A DNA stretch of 64,000 nt from Candidatus Cloacimonadales bacterium (GTDB taxonomy: Bacteria; Cloacimonadota; Cloacimonadia; Cloacimonadales; JAFGVF01), in contig CAXXJV010000001.1 of assembly GCA_963663475.2 (NCBI GenBank), forward strand, positions 1,184,001 through 1,248,000, written 5' to 3'. Below the pieces are notes generated by a model. That model was not told where the DNA came from. It was given only the letters and a program-made list of their open reading frames with translations, and searched no databases. This document shows, piece by piece, positions 1-64,000 of this stretch (position 1 is its first letter; every line of letters begins with the position of its first letter). A program made the translations under genes and the position numbers.

Positions 1-1
1 G

Positions 2-3000
2 AGAGTTGGTTCACTTAACTCTACCGGTTATGAAGTTTTAAGCTCTATCAATTCTTTCACAACTGCTACTCCTGAAGGAACTATCCAAATTGGATCAGGT
101 GCAGAAACAAATCAAGGTATGCCAATTGAACCTTTCTATGGTTATACTTATACACAAACAATCTACTCTCAAACTGATATTGACCTAGCTGGTGATATTC
201 AAACTATCGCATGGCATTATAATGGTAATACTGCTTGGGGTCCAGATGATGTTAAAATCTATATGGCTCATACTAGTCTTGAAGCTTTCGATTCTACTGT
301 AAGTTGGCTTGCTGCAGAAGACTTAACCCTTGTTTATGATGGAACTCTTTCTGTTCCTGCAGTTGATGGCTGGGTTCCTCTTACATTAGATACAGCATTT
401 AGTTATAACAATACTGATAATCTTGTTATTGCTGTTGAAGAAAATACTCAAGGTTATCACGGTTCAGGTGATGAATTCTATAACACTGCTACAGAAGCTA
501 ATGTCTCAATTACTTATAGAAACGACTCAACAGATCCAGATCCTGTAAGCCCTCCTGAAGGAACTTTAAAGGCTTATTATCCTAACCTAGTTCTAGTTAT
601 GGAAGCTGGTGAAACTCCAATAGAATACCCAGCTCCAACCAACTTAATTGCTGAAATTGAAAATGAGAATGATGTTCACTTAACTTGGAATATGCCAATT
701 CTTCCTGAAGAAGAAGGCCAATGGTTATGGCATGGTTCTGGTGTTTATGATGATGGTTTTGGTACTGGTACAGCCTTCTCTTATACTGGTGTTGTTAGAT
801 ACGATGCTACAGATTTAGAGAATTATGGTGGATCAAATTTAACACAAGTTAAATTCTACCCTCGTAATGACCAGGCTACTTATACTTTGAAAGTATGGAC
901 TGGTGGCTCATATGATGGTTCTACATTTGTTCCTGGAACAGAAGTAGTTTCTCAAACAATAGATACAATCGAAACTTTCTCTTGGAATTTAGTTGAAGTT
1001 GATACTGATGTTACCTTAGCTGCTGGTGAAGAACTTTGGATTGGTATTGAAACTGTTACTCCTAATGGCTATCCTTTAGGTGTTGATGCTGGTCCTGCTG
1101 TTACAGGCAAAGGTGATTTAATCTTCTTTAATAATAGTTGGAATTTAATTTCTAATCTTAACAATGATAAAAACTTCCTCATTCAAGCTTATGTTGAGGG
1201 AGCAAGAATTAACTATAGAGACCCTCTTGAAATAACTGCTTATAACATTTATCGTAATGATACAGTTATTCAATCTATTGCTGATGCAAATGATACTACT
1301 TGGGTAAATACTAATGTCCCAAGTGGTGTATGGGAATACAAGGTAACTGCTCTTTATGGAACAGAAATGTCTGAACCTTCAAATGTTGTAATTGTGGATA
1401 CAACACCTCCTGTATATAACCCTCCAACAAACTTCACAGCTGTTATTGTTGATGAATTTGATGTCCAAATTAACTGGGATGCTCCAGCTGCTAGAAATAG
1501 ATCTAATGCTCGTGCTGAATCTATGTTCGGACTTGCAAGTAGAGAAGAAATATCTAGAAACTTAATTGGCTATACTCTTTACCGCGATGATGCTATACTA
1601 GCAGAAGTTGGTACAGATGTTATGTCTTATTTAGATGAAGACCTTGATTATGGTACTTATCAATATAAAGCAGTTGCTAACTATGATGCAGCCGATTCTG
1701 ATCCAACTCCAGTTGTGACAGTAGTTATTGAAGAAGTAGAAGAAATACTTCCTCCAGAAAACTTAACAGCTTCAGTAAATGAAGATGATATTACTTTAAA
1801 CTGGTTAGCTCCAGGAGATACACCTGAAACAATGAATGAAAGTTTCGAAAATGGCTTCCCTCCAACAGGTTGGTCTGTAGATGTTACTAACACTACTGAG
1901 TCATGGGCTCAATACGAGACAGTATCATTCTCTTCTGGTGATATTGTTCCTACTGATGGAACTTATCAAGCTGGTGTTATGTGGGATTATGGTGCTCAAG
2001 ATGAATGGTTGATGACTGGTGAAATGACTGGCCTTACTGGTCTTACATTTGATTTCTATGGCCAATATGGTTCAGAATATGGTGATAACTATTATGTGAA
2101 AGTCTCTACAGATGGTGGAACAAACTGGACTCCTGTCTGGAATGCTTCAGATTTACCAGCTGGAGAAAACTATTATGAAACACCTGTTTCAATAGATTTA
2201 TCTACTTATGCTACCATGCCTATCCATGTTGCCTGGAACTTCGTTGACGGAGATGGCCAAGGTCTCTGGTATGCTACCTATATTGATAATATAATGTTTG
2301 AAACTTCTGTAGCTACTAGAACTATTAGAGGTCAAGAACTTGTAAGCTTTAGTAAAGCTTTACCTGCTCCTCAAGTTAGAAATAACAGAGATCTTACAGG
2401 TTATAAAGTCTATAGAGATGGAACTGAAATAGCTAGTGTAGCTGCTGATGTTCTTACATATCTTGATGCTGACTTAGAAAATGCTACTTACGAATATTAT
2501 GTAACAGCAATGTATGGTGACCAAGAATCAGAAGCTTCAAATACTGTTTCTGCAACAGTTAATGTTACTATTCCTGGTGATTATCTCATAGAAGATGGTT
2601 TTGAAACATATACAGACTTCGCTTTAGAAGCTGCTCCATGGACTTTAATTGATGGCGACCTTTCAGGTACTTACTCAATTACTAACACTACTTGGGCAAA
2701 TGCTGAAGCTCCTCAAGCTTATATTGTTTTCAATCCTTCAACAACTACTCCTCCATTAACAGATGCTGCATATGCTGCTCATGAAGGTGATAAATATATG
2801 GCTGCTTTTGCTTCAACTACACCTGCTAACAACGATTGGATGATTACTCCTGAATTTACTTTAGGTGACTCTGGTACTTTCCACTTCATGGGTAAATCAA
2901 TCACTGATCAGTATGGTCTTGAAAGATTCAATGTTCTAGTTTCTACTGGTTCAACTAATCCTAATGACTTTACTTCTATCTCAGGTGATACTTATGTAAC

Positions 3001-3445
3001 TGCTCCTACAAGTTGGACTCAATTCTCTTATAGTTTAGATGATTATGCTAACCAAAATATTAGAGTTGCTATCCAATGTGTATCACATGATGCATTCATC
3101 TTCATGGTTGATCAGGTTCAGATTGAAGCTCCTGGTGGAACTCCTAATAATCCTGAAGTTACTCCTGTAATTTCTCAACTCATTGGTAACTACCCTAACC
3201 CATTCAACCCTGAAACAAGTATTGCTTTCTCAACAAAAGAAAATGGTCCTGTATCTATTGATATCTACAATGTTAGAGGTCAAAAAGTAAGATCACTTCT
3301 TAATGAAAATAAAGAAGCAGGAAACCACACTGTTGTTTGGAATGGTAAAGATGATAATGGTAAGAATGTTGCTTCTGGTGTATTCTTCTACAGAATGAAA
3401 TCAGGAAAATATTCTTCAACCAAGAAAATGATTCTTATGAAATAG
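2..3445 (+). CDS. Large secreted adhesin-like protein (Fn3 + cleaved-adhesin/choice-of-anchor J domains + T9SS-A/FlgD-like CTD); 5' end lies outside the window
   Basis: The frame is open from base 2 (RVGSLNSTGYEV...QGM), so ATG 119 is internal. Repeated 'PxNLTAxV...VxLxW' and 'YKVYRDG...YYVTAMYG..ESEASN' Fn3 halves; 'NNDWMITPEF' adhesin motif; ends '[11 protein letters not shown]...KKMILMK'. Confidence 0.85.
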   Translation, partial: RVGSLNSTGYEVLSSINSFTTATPEGTIQIGSGAETNQGMPIEPFYGYTYTQTIYSQTDIDLAGDIQTIAWHYNGNTAWGPDDVKIYMAHTSLEAFDSTVSWLAAEDLTLVYDGTLSVPAVDGWVPLTLDTAFSYNNTDNLVIAVEENTQGYHGSGDEFYNTATEANVSITYRNDSTDPDPVSPPEGTLKAYYPNLVLVMEAGETPIEYPAPTNLIAEIENENDVHLTWNMPILPEEEGQWLWHGSGVYDDGFGTGTAFSYTGVVRYDATDLENYGGSNLTQVKFYPRNDQATYTLKVWTGGSYDGSTFVPGTEVVSQTIDTIETFSWNLVEVDTDVTLAAGEELWIGIETVTPNGYPLGVDAGPAVTGKGDLIFFNNSWNLISNLNNDKNFLIQAYVEGARINYRDPLEITAYNIYRNDTVIQSIADANDTTWVNTNVPSGVWEYKVTALYGTEMSEPSNVVIVDTTPPVYNPPTNFTAVIVDEFDVQINWDAPAARNRSNARAESMFGLASREEISRNLIGYTLYRDDAILAEVGTDVMSYLDEDLDYGTYQYKAVANYDAADSDPTPVVTVVIEEVEEILPPENLTASVNEDDITLNWLAPGDTPETMNESFENGFPPTGWSVDVTNTTESWAQYETVSFSSGDIVPTDGTYQAGVMWDYGAQDEWLMTGEMTGLTGLTFDFYGQYGSEYGDNYYVKVSTDGGTNWTPVWNASDLPAGENYYETPVSIDLSTYATMPIHVAWNFVDGDGQGLWYATYIDNIMFETSVATRTIRGQELVSFSKALPAPQVRNNRDLTGYKVYRDGTEIASVAADVLTYLDADLENATYEYYVTAMYGDQESEASNTVSATVNVTIPGDYLIEDGFETYTDFALEAAPWTLIDGDLSGTYSITNTTWANAEAPQAYIVFNPSTTTPPLTDAAYAAHEGDKYMAAFASTTPANNDWMITPEFTLGDSGTFHFMGKSITDQYGLERFNVLVSTGSTNPNDFTSISGDTYVTAPTSWTQFSYSLDDYANQNIRVAIQCVSHDAFIFMVDQVQIEAPGGTPNNPEVTPVISQLIGNYPNPFNPETSIAFSTKENGPVSIDIYNVRGQKVRSLLNENKEAGNHTVVWNGKDDNGKNVASGVFFYRMKSGKYSSTKKMILMK

Positions 3446-3496
3446 TATTACTGGTAAAGCTTGCATTTAGTAAGCAAACCTGTAATAGAAATATAT

Positions 3497-3520
3497 AAGC
3501 CCTGCGAAAGCAGGGCTTTT
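3497..3520 (+). terminator. Rho-independent terminator
   Basis: aagccctgc-gaaa-gcagggctt followed by a T-tract, 50 bp after the stop codon. Confidence 0.85.
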
Positions 3521-3767
3521 CAATTATCTGGGATTATCAGGAACATCTTAACTGACATTAAGGGTATTGAAGAAAAAAACAAAAAATAAATGTTAAGACA
3601 TTAAATGGCTTAATCTTCTGTTATATAATAATATATAAAGTTATACCTAAGGTATTTAAAAATGACTAAAAGAAGTAATCATTGACATTATTACTGGCCT
3701 TTCCAATATTGACTTACATGCTAACCTTGGCTATAGAAGCCAACAAAATTATCTAAGGAGAAAAAGT

Positions 3768-6700
3768 ATGAAAAAAACTATGCTTATGCTAGTGTTGATG
3801 ATTTTAACTATTACATCTTCATTCGCCGTTTTCGTAGAAATCGGTGAAGGTGGATCAACCTCAAATTATATACCATTTTATGGTTTATTTGATTATAGTT
3901 GGTCATCATTTATAATTGATGGAGAGGATATTGGTTCTGCTATAGAAATCAATGAAATCCAATTTAACATTTCTAATACACCAAGTAATTATGAAATGAT
4001 TGATCAAAAAGTTTATATTAGACATACTACTGAAACTGAAGTTTCATTAGCTTATCCAAATCCTGAAACCAATGGTTATACCTTAATTTATGATGGTCCA
4101 ACTACATGGAATCAATCAGGATGGCAAGGTATTACTCTTGATCAAACTTTCGCTTATGATGGCACTTCAAACTTAGAAATTGTTTGGGAAAATCATGACG
4201 GAACATATGTGAGTGGTTATCCTATATTCGTTACTACTCCAACCGAAACTAATGTATCTTGTTACAAATATGCTGATGACGACTTCCCAACTGAAATAGG
4301 AACTCATCAAACTTTATATCCAAATATAAGATTAGGTTATGCAATGGAGGGATCTCCTGCTCTTCCTGTTTTAGTAAATCCTGCTAATGATTCATTTGGT
4401 AATGCAACTGAACTTACACTTGAATGGCAAATCGATGAAAACACTACTGATGTAGATGTTTACCTTTCAACTTTAAGAGCTGATGTTGTTAATGAAGTGG
4501 AATCTGCTAGAGTAGTTTCAGGTCAGTTAGTTGAATCTTTTGCAACAAGCTTAAATAGCGGATCAAGTTATTTCTGGAAAGTAATAGCAAATAATACTTC
4601 TCTTGACATCAGTGTTAGTTCACCAGTGTGGCAATTTGCTACAGAACTAGGTGAAATTACATTACCTTACTCAAACGATTTCGAAGAGTTAACACTTGCC
4701 GAAACTTTACCTTTAGGCTGGTCATCTTTCTTTAGCTCTACTAGTGAATATGCTCAAGTAGGTGCTTATGCTGATGCTGCTTATGATAGTGAAATGGGTA
4801 TTAGGTTATATAACAGTGATGATCTTTCAGCTGAACTTATAATTGTTACTCCTCAAATTGAAACTAGTGGTGCTAGAATCAATATGATGGCTAAAGTTAC
4901 TTCAGCTAGTGAAGGGGATCTTCTACTTGGTTATCTTACTGATATCAATGATTCTTCTACTTTCACATTGATAGAAGCTGTAGATTTAACAAGTGAATTC
5001 GCTAACTATAGAATTGCTCTTCCTGATGGCGAAAATTATCTTGCGTTTAAACATGCAGTTACTGGAACCTATAAAAATATCTATCTTGATGATGTAATTA
5101 TTGAAATGACTCCAGCAAATGAACCTGTGGCAGCAACTTTAGTTGCTCCAGAAAATACCCAGACAAATGTTGCTGTTGATACAGAATTAGAATGGGTTAA
5201 TAATGAAAATACTTCTACTGTAGATGTTTATTTATCAGAAAATCTATCTGATGTCGAAGATAAATTAGCTTCTGCCAAAGTTGTGGATAATCAGAATGTT
5301 ACTACTTATTCAACAGATTTAGAGACTTTTAAAAGTTATTATTGGATGGTAGTTGCTAAAAATGCTGATGGTCTTACTGTTGATTCTGAGATTTATAGTT
5401 TTACTACTGCTCTTGAAGAAGGATTAATCTTATCTGGATATGGTGTTGCAACTTCTGGTAACTTGCCTATCAATCCTTTCTTTGGTTATACATATTCCCA
5501 GGTTATCTATGCTGCGGATTTATTTGATGGACAAACTGGAGCAATTGAAAGTATTGCTTATGAATATAACGGAAATTCAGCTTTTACTGATGATATAGTT
5601 ATTTATTTAGCTACAACTTCATTAGATTCATTCACTGAAACTACCGATTGGTTACCTGCTTCTGAATTAACTGAAGTATATAATGGTAGTCTAACTACTA
5701 CTGAGGAAGCTGGATGGATTACTATCACATTTGATACACCTTTCAATTATGATGGTTCTGCTAATTTAGTAGTTGCTGTTGAAGAAAACACTGATGGTTA
5801 TCATGGTAATAGTGATAAATTCTTTGGCTATGAAACTGCTGTTAACGTAGCTTTAAGACACACTAGTGATTCTGTTAATGCTGAACCTACTGACCCTCCT
5901 GCTGGTTCTTTAGTGTCTTACCAACCAAATACTATTTTTGCTTTTGGTCAAGAAGTTACTCCACTTCCTGTAGTTACTGATTTAGCCGCTTCTGTAGTTG
6001 AAAATGATGTAACTCTTACATGGACTGCTCCTGAAGCAGGTGAAAACACTATCGTAGAATATCAAATCTTCAAAGATAACAGCCAAATAGCTACTAGTGA
6101 AGATTTAACCTATACTGATGCTGATTTAGCTGATGGAACTTATGAATATGGTGTAAAAGTTGTTTATTCTGAAGGTACTTCTGCAATGTCAAATCTTGTA
6201 GAAGCTACTATCTCAACTACTCCTATCGAAGTTGAAGCTCCTCTTAACTTAACAGCTAGTGTATCAGGTCAAGATGTTACCCTAAACTGGTTAGCACCTG
6301 GAACAGAAATCCCTGATGAAATTACTGAAGGCTTTGAAGAATCATTCCCTCCAACAGGTTGGTCTGTACAAGCCACTAACACTACTTCTTCTTGGGAACA
6401 GTTTGAAACTGTAGCTTTTGAAACTGGTGATGTAGCTCCAACTGAAGGTTCTTACCAAGCTGGTGTTCAATGGGATTATTCAGCTCAAGATGAATGGTTA
6501 GTTACTTCTGAAATTTCTAATGTTACTGATTTAACATTTGATTATTATGGTTCTTTAGGTTCTACTTATGGTGATAACTACTATGTGAAAGTATCTACTG
6601 ATGGTGGTAACAACTGGACTCCTATCTGGAATGCTTCTGATTTTGCTGAAGGCAATAATTATTATGAAACACCTATCTCTATTGACTTATCTGCTTATGC

Positions 6701-8858
6701 TTCTGAAACAATTAATATTGCTTGGAATTTTGTAGATGGTGATGGTCAAGGTTTATGGTGGACTACATTCATTGATAATATTGTATTCTCTTCTAATGGA
6801 AGAACTTTAGCCTTTGATGCTTCTGAATTAAAAGCATTCTCTAAAGCTGAAAAAACTCTTTCAACTTCTAGAATTACAAGAAATAGAATCGCTAAAGATC
6901 CTAACTATGTTGCTACACGAAATACTCGTGAATTAACTGGTTATAAAATCTATCGTGATGCTAGTGAAATAGCTACTATCTCTTCTGACCTATTAACATA
7001 TACTGATGAAGAACTAGACTTTGCTAACTATGAATACTACGTAACTGCTATTTATACTGAAGGTGAATCTGATCCTTCTAATACTGTTACTGTTTCAGTT
7101 ATTGATCCTGCAACTACCTTACCTCCAATGAACCTCACAGCTGATGTTAATGGCACTGATGTTGCACTTGCTTGGGAAGAACCACTTGATTTATCTGAAG
7201 GTGCTTGGTTATCAAAAGGTGCTGAAGATAATAATGACGGTATCGGTGTTAACGGACCTGCAGAATTTGGCGTAGCTCATAAATATACTCAAGACGAACT
7301 TGCAATCTACCAAGGCTTATATATTAATACAATTAAGTTCTTCCCTCGTGAAGCTACTGCAACTTATACTGTTTCAGTATGGGGTGGAGCAACAGGTCAA
7401 GACCTTCTTTATAGTCAAGTTGCTTCTGATTTCGTTAATGAAGCTTGGAATGAACACCAATTAACTACACCTGTAGCAATCCCTGCTTCTGGTCCTCTTT
7501 ATATTGGTTACATGGTTGATACCCAAGTTGGTTTCCCTGCTGGTTGTGATGCTGGTCCTGCTGTTGCTGGTGGAGACCAAATCCACTTTGTTGGCGAAGC
7601 ATGGGATGCTCTTTCAGCTGTAGCTACTCCAAACATTAACTGGAATATTCAAGCATTTGTTTCACCTGAAGGTGCAGACAGAGCTATGGTAAGACCTCTT
7701 ATTTTAGCTAAAAAAACTCTTAATACTTCTGCAAGTATTACAGACTTAAGAGCTGGAAACTTAAATCCTGTAGTTACAAGTAGATTTAATATTGATAGAG
7801 ATGTTACTGCTTATAAAATCTACCGTGATGCTACTGAAATAGCTGAAGTTGCAGCAGATGTCTTAACTTATACAGATAGCAATCTTGACAATGGTACTTA
7901 CTCTTACCATGTTACTGCTATGTATGGCCAAGCTGAGTCATTAAACTCTAACTCTGTTACAGTAACTGTTAATAATTCAAACCCTGATGATGTTATTATC
8001 TCAGATTCTTTTGAAAACTATGCAGACTTCTCTATGCAGTTTGGTGATTGGACTCTTGTTGATGGTGATTTAGCTCCTACCTATGGATTTAGTGGAACAA
8101 GCTTCCCTAATGCTGAATCTATGTTTGCTTACTTAGTATTCAATCCTGCTTCAACAACTCCTCCACTAGAAGATGAAGCTTACCAAGCTCCTGATGGAAG
8201 CAAATATCTTGCTTCTTTCGCTGCTACTACACCTCCAAACAATGACTGGTTAATTTCACAACCATTCACTCTTGGTGATCAAGGTGAGATTAACTTCAAA
8301 GCTAAATCAATTACTAACCAGTATGGTTTAGAGAAATTTAATGTGCTTGTATCAGATGGTTCAACTAACCCTAACGACTTTACATCAATCTCAGGTGCTA
8401 CACCTGTGGAAGCTCCTATCACATGGACTAGTTATATGTATGGTTTAAATGACTATGCTAACCAAACCATTAGAGTTGCTATCCAATGTGTATCAAATGA
8501 TGCATTTGTATTCATGCTTGATGATTTAAAAATCGTTTCTGCTGGTGGAACTGACAATGATGATCCTACTGCTCCTGCTCTAACTACAGCTTTAAATGGT
8601 AACTATCCTAATCCTTTCAACCCAGAAACTACTATTTCTTATTCAGTTGAAAAAGCAGGAAAGGTTACTCTTGAAGTTTATAATATCTTAGGACAGAAAG
8701 TAAGAACTCTTGTTAATGATACTAAGGATGCAGGTTCTCATAATGTAGTATGGAATGGTAAAGACCAAGCTGGGAACAATGTTTCTTCTGGCGTTTACTT
8801 CTACCGTATGAAAAATGGAAACTATTCTAAAACTAACAAAATGATATTAATGAAATAA
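3768..8858 (+). CDS. 1696-aa secreted adhesin-like protein (Fn3, cleaved-adhesin domains, T9SS-A/FlgD-like CTD); paralog of the upstream gene
   Basis: RBS aaggag; signal peptide [20 protein letters not shown]; modules shared with 2..3445 (e.g. [25 protein letters not shown]); CTD '[11 protein letters not shown]...NKMILMK'. Confidence 0.9.
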
Positions 8859-8904
8859 AACTGACAAGGCTTGCCTTTGCAGGCATTTCAGGAAAAATAA
8901 TACT

Positions 8905-8931
8905 AAAGCCTCGCTAATGCGGGGCTTTTTT
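8905..8931 (+). terminator. Rho-independent terminator
   Basis: aaagcctcgc-taat-gcggggcttt plus T-tract downstream of the 1696-aa gene. Confidence 0.8.
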
Positions 8932-8969
8932 AATGCAGATAACATCATATATATACCCTAGACTTATTA

Positions 8970-8996
8970 GGCTCAAGTTCAAGTCTGGTGGGAATA
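8970..8996 (+). mobile_element. Fragment of repeat family B (left end GGCTCAAGTTCAAGTCTGGTGGGAATA)
   Basis: Matches 14320, 54801 and (reverse) 58276. Confidence 0.75.
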
Positions 8997-9052
8997 ATCC
9001 CAGATAATGCAATAGATCTTTGAGAATAGCTCTATTGCACCATTTGGGTTTA
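8995..9052 (+). mobile_element. Internally deleted copy of MITE family A
   Basis: Terminal inverted repeats tcccagataatgcaataga ... tctattgcaccatttgggt with the family's 'atctttgagaatagc' start. Confidence 0.7.
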
Positions 9053-9145
9053 ATAAATATAAATAGGTTAGTAAAAAAAATAGCTTGACTAATAGTGCGA
9101 AATCGCATTTCTATCTAAGTGAGCGTAAAGTTAAGAGGAGTTACA

Positions 9146-11455
9146 ATGAAGGATTTGTTATCTAAAATAAAAAGTGATAGTAGATATGAACAGTTTGATA
9201 CATTTACTAAGATTTTTACAAAATGTTTTGAAGAAAGAAATATGGAAATCAAAACATATTTTGAAGAGTTTTTACTAAAATGGAATGAGTACCTAAACTT
9301 TGAATCTAAACCAAACAAACAAATTAAGAATATTATTAGTGCTAACTTTGAGTTATTTTTCAGATTTATTAGAGCATCAAATAATATTGATTGGTTTAAC
9401 GAATATTTACCTGTTTTCTTAGAAAATGAAAAGTATTTGACTGGCTACTTTTATTTAGCTAATATATATGACTATTTTGGCTATTTAATGTGGTTAAAAC
9501 ATGATATTGAAAGAGGTGTTGAATACCTGCTAAAAGCTTTAGATATTGCCAATAAGTATTGCAAGCCAGATGAAATACCAGGAAGATACACTAACTTAGG
9601 CTATCTTTATGAAGTAGTTGGAGACCTAGACAAAGCTGAGTATTATTATAATGAAGGATTAGATTTTGCTCTTAGATATAATTCTATTAATGCTCTAAAA
9701 CTTGCTTATAATGCTATGGGTAGGTTATATATAAGTAAGAATTTATTTGAAAAAGCTATAGACTATCTTGAAGATTCTTTAAGCTTGTATGAAAGAGAAC
9801 AGGATATTGATAGAATAGCAGTTATTAATAACTTAGCCATGTGCTACAGAACAATTAATCTTACAGATAAAGCAAAAGATTTATACCATGAAATTGATAA
9901 AGAATGGATATTACAGAGAGATCCCGAACTCTATTTTGCTGTTCAAACTAATCTTGGTAATTTGCTAGTTGCTTATAATGATTATGAAATTGCTGAAGAA
10001 AAGTTCCTCAAATCTTTAAATTTTGCTCAGAAAGTGAAAGCAATTGACCAGGTAATTAGTCTCTATGTAAGCTTAGGGGATTTGTATAGTAAGACAGATA
10101 GAACTGCTCAAGCTTTAAGTATTTTAGATGAAGCTCTTGAGTTAAGTAAAGAATTAAAAAATTATAGGATATCAAAATCTATTTATCTCAAGTTAGCTGA
10201 AATTGATATGATGGAAAATAATTATCATGATGCTTTATTACATTTAGAAAAACTTCTTGATATTGCTAAGGCTGTCAAAAATACTCAACTCCACATTAGA
10301 ACCCTTAAGAAACAAGCCTATTGCTATGAAAAGTTAGGTGATTTTAAGAAAGCTTATTCTTGTTTAAATTCATCTGAAGAATTACAAGAAGAAATCAGTG
10401 ATATTGAAAAACGAGAGAAGAGAAAAGAAGAACTCAAATTAGTGGGTAATTCGGTTAGGAAACATTTCATTTTTCAGAGTAGTAATTCTCTCATCTCTAG
10501 GGAATTATCAGCAAAAATTGGAGTAAATTTACTTGGTACTGATCCTTCAATGAGAAAGGCAGTTAGCAAGGCTCTTTTAGCTTCCACAAATTCTGAGGCA
10601 AGTATTTTAATCAAAGGTGAATCTGGTACTGGTAAAGATATTATTGCTAGAATTATTCATTATTCTAGTTCCAGGCAAAATAATCCTTTCATCCCAGTGA
10701 ATAGTGGTTCATTTTCACCTGGTATAGTTAACTCTGCTCTCTTTGGTCATAAAAAAGGTGCCTTTACAGGGGCTGTATCTGATTATGTAGGTTATTTTGA
10801 AGCAGCAAATAAAGGGACTGTTTTCATGGATGAGATAGGAGAGATGCCACAAGATATTCAAATAGCTCTTCTACGTGTTTTGGAAGAGAAAAAGATTACC
10901 CCCTTAGGATCAAGTAAGCAAATACCCGTTGATTTTAGACTTATCTCAGCCACAAATAGAGATTTAGACAAAGAAATTAAACAAGGTAAGATGAGATTAG
11001 ATTTTTTAAATAGAATAAATACTCTAGAAATATGCATTCCTCCCTTGAGAGAAAGAAAAGATGATATCCCTATTTTAATAGATGCCTTTATTGAAGAGAT
11101 TTCTATGCGAGTTAAAATTAAGAAACCTCAACTATCAATCCCTGCTTTAAAACTTCTCATAGACTATGATTACCCAGGAAACGTAAGAGAATTGAAAAAT
11201 ATGATTGAAAAATTAATCATTTTTAATAATAAATGCGAGATAAATCCTGATGATGTTTATAACTTAAATATGAATATGACTAGCAAGAATACTACAAAAA
11301 CATCCCAATCAACTTTGCATTTAGAGACTCTTGAAAAACAAGCAATCTGTAAAGCTATGAAGGATTGTCACAATATTAAAACAGATGCAGCTAAACTCTT
11401 GGGTATCACGGTTTATGCCTTAAGAAGAAGATTAGAAAAATATAATTTAGATTAA
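9146..11455 (+). CDS. TPR-repeat sigma54-dependent enhancer-binding protein (TPR + AAA+ + Fis HTH)
   Basis: GESGTGK Walker A, GAFTGA loop, FMDEIGEM Walker B, YDYPGNVRELKN, C-terminal 'AAKLLGIT..LRRRLEKY'; N-terminal TPR-like repeats. Start moved to ATG 9146 behind RBS agaggag. Confidence 0.92.
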   Translation: MKDLLSKIKSDSRYEQFDTFTKIFTKCFEERNMEIKTYFEEFLLKWNEYLNFESKPNKQIKNIISANFELFFRFIRASNNIDWFNEYLPVFLENEKYLTGYFYLANIYDYFGYLMWLKHDIERGVEYLLKALDIANKYCKPDEIPGRYTNLGYLYEVVGDLDKAEYYYNEGLDFALRYNSINALKLAYNAMGRLYISKNLFEKAIDYLEDSLSLYEREQDIDRIAVINNLAMCYRTINLTDKAKDLYHEIDKEWILQRDPELYFAVQTNLGNLLVAYNDYEIAEEKFLKSLNFAQKVKAIDQVISLYVSLGDLYSKTDRTAQALSILDEALELSKELKNYRISKSIYLKLAEIDMMENNYHDALLHLEKLLDIAKAVKNTQLHIRTLKKQAYCYEKLGDFKKAYSCLNSSEELQEEISDIEKREKRKEELKLVGNSVRKHFIFQSSNSLISRELSAKIGVNLLGTDPSMRKAVSKALLASTNSEASILIKGESGTGKDIIARIIHYSSSRQNNPFIPVNSGSFSPGIVNSALFGHKKGAFTGAVSDYVGYFEAANKGTVFMDEIGEMPQDIQIALLRVLEEKKITPLGSSKQIPVDFRLISATNRDLDKEIKQGKMRLDFLNRINTLEICIPPLRERKDDIPILIDAFIEEISMRVKIKKPQLSIPALKLLIDYDYPGNVRELKNMIEKLIIFNNKCEINPDDVYNLNMNMTSKNTTKTSQSTLHLETLEKQAICKAMKDCHNIKTDAAKLLGITVYALRRRLEKYNLD

Positions 11456-11650
11456 AGCTAATAATGTAGTAGATCTTTGCGAATAGCAGAATCTTCTTTT
11501 GCAAAAGTAAGCTACATAGTTTTCAGGAATATATATATTATATGCCTTCAACTTCTGTAACTTATTTTGCTAAAAGAGTCTAGCACTCTTCACCTGTGAT
11601 ACCTAGCTTAAGCCAAGTACTATCAAAGTTCTACTGCACTACTCGGTTAA
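11453..11650 (+). mobile_element. MITE family A, long copy (~195 bp)
   Basis: Ends ...ataatgtagtaga / tctactgcactactcggtt; core 'gaatagcagaatcttcttttgcaaaagtaagctacatagttttcaggaatatatatattatatgccttc' is identical to the 18443 copy. Confidence 0.85.
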
Positions 11651-11671
11651 ACCTCATTGTTTTAAAACTAG

Positions 11672-11695
11672 AAAAGGCCCTGAAAATCAGGGCCT
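11672..11695 (-). terminator. Terminator between convergent genes
   Basis: aggccctga-aaa-tcagggcct with an A-tract on the left (U-tract on the minus strand). Confidence 0.75.
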
Positions 11696-11725
11696 ATATT
11701 GTTTATTTCTTACTTGTTAGGTAAG

Positions 11726-14002
11726 CTATTTCATTAATACCATTTTCTTCATTTCAGTTTTTTCATCACTACTTAACTTATAGAAGTAAAGTCCTGAAGA
11801 TACTTGATTACCATTCATATCTTTACCTTGCCACACATATGAGTGATTTCCTGCTTGTAAACTACCTTTTACAAGTGTATTAACAAGTTGACCTTTAACA
11901 TTATAGATGCTAAGATTGACATTACTAGCTTTATTCATATTAAAGCTAATAGTAGTTTCAGGATTGAAAGGATTAGGATAGTTTTGTCTCAATTGCATAG
12001 AAGGCATTGCTACATTGTTATTATCAATATTTGGAGTAGCAGTAGCAAAATCAATATCGATTGCAGCATACATCATTCTTCCACCAGTAGCTTGGCCAAT
12101 ACCTTGTTCTGAAGAACCAAATGTTTCGTCATCTAAGTACATAAAATGTAATCTTCCGATAGGACCAGTTCCTGTAGGTGATTGAACATATTCTATTTTA
12201 TTAGTTGGGTAAACAAAAGTAGGGATTTGACCATCTAACTCTGGTATTTCAACACCATTTAGTGAGAATGGTTCTGACCAAGTTGCACCATTATCAGCAG
12301 ATACAGAAACCATAGTTTCTAAGTTTTGAGCCCAATCTTCTAGTTCAGGATATGAATCAGGGGTCTTATTATAATTACGAGCTTTTTGTGTGTCATGCCA
12401 AATCATTGCCATCATACCCATTTCATTGGCATCAGTAATTCTAATATGATTAAGATGGAAGAGAGCGGCTTCCTCAGCAGCATCTTCATCCCAGTAAGGG
12501 AAAGGCCACATAGTTGAGAGAAGAGGCATACCCCAGTAATCTGTATCAGCAGGAGTAACTCCATCATCTACATTATCCCAAGTACCATCATCAGCTATCT
12601 CATCAGTAATACCATCACCATCAGTATCCCACCAAAGCCAAGGAACTTCAGTACTTACACCTTCAGTGTTTCCTGTAATATCAAAGACTCTTTGTTCTGT
12701 TTGAGGATAAACTTCATTAACTAAAAAAGTATTGTCTGCAGGATTAAAAATCACTGTTTTAATAACATGCAGAGCAGGGTAATATCCACCTTGATAATTT
12801 TTTAAAGTATAGAGGGCTGGCATATGAATTCTGCCATGAGCATCAACAGATAAATTGAAATGACTTGATTGACCGATTCCAATGTACATATCTTCATCAG
12901 AAAAATCATCTTGATCAGTATCAAAGTATTCTTCAGTCATTTCAGTACCTTCATGGAAACCTGTTGGATTGATATAATTTGGATTATAGCCATCGAAAGT
13001 GTCCCATAAAGAATATCTTTCCCATTGACCTTGGCCATAGTTATCACAAACAAATACATCTAAAGATGGTTCGTTAATACTTGGGTCATCTACACCAGTT
13101 CCTTCAGCAGCAATATGATAACCAATGTAATATAGTTTATCATCAATTACTTTGAATGACATGAAAGGTCTTCTCCAATAAGTTGTTGATACATTCCATT
13201 CATCTAATTCAGGTATGCTTGTTGATTCCCAGTTTGTAGGGTTGAATGTTTGATATTCAATCTCAGATTCTAAGAAATCATGGTAGATGATAAGTATATT
13301 CTCAGCTGCAGCAGAACCAGCTGACCAGCCATTTCTAGCTGCTACATAAACTCTTTGGTAGCCTTCTTGGGGAGAAGGACCTATTTGTACTGAAGGCCAG
13401 TTAAACTCATTATCATCATATTCTACACCATTGACTTCAATAGTTGTTGGAGAATCGATAATAGTAAATAAACTAGAGTTTTGATTAAGAGAAATACCAC
13501 CAATAACAGCATCATATCCTAAGCCTACTTCCCATTGAGTATCTGAGGCATCCCAATTACCATGATAAGCAAAGATAGGTCGTCCTGCTGCAGTTAATCC
13601 TAAACCTGCATAACCTTCAATGATATCAACAGGATTGAAAGTTGAGTTTGTTTGGACAACACCTGTTTCATCAATAAATGCTTTATAGACTCTACGTGTA
13701 GAGCTAGCTGTAGCTTTACCATGATAGATAATCCAGTTACCTTTAACTCCACCATTAGCTGAAAAATCAGCCATCATCATAGGTATAGCACCATATGTGC
13801 CAGGAAAATAATCATAATAGTTATCCATTATGTTAACAGGATTAATGGCAAATTCGAAAGGAGTTTCATAACGGTTGTCAGATTGATATGGCTTTAAGCC
13901 AATTTCATCAAGTTTAATACTTTTTAAAGGGGTGTTAGGTACAGCAAATAAACTTATAGCTAACAACGTGAGCAAAGTAATAATCATAAACTTCTTTTTC
14001 AT
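11726..14002 (-). CDS. Secreted protein of unknown function with T9SS-A/FlgD-like CTD
   Basis: RBS ggagg; signal peptide; Asp-box-like SADNGATWSEP; DxDGDG motif; ends '[11 protein letters not shown]...KKMVLMK'. Paralog of 20620..22899. Confidence 0.85.
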   Translation of the reverse strand: MKKKFMIITLLTLLAISLFAVPNTPLKSIKLDEIGLKPYQSDNRYETPFEFAINPVNIMDNYYDYFPGTYGAIPMMMADFSANGGVKGNWIIYHGKATASSTRRVYKAFIDETGVVQTNSTFNPVDIIEGYAGLGLTAAGRPIFAYHGNWDASDTQWEVGLGYDAVIGGISLNQNSSLFTIIDSPTTIEVNGVEYDDNEFNWPSVQIGPSPQEGYQRVYVAARNGWSAGSAAAENILIIYHDFLESEIEYQTFNPTNWESTSIPELDEWNVSTTYWRRPFMSFKVIDDKLYYIGYHIAAEGTGVDDPSINEPSLDVFVCDNYGQGQWERYSLWDTFDGYNPNYINPTGFHEGTEMTEEYFDTDQDDFSDEDMYIGIGQSSHFNLSVDAHGRIHMPALYTLKNYQGGYYPALHVIKTVIFNPADNTFLVNEVYPQTEQRVFDITGNTEGVSTEVPWLWWDTDGDGITDEIADDGTWDNVDDGVTPADTDYWGMPLLSTMWPFPYWDEDAAEEAALFHLNHIRITDANEMGMMAMIWHDTQKARNYNKTPDSYPELEDWAQNLETMVSVSADNGATWSEPFSLNGVEIPELDGQIPTFVYPTNKIEYVQSPTGTGPIGRLHFMYLDDETFGSSEQGIGQATGGRMMYAAIDIDFATATPNIDNNNVAMPSMQLRQNYPNPFNPETTISFNMNKASNVNLSIYNVKGQLVNTLVKGSLQAGNHSYVWQGKDMNGNQVSSGLYFYKLSSDEKTEMKKMVLMK

Positions 14003-14319
14003 AGTTCCTCCACTATTTAAGGTTTGTTATCTTAGATAAGTTAAATAATTATACCTATAATATAGTATAATTACTATCGTATCTATTATTATCTCTTAGT
14101 ATATAATTAACATTATATGATATAAAAAATATGTCAAGTGATTAAAATGATTTATAAGCGGTATTACAAAATATATTAATTGAATAGTTACTCTGGCTTA
14201 CTCAAATACAATATGACTTATCTTACAAAACTTTTTTTAAAAGTCAGTTTTGCTAAAATCTACAAGATTTAAAGTAGAGATGTAGTTTTAATTGCCTTTC
14301 ATCCTTCCTTGAAAATTTT

Positions 14320-14497
14320 GGCTCAAGTTCAAGTCTGGTGGGAATAATATAGGAAAATGAGAATATTTCATTACTATATTGATTCATCAAAAATCCCTGA
14401 AAGGGATAAAATAATTTAGCCCAGGGTAAGATGCTAAAAGTATCGCAAGCCTGGGTAATGATGACTTGCCCAAAGGTCTACTGCACTATTTGTGTTA
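14320..14497 (+). mobile_element. Repeat family B / REP-like composite, empty allele, joined to a family A right end
   Basis: GGCTCAAGTT...aatccctgaaaggg...agcccagggt...cctgggt...gcccaaag, then tctactgcactatttgtgtta. Aligns with 54801-54973 and reverse 58033-58276. Confidence 0.8.
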
Positions 14498-14620
14498 AAC
14501 TTACATACTAGTTAGATTAGACAAAGAAATATAGTTTCCACTCAACTTGGGAGAGAATCAGAAATATCTGTTTTCATGTAAGTCTGTTATTTATAGCAGT
14601 GAGTTTGATAAGTAGGATAA

Positions 14621-14654
14621 AAGAAAACAACTCGAGTAGAGGAGACTCGAGTTG
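14621..14654 (-). terminator. Terminator of the S8 peptidase gene
   Basis: caactcgagt-agaggag-actcgagttg with a left A-tract. Confidence 0.7.
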
Positions 14655-14712
14655 ATTCTGTTCATTATTCTGGAAGGAATGAACATTAAGTGACTATTTA
14701 TATAGGGAAAAT

Positions 14713-17700
14713 TTATTTTAAAAGTATCATTTTCTTAGACTTAGTAAATTTACCATTTTTCATTCTATAGAGATAGATACCAGATGATACACTTTTGTTA
14801 TTACTATCTTTTCCATCCCAAATCACACTATGCTGTCCAGCTTCAAGCTTCTTATCAATAAGTGTTCTGATTTTCTGTCCTTTGATATTGTAGATAGAAA
14901 TTTCTACTGGACTTTGATCTTTCAGAGAAAAACTAATTCTGGTTTGTGGATTGAAAGGATTAGGGTAATTACCAATCAGAGAAACATCTGCTACATTAGC
15001 TATTTCATCGGCATTAGGGGTAAGGGCATTATAGAAGTTAGCAGTTCTACCTGGATTACCACGATGCATAATCCAATTAGAATAACCGTTTCTCTTGAGG
15101 TCTAATAGTCTTAATTCAGTAACAGTTGAAACAACTAAATCTAAATCCCCATCATTATCAATATCACCCAGAGCAGGTGAAACTTTAAGATTATCATTCA
15201 AATCAATAGGGAAATTACCAGCTTCTAGACCATTGTGATTAATAGCATGAAGCATACCAGAAGTGTCGCCAAAAATAAGACATAAGCCTTGGCCGTCTAA
15301 GTCTGACAGAAGAGGCAATCCTTCAATATAAGTGTTAAGATTAAGTGGGAAGTTAAGTAATTCTGAGCCATCTAATGATAAGGCATGTACCATACCTTCA
15401 TAGGTGGTGAAAAGTAGCTCTTTGTTACCGTCATTATTAAAATCGGCAAATAATATATCTTGTTTAATAGCACCATCCATATCAAAAGTATAAGCAATTG
15501 TTCCATCATGGTTGATAATCTTTATGATACCTTGGGCTGAAATTGTGGAAATAATCTCAGGGTAGAGGTCATCATCAATATTAGTAATAAGTGGGGCAAA
15601 TTCAGTATTAGCTCCTAAGGCAAAAGGGAAACCGTTGATGTTTTCTTGACTTTGATAATCAATAACTAACAAGTTACCTGATATAGATTGTAAGATAATT
15701 TCTTGATTACCATTTAAGTTAATATCACCTGCAGCTATATTAAAAATGAAGTTACCAGGGAATTCACATGGATAATTAGGAAATTCATTTCCTTGACCAT
15801 CAAGTACATGAATTTTGCCATTTAATGTGCAAATTACCGCCTCTAATGTACCATTACCATCAAGGTCAGTTATGAGTGGGTTTGCCTTTACCATCTGATT
15901 ATCTAAGGAAATAGGTCCCCATAAAATTGAACCATCACCAGAGATTGCAAAAGCTTCTTTATTATTAGTAACAGCAACAATATCTTCAATATTATCATTA
16001 TTTAAATCTCCAACTGCTAAAGGAAGAGAAATAGCTGAGTTTAAATTAATAGGGAAACCACTTAGAAAGTTCTGTTGATTATCTAAGACGTTCACATTTC
16101 CTTCAATATCACCAAAAATAACTTCATTTATGTTATCATTATTAATATCCATTATAATGGGAGAAGAAAGGGTTTGACCAGTTAATTCAAATGACCAATC
16201 AGGGTAATTCAAGGACAGATTGCTTTCAAAAGGAATTTCAATACTGTAAGGAATTTCTGAGTCAAGATTAGCTTCAACATATAGTTTGAACTCTATGGGT
16301 TGGGTTGACATGTTAGAGCTAGTATTGAATGTAAATGGAGAATCTGTATTCCAGACAGAAGCTCCTGAAGCTATGTTACCTAAACTTGCCACAGAATCTT
16401 GAATTACCACACCTGCTTGATCACATCTTAGATAAACATTCGTGTTATTTGAACTAGCCCAGGCAAGACCAGTATTGATATCTAAATAATTTGTTAGTTT
16501 AACTTGGAGAGAGATAGTTTCTCCTGGATTAGCTATTCCATCTCCGTCGCCTTCAATTTCTGTTATGGCCTTATCTTCTATAATCATATTGGGAATCTTG
16601 TCATAAAGAACTGCTGCAAAAGCATTAATCCTTCCAGCTCCTAATTTCCCCGCATAATCAGGGTTAATATCATCAATATAATCAGCAGTATTTTCAATTC
16701 TTTGACGGATTTGAGTGTTAGTAAAATCTGGATTCACTGCCTTTACTAAGGCTGCTATACCACAAACAATAGGAGATGCCATTGAAGTACCTTGGGCATT
16801 ATCATAGCCATCGTTTTCAATAATAGTAGATTTAATCTCTGTTCCTGGAGAACTAATATCTATAGGGTCTCCATATTCTGAGAATGAGGCTTTCTCATCA
16901 TTTCTATCAGTAGCTGCCACATTGAAAGCATTTGGACAATCAGATGGGGCATCAATATAACTAGAATTGTGTTCTATATTACCATTTCCTGCAGCTACAA
17001 CAACTAAAGAACCATAATTAGTTGCATAGTTAACATAGGTGTTGGCATAAGATAGATTATAAGTTTGACCACCCCAAGAGGCATTAATAATATCCGCTCC
17101 CATATCAGCAGCATAGACCATCTGTTGATAGCCATGAGGATTACCATTACTATCTTGGTTATCAGGTGCACCTTGCATATTTAATAGTTTTGCATTAAAT
17201 GCTGGCCCAACAGTTCCTAAATTGTTATCACCAACTGCACTTGCACAACCAGCAACATGGGTACCATGATAGTTATAATTCCAATTTTGGAGAGGATTAT
17301 TATCGTTATTAACAAAGTCCCAACCCATTACATCATCAATCTTGCCATTTCCATCATTATCAATACCATCACCTGTAAAGGTTCCATTAAGCCAATCTAT
17401 ACTAACACCAGCCATCTCTCCTTCATTTAACCAGATATTCTCTTGCAAATCAGGATGGGTCCATTTTATTCCAGAATCAGAAATACCAATAAGAACATCT
17501 GAGGCATCTCTTACAAAATCCCAGACCTTTTCAGTTTCAGTTTGAGTAATGTACCAAAGACTTTCATAGAGACTATCGTTAGGAGTGTATTTATTTCTGT
17601 TAATAGTAACATAATCAGCCCATAGAATATCCTTGCTTGCTCTCAATGAATTCAGGGCTTGCTCAATTTTCTTATTATCTTTAATAGTTACCTTATAAAT

Positions 17701-17991
17701 AGCTTGTATATAGGAACCATTATCATTCCATTCTTTATGCTTAACGAAAGGACAATCTTGCTTGATTCTCACGATTTCATAGTCTTTAGCTACTTTATTA
17801 AAAGATTGAATGTTAGTAGTTACAATATCATTATCATAAGCAACTTCAATAATGCCATCTTGATTTCCAATAGCTGATAATTCGAAACAGACCATGATAT
17901 TATTTTCTTCAAAGACATCTTTAACAAACCTGTCTGCTTGTAATAAACAAAGAGATGCTATTAAAATAATAGCAAGCAAAAATTTTTTCAT
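14713..17991 (-). CDS. Secreted subtilisin-family (S8) serine peptidase with FG-GAP/VCBS-like repeats and T9SS-A/FlgD-like CTD
   Basis: Catalytic motifs ISDSGI, YHGTHVAG, AAGN, GTSMASP; repeated 'GDLNNDxxxDIV' / 'DLDGxG' motifs; CTD '[11 protein letters not shown]...KKMILLK'. Confidence 0.93.
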   Translation of the reverse strand: MKKFLLAIILIASLCLLQADRFVKDVFEENNIMVCFELSAIGNQDGIIEVAYDNDIVTTNIQSFNKVAKDYEIVRIKQDCPFVKHKEWNDNGSYIQAIYKVTIKDNKKIEQALNSLRASKDILWADYVTINRNKYTPNDSLYESLWYITQTETEKVWDFVRDASDVLIGISDSGIKWTHPDLQENIWLNEGEMAGVSIDWLNGTFTGDGIDNDGNGKIDDVMGWDFVNNDNNPLQNWNYNYHGTHVAGCASAVGDNNLGTVGPAFNAKLLNMQGAPDNQDSNGNPHGYQQMVYAADMGADIINASWGGQTYNLSYANTYVNYATNYGSLVVVAAGNGNIEHNSSYIDAPSDCPNAFNVAATDRNDEKASFSEYGDPIDISSPGTEIKSTIIENDGYDNAQGTSMASPIVCGIAALVKAVNPDFTNTQIRQRIENTADYIDDINPDYAGKLGAGRINAFAAVLYDKIPNMIIEDKAITEIEGDGDGIANPGETISLQVKLTNYLDINTGLAWASSNNTNVYLRCDQAGVVIQDSVASLGNIASGASVWNTDSPFTFNTSSNMSTQPIEFKLYVEANLDSEIPYSIEIPFESNLSLNYPDWSFELTGQTLSSPIIMDINNDNINEVIFGDIEGNVNVLDNQQNFLSGFPINLNSAISLPLAVGDLNNDNIEDIVAVTNNKEAFAISGDGSILWGPISLDNQMVKANPLITDLDGNGTLEAVICTLNGKIHVLDGQGNEFPNYPCEFPGNFIFNIAAGDINLNGNQEIILQSISGNLLVIDYQSQENINGFPFALGANTEFAPLITNIDDDLYPEIISTISAQGIIKIINHDGTIAYTFDMDGAIKQDILFADFNNDGNKELLFTTYEGMVHALSLDGSELLNFPLNLNTYIEGLPLLSDLDGQGLCLIFGDTSGMLHAINHNGLEAGNFPIDLNDNLKVSPALGDIDNDGDLDLVVSTVTELRLLDLKRNGYSNWIMHRGNPGRTANFYNALTPNADEIANVADVSLIGNYPNPFNPQTRISFSLKDQSPVEISIYNIKGQKIRTLIDKKLEAGQHSVIWDGKDSNNKSVSSGIYLYRMKNGKFTKSKKMILLK

Positions 17992-18345
17992 AATATATCT
18001 CCTAAACTTTTTTAATGTACTTAGTGTGAACTTATATTAAAAAAATAAAAGTTCAATTAAATTTTAAATATGATAGATGCATTTATAATACCAAGAGTAT
18101 AAAAATAGATTTAAAAGATATAAAAAAGATGATGAATTGCAAAAAATCAAACCTGAATGTTAAAAATTTTTCTTTTCTACTTTCTATGTAAGTCAATAAG
18201 TATATGTAAAAATGAAAATTATGTATATCTAGTGTACATAAACTAATTAGCCTATGTAAGTTGTGTTTACATGAAATCCCTGATTATGCTGAGTCTCATG
18301 ACCAACTATATTTTTTCACCAAATAATAACATTATTACTTATTTC

Positions 18346-18422
18346 ATCCTTAATCCTTCCTTTACAGTCTTTCGATGAAAGTCGGCTTTTCATCGAAAGA
18401 CTGTAAAGGAAGGATTAAGGAT
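18346..18422. repeat. Perfect 35-bp inverted repeat with a 7-nt loop
   Basis: atccttaatccttcctttacagtctttcgatgaaa-gtcggct-tttcatcgaaagactgtaaaggaaggattaaggat. Confidence 0.95.
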
Positions 18423-18442
18423 CTTACCCTAGTGACTGGCAT

Positions 18443-18639
18443 TAAACCCAATAATGCAGTAGACCTCTGAGAATAGCAGAATCTTCTTTTGCAAAAGTAA
18501 GCTACATAGTTTTCAGGAATATATATATTATATGCCTTCGAATTCTGTATGCTATTTTGGTAAAAGAATCTGCCCTCTTCACCTGTTATACCTAGTTTTA
18601 GCGAAGTATTACTAAAGCTATACTGCACTATTATGGATA
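18443..18639 (+). mobile_element. MITE family A, long copy
   Basis: aaacccaataatgcagtaga ... tactgcactattatggata; collinear with 11453-11650. Confidence 0.85.
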
Positions 18640-18640
18640 A

Positions 18641-18674
18641 AAGAAACCCCTCACAGGAAATCATCTGAGAGGGG
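18641..18674 (-). terminator. Probable fhs terminator
   Basis: cccctcacag-gaaatcat-ctgagagggg flanked by A-runs, 17 bp past the fhs stop. Confidence 0.6.
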
Positions 18675-18690
18675 AAAAAGGAGTAAAGGT

Positions 18691-20361
18691 CTAAAATAGA
18701 CCGCTAATATTACCATCTTCATCAATATCCATCTTTTCAGCAGATGGACTTTTAGGTAAACCAGGCATGCGCATAATATCTCCAGTAATAGGAACCAAGA
18801 AACCTGCTCCTGAAGAGATAATAATTTCTCTAACAGTAACAAGGAAATCTTTTGGTCTTCCTAGGAGAGCTGGATTATCTGAAAGGGATTTCTGAGTTTT
18901 GGCTATACATATTGGCAGTTTATCATAACCATGTTTAGCAATTTGTTTGAGGGTTTTCTTTGCTTCAGGAGAGTAATCTACAGCTTCAGCTCCATAGATT
19001 TCATGGGCAATTTTGAATATTTTATCCTTAACAGGATCTTTCCAGTCATAGAGATTATTCAATCTACAAACATCAGATTCAATCATGTTAACAACTTTTT
19101 GGGCTAAGTCAATACCACCTTGACCGCCTTTAGTGAAGAACTCAACAACAGATACATCAAAGCCAAGTTTTTCAACAAAGTCTTTTACTATATTGATTTC
19201 TTCTTCAGTATCAGTGGCAAATTTATTGATGGCAATAATAGATTTCATACCAAATTTTTTAGTATTTTCTAAGTGTTTTTCTAGATTAACAATCCCTTTT
19301 CTTACTGCTTCAGGGTTAGGTTCGGATAAATCTTTACGTTTAACTCCTCCGTGGAATTTAATAGCTCTGATAGTTGCAACAACAACAGCTGCATTTGTGC
19401 AGAATCCACCATAAGGGCAGACAATATCAAAGAATTTCTCAGCACCTAAATCGAAACCAAAGCCAGCCTCAGTAACAACATAATCACTTAAGCCTAAGGC
19501 CGTTTTTGTAGCAATTATACTATTAGCACCTTGGGCGATATTGGCAAAAGGACCACCATGAATAAAGGCAGGGGTATGTTCAATTGTTTGCACTAAGTTT
19601 GGTTTAATGGCATCTTTTAGTAGGGTAGTAATAGCACCTTCATAACCTAAATCTTTGACAAGAACAGGGTCTCCATCATAATTATAACCAATAGTTATTT
19701 GGCCTATTTTTCTTTTTAACTCCATCAAGTCATTTGATAGGCAAAGGATTGCCATGATTTCAGAAGCTGGTGTTATATCAAAACCTTCTTCCATAGGAAC
19801 ACCTTGGGCTTTCCCACCTAATCCAATAACAACATCACGTAGCATTCTATCATTTACATCTAAGACTCTTTTCCAAGTCACTCTTCTAGGATCAATATTT
19901 AATTCATTTCCCTGATATATATGATTATTAATCAAGGCTGAAAGGGTATTATTGGCAGTTGTAATTGCATGAAAATCTCCAGTAAAATGAAGGTTTATAT
20001 CTTCCATTGGTAATACTTGCGAATAACCACCACCTGCAGCACCACCTTTAATACCAAAAACAGGCCCTAGTGATGGTTCTCTAATAGCTACACTTGCTTT
20101 TTTACCAATTTTGTTAAGGGCCATGGAAAGACCGATGGAAACCGTTGTTTTACCTTCTCCTGCAGGAGTTGGTGTAATAGCTGATACTAATATCAATTTG
20201 CCTCTTTCTCTCTTCCTAATATCAGCAACTACTGGTAATTTAATCTTAGCTTTATAATCTCCATAATGTTCTAAATCTTGTGCTTTTAAACCTAATTTAG
20301 CAGCAACTTTATCTATATGTTCTAACTTAACTTCACTAGCGATGTCCAAATCTGTTTTCAT
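18691..20361 (-). CDS. fhs: Formate--tetrahydrofolate ligase
   Basis: Signatures ITPTPAGEGKTT, GIKGGAAGGGYSQV, HGGPFANIA, TEAGFGFDLGAEKF, MRMPGLPK. Confidence 0.98.
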   Translation of the reverse strand: MKTDLDIASEVKLEHIDKVAAKLGLKAQDLEHYGDYKAKIKLPVVADIRKRERGKLILVSAITPTPAGEGKTTVSIGLSMALNKIGKKASVAIREPSLGPVFGIKGGAAGGGYSQVLPMEDINLHFTGDFHAITTANNTLSALINNHIYQGNELNIDPRRVTWKRVLDVNDRMLRDVVIGLGGKAQGVPMEEGFDITPASEIMAILCLSNDLMELKRKIGQITIGYNYDGDPVLVKDLGYEGAITTLLKDAIKPNLVQTIEHTPAFIHGGPFANIAQGANSIIATKTALGLSDYVVTEAGFGFDLGAEKFFDIVCPYGGFCTNAAVVVATIRAIKFHGGVKRKDLSEPNPEAVRKGIVNLEKHLENTKKFGMKSIIAINKFATDTEEEINIVKDFVEKLGFDVSVVEFFTKGGQGGIDLAQKVVNMIESDVCRLNNLYDWKDPVKDKIFKIAHEIYGAEAVDYSPEAKKTLKQIAKHGYDKLPICIAKTQKSLSDNPALLGRPKDFLVTVREIIISSGAGFLVPITGDIMRMPGLPKSPSAEKMDIDEDGNISGLF

Positions 20362-20390
20362 TTTAACTCCTTAATGTATTTATTTTTAAA

Positions 20391-20555
20391 TAATCTAGAT
20401 GATGCAGTAGAGCTTCAGGGAAAAGGGCAGATTATTATAGCAAAATAACTTGCAAAATTTGAAAGCATATGATATATATACATGAAAATTATGTAAGTTA
20501 CCTTTGCATAGGAATATAGTGCTATACATAAAGATCTACTGCCTTATTTCGGATA
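20391..20555 (-). mobile_element. MITE family A, diverged short copy, reverse orientation, directly upstream of fhs
   Basis: gatgcagtagagct ... aagatctactgccttatttcggata; the reverse complement aligns with the 28943 copy. Confidence 0.7.
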
Positions 20556-20619
20556 ATATAAGGTATTTTGAGATTTAGACAAATAGAAGTTATAGAGTAT
20601 TTTCCTAAGAAGTCTGCTC

Positions 20620-22899
20620 CTATTTAAGAAGAATCATCTTTTTACTAGCACAAGTATTATGAGTACTAAGTCTTAGAAGATAGATTCCTGATGACACTTT
20701 TTGATTATTATGATTTTTACCATTCCAGATTATCTGGTGTTGGCCAGCTACTTGATTCCCTTTAAACAAACTTGTAACTTTTTGACCTTTTAGGTTATAG
20801 ATATCTATTTTGATATTAGCTGATTCTTTTAGCTGGTAGGAAATAGTTGTTTCAGGATTAAAAGGATTAGGATAATTATTGATAGTTAGGAGAGGATTAG
20901 ACTCAACATCATGGGAAGTTATATTTGTAGGTATTTGATCTAGATTAAGAGTTAATTCAAGTTGTTTTACATAACCCTCACTTTCAGGTCCGATGCCGAT
21001 AATAGAAGAGCCATATGCTGTATCATCATTATAAGCCAGAAAGAGTCCGTAAGTAAGGTCCCCATAATTATAATACTGATTATATAGATTATCACTAACT
21101 TGAACAAAAGTAGGATTTCCTTCAGCTATTCCAGGATAATCTAAACTATTGAGAGATACAGGTTTTGACCAGTTAGAATTTCCCCAACCAGAAATTGAAA
21201 TCATTGTTTCTATGATTTCAGCATAAGGCTGGTAGCTTTGATTATTATGATATCTTTTATGGTAAAAACGTGATTTGTTAGTATCATGCCATATTAAAGC
21301 CATGAAACCCTCGTCATTAGCGTCAGTTATTGATAGGTGATTTAAATCCTTAAGATTATAATTGTCATTTCCTTGATTGTCGTCCCAATATTGGAAGGGC
21401 CAAATTGTTTGCAGAACAGGCCTACCCCAATAGTCACTATCTTCAGGGGTAACATTGTCATCAATTCCATCCCAAGTCCCATCATCACGAATTTCATCAA
21501 TTATCCCATCTCCATCAGCATCCCACCACAACCAAGGCTCTTCATTAGAAAGATTGTTAGCATTATTATCAATAGAAAAATAATTATCTTGCTTTCTAGG
21601 ATAGATATCAACAACTGAAAATTCATTATAAAAAGGGTCAAAAATTACTTCTTTTACTGTATGTAACTCAGGATAATAAAATCCATCATAAGTCTTCATA
21701 GTAAAGAGAGCAGGGATATGAAGTCTATTATTATTATCAAGTCCCACATTAAAGTTAGTTGATTCTCCAATACCAATAAAGAAGTCATCATCATTATAAT
21801 CATGATTTTCATCATCAAAGAACTCTCTTGCTAATGGATTTCCTTGGTGATAAGCAATTGGATCTATATAATTAGGATTATAAGAAGTAAAAGTGTCATA
21901 CATTGAGTATCTTTGCCAGAGACCCTGACCATAATTATCACAGACAAAGACATCAATAGAAGCTTCGTGGGGAACTTTAACATCATTTATATTAGACTCA
22001 TCTTTAGTAAAATGATAACCTACATAATAGAGTTTATCGTCAATTACTCTAAAGGCCATGTAAGGCTCACGTATTACATCAGCTTCTTCAATAAACCAGT
22101 CGCTTATCTCTAAAATTGTAGTCCTTTCAAAGCCACTATTATTAAAAACTTGATATTCTAACTCATTTTCAGTAAAATCCTTGTAAAAGAAGACAGGTAT
22201 GCCTGAAGCGTATTCGGAATCTGAGTTCTTATACTGTCCACAAATATATAGTCTTTGATGATCGGGCAGAGGAGAAGGTCCAATTTGTATAATTGGATCA
22301 ACTAAATCTTCAATTGTTACGTTAGCAAAAGATGTAGGAATCTCAAAAGGAGTTTGGAAGACAGGTAGTGCACTAGAAACCATTCCCAAGGCTATACCAC
22401 CAATAACAGCATCATAGGCAAAGACTAAGTTTGAAGCAGAATCATGGTCAAAAGAATCATGAAAAGCTGAAATAGGTCTTCCGTATTGACTAATAGCTAG
22501 TGAGGGGCAATCTTCGTTAGTATCATTAAGGGAAATTGCAGACAAGGAGTGAATCTCCTCTTGAGTATCAATATAGAGGTTATAAGATCTTTTCAACGAA
22601 ATATCAATGGACTTACCTGAAAAAACAAACCAATGTCCACTATAGCCACTAAATCCACTATGTATATCATTATATTGAAATGATTTGGAACGGAGTCCAT
22701 TTAATGACATATCATAGTAATTTTGCATGATGCTGACAGGATTAGATACTGATTCAATAGTTGCTGGCCATTGATCAGATTCTTGATAAGCTTTAATACT
22801 TAAAATATCTAAATATTGTGGGTGCCAAAAATCTCTTAAATCAGACCAAAGAGATATTAAACTAAATATTAATATTACAATAGCTATTATTTTTTTCAT
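20620..22899 (-). CDS. Secreted protein of unknown function with T9SS-A/FlgD-like CTD; paralog of 11726..14002
   Basis: Signal peptide; shared blocks VFVCDNYGQG, PWLWWDxDGDGIxDEI, DYWG; CTD '[11 protein letters not shown]...KKMILLK'. Confidence 0.85.
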   Translation of the reverse strand: MKKIIAIVILIFSLISLWSDLRDFWHPQYLDILSIKAYQESDQWPATIESVSNPVSIMQNYYDMSLNGLRSKSFQYNDIHSGFSGYSGHWFVFSGKSIDISLKRSYNLYIDTQEEIHSLSAISLNDTNEDCPSLAISQYGRPISAFHDSFDHDSASNLVFAYDAVIGGIALGMVSSALPVFQTPFEIPTSFANVTIEDLVDPIIQIGPSPLPDHQRLYICGQYKNSDSEYASGIPVFFYKDFTENELEYQVFNNSGFERTTILEISDWFIEEADVIREPYMAFRVIDDKLYYVGYHFTKDESNINDVKVPHEASIDVFVCDNYGQGLWQRYSMYDTFTSYNPNYIDPIAYHQGNPLAREFFDDENHDYNDDDFFIGIGESTNFNVGLDNNNRLHIPALFTMKTYDGFYYPELHTVKEVIFDPFYNEFSVVDIYPRKQDNYFSIDNNANNLSNEEPWLWWDADGDGIIDEIRDDGTWDGIDDNVTPEDSDYWGRPVLQTIWPFQYWDDNQGNDNYNLKDLNHLSITDANDEGFMALIWHDTNKSRFYHKRYHNNQSYQPYAEIIETMISISGWGNSNWSKPVSLNSLDYPGIAEGNPTFVQVSDNLYNQYYNYGDLTYGLFLAYNDDTAYGSSIIGIGPESEGYVKQLELTLNLDQIPTNITSHDVESNPLLTINNYPNPFNPETTISYQLKESANIKIDIYNLKGQKVTSLFKGNQVAGQHQIIWNGKNHNNQKVSSGIYLLRLSTHNTCASKKMILLK

Positions 22900-23110
22900 G
22901 GCTTCCTCCTCTTTCTTAGGGCCATTGAAATTCAGTGTTTAACACGAAAAGGGCGTTTGAACTAGGTTTATATACTTTTATTATCAAAATTTATTAGCTT
23001 TATACATTAATAATAATATTTATCTAGTCAGATAAATGTCAAGAGAATAATTTACTATAAATATAATAATTGAAAACTCTTAGTAGTCAAACTGAAAATT
23101 TGATTTTGTA

Positions 23111-23277
23111 TAAACCCCAATAATATAGTAAATCTTTAGAGAATAGCAGAATATTCTTCTACAAAAGTAAGATCCATAATTTCTCTGAATATATTTTATA
23201 TGCATCAACATACTGTAGGCTATTTTGCTAGAATAATCTGCACTCTTCACTAAAGTTCTACTACACTTTCTGGGATA
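23111..23277 (+). mobile_element. MITE family A, short copy
   Basis: aaccccaataatatagta...gaatagcagaat...cactcttcactaaagttctactacactttctgggata. Confidence 0.75.
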
Positions 23278-23286
23278 AATAAAAAA

Positions 23287-24045
23287 CTAGTTTTTTTTAA
23301 GCCATTTTTTAAAAGCAGTCACATTTCTTCTGCTAACAATAATATCTAGGGGGATATCTTCAGTTAGTTCTACAAGCAAGCGAGATCTTTCATATTTCTT
23401 AACGTTTTTTATTGCATAGTCAGCAATAATAAAAGACCTTGATATTCTGAAATAGTGTTTGGGATCAAGAATGCTTGCCAGGTGACCCAGAGAGTGATCA
23501 AGTATATATTTGTGGAGATTTTTGGTAATTATATAAGTAAGGTTAAACTCTGAGTAGAAGAGAATGATATTAGAAGCAGAGACTGGAGTAAAGTTAATGC
23601 CATTTTTTACCAGAAAACGGGGATTCTGAGAAGTAATTTCTGCTTGCGCATTATTTTCTTTTTTTACCAGAGGATTATTTATATTGTTAATAGTTAATGA
23701 TTTAAATTTTTCAAGATTAGTTTCAATGTCTTTTTTTCTAATTGGTTTAAGAATATAGCCGATAGTATTGAGTTTAAAGGCATGGATAGCATATTGATTA
23801 TAAGCAGTAAGGAAGAGAATAGGAGCTTGGGGAGTGTATTCAGAAAAGATCTGAAAACAGTTACCATCTCCAAGTTCTATATCGCTAAGAACAAGATCAG
23901 GTTCTTCATTAACTGAAAACCATTCAAGCCCTTGTTTAACACTTCTAATAATAGTAATTACATGATAATCTGGGTTAATTTCTTCTAGTAATTTTTTAAT
24001 TCTATTAGCTGTAAGGTATTCATCTTCAATTATAATAATATTCAT
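23287..24045 (-). CDS. LytTR-family response regulator
   Basis: REC motifs IIEDE, LSDIEL, FLTAY, YILKPI; C-terminal FRISRSFI LytTR motif. Confidence 0.93.
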   Translation of the reverse strand: MNIIIIEDEYLTANRIKKLLEEINPDYHVITIIRSVKQGLEWFSVNEEPDLVLSDIELGDGNCFQIFSEYTPQAPILFLTAYNQYAIHAFKLNTIGYILKPIRKKDIETNLEKFKSLTINNINNPLVKKENNAQAEITSQNPRFLVKNGINFTPVSASNIILFYSEFNLTYIITKNLHKYILDHSLGHLASILDPKHYFRISRSFIIADYAIKNVKKYERSRLLVELTEDIPLDIIVSRRNVTAFKKWLKKN

Positions 24046-25833
24046 TTATACCTCTCTTAGCATGGGTATTTTAGCAATAAATTTTCTATCTGTTTCAATT
24101 ATAACAATATTAATCTGTTTTAATAGGAAGAGTCTTTGATTAAGATTCTTCAATCCTAGCTTAGAAGTTTCATTATTGTGTTTTTTTAATTGTAGTATAT
24201 TTTCCACAACTAGATAATTATCTTGAGCGTAAATTTTGATGAGCAAAGGAGATTCTTCAGTGGCAATATTATGTTTAATAGCATTTTCAATTAGCATTTG
24301 CACACTGAGCGGAGGAACAAATTTTGTTAATTCAGACTTGTCAATTTCGATAGAAGTATTAATAGTATCTTCAAATCTTTTTTTAAGCAAGAAGATAAAA
24401 GCAGAACAGAAGTCTAGCTCTTCTTTAAGGGTAACAAAGTTTGATTCGTGAGTATCTAAGATATAGCGATAGACATTAGAAAATTCTTGAATATAGTCGA
24501 TAGCACACTCTTTATCAACATCAATCAGGGCTATAAGGGTACCTAAGCTATTAAAGAGGAAGTGGGGGTCTAGTTGTTTTTTAAGGCTATTGAGTTGGGA
24601 TTGGAGATTAGATTCAGTAAGTTCTAAGTTTTTAATTTTTTCCATTTGCAGTTCATTAATTGTCATAATATATTGCTTGTAGGTAAAGAAAGCAAAGGAG
24701 ATAATCCAGGCTACTAAGCCAAGTCCGATAGGACCAAACATAGTTATAGAATTAGTTCTGGGTAGAAAGAGGGGAGAAAAAAGCAGGATAGTATTTAGCA
24801 TAGCTGAGCTGGAAAATAATAGCTTGGTATTAAGCAGGTCTATTTTGGATATATTAAGTTGGTGAATTATTAGGAGATGATAGAGAATGAGGAGTATAAG
24901 TGAGGAAAATCTGCTAAAGGCAATAGCACGAGGGAACAAGAAGATTATGATTAGGTTACAGATTATTAAGAGGGATATAGAGGCCATGAATTTCTTTTTT
25001 AAGAAAGATGCCATGAGTAGTCCAAAGAAAACCCAGATAAGGTGATAGAAAGTTAGTATATAGAGCATTCTTGAGAAAGTAAAGTCTGAGAAGAAGAGAG
25101 AAAGAGGGGAAAGCATCCAGTAGAAGACACCAGCAGTTGCCATGAGAAGAGTGAAGAAGAGGATAGTAAAATTAGGATTTTTAATTTTGATGAAAAAAAT
25201 TATAAGGGTAAGTAAAGAAACAAAGATGAGAAAGTTTCCCACAAAGAAGGTTAGATAGTCAGTATTTCTTTTAATGATTTCTTCATTGATAATGTATTCT
25301 CTCAGGCTAGCTTCGTCTCCAACTAGGATTGGAAAGAATTTAAAGAGAGGTGTTTTTTGATCAATATCAATGGAAAAATAGATATTAGAAGAATCAAATT
25401 CATCGTATTGAGAGTTATTTTTTAAGATAATTATCTGTTTATTCATATGAGAGTTGATGTTAAGGTTACTTATAGAGGATTGACTTTCTTTGGTGGGGAA
25501 GATTTGTCCTGGATAATAAACAGTTAGCTCGTTTTTAAGAGAATGGAAATAGATGGCATTGAAAGGGATAATCATTCCTGAGAGGTCAATTTTAAACCAG
25601 ACTTTAGTATGTTCTTTAATACCACTATATCGATATTCTTCTATACTTTTCCAGGCATTAAGGGGGATGTCTAAAAAGTTAGGATAATTATCTTGAGATT
25701 CAGGAACCTTACCAATGAAGAACTTTATATCATGATGAGTAAAGACTTTTAACTTGTTTTCGAATATAGTTGATATTCCAAACAAATTAGCAGAAAATAG
25801 AATGAATATTACTATTAGCTTTAGATGCTTCAT
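24046..25833 (-). CDS. LytS/YehU-family membrane sensor histidine kinase
   Basis: Multiple transmembrane segments; QLDPHFLFNSL H-box; LIENAIKHN; GLKNLNQRL. Confidence 0.92.
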   Translation of the reverse strand: MKHLKLIVIFILFSANLFGISTIFENKLKVFTHHDIKFFIGKVPESQDNYPNFLDIPLNAWKSIEEYRYSGIKEHTKVWFKIDLSGMIIPFNAIYFHSLKNELTVYYPGQIFPTKESQSSISNLNINSHMNKQIIILKNNSQYDEFDSSNIYFSIDIDQKTPLFKFFPILVGDEASLREYIINEEIIKRNTDYLTFFVGNFLIFVSLLTLIIFFIKIKNPNFTILFFTLLMATAGVFYWMLSPLSLFFSDFTFSRMLYILTFYHLIWVFFGLLMASFLKKKFMASISLLIICNLIIIFLFPRAIAFSRFSSLILLILYHLLIIHQLNISKIDLLNTKLLFSSSAMLNTILLFSPLFLPRTNSITMFGPIGLGLVAWIISFAFFTYKQYIMTINELQMEKIKNLELTESNLQSQLNSLKKQLDPHFLFNSLGTLIALIDVDKECAIDYIQEFSNVYRYILDTHESNFVTLKEELDFCSAFIFLLKKRFEDTINTSIEIDKSELTKFVPPLSVQMLIENAIKHNIATEESPLLIKIYAQDNYLVVENILQLKKHNNETSKLGLKNLNQRLFLLKQINIVIIETDRKFIAKIPMLREV

Positions 25834-25914
25834 ATTCCCTCAAATGTTTTTATTTAACCTGAATAAGCAGATTTATATTATTTAAAATTTGGGAAATGAC
25901 AAGTCAAGAACTTT

Positions 25915-26676
25915 TTATAGCTTTTGTCCTAAAATTATTAAATTATCAGAATCTGCTTTTACTTTATTTAAATCAAAATCTCCATAGATGTCAAGAAGCT
26001 TAAAACCACAGTGGTGTAATAGTAAGTGTAAGAATTCAATCCTTATGCCCTTTAAGGCAAGATGATGGTGAATAACTTGACGATTTCCTGTTTCATCTTC
26101 AAGTACATAACTATCATACCAGTTAGTAATCTGCCTTAACCTATCTACTGTATGTGAGGTAAACATAGATATTTCTTTTTTAAGTTCTTTGTGATATTTT
26201 TTATAGAGGAGAACTTTCTGCTGTTCTTGAGGTAAATCACAGGTATAGGGGCAAATATCAAAGGCGATATATGCCTTAGGATTCATGAATTTATTAATAT
26301 GCATTAAGGCCTTAATTTGGTCTTCAAGTTCTAGTAAATATTGAAATGTGGAGTAACTATAGAAGACAAAATCATATTTTTGTGGTAGAATATAAGAGGT
26401 CATATCTCCCAAGAATATTTTTTCTTTAGGAAAGTTAGGATGATTAGATTTCATCATCTTTATCAGAAGAGGAGATTTATCTAAAGCTGATATATCAATG
26501 TTATTTTGGGCTAGTTTACTACTAATCCTTCCTGAACCGCAACCAATCTCCAAAACCTTTCCAGGAAATCTCTTACATAACTTAAGCCAAGCCTTATAAT
26601 CACTAGTTTGATGTGAATTTATAGCATATAATTCCCAATCAAAAAGAAAGGCATAATCATCCCAATTAAGCTGCAT
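25915..26676 (-). CDS. Class I SAM-dependent methyltransferase
   Basis: VLEIGCGSG motif I, GDM, YDFV, C-terminal YGDFD. Confidence 0.9.
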   Translation of the reverse strand: MQLNWDDYAFLFDWELYAINSHQTSDYKAWLKLCKRFPGKVLEIGCGSGRISSKLAQNNIDISALDKSPLLIKMMKSNHPNFPKEKIFLGDMTSYILPQKYDFVFYSYSTFQYLLELEDQIKALMHINKFMNPKAYIAFDICPYTCDLPQEQQKVLLYKKYHKELKKEISMFTSHTVDRLRQITNWYDSYVLEDETGNRQVIHHHLALKGIRIEFLHLLLHHCGFKLLDIYGDFDLNKVKADSDNLIILGQKL

Positions 26677-26681
26677 AATCT

Positions 26682-27182
26682 TTACTCCTCTTGGCAGATT
26701 AGTTTCTTTATTGAATCAGCTGTCTCTTCAATAGTCATATCTGAAGAATCTACCTTGATAGTATTCATGTCGTAATAGGCAGCTAGTCTTTCAATACTTG
26801 CTTGGATTTGGTCATCACTTCTCCCAGCTTTAACTAATCTTTGACGTATAATGGCTGGTCTAGCAATCAAGGATATTTTAATAATTTCTACATTTTCTGG
26901 CTTGGAAAGCTTTTCAATCAGAGAATCAAGCAACCATTCATAGGGGATAACCCAATTAAAGACAATATATTTAATCGAAGAATTAGCTATAAAGTTATTT
27001 AATAGGTAGCTGATATTATCTTCTACCATTCTTTTATTTTCAGCAGTTACTTGGAAGGGATTAAGCATCCAACACCAATCTCCATCCAACCAAACAGAAT
27101 CTTCTAACTTCTGGTATAGTTCTTGGCTGACTGCTGTTTTCCCAATACCAGGGCTACCATTAATTATTATCAGCTTTTTCAT
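26682..27182 (-). CDS. Small P-loop nucleotide kinase-like protein (AAA family)
   Basis: GSPGIGKT, WLDGDWCW; start overlaps the argS stop (TAATG). Confidence 0.85.
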   Translation of the reverse strand: MKKLIIINGSPGIGKTAVSQELYQKLEDSVWLDGDWCWMLNPFQVTAENKRMVEDNISYLLNNFIANSSIKYIVFNWVIPYEWLLDSLIEKLSKPENVEIIKISLIARPAIIRQRLVKAGRSDDQIQASIERLAAYYDMNTIKVDSSDMTIEETADSIKKLICQEE

Positions 27183-28867
27183 TACATCTCTTCTAAAGTT
27201 TGGATTCCTAGTAAGTCAAGCACTATGCCGATTGTATTTCTAAAAGCAGCTACAAGAGCTAAACGTTGACCTGAAAATTGGCTCTTGAGAACTGGACACT
27301 CATGGAAAAAATGATTGAAACTTTGACAGAGATCATAAGCATAGTTGGCTAGCATTGAGGGAACTAATTTCTGGATAGAATCATGTAATACTTGAGGGAA
27401 GTTTGCTATCTTTTTGATTAAACGCATCTCACTTTGGTTAGCAGACCATGGCTGAGTATCCATTTCCCTATTAGCTTTACGTAAAATTGAAGAAGCTCTA
27501 GCATAACTGTAGAGTAGATAAGGACCTGTATCACCTTCAAAGCGGATAGCTTCTTTAGGATTAAAAATCATGTTTTTACTAGTTTCTGTTTTAAGAAGTT
27601 GGTATTTTATAGCAGCTAAAGATATGGCTAAGGCCCTTTTTTCTACTTCAGCTGAATCCATATCTTCATATCTTTTTAAGATTTCATCTTTGGCTAGATC
27701 GGCAGTATTAATTATCAGATCATCAGCATCAACAACAGTGCCTTCTCTTGATTTCATTTTTCCTTCTGGAAGCTCAACCATGCCATAAGATAAGTGCTGA
27801 ATACCATCAGCATAACTGGCTCCTAACATTTGTAAAATTCTTTTAAGAACTGTGAAGTGATATTCTTGCTCATTTCCAACAACATAAATTGACTTATCAT
27901 AGGAGAAATCTTGGTTCTTTAAATAGGCTAAATAAATATCCTGAACGATATAAACAGAAGTTCCATTAGATCTAAGCAAGACTTTCTCACCTAAGCCATA
28001 TTCCTCTAGATCGGCTACGATAGCACCATCTTCCCGCTTAGTAAAAATGCCTCTTTCTAAACCATCAAGTATTATTTCTTTACCATTTTTGAAAATCTTA
28101 CTTTCATAATATTCTTTGTCAAAAGATGTACCAAACAATCTAAAAGTTTCCTTAAAACCTGAAAAAGCCCACTCATTCATCTGCTGCCAAAGAGAAACAA
28201 CTTGAGGGTTTCCAGCTTCCCATTTTTCTAGCATTTGCAAGGCTTTATCTTCATAATTAGTATCAATTTTTGCCTGCTGAGCAAATTTCACATAGTAATC
28301 ACCAACAAAGTGATCTGACTTTATTCCAAGCTCTTCAGGTCTTTGACCATTAGCGAAATCTTGATAAGACAGCATTGATTTGCAAATATGGACACCTCTG
28401 TCATTAAAAATACATGTCTTGAATACTTCTTGTCCGCCATAAGCTAATATCCTAGCAGTACTTTCCCCAATGGCCATATTTCTTAGATGACCTAGATGCA
28501 AAGGTTTGTTGGTGTTAGGGGAACAGTATTCGACAACTGTTTGGGTCCTGGAATGACCTCTACCATAATCTGATTGCAGAGCTTGCTCTAATACTTGATT
28601 AATAACCCATTCTGCTTCCAGGAAGATATTCAGATAACCTCCAACTGCTTGTAGATTAGCAAATTCAGGATATGATTTGAATCTTTCCGCTAAATCTTGG
28701 GCTATTAGATTTGGACTTTTCCTAAACTGCTTGGCTAAACTAAAGCATGGAAGAGCAAAGTCTCCCATCTCATCATTTGGGGGTGTCTCAATTACTCTTG
28801 TTAAATCTTCAAGAGTAAAAAATTCTGATAATTCTTTATGTAATATTTGGATTATTTCATTTTTCAT
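27182..28867 (-). CDS. argS: Arginine--tRNA ligase
   Basis: EYCSPNTNKPLHLGHLRN (HIGH), KMKSREG, FEGDTGPYLLYSYARA. Start moved to ATG 28867 behind gaggt. Confidence 0.97.
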   Translation of the reverse strand: MKNEIIQILHKELSEFFTLEDLTRVIETPPNDEMGDFALPCFSLAKQFRKSPNLIAQDLAERFKSYPEFANLQAVGGYLNIFLEAEWVINQVLEQALQSDYGRGHSRTQTVVEYCSPNTNKPLHLGHLRNMAIGESTARILAYGGQEVFKTCIFNDRGVHICKSMLSYQDFANGQRPEELGIKSDHFVGDYYVKFAQQAKIDTNYEDKALQMLEKWEAGNPQVVSLWQQMNEWAFSGFKETFRLFGTSFDKEYYESKIFKNGKEIILDGLERGIFTKREDGAIVADLEEYGLGEKVLLRSNGTSVYIVQDIYLAYLKNQDFSYDKSIYVVGNEQEYHFTVLKRILQMLGASYADGIQHLSYGMVELPEGKMKSREGTVVDADDLIINTADLAKDEILKRYEDMDSAEVEKRALAISLAAIKYQLLKTETSKNMIFNPKEAIRFEGDTGPYLLYSYARASSILRKANREMDTQPWSANQSEMRLIKKIANFPQVLHDSIQKLVPSMLANYAYDLCQSFNHFFHECPVLKSQFSGQRLALVAAFRNTIGIVLDLLGIQTLEEM

Positions 28868-28942
28868 AGAAACCTCGTAAATCATTATAAATGTCAATAT
28901 TTTAATTATTGATAAATGGGCAATGATTTTTTTTAGTATTTA

Positions 28943-29106
28943 ACCCAAATAATGCAGTAGACCTTTGTGAATAGCACTATATTCTTCTGCAAAAGTAGCT
29001 TCCATAATTTTCATGAATATATATATTACATGCTTTCATATTCTGTAACTTATTTTACTAAAAGGATATGCACTCTTCTCTAAAACTCTACTATACCATT
29101 CAGAAT
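28943..29106 (+). mobile_element. MITE family A, short copy
   Basis: acccaaataatgcagtagacctttgtgaatagcac ... tctactataccattcagaat. Confidence 0.8.
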
Positions 29107-29109
29107 AAA

Positions 29110-29139
29110 GAGGGGAAAAACATCTGAATTTTTCCCCTC
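29110..29139 (-). terminator. Hairpin at the end of the gld-like operon (probable terminator)
   Basis: gaggggaaaaa-catctgaa-tttttcccctc. Confidence 0.6.
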
Positions 29140-29172
29140 AAATCACTTGTCATCTTTTTATGATGATATATA

Positions 29173-30093
29173 TTATTTTACTAATTCTGTTAAATCAATA
29201 TCAAAATCCTCTCTAACATTCTTTTGAATAAGATAAAGGGGAGATTTCTGACTTCCCAACTGCAACAAATCACTTGTAGAATCATAAGGGATAATAGTTA
29301 GAATCTTAGATCCTGAATCAGAGGTATTAATCTTAATTGATAACTGAGGATCACTAAGTAAATCTTGGTAATTCTCATATTCTTTATCTAAGAAGTCGGT
29401 AGCTCTTAAAGACTTAAAGCGATTAAGCAGTTTTTTCATTACTTGATTATTATCTTCAACATCTTGAGAGAAGTCATTTTCTGTAAACTTCCAGAGAGAA
29501 TCTGCATAAGCAAATTTATAGTTTCTTTCTTTGCTAATCACGTGGAAGTCTAGAATATTATCTGTATCTAATTCCAGAATAATATTTTCTCTCCATCCTT
29601 TTATATCTGGCTTAATTGACCAACTTAAGTTTTCTGAAAGCTGGTAAATTTCAGTAGATTGGGGATGGCGAGCATATGAGAAATTATAGTTTTCAGCTCT
29701 TCCAATCAAGGCCTTTCTTATTATATTACCTTCTGCATCGAAGATAGTAATTAAGGTTGCTAAACTATCTTTCACGTTATAGGCTTCTTGAGCCTTTTCG
29801 GAAATAGCAATAGGCATAGAAGATGTTTTACAGGAAGTTAATTTATTGATTAAATCTTCACTTTTTCTCTTTTTAATAGGAGATTCTACTGGATCAGTCA
29901 TTTCCCAGGTATCACTATTCTTAACTAAGGTTATTGATCCTGTGGTATCCGTTAAGACAATTGTATGAAAATTATCTGCATTCTCACCAAAATAATAGAA
30001 TACCTTCTCGGTAGGTTCATTCATATTGATAATCATGAATATTCCTGCAACTAATAAGAGGACAAGTAGGGCTATTATATTTTTTCTATTCAT
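29173..30093 (-). CDS. DUF4340-like periplasmic protein
   Basis: N-terminal TM, twice-repeated 'L.K....W....P' type module, typical position after GldG. Start moved to ATG 30093 (RBS ggag, overlaps the GldG stop). Confidence 0.75.
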   Translation of the reverse strand: MNRKNIIALLVLLLVAGIFMIINMNEPTEKVFYYFGENADNFHTIVLTDTTGSITLVKNSDTWEMTDPVESPIKKRKSEDLINKLTSCKTSSMPIAISEKAQEAYNVKDSLATLITIFDAEGNIIRKALIGRAENYNFSYARHPQSTEIYQLSENLSWSIKPDIKGWRENIILELDTDNILDFHVISKERNYKFAYADSLWKFTENDFSQDVEDNNQVMKKLLNRFKSLRATDFLDKEYENYQDLLSDPQLSIKINTSDSGSKILTIIPYDSTSDLLQLGSQKSPLYLIQKNVREDFDIDLTELVK

Positions 30094-31657
30094 AAATCTT
30101 CTCCAACATTCTCTTTTTATTATTGTATAGTTTGAAAGAAAGCAAGCCATAAAGAATTAATAAGATAGATGGAAGTAGAATATTAGTCCATTTTATAAGT
30201 TTTTTCTTCTGACTTGAGATATCAGATTTAAGAGGTTTATACTCAGTCCCACGTGAGCGAAGTTGGATTAATGAACCATCTCCAACAATAGTATCTAAAG
30301 TATTTAAAACAAACTCCATATTTGTTTTGTTACCAGCTCCTGCATCATCAAGTAAAATCTCAGAATCAGCAAGGTAGATAATTTGAGTTGGTTGCGATTC
30401 CTTAATATTGTCAGGAATATCTGTTTGGTTAGCAAAGTAGCTTTTGAATGTACCTTGATAGATACCAGCTAGAGTAGCTGCTTCCTCATTTAACATTGTT
30501 TCTAAATCTTTATTCATGTAGTTATTAACATTAATATCGAAACGAGGTGCTGCAACTCTTTTACTGTTTTGAGATGTGTATATTAGAGGGGTGAAAGTGA
30601 TACCTTCAGGAAGATTACTTGCATCTAATTCTGAAGGGAAAACTAAAGACATAACTTCGATGTTACCTACTAAATCAGCATCTTCATTAAAATTGCTAAT
30701 AATAGGAATGAAAGGGTATTTAACAGGTGTTTGCATAGTAAACATACCCTGCCTTCTACTCAAGTTAACCTGACCACAATTTGCATCACCTACTAAATTT
30801 TGTTTCACATTGATACCATAAGAACTAAGTAAGTCAAAGAGATTAGACTTGATAGCTTCAGCCTGTTGAGTTTGAATCGAAGCTCTTACTCTATCCTGGA
30901 AGAAGGCAACAGAGCCACCTTTCATGATAAATTGGTCAAGATTATATAATTGGTCAAAAGAAAGAGAGTCTTTTAAACCAGTAATAACCAAGCCGTCAAT
31001 ATCATCACTCAATGGTTGGGATAAATCACTTTCTTCTACTTGATATGATTCAGCTAAGAGAGCATTAAAAGTTGAATAATTATCTCTTGCCCGACCAAAC
31101 ATGTCTTGAGATACTTCTTGAGGTTTGAAGACTGCTATTTTCTTTTGCTTATCTGAAATGAGCTTTTTGATAGCAGAAGTGATATCATATTCTAAGCCTT
31201 GAGTCTTTTGAACAAGGGGAATAGTCTCTGTTTTTCCTTGGTAGAGAAAGGCTAAGCCTAGATAAACTTCTCGAATCTCCATTTTATCATTTTCATTTAT
31301 CTGCATTTGGACAGGTTGAATCATATTCTTTTGAGCTTCATTCTTTAACTCTTCTTCAGAAGCAGGATCTATAAATTCAAATTTAAGATGTCCCTTAGAA
31401 TAGACAGCATATTCTGCTAATAAATCTTTGGTATATCTACGAGCATCAGCATACTCAGGAGGTAGATTTTCCGAGAAATAAGCCTTAACTACTAGTCTAT
31501 CCTCTAAGCTTTGAATTGTGTTTTTGGATGTTTCAGATAAAGAATACATCTTGTTTTTAGATAAATCAAAGCGATGGAAGAGTGATACTGAAATCAAGTT
31601 TAATATTACTATAATACCAATTATGATTAATACATTTATCCATAAAGATTTTTTCAT
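30086..31657 (-). CDS. gldG: GldG-family ABC auxiliary component
   Basis: RFDLSKNKMYSLS, FEFIDP, LEYDITSAI, LDQFIMKGG; N- and C-terminal TM. Confidence 0.85.
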   Translation of the reverse strand: MKKSLWINVLIIIGIIVILNLISVSLFHRFDLSKNKMYSLSETSKNTIQSLEDRLVVKAYFSENLPPEYADARRYTKDLLAEYAVYSKGHLKFEFIDPASEEELKNEAQKNMIQPVQMQINENDKMEIREVYLGLAFLYQGKTETIPLVQKTQGLEYDITSAIKKLISDKQKKIAVFKPQEVSQDMFGRARDNYSTFNALLAESYQVEESDLSQPLSDDIDGLVITGLKDSLSFDQLYNLDQFIMKGGSVAFFQDRVRASIQTQQAEAIKSNLFDLLSSYGINVKQNLVGDANCGQVNLSRRQGMFTMQTPVKYPFIPIISNFNEDADLVGNIEVMSLVFPSELDASNLPEGITFTPLIYTSQNSKRVAAPRFDINVNNYMNKDLETMLNEEAATLAGIYQGTFKSYFANQTDIPDNIKESQPTQIIYLADSEILLDDAGAGNKTNMEFVLNTLDTIVGDGSLIQLRSRGTEYKPLKSDISSQKKKLIKWTNILLPSILLILYGLLSFKLYNNKKRMLEKIYE

Positions 31658-31666
31658 AATTCCCTC

Positions 31667-32377
31667 CTATCTCTTCTTTAAGTCTAAACTTGTACTTGCT
31701 AAAAAGAGGAATAAATAGGTTAATGAACCGAAATAGATAATATTACGAGTATCAATAACTCCCTTAGCAATGTTTGAGAAGTGGTAATTTATGCTCAAAT
31801 ACTGGAAAAAACCAGAAATAGCTGAAGGTATGAAAAAGAGAGCATAATCTAAGATATAAAAGAAAAATACAATAACAAAGCTGATAATGAAGGCAATAAT
31901 TTGATTCTTAGTTAAACAAGAAGCAAAGATGCCTATTGCTGAATAGGTAGAAGCTAAGAGGATTAGTCCAAGATAACCTGTAAACATAGCTCCTGCATCC
32001 ACATTAGTACCAATTAATAAGATAGTAATAGGGTGAATTAATGACAGTAATAAGCCTGTTATGATTAATCCTAAACCAGCAATAAATTTTCCAACAACAA
32101 TTTGAGATGATTTAACTGGCATGGTAGATAGTAACTCAATAGTACCATTATTATTCTCTTTGGAAACTAAGCCCATGGTTATAGCAGGGATAAATATCAA
32201 AAAGATAATTGGTATTATTCCAAATAAGGTTCTTAAATCTGATTGATTAATCAAGAATAGAGGGTTAGCAAAAAACCAACCAGTGATTAATAAGAAACCG
32301 ACAAGAACCATATAGGCTGCTGGTGATTTAAAGAATGAGGTGAACTCTTTTAAAGCAATAGTTTTGATATAATGCAT
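31667..32377 (-). CDS. gldF: GldF-like ABC-2 permease
   Basis: KEFTSFFKSPAAY, PAITM, GTIELLSTMP, GVIDTRNIIYF. Confidence 0.85.
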   Translation of the reverse strand: MHYIKTIALKEFTSFFKSPAAYMVLVGFLLITGWFFANPLFLINQSDLRTLFGIIPIIFLIFIPAITMGLVSKENNNGTIELLSTMPVKSSQIVVGKFIAGLGLIITGLLLSLIHPITILLIGTNVDAGAMFTGYLGLILLASTYSAIGIFASCLTKNQIIAFIISFVIVFFFYILDYALFFIPSAISGFFQYLSINYHFSNIAKGVIDTRNIIYFGSLTYLFLFLASTSLDLKKR

Positions 32378-32378
32378 C

Positions 32379-33317
32379 TTAATTACCTCCTTCTACTGTT
32401 AATGATCTAAAGACTTCTTCAAGAGAAATATAATCACGATGGAATTCCAGAAGAGTCCAATTCTGTTGCTTAATATAATTATAAATATCTTTTCTAACAT
32501 CATTGGTAGGAGTGTATTCAAAGATAGCTTCATTAAAATTGTCTAATATTGGTTTGAAATTAACCAATTTTGCACTTGGTATTGTGGCAGAAATTTGAGT
32601 TAATTCCTCTTTAGAAGCATCAATATGAAGTATTAAACGAGCTCTATTAGAGTAATCTTCTGTTAACTTAGCTTGAGAACCATCAGCTACAATTTTACCT
32701 CTATTGATAATAACAATTCTATCACAAAGAGCTTGAACTTCTTGTAAAATATGGCTAGATAAAATAACAGTCTTTTCCTTTCCTAATTCTTTGATAAGTT
32801 CTCTAATCTCTACAATCTGATTAGGATCAAGACCTGAAGTAGGTTCATCAAGAATAAGTATCTTAGGGTTATGAATAATAGCTTGAGCTAAACCAACTCT
32901 TTGTTTATATCCCTTAGATAAAGTATGAATAGGTTTGGCGACAACTTCTTTTAAACCACACTTATCAATAGTTTTCTTGAAAGCAGATTCAAAATCATTA
33001 CCTTTAATATGTCTCATATTAGCAACATATTTCAAGTAGTCATAGACAGTCATCTCTAAATACAAAGGGTTAGTTTCAGGAAGATAGCCTATCATAGCTC
33101 TAATTTCTTCTGAATTATCTGCCACATTATAATCTTCAACATAAATGTTTCCTGCAGAAGGATTCAAATAGCAAGTAATCATTTTTAAAGTGGTAGATTT
33201 ACCTGCCCCGTTTGGTCCAAGAAAACCAAGAATTTCACCTTCGTTTATTTCGAAGTTTATGGAATCCACTGCACGCACTGTTCCGTAATCTTTAACAAGA
33301 TTTTCCAGCCGAATCAT
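32379..33317 (-). CDS. gldA: GldA-like ABC ATP-binding protein
   Basis: GPNGAGKST, LSKGYKQRVGLAQA, LDEPTSGLDPNQIVEIR, SSHIL. Confidence 0.87.
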   Translation of the reverse strand: MIRLENLVKDYGTVRAVDSINFEINEGEILGFLGPNGAGKSTTLKMITCYLNPSAGNIYVEDYNVADNSEEIRAMIGYLPETNPLYLEMTVYDYLKYVANMRHIKGNDFESAFKKTIDKCGLKEVVAKPIHTLSKGYKQRVGLAQAIIHNPKILILDEPTSGLDPNQIVEIRELIKELGKEKTVILSSHILQEVQALCDRIVIINRGKIVADGSQAKLTEDYSNRARLILHIDASKEELTQISATIPSAKLVNFKPILDNFNEAIFEYTPTNDVRKDIYNYIKQQNWTLLEFHRDYISLEEVFRSLTVEGGN

Positions 33318-33419
33318 TGTTTCCTCTCCTTTTTTATAGTGTTTTTACTAGTTATATATAAATCAAACGAATGTAGCTTCTTTAAGTTACATAAAATTTA
33401 TATTCTTGTTTAATATTTA

Positions 33420-34583
33420 CTATTTCTTGCTATTTTTCATAGTTAAAACTACTGGAATCATGCCAAAAGCTAAGTAACCACCAATTCTAAAAGTTGTTGT
33501 AAGATCTAATTTGTCTCCTAGGAAACCAACTGCAAAGGAGGCTAAAGAACCTACAGCAAAATTGATTGTCATATAGACTCCATTAACAAAGGATTGGCGA
33601 TTTGTATCTTTATCATGCACGTAAGCTAGAATAATTGGATGGGAGAAAAACATGAAAAAGCCTAAAAGAGCCAAGAGTATTAAGGCTAAATTTCCACTAG
33701 TATAGGTATAGAAAATCATTAAGATAGGGGAGATTATGGCCATAATCAGAAGGGCATTCTTCCTACCAATATAATCAGAGACAGTTCCTGCTGTAAAGGT
33801 TCCTATTGCTCCAGAAAATTGCATAATTGATAGAGCAATACTAGATATAAAAATAGTAGAACCTGTTGATTTCATGTAAGTAGGGAGGAAGGTCATAAGA
33901 GCTTGTTTCATTACGCCTTGGAAGAAGAAAATACCTGCTACAGTAATAAAAATTGGTAGCATGTATTTCATTACTTCTTTATGAGAATCATTTTTTAAAT
34001 ATGTTTCTTTTACAGCCTTAGAGTCCTGTTCAACTTTATTTATTTTGAAGAGGATTAAGAGGGATAAGACAAGACCAATGGGGATTAATCGCCAAACACC
34101 TTCTAATGTCCAATAGGAAATAGCAGCAGTTATAACTAAAGGACCAATTGACCTAGCTAGTTCTCCCCCTAACATGTAAAAACTCATACCTAATCCTTTC
34201 TTATCACCAGCAACCTTTTTTACTAATACAGGAGATGGTACATGAATTAAAGTCGATCCAAAACCTGCAACTAGAAGTAAAAGAAAGAGAGTTAAGTAGT
34301 TTTGAGCTATTCCCATGAGAGTCATTGATGTTACGGCAATTGCTGGAGCTGCTGCAACAAAATATTTTAACTTAAATCTATCTGAAAAACTACCAATAAT
34401 AGGGTTCAGAAGGTTTGGTAATCTTAGAGCTATAGGTAGGGTACCTGCTAACATTAAGGAAAAGCCTATCTTATCCCGCAATAAGGGTAGCATAACAGGG
34501 AAGAAACCTGTGAAACTATCGTGTAGCATATGAGCTAGTGAGATTGTTAGGATATTAGAAAGTTGGAAATTACTCTTTTTCAT
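33420..34583 (-). CDS. MFS transporter, fosmidomycin-resistance (Fsr)-like
   Basis: 12-TM pattern; LAHMLHD start, GSFSDRF, GTVSDYIGRK. Confidence 0.85.
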   Translation of the reverse strand: MKKSNFQLSNILTISLAHMLHDSFTGFFPVMLPLLRDKIGFSLMLAGTLPIALRLPNLLNPIIGSFSDRFKLKYFVAAAPAIAVTSMTLMGIAQNYLTLFLLLLVAGFGSTLIHVPSPVLVKKVAGDKKGLGMSFYMLGGELARSIGPLVITAAISYWTLEGVWRLIPIGLVLSLLILFKINKVEQDSKAVKETYLKNDSHKEVMKYMLPIFITVAGIFFFQGVMKQALMTFLPTYMKSTGSTIFISSIALSIMQFSGAIGTFTAGTVSDYIGRKNALLIMAIISPILMIFYTYTSGNLALILLALLGFFMFFSHPIILAYVHDKDTNRQSFVNGVYMTINFAVGSLASFAVGFLGDKLDLTTTFRIGGYLAFGMIPVVLTMKNSKK

Positions 34584-34926
34584 TTTTTCTCATTTCATCT
34601 AAAACAGCAATGGCTCTTCTCATATGTGGTATTACAATTGAACCACCAACTAGAAGACCAATACTTAATGCTTCTTCAATTTCTTGATCACTATAACCTA
34701 GATCAAAACAATTTTTCAAATGGTAGTTGATACAATCATCACAGCGTAGGACAAGGGAAGCTACAAGACCTAGTAATTCTTTTGTATTCTCAGGAAGAGC
34801 ACCTTGTCGATACATTTGATTGTCCAAAGAAAGAAATCTTTTTGTTGATAAAGAAGTGTAATTAGACATAATATTATTAAGTCTATCCCTCTCTTGAGTG
34901 AATTTTTCAATAGTAGATTTTTCCAT
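34570..34926 (-). CDS. Carboxymuconolactone decarboxylase / AhpD-like protein
   Basis: KELLGLVASLVLRCDDCINYH (CxxC). Start moved to ATG 34926 (RBS gagg). Confidence 0.88.
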   Translation of the reverse strand: MEKSTIEKFTQERDRLNNIMSNYTSLSTKRFLSLDNQMYRQGALPENTKELLGLVASLVLRCDDCINYHLKNCFDLGYSDQEIEEALSIGLLVGGSIVIPHMRRAIAVLDEMRKNEKE

Positions 34927-35020
34927 AATTACCTCAGTTATTTTTATGATAACCAAGATATTTAAATAGATAAAATTGTCTTGTTTTTTTTACTGTAAAA
35001 TATAAATTGTAGGCTTTTAC

Positions 35021-37534
35021 CTAGTTACATAGTCTATGAATCTTTGCGTACAACTCATTCTTATTAACTGGTTTAGCAACAAACTCATTACAGCCTGCTG
35101 CAATATACTTATCCCTTTCTTCTGACATAGCAAAGGCGGTTAGAGCTATAACTGGTAGGTTTTTGAATTCTTGACTCTGTCTAAGATGACTCAAGGTTTC
35201 CATACCATCCATTACAGGCATTTGCATATCTAAAAGAATGATATCATATTTCTTGCTCTTCAATTTTTCTAAGGCTATCTTTCCATTCTCAGCAATGTCA
35301 CAGATATTATTAACTTTCTTTAAGATAGACTTTATCAACTTCTGATTAATAGCGTTGTCTTCAGCTACTAAGATATTTATACTGCTTAAATCAGTGATTG
35401 GATTAGTTTCTAAACTTTGCTTTTCAGGGATTTTAGATTCACCTGTGGCTGTTGGTAAAGGGATAGTTACTTGGAAAGTAGATCCTTTATTAATTCTAGA
35501 GTTTACTTCAATTTCACCTTTCATCACATCAAGGATTCTCTTAACTATTGATAAACCTAAACCTGTTCCATAAGTAATTTTCTTTTCATCAGTTCTTATC
35601 TGCTCAAAAGCATTGAAAATAGTCTCAAGTTTTTGTTTCTTAATTCCAATTCCTGTATCTCTTACTATAAAGATTACCTTACCCGCTTGATATTTAACTT
35701 CTAAGATGATCTCCCCTCGTTCAGTATAATTAACTGCATTTGATAAGAGATTAAGCAATATCTGCTTAAGTTGTATCTCATCACCAATAACCCTGTCTGG
35801 AATGATTAGAGACTTGATAATCCTAAAATCCAATGATTTATTATTAGCACTAACTGAGATTATCCGTTTAACTTCATCAATCATGTTATTTAAAGAAAAC
35901 TCATTATGTAAAAGTTTAATGTTTCCTGACTCTATTTTGGACAGTTCGAGAATATTATTGATAATATCTAGGAGATGGTTACCTGATTGAACTATAGTTC
36001 GTAATTTCTCTCTTTTATCTAAATCAGTTTCAATATCATAGATTAATTGAGAGAAACCATTTATTGCATTTAATGGTGTTCTTATTTCATGGCTCATATG
36101 GGATAAGAATGTTGACTTAGCCTTATTGGCATCCTCAGCATCTTCTTTAGCCTTCTTTAAATCTTGTTCAAAAGCTTTCATATCTGATACATCAATTAGA
36201 TATTCTAAATAGCCTACATAATCACCTTTAGCATCGTAGAGTAAACGAGTATGATCCTTTACCCAAATCTCAGAACCATCTTTTTTTATCATCTTATAGG
36301 GTGAATGAGAATAAAACTCTTCCTTCTCTTCATAAAACTTATCAGCTTCTTCTAAGAGCTTGGGTAGCATGTCTTCACTAACTAAGCTGTTTAAATCTAT
36401 GTTGTTATCAATAATTTCTTTCTTGGTAAATCCTGTAAAATGGTGAACATTCTCAGAAATCCACTCAATTCTCTTTTTATCTTCTCGATTTATACACTTC
36501 ATTATCATGACAGGTCCATTCTCAAAGAGATTTCTCTCTAACATGAGATTGCCTAAGTGTTCTTCCTTCTCCGTAATATCACTAAAACCAACTAGCATAT
36601 GTTTGTTATCAATCTGAGAGAAGTGAATATTGAAAATATAATATTTGTCATCAATATTTAATTCAATTTTTTCAATATGTAAGCTTGTATCATTACCTTC
36701 AATTAGTTTCTGCTTTTTCTTTAAGATAGAGCTTACCAGCTCAGGATTATTAGAGAATGAATACAGGAGAGAACTAAATGTATAATCTGTAATACCTTCT
36801 CTTTTAAATTGCTGATAAACATATTGATTGAAATAGATTATTTCATCATGATCTAATATTAAAATAGGGAAAGGTATCTTGTCAATGGTGTTATGAAAAC
36901 CAACACTATTGTCTGATAAATTCTTTTGAGCTAGAAAATCTTCAGTATAATCACTAAAGATAGTTGTAATAAGCTGAGATTCGAAAGCATCTTTAGATCT
37001 TATGGTAATAATTCTGAAATGAAAATAACGATTATCTAAAATGCCATGAGCAAAGTATTCTGTTTTCTTGCCACTTGCTTGGCAAATTTCTGCCTGCTGG
37101 ATAATCTTCTCAATATCAGTTTGATTTATAGATAACCTCTTGGCGATTTCCCTTATTGATAAGTCATTACAGTCATTAAGAAAACTATCTAAACTTGGAG
37201 AAAGAGAATTATTTTTTAAAAGGCATTTACCTGAAGCATCTTTAGTAATAATAATAGCTGGAACTAACCCGATAATATCTTTGATAATTGAACTTTGGAC
37301 ACAAAGAAGAGGAGAGGAAGAGAGGTGGATATAGTTTTTTATTGTAGCTGAATCATAACCTAACTTACTATAACCATCTATACTGATAATTGCACGAATT
37401 TGTAGCTCATTAAATACATAAGAATCTTTAATTTCTTGGTCATTAATACCTAGCAACCTCGAGTAAGATAAAAGCTCTTCTCTCTTTAATCCAAGCACTT
37501 GGCAGAGCTCTTTACAGGTAAATTCTTTTTTCAT
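35021..37534 (-). CDS. Cytoplasmic hybrid sensor kinase: MerR-like HTH + PAS domains + HisKA/HATPase + REC
   Basis: SHEIRTPLN H-box, NLLSNA, DTGIGI, GTGLGL, REC 'VAEDN...LLDMQMPVMDG...KP'; PAS/PAC 'KKDGSEIWV'; N-terminus resembles a MerR HTH. Confidence 0.9.
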   Translation of the reverse strand: MKKEFTCKELCQVLGLKREELLSYSRLLGINDQEIKDSYVFNELQIRAIISIDGYSKLGYDSATIKNYIHLSSSPLLCVQSSIIKDIIGLVPAIIITKDASGKCLLKNNSLSPSLDSFLNDCNDLSIREIAKRLSINQTDIEKIIQQAEICQASGKKTEYFAHGILDNRYFHFRIITIRSKDAFESQLITTIFSDYTEDFLAQKNLSDNSVGFHNTIDKIPFPILILDHDEIIYFNQYVYQQFKREGITDYTFSSLLYSFSNNPELVSSILKKKQKLIEGNDTSLHIEKIELNIDDKYYIFNIHFSQIDNKHMLVGFSDITEKEEHLGNLMLERNLFENGPVMIMKCINREDKKRIEWISENVHHFTGFTKKEIIDNNIDLNSLVSEDMLPKLLEEADKFYEEKEEFYSHSPYKMIKKDGSEIWVKDHTRLLYDAKGDYVGYLEYLIDVSDMKAFEQDLKKAKEDAEDANKAKSTFLSHMSHEIRTPLNAINGFSQLIYDIETDLDKREKLRTIVQSGNHLLDIINNILELSKIESGNIKLLHNEFSLNNMIDEVKRIISVSANNKSLDFRIIKSLIIPDRVIGDEIQLKQILLNLLSNAVNYTERGEIILEVKYQAGKVIFIVRDTGIGIKKQKLETIFNAFEQIRTDEKKITYGTGLGLSIVKRILDVMKGEIEVNSRINKGSTFQVTIPLPTATGESKIPEKQSLETNPITDLSSINILVAEDNAINQKLIKSILKKVNNICDIAENGKIALEKLKSKKYDIILLDMQMPVMDGMETLSHLRQSQEFKNLPVIALTAFAMSEERDKYIAAGCNEFVAKPVNKNELYAKIHRLCN

Positions 37535-37818
37535 CTATAAGTCCATTAAGGTTAGTTTTATCTCAAATAATGTATTATTAATCAAGTTAATATGAAATTT
37601 GCACTAGTGTTAAAGCATTATTCGATATTTTTCTATATCAAAAAAAATTAATATGTTGTCAAGAAATGATTTGTTAAAATTAAAAAATCTTAATCTAAAA
37701 ATACTTGCAAAAGAAAATAATCTTCAAAGAAAAAAGGAATGTTAAGCACTAAGCTTATTGTTAAAACTTGATACTTACACTTTCTCCTTTTATATAAATT
37801 TTAATCTTGAAGAAAAGA

Positions 37819-37857
37819 CTATTGGTCAGCTTTTTGTAATTAAAAAGTGACCAATAG
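37819..37857 (-). terminator. Terminator of the ADH gene
   Basis: ctattggtca...tgaccaatag stem with a left A-tract. Confidence 0.65.
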
Positions 37858-37874
37858 CACAGAGAGGTTGAATT

Positions 37875-39014
37875 TTAATAAGCTAAAATTAAGATAGCTT
37901 CAATATCTTCACGGTTAAATTTGCTAAATCTACCAATGCTTGGGAATTCCATTATTTTATCAGCAATTTTACCTAAATCATTTTTATGAATACAAAGGTC
38001 ACGAAGAGATATTGGAGAGCCCCATTCTCTTATTTTATTTCGCATAGAAATCAAGGCTGAGATACTATTATCCTCATTCCAAATTTCAAACCAATCATTA
38101 AACTTATCTGGATATTTAAATATCATGTATTCTATCCAAGCAGGAAATATTACCCCTAGTCCTGCTCCGTGAGCTATCTTTGGATAAAGAGCTGAAAGAG
38201 CATGTTCGATTATATGACATGCCCAATCTCCTCCATTCATGCCTATACCACTAATGCCATTTAGGGCAAGGGTCGCAGACCAAGCAAGATTGGCTCGAGC
38301 AGTATAGTCTTGCTGATTAATTTTCAGTCTATCTATCATGGATACAATTGTTTTAACTAGAGCTTTATCAATTCCCCGAGTAGTAATAGACTCAGGGCTG
38401 ACAAAGTAATACTCAAAAATGTGAGCAATAGCATCTAGTCCACCATTGACAGTTTGGTCCCAGGGCAGAGAGTATTGAACTGTGGGATCTATAATTGAGA
38501 CTTTAGGGAATAGGAGGGGAGAACCACCACCCCATTTTTGTTGGGTCTCTGTATTGGTAATTACAAATCCACTGTTCATTTCTGATCCAGTAGCAGAGAT
38601 AGTTAATACTGTATAAATAGGAAGTGCTTTCTGAGCTTTAGCCTTTCCTTGCATGAAGGTCCATAAATCATCAAGATAAAAACCAAGAGCAATAGCTTTA
38701 GCAGAATCAATTACAGATCCACCTCCTACTGCAAGAATAGCATCAACTTTTGCTTCTTTAGCCAACTTAATAGTCTCATTTACTTTATGTAAAGTAGGAT
38801 TAGCTTGCACACCCCACATCTCAACAAAGTCTATCTCTTTTTCTTTTAAAGAAGTGGTTATTTTAGCGTAGACTCCATTGTTCTTGATAGATCCTTTTCC
38901 AGCAAGTAGAAGTATTTTCTTATGTTGTCCAGATTTTATCTCACAAGCAATTTCAGTAATCTTATCTTTTCCAAAAATTATTTTTGTTGGATTATAAAAA
39001 GTAAAGTTATTCAT
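37875..39014 (-). CDS. Iron-containing alcohol dehydrogenase (BdhA/YqhD-like)
   Basis: FTFYNPTKIIFG, AVGGGSVIDSAK, ATGSEMN, DAIAHIFE, HIIEHALS, HGAGL. Confidence 0.93.
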   Translation of the reverse strand: MNNFTFYNPTKIIFGKDKITEIACEIKSGQHKKILLLAGKGSIKNNGVYAKITTSLKEKEIDFVEMWGVQANPTLHKVNETIKLAKEAKVDAILAVGGGSVIDSAKAIALGFYLDDLWTFMQGKAKAQKALPIYTVLTISATGSEMNSGFVITNTETQQKWGGGSPLLFPKVSIIDPTVQYSLPWDQTVNGGLDAIAHIFEYYFVSPESITTRGIDKALVKTIVSMIDRLKINQQDYTARANLAWSATLALNGISGIGMNGGDWACHIIEHALSALYPKIAHGAGLGVIFPAWIEYMIFKYPDKFNDWFEIWNEDNSISALISMRNKIREWGSPISLRDLCIHKNDLGKIADKIMEFPSIGRFSKFNREDIEAILILAY

Positions 39015-39141
39015 TTATCCACCTATTTAGTTTATGAAAATAATATATTGAAAAAGACTAGATTTGCAAGCAGAAATAGGATTTTTTTAAAAGTCATGGG
39101 GTTAATATGTTATGACTTGAGGAATAATTAAATTTTTTCAT

Positions 39142-39170
39142 TGACTCTACAAATAAAAAATAATAAATTA
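39142..39170 (+). promoter_or_regulatory. Putative sigma70 promoter of the REC-PP2C-kinase / glycosyltransferase operon
   Basis: TTGACT-17 nt-TAAATT about 60 bp before the TTG start. Confidence 0.5.
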
Positions 39171-39228
39171 GTCTTTAAGTTATATAATAGATTATTAACG
39201 CTAATTAGTAATTCTAAGAGGAGTTGAT

Positions 39229-40854
39229 TTGGATATTAAAGCAAAGATATTAGTTGTAGATGATGAGAAGATTATCAGAAAGCTTCTAGGGGCAACTTTA
39301 ACTAAAAATGGCTATGAAATTGATTTTGCTTCTAATGGTTATGAAGCAATAAGTAAAATAAAGAATGAACAATTTGATTTAATCCTTTTAGATGTGACCA
39401 TGCCAGGTCTTGATGGTTTTGAAACTTGTAGAAGAATTATAAATATAGATCCTGAGTTACCTGTTATCCAAGTTACCTCTTCAACAGATAATGAATCATT
39501 AACCAAGGGTTTTGAAGCAGGGGCATTAGATTATATAAGAAAGCCATGGCAGACTATGGAACTGCTAGCTAGAGTAAAGAACATACTGAGGATAAAAGCA
39601 GCAGAAAAAGAAAAACAAATTTACTTTCAAACCTTACAAGATGATATGATTACTGCCTCTGTTATAATGAAGATGATACTTCCAGAATGGATTTTTTTAG
39701 ATAAGAAAATGTTATTTGTTTCTGATTATGTTCCTTCTAATCATGTGGGTGGTGATGTTTTTAACTCTGTCAAACTTAATGATAATCAGTATATAGTTTA
39801 TCTTGGCGATATTTCAGGTCATGGAGTGCAAGCAGCCTTGTTCATGTCAGCAGTTAGAACAACGATCAACTTATTGATAGATGAACATAAGGATAATTTT
39901 GATATTACCACCTTGATGACCAAGCTCAATACTACCCTTTCTAAGGATCTTTTTAAATCAACAGATTCTTACTTTACCTTAATATTTGGTATAGTAGATT
40001 TTGAAGAGAAGACATTTGAGTATGTAAACTGTGGGCATCCTCCTTTTATTGAATATAATGTTGATACAAATCAAGTTGTTATTCATGATGAAAAAGGGAC
40101 AATACCAATTGGTTGGTCTGCAAACTATGCTTTTGATGAGTCTGAAGTAGGTAAAATTGATTTAACAATGGATAAAATTATTTTCTTATATACCGATGGA
40201 TTAAACGAGAGTATTGATCCTGAAGGGAATGAATTTGGAATAAATGGTTTAACTAATATCTTAAAGAATGAGATAGAAGATGTTAATACTATCACCCTAC
40301 CATTTAAAATTAAGCAATATTTACAAGATAATGAATATAAGCTAAGTAGTGATGATTTCACTTTATTTGCCTTCCAGTTACAAGGAAACAACAACTTATC
40401 GAAAATTAAAGAAAATCCAGAAAAACAGAAGAAGATGATTTTCTGGGTAAAAGCTGTTATGAAAGATGTAGCATCAGTTTCCCAACATTGTGAGAAGCTA
40501 GTTTTAGCTTGGACAAAGAACAACACTTTCTCAGCCAAAGTGGAGATTATCATTGATGAGCTATTAAATAACATAATTGAGCATGGCTATAAATTTGAAG
40601 AGACAGCAAGAATTGTTTTTGAATTTAAACTTATAGGCACTAAATTATATATTACAATGTGGGACAAAGGAATAGAGTGGATTCCTGAGACAGTTAAGTA
40701 TAATCATGATAACCCATATCTCTTTGAAAAGGATCTCTTTGATGTATCAGGAAGAGGACTTTATATGGTTCTTTCTTGGTCAGAAGAGTTTTATCGTAAT
40801 AGATATTCAGAAGAGTTAAACGAAACTATTGTCGTATTAGATGTCAATAGGTAG
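39229..40854 (+). CDS. Response regulator fused to a PP2C (SpoIIE) phosphatase and an RsbW-like Ser kinase
   Basis: REC (VVDDE, LLDVTMP, KP); PP2C (VGGD, GDISGHG, YTDGLNE, DDFT); HATPase (ELLNNIIEHG, DKG, GRGLYMV); TTG start behind RBS gaggag. Confidence 0.92.
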   Translation: MDIKAKILVVDDEKIIRKLLGATLTKNGYEIDFASNGYEAISKIKNEQFDLILLDVTMPGLDGFETCRRIINIDPELPVIQVTSSTDNESLTKGFEAGALDYIRKPWQTMELLARVKNILRIKAAEKEKQIYFQTLQDDMITASVIMKMILPEWIFLDKKMLFVSDYVPSNHVGGDVFNSVKLNDNQYIVYLGDISGHGVQAALFMSAVRTTINLLIDEHKDNFDITTLMTKLNTTLSKDLFKSTDSYFTLIFGIVDFEEKTFEYVNCGHPPFIEYNVDTNQVVIHDEKGTIPIGWSANYAFDESEVGKIDLTMDKIIFLYTDGLNESIDPEGNEFGINGLTNILKNEIEDVNTITLPFKIKQYLQDNEYKLSSDDFTLFAFQLQGNNNLSKIKENPEKQKKMIFWVKAVMKDVASVSQHCEKLVLAWTKNNTFSAKVEIIIDELLNNIIEHGYKFEETARIVFEFKLIGTKLYITMWDKGIEWIPETVKYNHDNPYLFEKDLFDVSGRGLYMVLSWSEEFYRNRYSEELNETIVVLDVNR

Positions 40855-40863
40855 GAGTAAAAG

Positions 40864-41697
40864 ATGCCAAAAGTTTCGATTATAATGAGAGTCTATAATG
40901 AAATGCCTTATATTAAGTATGCCTTAAGAATGTTAGAGCAACAATCTTTTCAAGATTATGAACTAATTATAGTAGATTCTGCTTCTACTGATGGATCTTA
41001 TGAGCTGGCTCAGAAAGCAAATCCTGATATTATTTATCAAATTAAGGCAGGTACTTATGTTCCAGGAAGAGTTTTAAATGAGGCAATTAGCAAGGCAAGT
41101 GGTCAAATTATTGTCTTTAATAATTCTGATTGCATTCCTCAGAACAAATATTGGCTTGAGAATTTAATAAGACCTTTTGAGCAGGATAAAGATACTGTAG
41201 CTACTTTTGCTAATCAGGTAGCCAGACCTGATGCTAATCCTTTAGTGAGGAAGGATTATGAACGTGCTTTTGGAGATGGTTCAATATCTGCTAAGTGGAA
41301 ACATTTCTTTTCTCTTGCTTCTTCTGCTGTAACTAAAGAAATCATTAGCCAATACCCCTTTAATCCTACAATCCAGTATTCTGAGGATATAGAGTGGTCT
41401 TGGAGAATGAAGCAGATGGGCAAGAAGATAACTTATGTTGCAGATGCCATAGTTGAACATTCTCATAATTATACTTGGAAAGGCTTAATTAAACGTTATA
41501 CAGGTGAAGGTAAGGCGGAAAAAGAAATCTATAAAGAAACTAGAGGTAATTTTCTTTTTGCAGTAGTAATTTCAGCTAAACTAGAAATTCTCAGAGATAT
41601 TATATATTTGATAAAGCATAAAGAAGTTCACTGGATACCTTATTCTATAGGAGTAAGGTTTTTACAACGTTTTTGTGTTTGGAAAGCTAGGGCATAA
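40864..41697 (+). CDS. Glycosyltransferase family 2 (rhamnosyltransferase-like)
   Basis: VSIIMRVYNE, IIVDSASTDGS, EDIEW, VEHSHNY. Confidence 0.9.
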   Translation: MPKVSIIMRVYNEMPYIKYALRMLEQQSFQDYELIIVDSASTDGSYELAQKANPDIIYQIKAGTYVPGRVLNEAISKASGQIIVFNNSDCIPQNKYWLENLIRPFEQDKDTVATFANQVARPDANPLVRKDYERAFGDGSISAKWKHFFSLASSAVTKEIISQYPFNPTIQYSEDIEWSWRMKQMGKKITYVADAIVEHSHNYTWKGLIKRYTGEGKAEKEIYKETRGNFLFAVVISAKLEILRDIIYLIKHKEVHWIPYSIGVRFLQRFCVWKARA

Positions 41698-41702
41698 GTC
41701 TT

Positions 41703-42845
41703 ATGAAAAAATATAAAATACTAGTTTCTGTTTTAGCCTATGATAATGGTAAATCAGGTATTGCAGATTATATAAATAATGTAGTTAAGTATCTTTCAGT
41801 AAACCATAGTTTAGACCTATTAATATATGAGAAAGATTCCTATATTTTTCCTCATAAAAACGATAATATCAACTATCTAATAGTATCTGATAAGTTTTCT
41901 AAACCTGCTATTAGTATGGCATATCATCTCTTTGTCTTACCCTTTAATTTACCTCTAGATGATTATGATTTTGTCTTTTTACCTGCAGGTAATCGTCGCT
42001 TGTTCTCTTATTACTCAAAGAAGACAATTGTAACTTTCCATGATTTATCTCAATTTCATATTGAGAATAAGTATGATTCATTGAGGATGCATTATATTAA
42101 GAAAGTAATTCCTTTTTTCTTGAAGAAGGCCCAGATTGTCATGGCAATAAGTGAAAGTACTAAGCAAGACTTAGTCAAGTTTTACGACATGAATCCAGCT
42201 GATATTGAAGTAAATTATAATGGTTATGATCCGAGTAAATTAGAAGTTGCTTTAACTGAAGAACAACTTGTGAATAAGTTTAATATTGTAGATGACTATA
42301 TCCTCTATATTTCCCGCATAGAACATCCAGGGAAGAATCATCTTAACCTAATCAAAGCTTATGAAATGCTACCAGATAAGTTAAAGAAAGCTTACCAATT
42401 AGTTTTTGCTGGAAGTGAATGGAATGGGGCAGAGGAAGTTATTAATTATGTTAATAAATCTGCTGATAAAGATAGAATTCTCTTTTTGGGTTTTGTGCAA
42501 GACCAAGATTTAGGAGCTCTTTATAAGTTTGCTGATCTTTATGCCTTCCCATCTTTCTATGAGGGTTTTGGTATTCCTCTATTGGAGGCAATGTATAGTG
42601 AGACTCCAGTGGTCTGTTCCAATGTTTCTTCACTACCCGAGGTAGGAGGTGATGCTGTAGTAACTTTTAATCCAGCATCTCCCGAAAATATCGCTAGTGT
42701 GCTTAAATATGTTATCGAAAATCCTCAGATACAAGATAAGATGGTCAAGGCTGGAAGAGAACAAGTTAAAAAATTTAGCTGGACTAAGCACTGTGATAAA
42801 ATTATCTCATTAATAGAAAAACAGAATAAAGACGCTTGCAACTAA
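41703..42845 (+). CDS. Glycosyltransferase family 4
   Basis: VTFHDL, FPSFYEGFGIPLLEAM, SSLPEVGG, FSW. Confidence 0.93.
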   Translation: MKKYKILVSVLAYDNGKSGIADYINNVVKYLSVNHSLDLLIYEKDSYIFPHKNDNINYLIVSDKFSKPAISMAYHLFVLPFNLPLDDYDFVFLPAGNRRLFSYYSKKTIVTFHDLSQFHIENKYDSLRMHYIKKVIPFFLKKAQIVMAISESTKQDLVKFYDMNPADIEVNYNGYDPSKLEVALTEEQLVNKFNIVDDYILYISRIEHPGKNHLNLIKAYEMLPDKLKKAYQLVFAGSEWNGAEEVINYVNKSADKDRILFLGFVQDQDLGALYKFADLYAFPSFYEGFGIPLLEAMYSETPVVCSNVSSLPEVGGDAVVTFNPASPENIASVLKYVIENPQIQDKMVKAGREQVKKFSWTKHCDKIISLIEKQNKDACN

Positions 42846-42866
42846 GGATTTACTGTTACTACTAAC

Positions 42867-43349
42867 CTATAATTTATTAAATTTATTAGCAAAATCTTTA
42901 ATCTTATCCTTATCTATATCTTTATAAGAGCATTTAACCTTTTTAACATATTTAAGAAGAAGTCTTACTAACCAAGAAAACTTTTTAAGTTTAATTTCAG
43001 ATCCAATTACAGAGATAGCACTTGCTTTAGTAAACATATCATTAGGAATAGTATCTTTTAACTGCTTTTCTAAGATATCCTTATTGGATTCTCCAGCCAT
43101 GATAAAGATGCCAAATCTTCTGTTTAAAATTTCTGGACGATGGAGGAAGATAAAATTTTTAATCTTCCTATCTATCTGACCAAAATATATGGAAGATCCA
43201 ATTAATATATTGTCATAGCAGGAAATATCTTCTACTTGCTCTTCGTGAGCATTAACAAGCCTTACAGAGCCAGTCAGCTCTTTACGAAGTAACTGGGCAA
43301 CCTCTTTTACACTTCCATTCTTTGTCGCGTATATAATGAGAGTATTCAT
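42867..43349 (-). CDS. Flavodoxin-domain protein (HemG-like)
   Basis: IIYATKNGSVKEVA, ILIGSSIYFG. Confidence 0.8.
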   Translation of the reverse strand: MNTLIIYATKNGSVKEVAQLLRKELTGSVRLVNAHEEQVEDISCYDNILIGSSIYFGQIDRKIKNFIFLHRPEILNRRFGIFIMAGESNKDILEKQLKDTIPNDMFTKASAISVIGSEIKLKKFSWLVRLLLKYVKKVKCSYKDIDKDKIKDFANKFNKL

Positions 43350-43933
43350 TTTTCATCTCCTCTGTTAACTACTTGTTCAAATAAAATCTTTAATTCTTCT
43401 TTTTCAAGAACTTTTTTAGCTGAATCCAAAAATTCATCCATCTTATCATAGCCATGACCCTTATATATTGCAGCTTGAAGTCCCATTTCAAATTTATCAA
43501 TTTGCTTCAAAAACTTAGCTTCAGGACTTTTAGCTTCTTCAAACTCTTTCCATAAATCGATAAATTCTTCTTTTCCAGGATAGGATGCAAAGACCTTTTC
43601 AATACTCTTCTCTTCTAAATCGTACTTTTCTGCTAAGGAAATCCCATCAACTGGAGTAATATCGCCAGCATAAATTTCACCAATTTCGTGGACAAGAGCC
43701 ATTTTGAGAAGTTTCTCCATATTCACTTTTAACCCTAAATGTTTTGCTAAGAGCCAGGCAGTCATTGCCGTACCAAAAGTATGGTCTGCTACTGATTCTC
43801 CATGGGCTTGAGGAACATCTCTTTTCAGCCAGCCTTGACGGAAAAGATTTTTGAGTTTAAAGACTTGGTAGAGAAGCTCTAAATTATCATTATTAAAAAA
43901 ATCAGCTGTAATTTCATTATATTTTTTTTTCAT
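43346..43933 (-). CDS. HD-domain hydrolase (YfbR/HDDC2-like 5'-deoxynucleotidase)
   Basis: RQGW, ESVADH, LVHEIGEIYAGDITP (HD appears as HE), EAKFLKQIDKFE. Confidence 0.85.
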   Translation of the reverse strand: MKKKYNEITADFFNNDNLELLYQVFKLKNLFRQGWLKRDVPQAHGESVADHTFGTAMTAWLLAKHLGLKVNMEKLLKMALVHEIGEIYAGDITPVDGISLAEKYDLEEKSIEKVFASYPGKEEFIDLWKEFEEAKSPEAKFLKQIDKFEMGLQAAIYKGHGYDKMDEFLDSAKKVLEKEELKILFEQVVNRGDEK

Positions 43934-44081
43934 TAAAGTACCTCATTTATAAAGTAATTTCATAATAAATAGGATAAATTTTCTGTCAATAAAGAAGTCA
44001 AATCTTACTGGTTGGAATAATTTAATTGACACAAAAATATTGAATTATTTTTTGAGAAAAAAATATCTAATTGGAGGCTAA

Positions 44082-45212
44082 GTGAAATATCTTAACCAGA
44101 GAAAGATGGAAGGTATCTTATTCCTAGTGATCTTTTTAGGAATCTTTACCTTTTTAGGATCCAAAATGGGAGCTAATAATCTCCTTGGTTCCATCATGAA
44201 CACAGCCCATGATCTCTTATTAAACACTGTTTTTTATATCATGGCAATTACTGTTTTATCTTCAGCTTTAGGTCAGCTCATGATTGAGTTTGGGGTTGTG
44301 AGACTTCTGGAAGGTGTCTTAGCTCCTCTAATGCGTCCTATTTTTAACCTACCTGGAGTTGCTTCTTTAGGTGGCTTAATGACTTTTTTCTCAGATAACC
44401 CAGCCATTATTTCTTTAGCTAAGGATAAGAACTTTAATGCCTATTTTAAGAAGCATGAGCTCATATCTCTTACAAACTTTGGGACTTCTTTCGGAATGGG
44501 CTTGATAGTTATTAGTTTTATGATAGGTAAGGGCTTTGTAGCTGCAGCCTTCATTGGATTTATGGGAGCTATTATTGGCTCAATAATTTCTACAAGAATG
44601 ATGCAGGCAATGATAAAAAATGAATTCCATAATATTCCTAGGGAAGTTCCAGCAGATTTAGAAGAGAATGTCTCATTTAAATCTAAGGGTAATTTTTCCA
44701 TGAGATTTTTAAATGCTACTCTTGATGGCGGTAAAGCTGGTGTAGAGCTAGGTTTAGCTGTTATTCCTGGTGTTTTAATTATTTCAACAGCAGTGATGAT
44801 TCTTACTTTATCTAGTAAAGATCCTTCAGGTATTTACACTGGTGCAGCTTATGAAGGTGTTCCTGTTATTCCTTATTTAGCTAATAAGGTTGGTTGGTTC
44901 TTCCAATTCTTATTTGGATTTGAACAAGCTGAAGCTATTGCCTTTCCTATTACTGCTTTAGGTTCAGTTGGTGGAGCTCTTTCTTTAGTACCAAAATTCA
45001 TTGAAACAGGTATTGCTAAAGGCAATGAAATTGCTGTCTTTACTGCTATGGGTATGTGCTGGTCTGGTTATTTGAGTACTCATACTGCTATGCTTGATAC
45101 TTTAGGCTATCGTCGCTTAACTACTAAAGCTCTCCTTTCTCACACTATTGGAGGACTTCTAGCTGGGGTAGTAGCCCACTATGGTTATCTACTTTTACAA
45201 TATTTTGGCTAA
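44082..45212 (+). CDS. Integral membrane protein, nucleoside-recognition Gate-like (CD0519/CD1768-type)
   Basis: GTG start after ggagg; many TMs; PLMRPIFNLPG, SDNPAII, GMCWSGYLSTH. Confidence 0.7.
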   Translation: MKYLNQRKMEGILFLVIFLGIFTFLGSKMGANNLLGSIMNTAHDLLLNTVFYIMAITVLSSALGQLMIEFGVVRLLEGVLAPLMRPIFNLPGVASLGGLMTFFSDNPAIISLAKDKNFNAYFKKHELISLTNFGTSFGMGLIVISFMIGKGFVAAAFIGFMGAIIGSIISTRMMQAMIKNEFHNIPREVPADLEENVSFKSKGNFSMRFLNATLDGGKAGVELGLAVIPGVLIISTAVMILTLSSKDPSGIYTGAAYEGVPVIPYLANKVGWFFQFLFGFEQAEAIAFPITALGSVGGALSLVPKFIETGIAKGNEIAVFTAMGMCWSGYLSTHTAMLDTLGYRRLTTKALLSHTIGGLLAGVVAHYGYLLLQYFG

Positions 45213-45824
45213 ATGAAAATAGATATTCAAGCTAATTTACCTATAAGAATTTCTGCAAGAGTTATTAATGACATTATTGTTAGTAATAACTCTTCTGCCT
45301 TTCAAGAGTTGATTAAAGTAGGACAGTCTTATAGAAACAATTTTGCTAATCTAGCTATCAGTCAAATAGATGGAATTCAAGAAGCTAGAACTTTTTTCCG
45401 AGCAATAGGAATTGATCCTACAAAAAGAAGGCCATCTTCTGAGGCCTTGTTGAGAAGGGCTTTAAATAATAAGGATTTCTATCAAATTAATAATGTGGTT
45501 GATGTGGCTAACCTAGTTTCGCTAAGATCTCTACTACCTGTGTGTGTATATGATTATGATGCAATTCAGGGACAGATTTTTGTAAAGCTGGGTAGTCATG
45601 CAGATGAATACCTGGCCCATAATCATAGAATAATGAATTTTCAAGATAAATTTGTTATTTGTGATGAACTTGGACCATTTGGCTCTCCTCTCACAGATTC
45701 TCTAAGAACTGCTGTAACAAAGAAAACTTCAAATGTTTTGGCTTTAATTTTCGCACCTAAAGACTATAACTATCAAAAACTTGAGGATTATCTAGATCAA
45801 ATAATGCTAGGCATGAAAAACTAG
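45213..45824 (+). CDS. Stand-alone B3/B4 (PheRS-beta editing-like) domain protein
   Basis: GIDPTKRRPSSEALLRR, INNVVDVANLVSL, YDYDAI, GPFGSP. Confidence 0.88.
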   Translation: MKIDIQANLPIRISARVINDIIVSNNSSAFQELIKVGQSYRNNFANLAISQIDGIQEARTFFRAIGIDPTKRRPSSEALLRRALNNKDFYQINNVVDVANLVSLRSLLPVCVYDYDAIQGQIFVKLGSHADEYLAHNHRIMNFQDKFVICDELGPFGSPLTDSLRTAVTKKTSNVLALIFAPKDYNYQKLEDYLDQIMLGMKN

Positions 45825-46045
45825 TAATCATTTTTTTTAAGACTTCCTCATCAATCCTAAAATCCTACTGTAACTCTTGGGTTAAATCTACTGAATACCT
45901 GAGAAGTCTCTATTTTCACAGAATGTTGACAGAGTCAATTTCTCTGAGTTTTTGTTCTCTTTTATAAAAAGAAAGTGCTAATAGATTTCTTTAACCCAGA
46001 TACTTAAAAAATTTCCTGTAATCTCCTAGACCAAGTTTTATTTTT

Positions 46046-46066
46046 GGCTCAAGTTCAACTTGAACC
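46046..46066. mobile_element. Minimal family B element (two fused terminal inverted repeats)
   Basis: ggctcaagtt-c-aacttgaacc flanked by near-identical 8-mers ttattttt / ttatttgt. Confidence 0.55.
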
Positions 46067-46199
46067 TTATTTGTACACAGTCTGTGCTTGATAATTGAAC
46101 AGCATCGCTTGCTATAATCATAATTTAAAAAATATGATTGACTTATATAAGGCCTTTAGAAATTATAGTAAATTAGAAAAAATTTAATGAGAGGATGAT

Positions 46200-48683
46200 A
46201 TGGAATATCCATTTGAAGTATTTGAGAAGAAATGGCAAGATGTCTGGAAAGAAAGAAGAGTTTTTAACGCTGACAATGAAGTTGAAGGCAAGGAAAATTA
46301 CTTTGTCTTATCAATGTTTCCTTATCCCTCTGGCGTTTTACACATGGGACATGTGTCTAACTATTCAATAGGTGATGCTATATCACGTTATAAAATGATG
46401 CAAGGGTACAATGTCTTGCAACCTATGGGGTATGACTCATTTGGAATGCCAGCAGAGAACTTTGCTATCCAGCATAACACTCATCCCCGTTTAGCTACTG
46501 AAAGTAATATGGCTATTATGCAGGGACAGTTGACAGCAATGGGTTTTGGCTTCGATTGGGAAAGGACTCTAGCTACTTCAACACCAGAGTATTATCGTTG
46601 GGGCCAGTGGTTATTTAAAAGATTATATGAAAAAGGCTTAGTATATAAAAAGAAATCATTTGTTAATTGGTGTGATCAATGTCAGACTGTTCTTGCTAAT
46701 GAGCAGGTTGAGGATGGTAAGTGCTGGCGTGATGGTTCTACTGTTAGACAGAAGGAAATGGAGCAATGGTATTTTAAAATTACTGATTATGCTGAAGAAT
46801 TATTAGATTTCTCAAAGATGGTAGATTGGCCAGAAAGGGTTATAACTATGCAGAAGAATTGGATTGGTAGATCTACTGGGACTGAAATTGATTTCATTGA
46901 TGAAGAAAGTCAGGAAAAAATCAAAGTCTTTACTACTCGTCCAGACACTATTTTCGGTGTTACTTTTATGGCTCTTCCACCAGAACATGAATATATTAGA
47001 AATTTACTTGCTAATGAAACTCAAGATAGTGAGTTAGCTCAATTCTGTGATAAAGTTATCAATGAAGATAAGAAGGAAAGAGGATCTGCTGATCAAGCTA
47101 AAGAAGGTTTCTTTACTGGCAAATATTGCCTAAATCCAGTTAATGGTGATAGGGTGCAAATCTGGGTAACTAACTATGTTCTTATGGATTATGGTACAGG
47201 AGCTGTAATGGCAGTACCTGCTCATGATCAAAGAGATTTTGATTTTGCTAAGAAGTATGATATTCCTATGAAACTTGTTATCCAAAATGAAGATAAATCA
47301 TTAGTCTTAGCAGAAATGACTGAAGCTTATGTTGAAGCTGGTATTTTAGTTAACTCTGGAAAATTCGATAATAAGAAGAGCCTAGAAGCAAAAGAAGAAA
47401 TTTCTGCTTGGATAGATGAAAATAAAATGGGAGCAATGACCACAACTTACCGTCTAAGAGACTGGGGTGTATCTCGTCAAAGATATTGGGGAAATCCAAT
47501 ACCAGTAATTCATTGTGAAAAATGTGGTTCTGTTTTAGTTGCAGATGAAGATCTTCCAGTTCTTTTGCCTGAAAATGTTCAGGTTGGAAGAACTACACAA
47601 AATCCTTTGTTATCGGTAGAAGAATGGGTTAATACTACTTGTCCAACTTGTGGTGGACCTGCTAGACGTGAGACAGATACCATGGATACTTTTGTAGATT
47701 CTTCTTGGTATTATGCCCGTTATACTGACCCAAAGAATACTGAGATGCCTTTCACTCCAGAAATAGCTGAAAAATGGTTACCAGTTGACCAGTATATTGG
47801 TGGGATTGAACATGCTTGTATGCACTTGATATATGCTAGATTTTTCCATAAATTTATGAGAGATATAGGCCTTGTTAAAGGTGATGAACCATTTGCTAGA
47901 CTTCTTACTCAAGGAATGGTATGTAACATGGGTAGTAAGATGTCTAAATCAAAAGGTAATGGAGTTGATCCTCAACCCTATATAGACAGATATGGTTCAG
48001 ATGCTATACGTGTCTTTATGCTTTTTGCTTCTCCACCAGAAAAAGATGTTGATTGGAGCGATGATGGAGTTGTTGGAGCCTTTAGGTTCTTGAATAGAGT
48101 CTATCGTCAGGCTGAAAACTATTCAGACTTAATAAAGGATAATTATAAAGAGTATTCTCCTGAAATGGAAATATCAAAAGAGATGAAAGAAGTAAGATTC
48201 TCTACACATTCTATGATTAAAAAATGGTATGAAGATATAGAAGAGAGATTGCAGTTTAATACAGCAATAGCTTCAATAATGGAGCACTTAAATAAGGTTG
48301 CTTCCATAAAGAATCCACAAGATTTAAGTGATAATGATAAGGTAATCTTTGCAGAAGCAAATGCAGTAATGTTTAGACTTATCTATCCATTTGCACCTCA
48401 TGTGAGCGAAGAAGTTTGGAGTATGATTGGTCAAGCTGGTCTAGTCCATGAAAGTGGATTGCCTAACTTTAATCCAGCATATTTAGTAAAGGATCAAGTC
48501 ACCTATGTGGTACAAGTTAATGGTAAGCTTAGAGGTAAGATAGAGGTATCTACAGAGACAAGTGAAGCTGAAATAAAAGACCTTGCTTTAAATTTAGAAA
48601 ATGTTGTTAAATTCCTCGAGGGAAAAGAGATTAAGAAAATTATTGTAGTTAAGAAGAAATTAGTTAGTATTGTAGTAAAATAG
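46200..48683 (+). CDS. leuS: Leucine--tRNA ligase
   Basis: MFPYPSGVLHMGH, GTGAVMAVPAHDQRD, DWGVSRQRYWG, KMSKSKGN, VQVNGKLRG. Confidence 0.98.
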   Translation: MEYPFEVFEKKWQDVWKERRVFNADNEVEGKENYFVLSMFPYPSGVLHMGHVSNYSIGDAISRYKMMQGYNVLQPMGYDSFGMPAENFAIQHNTHPRLATESNMAIMQGQLTAMGFGFDWERTLATSTPEYYRWGQWLFKRLYEKGLVYKKKSFVNWCDQCQTVLANEQVEDGKCWRDGSTVRQKEMEQWYFKITDYAEELLDFSKMVDWPERVITMQKNWIGRSTGTEIDFIDEESQEKIKVFTTRPDTIFGVTFMALPPEHEYIRNLLANETQDSELAQFCDKVINEDKKERGSADQAKEGFFTGKYCLNPVNGDRVQIWVTNYVLMDYGTGAVMAVPAHDQRDFDFAKKYDIPMKLVIQNEDKSLVLAEMTEAYVEAGILVNSGKFDNKKSLEAKEEISAWIDENKMGAMTTTYRLRDWGVSRQRYWGNPIPVIHCEKCGSVLVADEDLPVLLPENVQVGRTTQNPLLSVEEWVNTTCPTCGGPARRETDTMDTFVDSSWYYARYTDPKNTEMPFTPEIAEKWLPVDQYIGGIEHACMHLIYARFFHKFMRDIGLVKGDEPFARLLTQGMVCNMGSKMSKSKGNGVDPQPYIDRYGSDAIRVFMLFASPPEKDVDWSDDGVVGAFRFLNRVYRQAENYSDLIKDNYKEYSPEMEISKEMKEVRFSTHSMIKKWYEDIEERLQFNTAIASIMEHLNKVASIKNPQDLSDNDKVIFAEANAVMFRLIYPFAPHVSEEVWSMIGQAGLVHESGLPNFNPAYLVKDQVTYVVQVNGKLRGKIEVSTETSEAEIKDLALNLENVVKFLEGKEIKKIIVVKKKLVSIVVK

Positions 48684-48811
48684 ATTCGGCAATCCCCCTC
48701 CTAGAGGGGGAGGCAGGATACTAATATATTCGAGGGGATCTAAAGCTGTTAGATTGGCCTTGAGAAGTAAATTTCTTATGAGGGTGTAGGAAATTAATAA
48801 GGGAGATACTG

Positions 48812-49372
48812 ATGAATGTTATTCATAGTAAGACTGGTTGGATTGAAGTCATAACTGGTTCAATGTTTAGCGGAAAAACAGAAGAGTTGATTCGCAGAAT
48901 CAGGAGAGCAGAGTATGCTAAGCAAAAAGTTCAGATTTTTAAACCAAAGATAGATAATAGATATGAGGATGATTATATAGTTTCTCATTCCATGATGAAA
49001 GCTCCTTCAACTAAGATAGAAGATATTAATGAAGTCTTAGACTTGATAGAAGAAGATACACAAGTTGTGGCAATAGATGAAGTACAGTTTTTTTCAGAAG
49101 ATGTCATAGATATTTGTAATAAATTAGCTGATCAAGGCAAGCGAGTAATTGTTGCTGGTTTAGACCAAGATTATAAGGCTAAGCCTTTTGGCCCAATGCC
49201 TAAGCTGCTAGCAGTAGCAGAATATATAACAAAGAACTCAGCTATTTGTGTTAAATGTGGTAATCCTGCTACAAGAACTCAACGATTAGTTAGAGATACA
49301 GATACTATTCTAGTTGGTTCTAAAGAAATCTATGAAGCTAGATGCCGAAATTGTCATGAGGTATTAGATTGA
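48812..49372 (+). CDS. tdk: Thymidine kinase
   Basis: [29 protein letters not shown]...YEARCRNC. Confidence 0.97.
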
Positions 49373-49644
49373 TGGGTAAAATCATTTATTGGGCTCTTGT
49401 TATCTATGAATTTATGATAATCTTAGCTGTTTTTAAGAGTTTTATTATCTATTTTTCCAGAAACAATAGGTTTTCTTATTTCCTGAGCAGACTAAGTTTT
49501 GTTGATTCTTTAACTGACCCTTATTTAAATATTTTTCGCAAACTTCTTCCACCCATTAATGGTTTAGATTTTTCCCCAATGATAGGACTAGTAATACTGC
49601 AAATAATCGAAAAATTAGTCTATACCAAATTAATTATTAACTGA
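49372..49644 (+). CDS. yggT: YggT-family membrane protein
   Basis: LTDPYLNIFRKLLPP..GLDFSP; ATG overlaps the tdk stop (TGATG). Confidence 0.9.
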   Translation: MGKIIYWALVIYEFMIILAVFKSFIIYFSRNNRFSYFLSRLSFVDSLTDPYLNIFRKLLPPINGLDFSPMIGLVILQIIEKLVYTKLIIN

Positions 49645-49656
49645 TAAGGATTTAAC

Positions 49657-50241
49657 ATGTCTATATCTATTCCCCAAATAAGAGACAAAGAGTTTTCGAC
49701 CAAAACTTTTGGCTACAGTAAACGCGAAGTAAGAGAATTTCTAGAATTTATAGCTAATGAAATATACCAGGAAAGAAATCAACAATTTCAATCTAAAGAG
49801 AAGGAAACTAAGGAAAAAGAGTTCATTTCTCATAAAGCTACCGAAGCAGTAAAAGGAGTAGAAGAACTAAAGAGGCGAGAAGAACTGATCCAAAAAACTT
49901 TACTGTTTGCTGAAAATGCTAAAGCAGAAATGATTAGTAATGCTAGAAAAGAAGCTGAAAATATAATTAGAGAAGCTGAAATTAAGGCAAAAAGGACAAT
50001 TAACGAAGCTCGTCACTACTTAAATCAACTAGATTTTCAGTATCTCAAACTTAAAGAAGAAAAGAGAATGTTCTTAATACAGACTGCTTCCCAGTTCAAG
50101 GCTTATTTGGAAAGACTAGAAAAAGACCCAGCTATTGCAAGGTTAAATGAGACAAGTGTCCAGAATGAAATGAAGAAAATTAAATCAGATAAAAAAATGC
50201 AAGAAGAGGAGAAAAATGAACAAGCAAATACAAATAGCTAA
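49657..50241 (+). CDS. divIVA: DivIVA-domain protein
   Basis: IRDKEFSTKTFGYSKREVREFL followed by coiled coil (ARKEAENIIREAE). Confidence 0.85.
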   Translation: MSISIPQIRDKEFSTKTFGYSKREVREFLEFIANEIYQERNQQFQSKEKETKEKEFISHKATEAVKGVEELKRREELIQKTLLFAENAKAEMISNARKEAENIIREAEIKAKRTINEARHYLNQLDFQYLKLKEEKRMFLIQTASQFKAYLERLEKDPAIARLNETSVQNEMKKIKSDKKMQEEEKNEQANTNS

Positions 50242-51028
50242 AGAATATATAGCAGAGAAAATTGGTATAGGTTATGAGATTGGAATAATTTTAGGAACAG
50301 GTTTAAGTAATTTTGCTGAATATGTTTCCGATAAGATAGTAATTCCCTATGATCAAATACCAGGATTTGTTAAATCTACTGCTCCAAGCCATAAAGGAAA
50401 CTTAATTGCAGGTAAACTTAAGGGTAAGAAAGTTCTTGTTTTACAGGGAAGATTTCATTTTTATGAAGGCTACTCTATGGAACAAGTTGTATTCCCTACC
50501 AGAGTGTTAAAATTACTTGGTATTCATACTTTAATAGTAACTAATGCTGCTGGATCTTTAAGAGAAGAATTCAAGCCTGGCTCAATTATTATGCTCAAAG
50601 ACCATATCAACTTTATGGGAACTAATCCTTTGATAGGACCTAATGATGAAGCCCTAGGAGAAAGATTTGTTTCTATGCATGATACCTATTGCGAGGAATA
50701 CAGAAATAAGATGAAACTTGTTTCTTTAGATAATAAAATTAAACTATCAGAAGGTGTCTATATCGCAGTAACTGGTCCGAGTTTTGAAACCAAAGCAGAA
50801 TGTCAATTCTTTGCTAACATAGGGGCAGATGTTGTTGGTATGTCCACTGTCCCTGAAGTAATTACAGCTATCCATTGTGGCTTGAAGGTTATGGCCTTCT
50901 CCATAGTTACTAACTATTCTAATCTTATTCAGAAGTCTAAGCATAGTCAAGAAGAGATAAGAGAGAATGCAGATATTGCTAAAGCAAATCTAGAAAAGCT
51001 AGTCTCAGAATTTGTTAAAGATATTTAA
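50216..51028 (+). CDS. punA: Purine-nucleoside phosphorylase (trimeric type)
   Basis: GIILGTGL, QGRFHFYEG, TNAAG, GPSFET, VGMSTVPE. Confidence 0.93.
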   Translation: MNKQIQIAKEYIAEKIGIGYEIGIILGTGLSNFAEYVSDKIVIPYDQIPGFVKSTAPSHKGNLIAGKLKGKKVLVLQGRFHFYEGYSMEQVVFPTRVLKLLGIHTLIVTNAAGSLREEFKPGSIIMLKDHINFMGTNPLIGPNDEALGERFVSMHDTYCEEYRNKMKLVSLDNKIKLSEGVYIAVTGPSFETKAECQFFANIGADVVGMSTVPEVITAIHCGLKVMAFSIVTNYSNLIQKSKHSQEEIRENADIAKANLEKLVSEFVKDI

Positions 51029-51091
51029 ATCATTGACAGATTTTTGAGATATTTATAAATATTATTTCTAAGAAAAATCGGAGAAATTCTT

Positions 51092-51502
51092 ATGTCAGAT
51101 AAAATGTTAACTAAAGAAGAATTAAAAGAGTGTGAAGCAAAATTGTTAAAAGAAAGACAGAAAAGTCTTGACTATATTAACAAACTCAATGAAAATCAAA
51201 AAGATAGTGTGAGAGAGAGTTCAGGTGATGCATCAGCTTATGCTATTCACCAAGCTGATCATGGTTCAGATACTTACTATAGAGAAAATCAAGTGCTCAT
51301 GATGGAGAAAGAACACCAACATTTAAAAAGCTTAAATGCTGCTCTTAAAAGAGTCTATGATGGAACTTATGGAATTTGTGAAATCTGTGGTAAGAGGATA
51401 CAGGAGAAACGCTTAGAATATGTACCTCATGCAACCCATTGTATAGAATGTCGGTCAGCAGATGACGAGAAAAAAAAGAAGAAGAATAGGAATAAAAAAT
51501 AA
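51092..51502 (+). CDS. TraR/DksA-family zinc-finger regulator
   Basis: HQADHGSD; GTYGICEICGKRIQEKRLEYVPHATHCIEC. Confidence 0.92.
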   Translation: MSDKMLTKEELKECEAKLLKERQKSLDYINKLNENQKDSVRESSGDASAYAIHQADHGSDTYYRENQVLMMEKEHQHLKSLNAALKRVYDGTYGICEICGKRIQEKRLEYVPHATHCIECRSADDEKKKKKNRNKK

Positions 51503-52017
51503 TGAAAGAGACTTGGAAGTATTTCCTAATTTCTGTAATAATAATAATAATTGACCAAGTATCAAAATATTTGGTAAGGTTGAAAATGCCACTTTACCAT
51601 TCAATTGAGATTTTTGGTAATTATTTTAAGCTAACCCATGTTGAAAACCATGGAGCTGCTTTTTCATTATCACTAGGAGACCATTCTCGCTGGATATTCA
51701 TAGGCCTAACCTTGGTCTTGTCATCAGTCTTTGTCTTCATGATAATAAAACAATCAAAGTTTCAAAAACTTTACTTTAGCTTTATCTTAGGTGGAGCTAT
51801 TGGTAACCTGATTGATAGAATAGTCTTTGGTAAAGTAACAGACTTCTTGGATAGCCTTTACCCCAGAATTCCTTCAGATTGGAATTTCTTCTATTCTTTT
51901 GATAGATGGCCAACTTTTAATGTAGCTGATTCAATGATTGTTATTGGAATGATATTATTTGCTATCGATGCAATAATTCTTGATAATAAACGAAAAAAAT
52001 CCCTTGAGGAGGCATAA
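51502..52017 (+). CDS. lspA: Lipoprotein signal peptidase II
   Basis: DQVSK, NHGAAFS, GGAIGNLIDR, VTDF, FNVADS. Confidence 0.96.
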   Translation: MKETWKYFLISVIIIIIDQVSKYLVRLKMPLYHSIEIFGNYFKLTHVENHGAAFSLSLGDHSRWIFIGLTLVLSSVFVFMIIKQSKFQKLYFSFILGGAIGNLIDRIVFGKVTDFLDSLYPRIPSDWNFFYSFDRWPTFNVADSMIVIGMILFAIDAIILDNKRKKSLEEA

Positions 52018-53432
52018 TGCCAAAAAGAGTAATTATAATATTTTTCTTAGTAGTTTTATTCCAAGCTGCTTTTGGACAAACAATAATGGAAATACAGCAA
52101 ACTAATGAGCCTGGAAATGATGGCACTTATCCTTCAAGTTACATAGGACAAGAAGTCACTATTAGTCCTGCTACTATTGGTGCAAAAGGTTTTGATGGCT
52201 CAAACAATAATATGTTTGCTTTCGACTTGAACCCAGGAATCTGGAATGGTATCTATATAAACAATGCAAACAATGAAGTAAATACTAGAACCATGGTTTC
52301 TATTACTGGTACTGTTGCTGAAAATAATGGTATGACTGAGTTAATTAACGCAAGCATTACTGTAATTAATCAAGGTCCTTTTGATTTAACAGCAAACTCA
52401 GTAACAATTTCAGCACTTAACGATCCAACAATTGCCGAACAATATGAAGCATCTTATGTTAAAATTAATAATCTTGTTTATAGCGGTAATGATGAAGGTA
52501 ACTATTGGTTAGCTGAAGATGCAGACGATAACTCAATAAGAATTGCTAATGGACTCTTTGAATCTAACCCAGTAGCTGGTGATGAATTCGGTTCTATTTC
52601 TGGTATTCTTGTCTATGATGGGGAAAACTATGTTATTCATCCAACTGATGAATCAGACCTAGTTCCAAGCACTCCAGCAACTTTAGCACTTATGTCAGAG
52701 AAAGAAAAGATTGGAAGTAAATTATATGTTCATGTTAATTCTACTAATATTAAAGATTATTGGAATATCACCGGTTTTGAATTTAACTTTACCTTTGATG
52801 ATGAATTCCTAACTTATCATTCTAATGAAGTAGCTCTTCCTGGCTTAGGAGAACCTAATGCTATTGCAGACGAAACTATTGATGAAGAAGAAGAAATTTA
52901 TACAATCAGTTTTGTCCCAGGTGTTAACTTTGCTTCATATGACTCTCCTACTTTAATTACCCTAATCTTTGATATTGAAGAGTATGGACTTGCCACAGTT
53001 AATTTTAGTAATTTTAAGTTCTTTGATGAGGCTGGCACTACTTGGAATATCTCTGATATGTCTAACTTAAATGTCTCTTTCAATAATACTTATGATGATA
53101 AAGACGCTTATCTTTCTATAAGAAATGCTAACAATGATAAAAATATCTTCAATCCTTACCAAAATGAAAGACTTACCCTTAAATACGGATTTAAACCTGG
53201 TTATAGTACTAAAACAATAGTAAGAATCTACGATTTAAAGGGAAGACTAGTATATACACCAGTAAATAAGGTTCATAGTGGACTTGGTGAATTTGTTTGG
53301 GATGGAAGAGATCAAAACCGTGAATTAGTTGATATCGGAACTTACATTTGCCAAGTTGAAGTTGTAGTTAGAGAAAATGGTGATAAATATGTAACTGATC
53401 AACCAATCGTCGTAGCTGGACAGCTTAAATAG
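52017..53432 (+). CDS. Secreted protein (OB-fold-like + cohesin-like region) with a variant FlgD/T9SS-like CTD
   Basis: Signal peptide; 'TIMEIQ...YPSSYIGQEVTI'; 'ITGFEFNFTFD'; C-terminal 'IFNP...RIYDLKGRLV...WDGRD...GTYICQV'. Confidence 0.7.
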   Translation: MPKRVIIIFFLVVLFQAAFGQTIMEIQQTNEPGNDGTYPSSYIGQEVTISPATIGAKGFDGSNNNMFAFDLNPGIWNGIYINNANNEVNTRTMVSITGTVAENNGMTELINASITVINQGPFDLTANSVTISALNDPTIAEQYEASYVKINNLVYSGNDEGNYWLAEDADDNSIRIANGLFESNPVAGDEFGSISGILVYDGENYVIHPTDESDLVPSTPATLALMSEKEKIGSKLYVHVNSTNIKDYWNITGFEFNFTFDDEFLTYHSNEVALPGLGEPNAIADETIDEEEEIYTISFVPGVNFASYDSPTLITLIFDIEEYGLATVNFSNFKFFDEAGTTWNISDMSNLNVSFNNTYDDKDAYLSIRNANNDKNIFNPYQNERLTLKYGFKPGYSTKTIVRIYDLKGRLVYTPVNKVHSGLGEFVWDGRDQNRELVDIGTYICQVEVVVRENGDKYVTDQPIVVAGQLK

Positions 53433-53441
53433 GGAGTATCA

Positions 53442-54290
53442 ATGAAAAAAATATTACTAATAACTATCTTAATTTCACTTGTTGCCGTAAACTTAAGTGC
53501 ACTTTTTGAAGCTTATCCTACTTCTGCTAGAGCTCGTGGTATGGCTAATGCATTCTATACCTTATCAGATGATTCAGATGCAGCTTTTTATAATCCAGCT
53601 GGACTTGATCAAGCTGATAATCAGTTTTCTTTCAATATGGTCGATCTCTATGGTAACAAATACCTCAGAGCAGGAGCCTTCTCTGCATCCTATAGATTCT
53701 CTCCTGTATATGGTGTCTTAGCTATTGCTGGAAAACAACTAGGTGTTGAATACGAAGATACAGACCTTTCCACCGAAAATACCCTAACCCTTGCCCATTC
53801 TTTCAAGTTAATGAAAGATTTACATAGCTCATTAGCTTTTGGATATTCTTTCAATATGTACCAACTTGATTTTGCTGAAGGCTATGGGGATGATACTGCT
53901 TATGGACTTAACGTTGGTGCTATAGCAACAATGCATCAAAGAACAAAAATATCTTTTACTGTTCAAAATATAAATAATCCAGACATGGGAAAAGATGAAG
54001 AGTTTGAATTACCAAGACAAATGGTTACTGGTATTTCTTATCAACCTTACTATGGGGTAGTTACAATTCTTGAACTTACCAAAGAACTCAAGGGTGATAC
54101 CTCAGTAGCTGCTGGTATTGAATACAGTCTTCTAGATAACATGACTCTTAGAGCTGGTGTTCATAATAACCCTGCTGTTTACTCTGCTGGCCTTGGCTTT
54201 GATGTTAAGGGTATGCTGGTTAATTATGGCTTTACTTATCATTCAGACTTAGATCCTACTCACCATTTCCAAGTTGGATATAGATTCTAA
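53442..54290 (+). CDS. Outer-membrane beta-barrel, PorV/PorP(SprF)/FadL-like
   Basis: Signal peptide; SARARGMANAF...AAFYNPAGL plug motif; amphipathic strands; terminal aromatic 'GYRF'. Confidence 0.8.
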   Translation: MKKILLITILISLVAVNLSALFEAYPTSARARGMANAFYTLSDDSDAAFYNPAGLDQADNQFSFNMVDLYGNKYLRAGAFSASYRFSPVYGVLAIAGKQLGVEYEDTDLSTENTLTLAHSFKLMKDLHSSLAFGYSFNMYQLDFAEGYGDDTAYGLNVGAIATMHQRTKISFTVQNINNPDMGKDEEFELPRQMVTGISYQPYYGVVTILELTKELKGDTSVAAGIEYSLLDNMTLRAGVHNNPAVYSAGLGFDVKGMLVNYGFTYHSDLDPTHHFQVGYRF

Positions 54291-54302
54291 AAGAGGTTAA
54301 TA

Positions 54303-54617
54303 ATGAAGAAAAAAGACAAGGAAAACAACCAAGATTACATGAATAATGGTTCTTTTATTCCATCAATTATTTCTAAATTACTTTTTGATGGTTTTCAAAA
54401 CTGGATTAGAGATTACCAACATAACCGAAATATAAAAAAACATGACATAGTTGAGGAAAAACTTGTTATTGTGGAAAATCTTCAACTAAAACTAGATAAA
54501 AGAATTAAAGAAAATAAGTATAAAATTGATGCCTTGAAAGCCTTGCTTATCATGAGTATGATTATGAACTTCCTTTTCTTTGCTGTGGTTCTAGTCTTTT
54601 TAATATTAATGTTCTAA
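54303..54617 (+). CDS. Hypothetical protein with C-terminal membrane anchor
   Basis: RBS gagg; operon position; hydrophobic C-terminus; followed by a terminator. Confidence 0.7.
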   Translation: MKKKDKENNQDYMNNGSFIPSIISKLLFDGFQNWIRDYQHNRNIKKHDIVEEKLVIVENLQLKLDKRIKENKYKIDALKALLIMSMIMNFLFFAVVLVFLILMF

Positions 54618-54639
54618 ATATAACAGAATATAGAAACTT

Positions 54640-54672
54640 AAGAGCTTTGATCTAGGTCAAAGCTCTTTCTTT
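54640..54672 (+). terminator. Rho-independent terminator
   Basis: aagagctttga-tctagg-tcaaagctctt plus tcttt. Confidence 0.8.
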
Positions 54673-54679
54673 ATTCTTG

Positions 54680-54798
54680 AACCCAAATAATGTGAATAGC
54701 ACTATATTCTTTTGCAAAAGAAAGCTACATAGTTTTCAGGAATATATATTATCCCAGATAGTGCTATTCACAAAGATCTATTGCATTATTTGGGATTA
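54680..54798. mobile_element. Nested family A remnants (forward partial copy plus inverted mini-copy)
   Basis: aacccaaataatgtgaatagcactatattcttttgcaaaag..., then tcccagatagtgctattcacaaagatctattgcattatttggga. Confidence 0.75.
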
Positions 54799-54800
54799 TA

Positions 54801-54973
54801 GGCTCAAGTTCAAGTCTGGTAGGAATAATATTGGTAAATGAGAATATTTCATTACTATATTGATTCAAAAATCCCTGACTTGTGGGGCGTAGCTTTAGCG
54901 AAGATTCAATGTATCGCAATCCTGGGGAATGATGGCTAGCCCAAAGATATTACCCTGTAAGGGTTTAATAAAA
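54801..54973 (+). mobile_element. Family B / REP-like composite with a single hybrid 30-bp insert (54878-54907)
   Basis: Aligns to 14320-14476 and reverse 58033-58276, but lacks the segment between the two inserts. Confidence 0.85.
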
Positions 54974-55156
54974 GGACAAATGAGGTAATATTCCAAATAA
55001 TGCACTATTCTGGATAAAGGAGACTATCAGACAAGTTACAACTAGGGATCAATTTCTTTTAAAAAAAATGGTGGTATGCCGATTTCATACTTTATTCTTG
55101 ACATATTACTTACTAGTGAAAAATTATATAAAATGTCAAAAATGTGGAGGAAATCA

Positions 55157-56059
55157 ATGTCAATTACTAAACTTGATCAAATGTTTGATTCTTTAAGAAG
55201 TAAGAAAAAGAAGCGATTAGTGGGAGCATATACTGTTGATGGTCATTCAATTGGAGCTATCAGTAAAGCTATAGATTTAGGAATAGTAGATGCTACTTTA
55301 ATTGGAAACAGTGATTTAATTAAAGCAACATGCCAAGCTGAGAATATTGATGTAAATAAATTTGAGATTATAGATGAAAAAGTAGATTCTAAAGCTGCTC
55401 AAAAAGCCTGTATGTATATTAGAGAAGGCAAAGGTGATCTCATTATGAAAGGCTTATTAGGAACAGATACCTATATGAGAGCCTTGCTAAATAAAGAGAC
55501 AGGTCTTGTTCCTAAAGGCTCTATGCTGTCTCATATCACAGTTATGGAAATTCCAAGCTATGAAAAATTACTTGTGGTTTCTGATGTAGCAATTATTCCT
55601 CTACCTGATTTAAAACAGAAAATTGGCATAACAAACAATGTAATTAAAACATGTAAAGCACTTGATATTGAAATGCCAAAAGTGGCAATTCTAGCCTCTT
55701 CTGAGTCAGCAACTGATAAAATTGTAGCCAATGCTGATGCAGCTATAATTACTAAGATGGCTGAAAGAGGACAGATTAAAGGAGCCTATGTCGATGGACC
55801 ACTCTCCTTAGATTTATCAATTGATCAGGAAGCTGTCGCTATTAAGAAATTCCAATCTCCTGTAGCAGGTCAAGCTGATGGTATTGTTTTTCCTAACATA
55901 GAATCAGGAAATGTTTTCTACAAAACTGTTACTAAATTGGTTAAAGCTGAATTAGCAGCTATGGTTTGTGGAGCAAGCTGCCCAGCAATTCTTTCTTCTC
56001 GTGGTGATACAGAACAAACTAAGTTATACTCAATAGCTTTGGCAGCTCTTCTAGCCTAA
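55157..56059 (+). CDS. ptb: Phosphate butyryl/acetyltransferase (Ptb family), paralog 1
   Basis: LIMKG, VVSDVA, VDGPLSLDL, FPNIESGN, LSSRGD. Start moved to ATG 55157 (RBS ggagg). Confidence 0.88.
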   Translation: MSITKLDQMFDSLRSKKKKRLVGAYTVDGHSIGAISKAIDLGIVDATLIGNSDLIKATCQAENIDVNKFEIIDEKVDSKAAQKACMYIREGKGDLIMKGLLGTDTYMRALLNKETGLVPKGSMLSHITVMEIPSYEKLLVVSDVAIIPLPDLKQKIGITNNVIKTCKALDIEMPKVAILASSESATDKIVANADAAIITKMAERGQIKGAYVDGPLSLDLSIDQEAVAIKKFQSPVAGQADGIVFPNIESGNVFYKTVTKLVKAELAAMVCGASCPAILSSRGDTEQTKLYSIALAALLA

Positions 56060-56078
56060 AAAATAAGGAAACTTTAAA

Positions 56079-56981
56079 ATGATAAAAAAACTAGACCAAA
56101 TGGTTGATCAGGTTAAGAAGTTAGGAAAGAAATTTAAGATTGCTGTAGCTTATGCTCAGGATTCAAATACCATTGGTGCTATAAGTCAGGCTATTGAAGA
56201 TGGCTTCATAGAAGCAATAATGATAGGGGACAAGACTAAAATTATTGAGGTTGCTCAAGAAGCTAATATAAATCCAGAGATTTTCCAAATAATAGATGTT
56301 AAGGATGAAGTAGCTTCTATTGAAAAGGCTGTGGAAATGGTTAGAAATGACCAAGCTGATGTCCTTATGAAAGGCCTTTGCGGAACTGACAAATTCTTAA
56401 GAGGAGTTATCAATAAAGAGAAGGGACTCTTACCTCCTAAAGCAACTATGACTTATGTATGTGCCTTAGAAATTCCTAAATACCATAAATTGCTTTTTGT
56501 TACAGATACTGCTGTTCTTCCTTTCCCAGATTTAAAACAAAAGACAGCTATGTTAAAGTACTCAGTTGCAATGGCCCACAGATTTGGAATTGAAAAACCA
56601 AAAGTAGCTCTTATTTCAGCTGCCGAAAAAGTAAGTCCTCATTTTGATTCCCATAATGATTATACTCAGCTGTGTATGATGGCTCAAAGAGGTCAAATAA
56701 AAGACTGTATTGTTGATGGACCTTTAGATATCTTCTTAGCCTGTGATCAAGAAAGCGTTAAAATTAAAGGGGTTCCAACTCCAATTAATGGAGACGCAGA
56801 TGTCTTGCTTTTCCCTTCCTTAGAAGCTTGTAATTCCTTCTATAAAGGTCAAATGCTGTGGGGTGGAGCTGAATTAGCTGGACTTATTCAAGGAACGACT
56901 AAACCTGTAGTTGTTATGTCTCGTTCAGAATCACCAAAATCTAAGTATTATTGTATTGCCTTATCTTGTTTAATGGTGTAA
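56079..56981 (+). CDS. ptb: Phosphate butyryl/acetyltransferase (Ptb family), paralog 2
   Basis: VLMKG, FVTDTA, KPKVAL, VDGPLD, ADVLLFP, MSRSES. Confidence 0.88.
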   Translation: MIKKLDQMVDQVKKLGKKFKIAVAYAQDSNTIGAISQAIEDGFIEAIMIGDKTKIIEVAQEANINPEIFQIIDVKDEVASIEKAVEMVRNDQADVLMKGLCGTDKFLRGVINKEKGLLPPKATMTYVCALEIPKYHKLLFVTDTAVLPFPDLKQKTAMLKYSVAMAHRFGIEKPKVALISAAEKVSPHFDSHNDYTQLCMMAQRGQIKDCIVDGPLDIFLACDQESVKIKGVPTPINGDADVLLFPSLEACNSFYKGQMLWGGAELAGLIQGTTKPVVVMSRSESPKSKYYCIALSCLMV

Positions 56982-57006
56982 GATAAAAACTGAACATATT
57001 TTCTAA

Positions 57007-57035
57007 AAGGGCGAATTGATATTCGCCCTTAATTT
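57007..57035 (+). terminator. Terminator after the ptb pair
   Basis: aagggcgaat-tgat-attcgccctt. Confidence 0.7.
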
Positions 57036-57076
57036 ATTGCTCTCTTTGGGTTTATGTTAACATCTAGTTCTTTGGC

Positions 57077-57183
57077 ATCTGCGTAAACACGGGATTCCAG
57101 CCCGCGTTTACGCAGATTACAAGCGGTTACGGGATTGGGTCGCGGGATTCCAGCCCGCGTTTACGCAGATGACAAGTGGTTAC
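57077..57183 (-). repeat. REP-like 53-bp unit array (family C), left cluster
   Basis: Two copies of cgggattccagcccgcgtttacgcagat 53 bp apart; the first sits in a 41-bp imperfect palindrome (57077-57117). Confidence 0.85.
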
Positions 57184-57529
57184 ACAGCTTATTCACCACA
57201 CATTTTAACCTGAATAGTGCATTTGGGTAAAACCCATACAGAGTAAGATCTGTTAGAGGATATCATATTTGGAACGGAAATTATCTTAATCAGAAATATA
57301 CAACCCTTGCTAGCAATTCTTATAGGCATTATAAAACTGTCCAATGGACTAGATCACCAGTTTGTGTAAAAAGAGATAAAATATCCCTACTTTCACTAAT
57401 TACACTAAGATGTGAATTAAATAATAGTAGAAATTCCATAAAATCCCAGAAGAGGATAAATACCTCAGCTTATGGTAAAAGCCTGAAAGGCTTGCCACAA
57501 TGGGTAATGAAATGATGTATCTAATAAAG

Positions 57530-57658
57530 TGTAATCCTGTATTGATTTGATAAACGTTGACTCCTTTCATATTATCTTCTAGAGTTTTCTATTTTTTATC
57601 TAGGAAACTGTACCAGATTAAACTGCCATATGTATACCATTTTAAACTGCCATCTACA
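57530..57658 (-). mobile_element. Probable IS21-family left-end remnant with the first codons of istA
   Basis: Minus strand TGTAG-ATGGCAGTTTAAAATGGTATA-CAT-ATGGCAGTTTAATCTGGTACA (TG end plus tandem sub-repeats); ATG at 57570 reads MKGVNVYQ then (+1 shift) SIQD. Confidence 0.5.
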
Positions 57659-57668
57659 GTACTTTATT

Positions 57669-57801
57669 ATCTGCGTAAACGCGGGCTAGAATCCCGCGAC
57701 CCATTCCCGTAACCACTCGTCTTCTGCGTAACCGCGGGCTAGAATCCCGCGACCCATTCCCGTAACCACTCGTCTTCTGCGTAACCGTGGGCTAGAATCC
57801 C
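57669..57801 (+). repeat. REP-like 53-bp tandem array (family C), right cluster, 2.5 copies
   Basis: ctgcgtaa(a/c)cgcgggctagaatcccgcgacccattcccgtaaccactcgtc recurs at 57671, 57724 and 57777 (partial); inverted relative to 57077-57183. Confidence 0.92.
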
Positions 57802-57869
57802 TGCCGGCTCTAACTGGGAAAGCGGGCATCCCTGCCCGCGCCAAGCTTTTCAAGCTTGGTTTTGTGTGG

Positions 57870-57977
57870 AATCCCCAAAAGGGGATAAATAGTTTAGCCC
57901 AGGGTAAATTCCTGAAGGGAATGCAACCCTGGGTACTGGTGATGAAAAACAAAGCCTAACCCTGAAAGGGTTAAATA
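57870..57977 (+). repeat. REP-like multi-hairpin element (ccctgaaaggg / agcccagggt...accctgggt type)
   Basis: atccccaaaaggggat; agcccagggt-aaattcctgaagggaatgca-accctgggt; aaccctgaaagggtt. A degenerate relative lies at 57441-57510. Confidence 0.75.
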
Positions 57978-58032
57978 ACATCATATATACCATAGACTTA
58001 TTATAATCCCAAATAATGCATTATTTATCATT

Positions 58033-58276
58033 TTATTAAACCCTTACAGGGTAATATCTTTGGGCTAGCCATCATTACCCAGGGTTGCGATACTTTGAAT
58101 CTTCGCTAAAGCTACGCCTTCACAAGTCAGCATCTTACCCTGGGCTAAATTATTTTATCCCTTTGAGTCTTCGCTAAAGCTACGCCCCACAAGTCAGGGA
58201 TTTTTGATGAATCAATATTCTTATGAAATATTCTCATTTTCCTATATTATTCCCACACCAGACTTAAACTTGAGCC
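58033..58276 (-). mobile_element. Family B / REP-like composite carrying two micro-insertions (58097-58127 and 58165-58194)
   Basis: Reverse complement is collinear with 14320-14476 except for two inserts acttgtg(ggg/aagg)cgtagctttagcgaaga(c/t)tc. Confidence 0.88.
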
Positions 58277-58352
58277 TTTTAGAATCTACTAGTTAGAAGA
58301 TTTAGTAACTGAAAACACTGATAAGAAAAAAAGAGATTCTTTACCCTAATTA

Positions 58353-58431
58353 GGAGTGACGGGAGTTGCTCACGGAGTAGCGACTTCCGACACTCTTTCG
58401 CCCGAAGTCCCTTGCCTACGGCTGAGGAACT
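58353..58431 (+). other. GC-rich structured segment (18-bp stem with G.U pairs plus further hairpins); candidate ncRNA or REP-type element
   Basis: ggagtgacgggagttgct / agcgacttccgacactct pair with 14 Watson-Crick pairs, 3 G.U and 1 mismatch; followed by ccttgcctacggctgagg. Confidence 0.4.
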
Positions 58432-58462
58432 CCGGTCTGTGTGTGAAGGGGAATGTGAACTG

Positions 58463-58792
58463 TCTTCTTTCTCCCCGTCTCCCCGTCTCTCTATCTCCCC
58501 GTCTTTGAGCCGAAAGGCGAAAACCTTCTATCTTCTCTCTTTTTTTGCTTTTAGCAAAAATTAATTCGAGAAATTCGTCTTAATTCGTGTTAATTCGTGT
58601 AAACAATCTTCTTTCTCCCTATCTCCCCGTCTCTCTATCTCCCCGTCTTTGAGCCGAAAGGCGAAAACCTTCTATCTCCCCGTCACCCCGTCTCTCTATC
58701 TCCCCGTCTTTGAGCCGAAAGGCGAAAACCTTCTATCTCCCCGTCACCCCGTCTCTCTATCTCCCCGTCTTTGAGCCGAAAGGCGAAAACCT
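58463..58792. repeat. 61-bp direct repeat (4 copies, the last 3 in tandem) built from ctccccgt octamers and a gcc-gaaa-ggc hairpin
   Basis: Hairpins at 58509, 58653, 58714, 58775; (t/a)aattcg 10-bp-period repeats at 58562-58600 between copies 1 and 2. Confidence 0.95.
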
Positions 58793-58804
58793 ACCCATTG
58801 AAAT

Positions 58805-60202
58805 CTAACTATTCAATTCCTCATAAATTCTTTCAAAGATATATCCTACATGAACACGATTAAGTAAGTCAATCTTATTAACATCAATTTCAATAACTTT
58901 ACCTTGGTGGAATCCATATTTAACTACATTAATAGCATAATCTTGATACCAACGATTAAGATTTTTTATTTCAGCTTCAGACCACCCACCTTCAATTTCC
59001 ATTTCTCGTCCTCTTTGCTGAATCCTTTGCCAAGCTAAACGAGGATTTCCGACAAGTTGAATAATTAAATCAGCACTTGGTAGATTGTTATTTACCTTAT
59101 GGAATTCTGTTGTTAATCTTTCTAATTCAAGGTCTGTTAAGAGTCCATCATGGTGGAACTGGTGACAAAAAACAAGTAAATCTTCTGGAAGTGACCTATC
59201 TTTGACATAAGATTTATCTCCTTTTTTACCTTGTAATCTTTGTTCAGCTCTCATTTTCAAGAAGTGAAGTTGCAAATCAAAGCAGTATTTCTTTTTATCT
59301 GAGAGAAACTTTTCTAGGAGAGGATTTTCTTCAGGCTTTTCATAGAGTCCTGTTAAATTTAATGATCTTTCCATAATAGCAGTAATTGTAGATTTTCCAA
59401 GACCAACATTACCCGCAATCGTAATCAATTTAGGGTTTTGCTTAAGGAAAGCTTCAAGTTTTTTCTCAATATCAATTGCCTTAAGAGTTGCATCTGTTTC
59501 TGGTAGTTTAACCCATTTTCTGATGCCAGGACTGGTAATTCTTAAAGATAATTCACTAATTCTTTTAGCCATTAAGTCAATAGCCTTTTCAACAAAGACA
59601 TCTTCTGGAAGATCATTAGTTTCCAAGATTAAAACAGGGCATTTGACATAATTTTCAATATACTCTTCATAGAGGTAGTTTAACTGTTTTAGATATGATT
59701 CAGGAATTAGTTTTTCAGATTCTCTTCCGCGCTTAGCAATACGTTCTATCAGAGTAGGAACATCAGCTCGGAGATAGACTATTATATCTGGTTCATGGAA
59801 ATTTTCAGTCATTAAATGATAAGTTCTTTGATAAGCTTGAAATTCAGCTTCTGTCATATTTCCCAATATTCTTTGAGCTTTGCCAAAAATATGGTAATCT
59901 TCAGCAAGGGTTCTATCTTCCAGAATAATACCTCGGGAACTATCGATTCTTTTCTGTCTTTCTAACCTTCCATTAAAGAATTCAATCTGAGCCATAAAAG
60001 CATTTTTTACAGGGTTTTGATAAAAGGCATCTAAGACTAAAGGGTTGAATGTTTCATCGAAAGTATGAATATCAGCATCTTGACTATCTCCAGGGAATAG
60101 GGCTAATAATTTATTTTTATAGGCTTGTGATTTTGCTTTTGTAACTAAAGTAGATTTTCCCACACCAATATTTCCAATAATACCTATTCTTAAATTTTCC
60201 AT
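58805..60202 (-). CDS. Tandem (two-domain) deoxynucleoside kinase
   Basis: Two complete dNK domains: GNIGVGKST...EDRT...RIAKRGRESE and GNVGLGKST...KDRS...RIQQRGREME. Confidence 0.9.
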   Translation of the reverse strand: MENLRIGIIGNIGVGKSTLVTKAKSQAYKNKLLALFPGDSQDADIHTFDETFNPLVLDAFYQNPVKNAFMAQIEFFNGRLERQKRIDSSRGIILEDRTLAEDYHIFGKAQRILGNMTEAEFQAYQRTYHLMTENFHEPDIIVYLRADVPTLIERIAKRGRESEKLIPESYLKQLNYLYEEYIENYVKCPVLILETNDLPEDVFVEKAIDLMAKRISELSLRITSPGIRKWVKLPETDATLKAIDIEKKLEAFLKQNPKLITIAGNVGLGKSTITAIMERSLNLTGLYEKPEENPLLEKFLSDKKKYCFDLQLHFLKMRAEQRLQGKKGDKSYVKDRSLPEDLLVFCHQFHHDGLLTDLELERLTTEFHKVNNNLPSADLIIQLVGNPRLAWQRIQQRGREMEIEGGWSEAEIKNLNRWYQDYAINVVKYGFHQGKVIEIDVNKIDLLNRVHVGYIFERIYEELNS

Positions 60203-60264
60203 AAGATTCCTTTATCCTAATCTCTATTTGAGTTTAGCTTATTTTTAATTATAATTAATTTAAT

Positions 60265-60348
60265 CAAGTAGAACTTTGAGAATATTAGATGTTTTTCAAT
60301 ATACTAAGCTGTACTTATCTCCAAAGTTCTAGTGCATTAACTAGGGTA
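60265..60348. mobile_element. Degenerate family A-related remnant
   Basis: agtagaactttg ... caaagttctagtgcattaactagggt resembles family A ends. Confidence 0.4.
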
Positions 60349-60453
60349 ATATATTTTTGAAAGATATGATTTCTGTCAAGTGTAGATATCACTTGACGAA
60401 TAAACAGGTAAATTTAATTTTAGATGTTGGAATTTATCCTTAAGGAGAAGGCC

Positions 60454-62307
60454 TTGTTAAAAGATATAGATAAAATAGAAAAGATAAAAAAGTTGAAGAT
60501 TGAAGAACTAGAGTCTTTAGCAGAAGAAGTAAGACAAAGAATTATTGAAGTTACTTCTAAGAATGGGGGACATGTAGCCCCTAGTCTAGGAGCTACAGAT
60601 TTGGCAATTGCTCTTTTGAAAGTATTCACTCCACCTGAAGATGCTATTGTTTGGGATGTAGGGCATCAAGCTTACGCCTATAAAATCCTAACAGGTAGGA
60701 ATAAAGATTTTGATACACTTAGGCAGTATCAGGGGATAAGTGGCTTTAATAATATCTTTGAAAGTGATTATGATGCTTTTGGAGTAGGCCATAGTTCTAC
60801 TTCCATTTCTGCAGCACTAGGAATAGCCTGTGCAAAGCAGATTACGCAGGAATCAGGGCATAGTATTGCCATAATAGGTGATGGAGCTTTAACTGGAGGT
60901 ATGTCTTTTGAAGCTCTAAATCATGCTGGTCACGTAGCTAAAGATAAGATGCTAGTAATTCTTAATGACAATAATATGTCTATATCCAAGAATGTAGGAG
61001 CCTTACAAAAGTATCTCACAAACATGTTAGTTAGTAGATCTTATAATGCACTTAAAAAACAAGTTTGGGATTTTTCTTCCACACTTCCTAGGGCTATTAG
61101 GACAAGATTCATTAGGGGTGCTCAGAAAATGGAAGAGAGTATGATGAATATCTTAGTCCCTAATATCATCTTTGAAGATTTAGGATTTAAGTATGTTGGT
61201 CCTGTGGATGGACATAACATTCCTCGCTTGATAAGAGTTCTTAATAAGGTTAAATACAACATGGTTGGGCCAGTTTTACTTCATGTAGTTACTAAAAAAG
61301 GAAAAGGTTTTTCAATAGCTGAGAATAACTCAAGTAAATTTCATGGTCTTGGACCTTATAATGCAACTTCAGGAGAAACTCAGAGTAAGAAGACAAAGAA
61401 TTGGTCAACTAGCTTTGGTGAAAAACTAATGTCTTTAGCTGAAACTAATAAGAAACTTGTAGCTATTACAGCTGCAATGTGTGATGGTACAGGCTTAACA
61501 AAATTTGAAAAGAAATTCCCTAGTAGATTTTTCGATGTAGGAATTGCTGAACAACATGCAGTTACATTTGCAGGTGGTTTGGCAACTAAGGGAATAAAAG
61601 CATTTGTTGCTATCTATTCTACCTTTATTCAACGAGCCTATGACCAGATTATTCATGATATTGCCCTGCAAAAACTTCCAGTAGTAATCTGTTTAGATAG
61701 GGCAGGACTAGTAGGAGAAGATGGTGCTACTCATCATGGAGCTTTTGATATATCCTTCTTATTACCAATTCCAAACTTGATAATCCTTGCTCCTGCTTAT
61801 GAAAAAGAATTCCATGAAATGCTTACTTTTGCTTCTAACTACCAAGATGGACCTATTATAATTCGTTACCCTAGAGGTAATATTAATGGAGAAGATAATA
61901 ATCATATTCCTTTCCAAGTAGGTAAATTCTCATTGCTAGAAACTGGTAGTAAAATAGCAATTTTAGTAGTAGGACATGCCTTAGAAATGGCTTACCAAGT
62001 TAGAGATAAACTCCAAGATCAAGCTGAGATTAGTCCTGAAATAATTAATATAAGAAGTGTTAAACCACTTGATTATGATTATCTAGATAGCCTTAAAGAT
62101 AAGTTTGACTTAATAGTTACCATAGAGCATAACAGTCTCACTAATGGGGTCGGTCAGCTAATTAAGAATTATCTTATATCTCAACCTCTTCTTAATATAG
62201 GTTACCCTGATAGCTTTATAACTCATGGGAATGTAAATAAATTATATGAAGAAATTGGATTCACAGCCCAAGCAATAACAGAAAAAATATTAAAGGAAAT
62301 AAAATGA
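60454..62307 (+). CDS. dxs: 1-deoxy-D-xylulose-5-phosphate synthase
   Basis: GGHVAPSLG, WDVGHQAY, GHSSTSISAA, GDGA...NDN TPP motif, DVGIAEQH, DGATHHG. Start probably TTG 60454 after aaggag (ORF caller: 60424). Confidence 0.97.
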   Translation: MLKDIDKIEKIKKLKIEELESLAEEVRQRIIEVTSKNGGHVAPSLGATDLAIALLKVFTPPEDAIVWDVGHQAYAYKILTGRNKDFDTLRQYQGISGFNNIFESDYDAFGVGHSSTSISAALGIACAKQITQESGHSIAIIGDGALTGGMSFEALNHAGHVAKDKMLVILNDNNMSISKNVGALQKYLTNMLVSRSYNALKKQVWDFSSTLPRAIRTRFIRGAQKMEESMMNILVPNIIFEDLGFKYVGPVDGHNIPRLIRVLNKVKYNMVGPVLLHVVTKKGKGFSIAENNSSKFHGLGPYNATSGETQSKKTKNWSTSFGEKLMSLAETNKKLVAITAAMCDGTGLTKFEKKFPSRFFDVGIAEQHAVTFAGGLATKGIKAFVAIYSTFIQRAYDQIIHDIALQKLPVVICLDRAGLVGEDGATHHGAFDISFLLPIPNLIILAPAYEKEFHEMLTFASNYQDGPIIIRYPRGNINGEDNNHIPFQVGKFSLLETGSKIAILVVGHALEMAYQVRDKLQDQAEISPEIINIRSVKPLDYDYLDSLKDKFDLIVTIEHNSLTNGVGQLIKNYLISQPLLNIGYPDSFITHGNVNKLYEEIGFTAQAITEKILKEIK

Positions 62308-62600
62308 AACTTACAGGTAAACAAAAAGCATATTTAAAAAAACTTATTCATGATACTAAACCGGTTGTTATGATTGGTGGAAATGGAGTATCTGAGCAAG
62401 TTATCAGAACAATAAATGAAGAATTAGAAATGAAAGAACTTATTAAAATTAAGTTTGTTGAGTTTAAAGAACAAAAAAAGGAACTATTCCCGCAAATTGC
62501 TGAGAAAGTTCAAGCACTAGCTATTGATTTGATAGGAAATATGGGGATTCTTTATCGCCAAAATACTGATCCAGAAAAACAGAAGATTAAGATTCCCTAG
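62304..62600 (+). CDS. yhbY: YhbY-family RNA-binding (CRM) protein
   Basis: LTGKQKAYLK, PVVMIGGNG, ELIKIK, IG...ILYR. Confidence 0.92.
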   Translation: MKLTGKQKAYLKKLIHDTKPVVMIGGNGVSEQVIRTINEELEMKELIKIKFVEFKEQKKELFPQIAEKVQALAIDLIGNMGILYRQNTDPEKQKIKIP

Positions 62601-62606
62601 ATAAAA

Positions 62607-63953
62607 ATGTACCATACAGATACTATTACAGCCTTAGCAAGTCCAGTTGGGTCTGGAGCCCTTCATATTATCAGAGTAAGCGGAGACCAGGCTATAGAAG
62701 AAGTAGCAAAGATCTTTAAACCACAAGAAAAGCTACTTCAGGCCAAATCACACTCCCTAGTCTATGGCAAAATTATCTCAGATAATCAACTCTTAGATGA
62801 GGTTCTTTGCTCTGTTTTTCGTGCACCTAATAGCTTTACTGGCGAAAACTCAGTTGAAATAACCTGCCATGGTTCTATGTTTGTTGCTAATTCAATCCTA
62901 GCAGCCTTGCAAAAATCTATCAGACTAGCTAAAGCTGGCGAGTTTACTCTCAGAGCTTTTCTAAATAATAGGATAGATTTAACCCAAGCTGAAGCTGTTA
63001 ATGATATGATTCAAGCTAAAACAAAGAAAGCCCAAGCTTTAGCTATAAATCAACTTGATGGATCACTCTATAAAAGAATGTCTCTTCTCCTTGATGAATT
63101 ATCTAATTATAGAATTCAACTAGAATTAGAAATCGACTTCCTTGATGATGATCTTCCAGATATTGATCTTGACCTACTCAAAGAAAACCTGCTAAAACTT
63201 AAAGGAAAACTAGAAAACTTGGTTACTTCTGGTAAACAAGGAAGGATAATCAGAGAAGGACTTAAAGTTAGCTTAATAGGTAAACCAAATGTAGGCAAAT
63301 CTTCGATTTTTAATAAATTACTTGAAACTGAAAGAGCAATTGTAACACCTATTCCTGGTACTACTAGAGACTACTTGGAAGAAGTAATTGCCCTTGATGG
63401 CTACCTAATAAGAATCTATGATACTGCTGGAATTAGAGAAACTTCTGATACTATTGAAAAACTGGGAATTGATCGGTCTCGAGGAATTATTCAAGAAAGT
63501 GATATTATTCTCTATATTACCGATGGCAACCATAATCAAGATGATTATCAAGACTTCGTGGCTGGTTTAGATCCCAATAAAATTATCAAGATTCTCAATA
63601 AAACAGATATCCTGGATAAAGAACTTATAGCTAATTTCCCAGACTACCTTAAATGCCATTCTTCTAATGAAATAGGTATTAAACCACTTAAAGATAAACT
63701 CCTTTCCTATATCCAAATGTCTGACCAAGAACTAGAGTCTGGACTTCTAACTAATGGACGACAGATAGCAGCAGTGGAAAAAGCTATTCTTTCACTAAAG
63801 CAAGCTATTGCCTCTCTGGAAAACTTCATGGGCTATGAATTCACTGCCTTTGACCTAAAAGAAGCTTCTGCTTTCCTAGAAGACGTGATTGGTAAAATTA
63901 CTGACGATGATTTACTCAACTCTATTTTTGATAACTTCTGCATTGGTAAGTGA
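62607..63953 (+). CDS. mnmE: tRNA modification GTPase MnmE
   Basis: [36 protein letters not shown]-terminal FCIGK. Confidence 0.98.
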
Positions 63954-63960
63954 TTATTTA

Positions 63961-64000
63961 ACCCAGATAGTGTAGTAGAGCTTTAGTGAAGAGTGCAGAT
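63961..64000 (-). mobile_element. MITE family A, truncated by the window end
   Basis: acccagatagtgtagtagagctttagtgaagagtgcagat is the reverse complement of the right end of the 23111 copy. Confidence 0.8.

Follow-up and report, generated by a model that had tools for sequence, protein, structure and literature searches.

A discrete, structured unit of about 30 nt has very probably entered the loops of hairpin repeats on repeated occasions, and with the same high confidence we regard the hybrid form described below as a recombinant between the two inserts of one doubly filled host repeat. The DNA examined is a window of 64,000 nt from a Candidatus Cloacimonadales genome, and we use the term "window" for this whole stretch. 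The sequence reading reveals copies of a repeat of ~160 bp, herein called host repeat A, in an empty state, a doubly filled state, and a hybrid state (Table 1). These are the three allelic states that had been described in a first-pass annotation of the same DNA, and all three are present in the window. Elsewhere in the genome, copies of host A are likewise found empty, filled at one or both loops, or hybrid.

Table 1. Coordinates of the repeats, inserts, and genes discussed in the text. Positions given without a contig refer to the window.
Feature	Position	Strand	Remarks
Host repeat A, empty at both sites	14320..14476	+	site 1 = tccCTGAAAGgga (CTGAAAG); site 2 = gatgCTAAAAGtatc (CTAAAAG)
Diverged micro-element, CTGTTATA-CCTAGTTTTAGCGAAG-TATTAC	18583..18612	+	within a copy of host repeat B
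Hybrid micro-element	54878..54907	+	left part of copy-1 type (GTGGGG), right end of copy-2 type (ATTC)
Host repeat A, doubly filled copy	58033..58276	-	REPIN-like
Micro-element copy 2, 31 nt, ACTTGTGAAGG-core-ATTC	58097..58127	-	site 2
Micro-element copy 1, 30 nt, ACTTGTGGGG-core-ACTC	58165..58194	-	site 1
Y1 genes flanked by the host A module	G000:C1:2619189 and 1464160		
Small stand-alone GIY-YIG gene, 79 aa	C1:1905268-1905504 (G000)		Pfam GIY-YIG, E 2.4e-16

The inserts share a 16-nt core, CGTAGCTTTAGCGAAG. When up to two mismatches are permitted, this core has four matches in the window, three of which are exact, compared to an expectation of 0.02, and four matches were reached in 0 of 100 shuffles. 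The hybrid element joins the left portion of one insert to the right end of the other. Its ATTC end is followed by the flank of site 2, and the 37 nt that lie between both sites are absent from this copy of host A. This composition matches what is expected of a recombinant of two inserts, as had been proposed in the earlier annotation. By energy alone, the window copy folds only weakly (-1.9 kcal/mol, z 0.42).

The genome was scanned whole (3.30 Mb, 33% G+C, in two contigs called C1 and C2), using anchored scans for the two sites of host A. Site 1 is empty in 41 copies that read exactly CTGAAAG and in 5 one-letter variants, and it is filled in 3 copies. Site 2 is empty in 38 copies with CTGAAAG and in 5 variants, and it is filled in 6. 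All four combinations of the site-1 and site-2 states were found among the host A copies, and the scan also revealed a second hybrid element on the small contig C2.

The host A junctions are seamless, without target duplication, and their position is ambiguous by 1 nt. Insertion had previously been assigned to the word CTG^AAAG. The lack of a duplication and the 1-nt ambiguity hold, but the word itself needs revision, since CTGA^AAG and a preference for loops fit better. The evidence comes from a nested copy of the unit in a Sedimentisphaerales MAG (locus L179), whose junction is unambiguous and which begins with CTTG. Thus, the host A junction is better read as CTGA^AAG and the unit as CTTGTGGGG-core-ACTCA. 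Under such CTTG...ACTCA boundaries, copy 1 of the window is equally readable as positions 58164-58193. Both insertion sites of host A coincide with loops. Site 1 is the GAA loop (3 nt on folding) of the first hairpin, TCCCT/AGGGA, and site 2 is the terminal loop of a second, longer hairpin that is closed by CCCAGG/CCTGGG.

Host A can itself be considered REPIN-like, because a related module of 69-75 nt is present in inverted orientation around two Y1 transposase genes elsewhere in the genome, with arms that are 96% identical. This agrees with its earlier description as a REP-like hairpin repeat. The window had also been thought to lack a mobilizing gene, and our search of its 64,000 nt for Y1 and GIY-YIG genes indeed found neither. 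In the closest relative (G004), the flanking gene is only ~87% identical and the intergenic region is without a corresponding host A copy. A joint that skips 31 nt (58095->58127) is present in four of the four public runs examined, in which short contigs break at repeats and mix paralogues, and this joint may come from empty paralogues.

The first-pass annotation had left room for the 30-mer being limited to a single host repeat. We find it also in a second, more abundant repeat, called host B, in relatives, and in other phyla. Among the copies of host B, 183 are empty, with 0-1 nt at the center (cttcac|T/Caaag), and an insert of 30 nt, CTGTGATA-core-TATTA(C/T), is present in 39 copies of C1 and in 6 of C2. 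Copies were scored as filled at three or fewer mismatches. The 30-nt indel with the core is found in ~45 of ~230 copies, and both subfamilies of host B include filled members. On C1, 160 of 194 host B copies run in the direction of replication, and the bias is alike in filled (32/39) and empty (128/155) copies. This equal bias provides no extra sign of strand-specific insertion. In its center, host B is similar to the core when the latter is read on the opposite strand (GTAGAGCTTTAGTGAAG versus GTAGCTTTAGCGAAG). We considered whether host B might be an ancient member of the same family in reverse orientation, and rejected this idea given that its flanks do not pair as the arms of the unit do; the resemblance remains a remark.

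The core at no more than one mismatch is carried by 15 of 41 related genomes, by each of the six remaining species of the genus (9-126 copies), and by 10 of 11 other genomes of the family. In another species of the genus (G003), the form ACTTGTGAGGG-core-ACTC occupies the loops of another kind of hairpin repeat, at CTG^AAAG or CTG^AAGG, and one host B copy of that genome carries a form with TGAG/CTCA arms. A representative of another genus (G008) has 10 copies inside yet another repeat, three of which are in a tandem array of 125-128 nt. A check for in-frame copies, which had been suggested earlier, was also conducted. Of 60 core-like copies on C1, two fall within open frames of 150 aa or longer; both match with two mismatches, one of them probably by chance, and hence no evidence was found in this genome for an element living in coding sequence. 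The idea of an SDR-type repeat (see below) in a cyanobacterium was dropped, as this genome, in which T9SS sorting domains are present, is not cyanobacterial.

Across phyla, the unit is composed of (C)TTG, a 5-nt arm, the core, and a second 5-nt arm, with the consensus yTTG-YCCKC-CGTAGCTTTAGCGAAG-GMGGR. Its length (4+5+16+5 = 30 nt) equals the insert size in the window. The arms in this genome have drifted to A+T (TGGGG/ACTCA and TGATA/TATTA). A scan for the exact 16-mer in one genome per prokaryote species returned at least 123 stretches, compared to ~280 expected by chance. The raw count is therefore no more than chance, and only the flanking arms make such matches meaningful. Among the matches listed, the core is repeatedly bracketed by complementary arms that include CCCGC/GCGGG, CCCTC/GAGGG, TCCGC/GCGGA, and CACTT/AAGTG, located after (c)TTG. 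According to their record titles, the matches listed derive from Patescibacteria, Verrucomicrobiota, Planctomycetota, Bacteroidota, Alpha- and Gammaproteobacteria, Acidobacteriota, Elusimicrobia, Nitrospirota, Dependentiae, and others.

Pairing of the arms was assessed with 107 distinct copies picked by the core alone. The five positions adjoining the core pair in 84-90% of these copies, compared to 46-69% with shuffled partners, and the observed level was reached in 0 of 200 shuffles. Position 6 is at background. An alignment of 108 rows (A1), four of which are from the window, gives 92.5% paired cells versus 77.2% when shuffled (reached in 0 of 500), and 143 cells changed on both sides versus 50.5. 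Its covariation score is 0.386 versus 0.127 for shuffled partners (0 of 500), and at most 0.108 with partners slid. The four central bases of the core vary (TTTA, CTTG, TTCA), and longer versions of the hairpin gain an inner stem with compensatory changes (TCGC-TTCG-GCGA, CTCC-AAA-GGAG, ATC-TTTA-GAT). Judging from these sequence comparisons, the conserved part is CG(T/A)AGC ... GCGAAG around a variable stem or tetraloop.

Five genomes reached from the cross-phylum loci each carry 7-33 core-like copies, versus 0-6 for the pattern read backwards. The unit is also present at 59 viral-contig loci, which include giant-virus MAG contigs whose arms are A+T, and at least four of the five arm pairs are formed in 54 of 62 viral copies. 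A plasmid collection yielded two weak partial matches. The core string was not found, in either orientation, in the literature searched.

Further signs of mobility come from units that reside within other units. A Bacteroidales MAG (L172) and the Sedimentisphaerales MAG noted above each carry a complete unit inside the central loop of another, in the same orientation, giving the arrangement CGTAGCTTT[unit]AGCGAAG. In the latter MAG, the nested unit terminates one base past the arm, and folding of the pair encloses one hairpin in the other. In a Babeliaceae MAG, 31-nt units occur three times in tandem. The documented target sites are thus CTGA^AAG, CAC^TAAAG or CAC^CAAAG, and GCTTT^AGC in the element's own loop. 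These targets have in common a hairpin loop whose 3′ side is purine-rich, and no shared word. The filled and empty sites support the earlier view of a discrete, nonautonomous micro-element whose entry into REP-like hairpins is precise and leaves no target duplication.

Co-occurrence with GIY-YIG genes had been listed among the checks to be made, and this is the one gene type for which linkage to the hairpin was observed. The genome carries a single small stand-alone GIY-YIG gene, which is located just after the tmRNA gene. Its 79-aa protein has no match in NCBIfam, and its best PDB relative is UPF0213 BH0048 (E 1.2e-8). The only two GTAGC-N10-GCGAAG sites of the genome are located 248 and 403 nt upstream of this gene. 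Both read CGTAGC-ATC-TTTA-GAT-GCGAAG, and the gene-proximal hairpin is without complementary outer arms. There are 27 other sites in the genome with a 4-nt loop, and a control pattern with reversed halves gave none.

In relatives, the strict motif occurs within 700 nt upstream at 7 of the 13 loci with the closest GIY-YIG homologues, and at two more with one mismatch. One relative (G007) has no more than two core-like copies in its 3.4 Mb, one of which is the hairpin near the GIY-YIG gene, and two others (G008 and G006) carry tandem hairpin arrays at the homologue locus. By comparison, 19 control loci, among them 12 Y1 loci (4 from this genome, 8 from others), yielded one strict match in total. 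A larger set of 80 metagenome loci (193,032 bases) with GIY-YIG homologues at 42-68% identity contains the strict motif 54 times, versus 2 for the reversed-halves control. Upstream sequence of 300 nt or more is available for 63 of these loci, and 27 of the 63 have the strict motif within 700 nt upstream. The hairpin is present in both orientations, sometimes on both sides of the gene, with a typical upstream distance of 26-81 nt on the same strand and 98-135 nt on the opposite strand. Such orientation-specific distances look like the architecture of a cassette, not like random landing.

Individual loci of other phyla have a similar arrangement. A Bacteroidales MAG encodes a GIY-YIG homologue of 46% identity with a core-type hairpin 95 nt away, and Maricaulis carries a homologue of 42% identity, with an in-frame TGA, and a core-type hairpin ~460 nt away. 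Altogether, longer-stemmed hairpins are found ~30-600 nt upstream of an ~80-aa GIY-YIG gene in this genome, in relatives, in other phyla, and in metagenomes. Three relatives with many copies of the unit, namely G001 (126), the complete genome of G004 (79), and G005 (23), have a GIY-YIG match of UvrC size only. The small gene is therefore not needed for persistence of the unit, and copy number does not follow the gene. No GIY-YIG homologue was found within 600 nt of the 59 viral loci.

Several known systems offer useful comparisons. As described in the accessible part of the report by Chenal et al. (2025, Nat Commun 16:2388, PMC11893778), Ssn enzymes are GIY-YIG proteins of ~94 aa that cut single-stranded DNA beside hairpin repeats flanking their own genes, and the identity of the loop is dispensable. 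The SRM pattern given there is HGTCWYN(0-2)YYVSBRHN(0-5)WNVSBRGN(0-2)RNCYNB, with a loop of at most 5 nt. Measured against what that part of the report describes, the present system is alike in having a single-domain GIY-YIG gene of ~80-100 aa adjoined by cognate hairpins, sometimes on both sides, and in having a hairpin that is dispersed in many genomic copies and over a wide range of phyla. It also has a short 5′ box followed by a GC-rich stem of ~5-7 bp, and CCCGC/GCGGG, the most frequent arm pair of our unit, is identical to the inner NTS stem as given in the same source.

There are also differences from Ssn. The 5′ box here is (C)TTG, and the "loop" is a conserved sub-hairpin of at least 16 nt. 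The site-1 element with its flanks has no match to the SRM pattern on either strand, and the whole genome has only three SRM matches. The precise filled and empty sites and the loop nesting seen here are not among the features reported for SRM in the accessible text of PMC11893778. The table in that paper lists no ssnA homologue for Cloacimonas acidaminovorans. It lists a homologue of the Ssn family (cd10448) in five of five Maricaulis species, with an SRM enrichment of only 1.4-1.8-fold, although the gene concerned is perhaps another one than our 42% homologue. To the extent that the table covers these species, this low enrichment would fit a different cognate motif.

SDR1-8 of Nostocaceae are repeats of 21-27 nt that have been proposed to be mobile (Elhai et al. 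2008, as cited in PMC4390886, PMC5861425, and PMC2884548). According to the portions of these three papers that treat them, SDR5 inserts between nucleotides 3 and 4 of HIP1 and no SDR enzyme is known, and PMC5861425 reports SDRs from Nostocaceae alone. As far as these descriptions go, SDRs resemble our unit in being very small, precise inserts at a fixed point of another short repeat, and we likewise find such inserts in conserved sequences that include other repeats. By description, since sequences were not compared, our unit differs in its length of 30-31 nt, its cross-phylum and viral distribution, and its candidate partner gene.

REP/REPIN-RAYT systems share with the unit short hairpin repeats, the word GTAG, the lack of target duplication, and clustering with other repeats. 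However, the micro-element consists of one 30-nt hairpin and inserts within other hairpins, its GTAG is inside the hairpin and not at the foot, and it is unlinked to Y1 genes; copies of host A flank co-occurring Y1 genes, whereas those of the micro-element do not. Classical MITEs are similarly nonautonomous, multi-copy, and intergenic, but they are 3-10 times larger, and the micro-element is without transposase-type terminal inverted repeats or target-site duplication.

One possibility, for which we judge the chances to be about even, is that the unit represents the dispersed form of a recognition hairpin used by a family of mini GIY-YIG nucleases that would act like Ssn on its NTS. By analogy with Ssn, the small nuclease would bind the folded hairpin in single-stranded DNA and cut beside it, probably at the (C)TTG boundary. 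The dispersed 30-mers, including those in the window, would then be solo copies of this recognition hairpin. Such solo hairpins might be released or copied as short single strands, which could become fixed into the exposed loops of folded REP-like hairpins at replication or repair. Because GIY-YIG enzymes hydrolyze DNA with no covalent intermediate, joining of the ends is assumed to be carried out by host ligation or by template switching. A hydrolytic nuclease alone leaves this joining step unexplained. Also counting against a simple nuclease-driven account are the high-copy genomes and viral loci at which the small gene was not found, the presence of the strict motif at only about half of the homologue loci, the mismatch with the SRM pattern, and the weak folding energy of the window copy. 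Viral carriage is one candidate route by which the unit may cross phyla.

We speculate further, and only tentatively, that a 30-nt hairpin might transpose into single-stranded loops, its own included, driven by a distinct clade of ~80-aa GIY-YIG nucleases. This would proceed by a cut-and-host-join or cut-and-copy route that involves neither DDE nor HUH enzymes nor a recombinase. The unit would in that case rank among the smallest mobile DNA elements and be common, almost letter for letter, to more than 10 bacterial phyla and to phage and giant-virus contigs. This fuller proposal seems to us rather doubtful.

Other explanations need to be weighed against these. It is conceivable, with a probability we consider low, that no dedicated enzyme is involved, and that the copies result from template switching or copying errors at stalled, folded hairpins, or from a so far unseen enzyme. 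In that case, the hairpin would favor the GIY-YIG cassette as a landing place, or the cassette would use it for its own regulation. This idea gains from targets that are set by structure (loops) without a shared word, from a nuclease that cannot ligate, and from the absence of the small gene from high-copy genomes and of homologues near viral copies. It does not readily account for the constancy of boundaries and core among unrelated contexts and phyla that offer no local template, nor for hairpins at typical distances, in both orientations, upstream of GIY-YIG genes that have diverged to 42-68% identity. Less probable still is movement of the 30-mer by a Y1/HUH transposase of the IS200/IS605 or RAYT type through single-strand "peel and paste," a mobilizer that the first-pass annotation had put forward as possible and that the genomic distribution speaks against. 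Seamless insertion without target duplication into single-stranded hairpin loops would suit such an enzyme, as would the four Y1_Tnp genes of the genome, two of them flanked by host A, and the strong co-orientation of host B with replication. GTAG is the conserved foot of REP sequences bound by RAYT, and the core starts with this word. However, Y1_Tnp occurs in 32 of 41 relatives regardless of the state of the unit, and two of these genomes have 13 (G009) and 15 (G013) matches with 0 copies of the unit. Conversely, no Y1 match was obtained in a complete Maricaulis genome with 15 core-like copies, and the 19 control loci, 12 of which are Y1 loci, are nearly free of the motif. Furthermore, the ends of IS200/IS605 elements need two hairpins, and the 30-nt unit has one.

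We also considered whether the hairpin could be a functional RNA or a protein-binding site under selection, with presence and absence resulting from repeat recombination rather than mobility. Its 16-nt core changes very little between phyla and its arms covary, and by our own reading the core could form a GUA/GAA internal loop closed by G-C pairs. Nevertheless, this explanation appears quite unlikely. Rfam covariance models gave no match covering the hairpin, either at the gathering threshold for the window and three loci or at E values up to 1 for 20 loci from other phyla. The hairpin also occurs in both orientations relative to the neighboring gene, is nested in itself, occupies loops in three distinct selfish repeats, and ranges from 0 to 126 copies among the genomes of one family. 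By far the least probable alternative is that host A originally contained the 30-mer and lost it by later deletion. Each host A site does have its own insert variant, and the filled copies of one site may share a single event. However, empty copies outnumber filled ones by ~7-15 to 1, the unit is without flanking direct repeats that could serve so precise a deletion, and its presence in host B, in the different repeat of G003, in other phyla, and in nested arrangements contradicts this view.

These findings bear on a question that was left open, in the accessible part of PMC11893778, when Ssn-type nucleases were first described in 2025, namely how their hairpin repeats multiply. The filled and empty sites in three host repeats, the self-nesting, and a 30-nt unit with defined ends provide direct sequence evidence on such multiplication. 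The idea of a nuclease paired with a hairpin is thereby extended to another motif, which differs from the first and is far more widely shared. Likewise, very small mobile repeats, reported until now from Nostocaceae in the sources cited above, occur across bacteria and viruses. A concrete protein and a set of oligonucleotides are now provided for testing, and a nuclease this small, with a structured single-strand site of 30 nt, could also be of use as a tool. If transposition driven by GIY-YIG enzymes is true, then Ssn-type hairpin repeats would generally be mobile elements rather than static binding sites.

The element, a hairpin insert of about 30 nt, is most abundant in three genomes of the same genus, which carry 126 (G001), 79 (G004) and 23 (G005) copies, and no small GIY-YIG gene, the candidate partner of this hairpin, was seen in any of the three. 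Conversely, the related genome G007 holds only two copies, yet the gene is present there.

Hairpins of this kind are also found next to GIY-YIG genes. In the source genome, the tmRNA gene lies immediately upstream of the small GIY-YIG gene, and the two are separated by 2.5 tandem units of ~155 nt each. An extended-core hairpin is present in units 1 and 2, while unit 3 has a different sequence at that position. Tandem arrays, with a period of 125-129 nt and one core-type hairpin with paired arms per unit, likewise stand immediately 5′ of GIY-YIG homologues in two relatives, G006 and G008. In the Bacteroidales MAG G041, the core variant CATAGCTTTAGCGACG precedes a GIY-YIG gene by 95 nt. The same variant, with arms GGTTGGC/GCCACC, occurs in the source genome within a multi-copy region several kilobases long, where it is flanked on either side by open frames of 224 and 494 amino acids that appear phage-related.

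Features discussed in this section and their coordinates
Feature	Locus	Position	Remark
Y1 transposase locus	L014	G000:C1:2619005-2619743	~150-aa gene
Y1 transposase locus	L015	G000:C1:1463968-1464789	~150-aa gene
Repeat nest	window	56981-58805	intergenic
Region between tmRNA and small GIY-YIG genes	L206 (G000:C1:1903768-1906983)	687-1500	
Array upstream of GIY-YIG homologue	L219 (G008)	1890-2158	
Array upstream of GIY-YIG homologue	L216 (G006)	1891-2420	
Core variant CATAGCTTTAGCGACG	L001 (surroundings of 5934)	G000:C1:5934, 1373801, 2699633; C2:4684, 313495	
Core variant upstream of GIY-YIG gene		G041:C4:383609	
Exact core, giant-virus MAG contigs	L339, L351, L353, L367		label in IMG/VR

The repeats that host the element have associations of their own. 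Each of two Y1 genes in the source genome is bordered on both sides by inverted hairpin modules of 69-75 nt related to host repeat A, a layout of the REPIN/RAYT-like kind. The C-terminal end of the second Y1 gene (L015) seems to have changed. Within the window, at least four repeat families are nested together in one intergenic region; the matching region of the closest relative, G004, is about threefold shorter and lacks the host repeat A copy present here. Copies of host repeat B show strong co-orientation with replication, whose direction was inferred from GC skew: the same strand is leading in 160 of 194 copies across contig C1 of the source genome, with no difference between filled and empty copies.

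The element also extends to distant organisms and viruses. On a Babeliaceae MAG contig (L071), it forms three 31-nt units arranged head-to-tail, adjoining a masked stretch. Copies of the exact core on contigs that IMG/VR labels as giant-virus MAGs have A+T arms (ATATTC/GAATAT, or ATACTC/GAGTAT in L353). Cyanobacterial SDRs are associated with heptamer repeats, and the setting of the element at G041 loci L167-L192, among tandem 7-8-nt repeats of the gtcttgcaa type, resembles this association.
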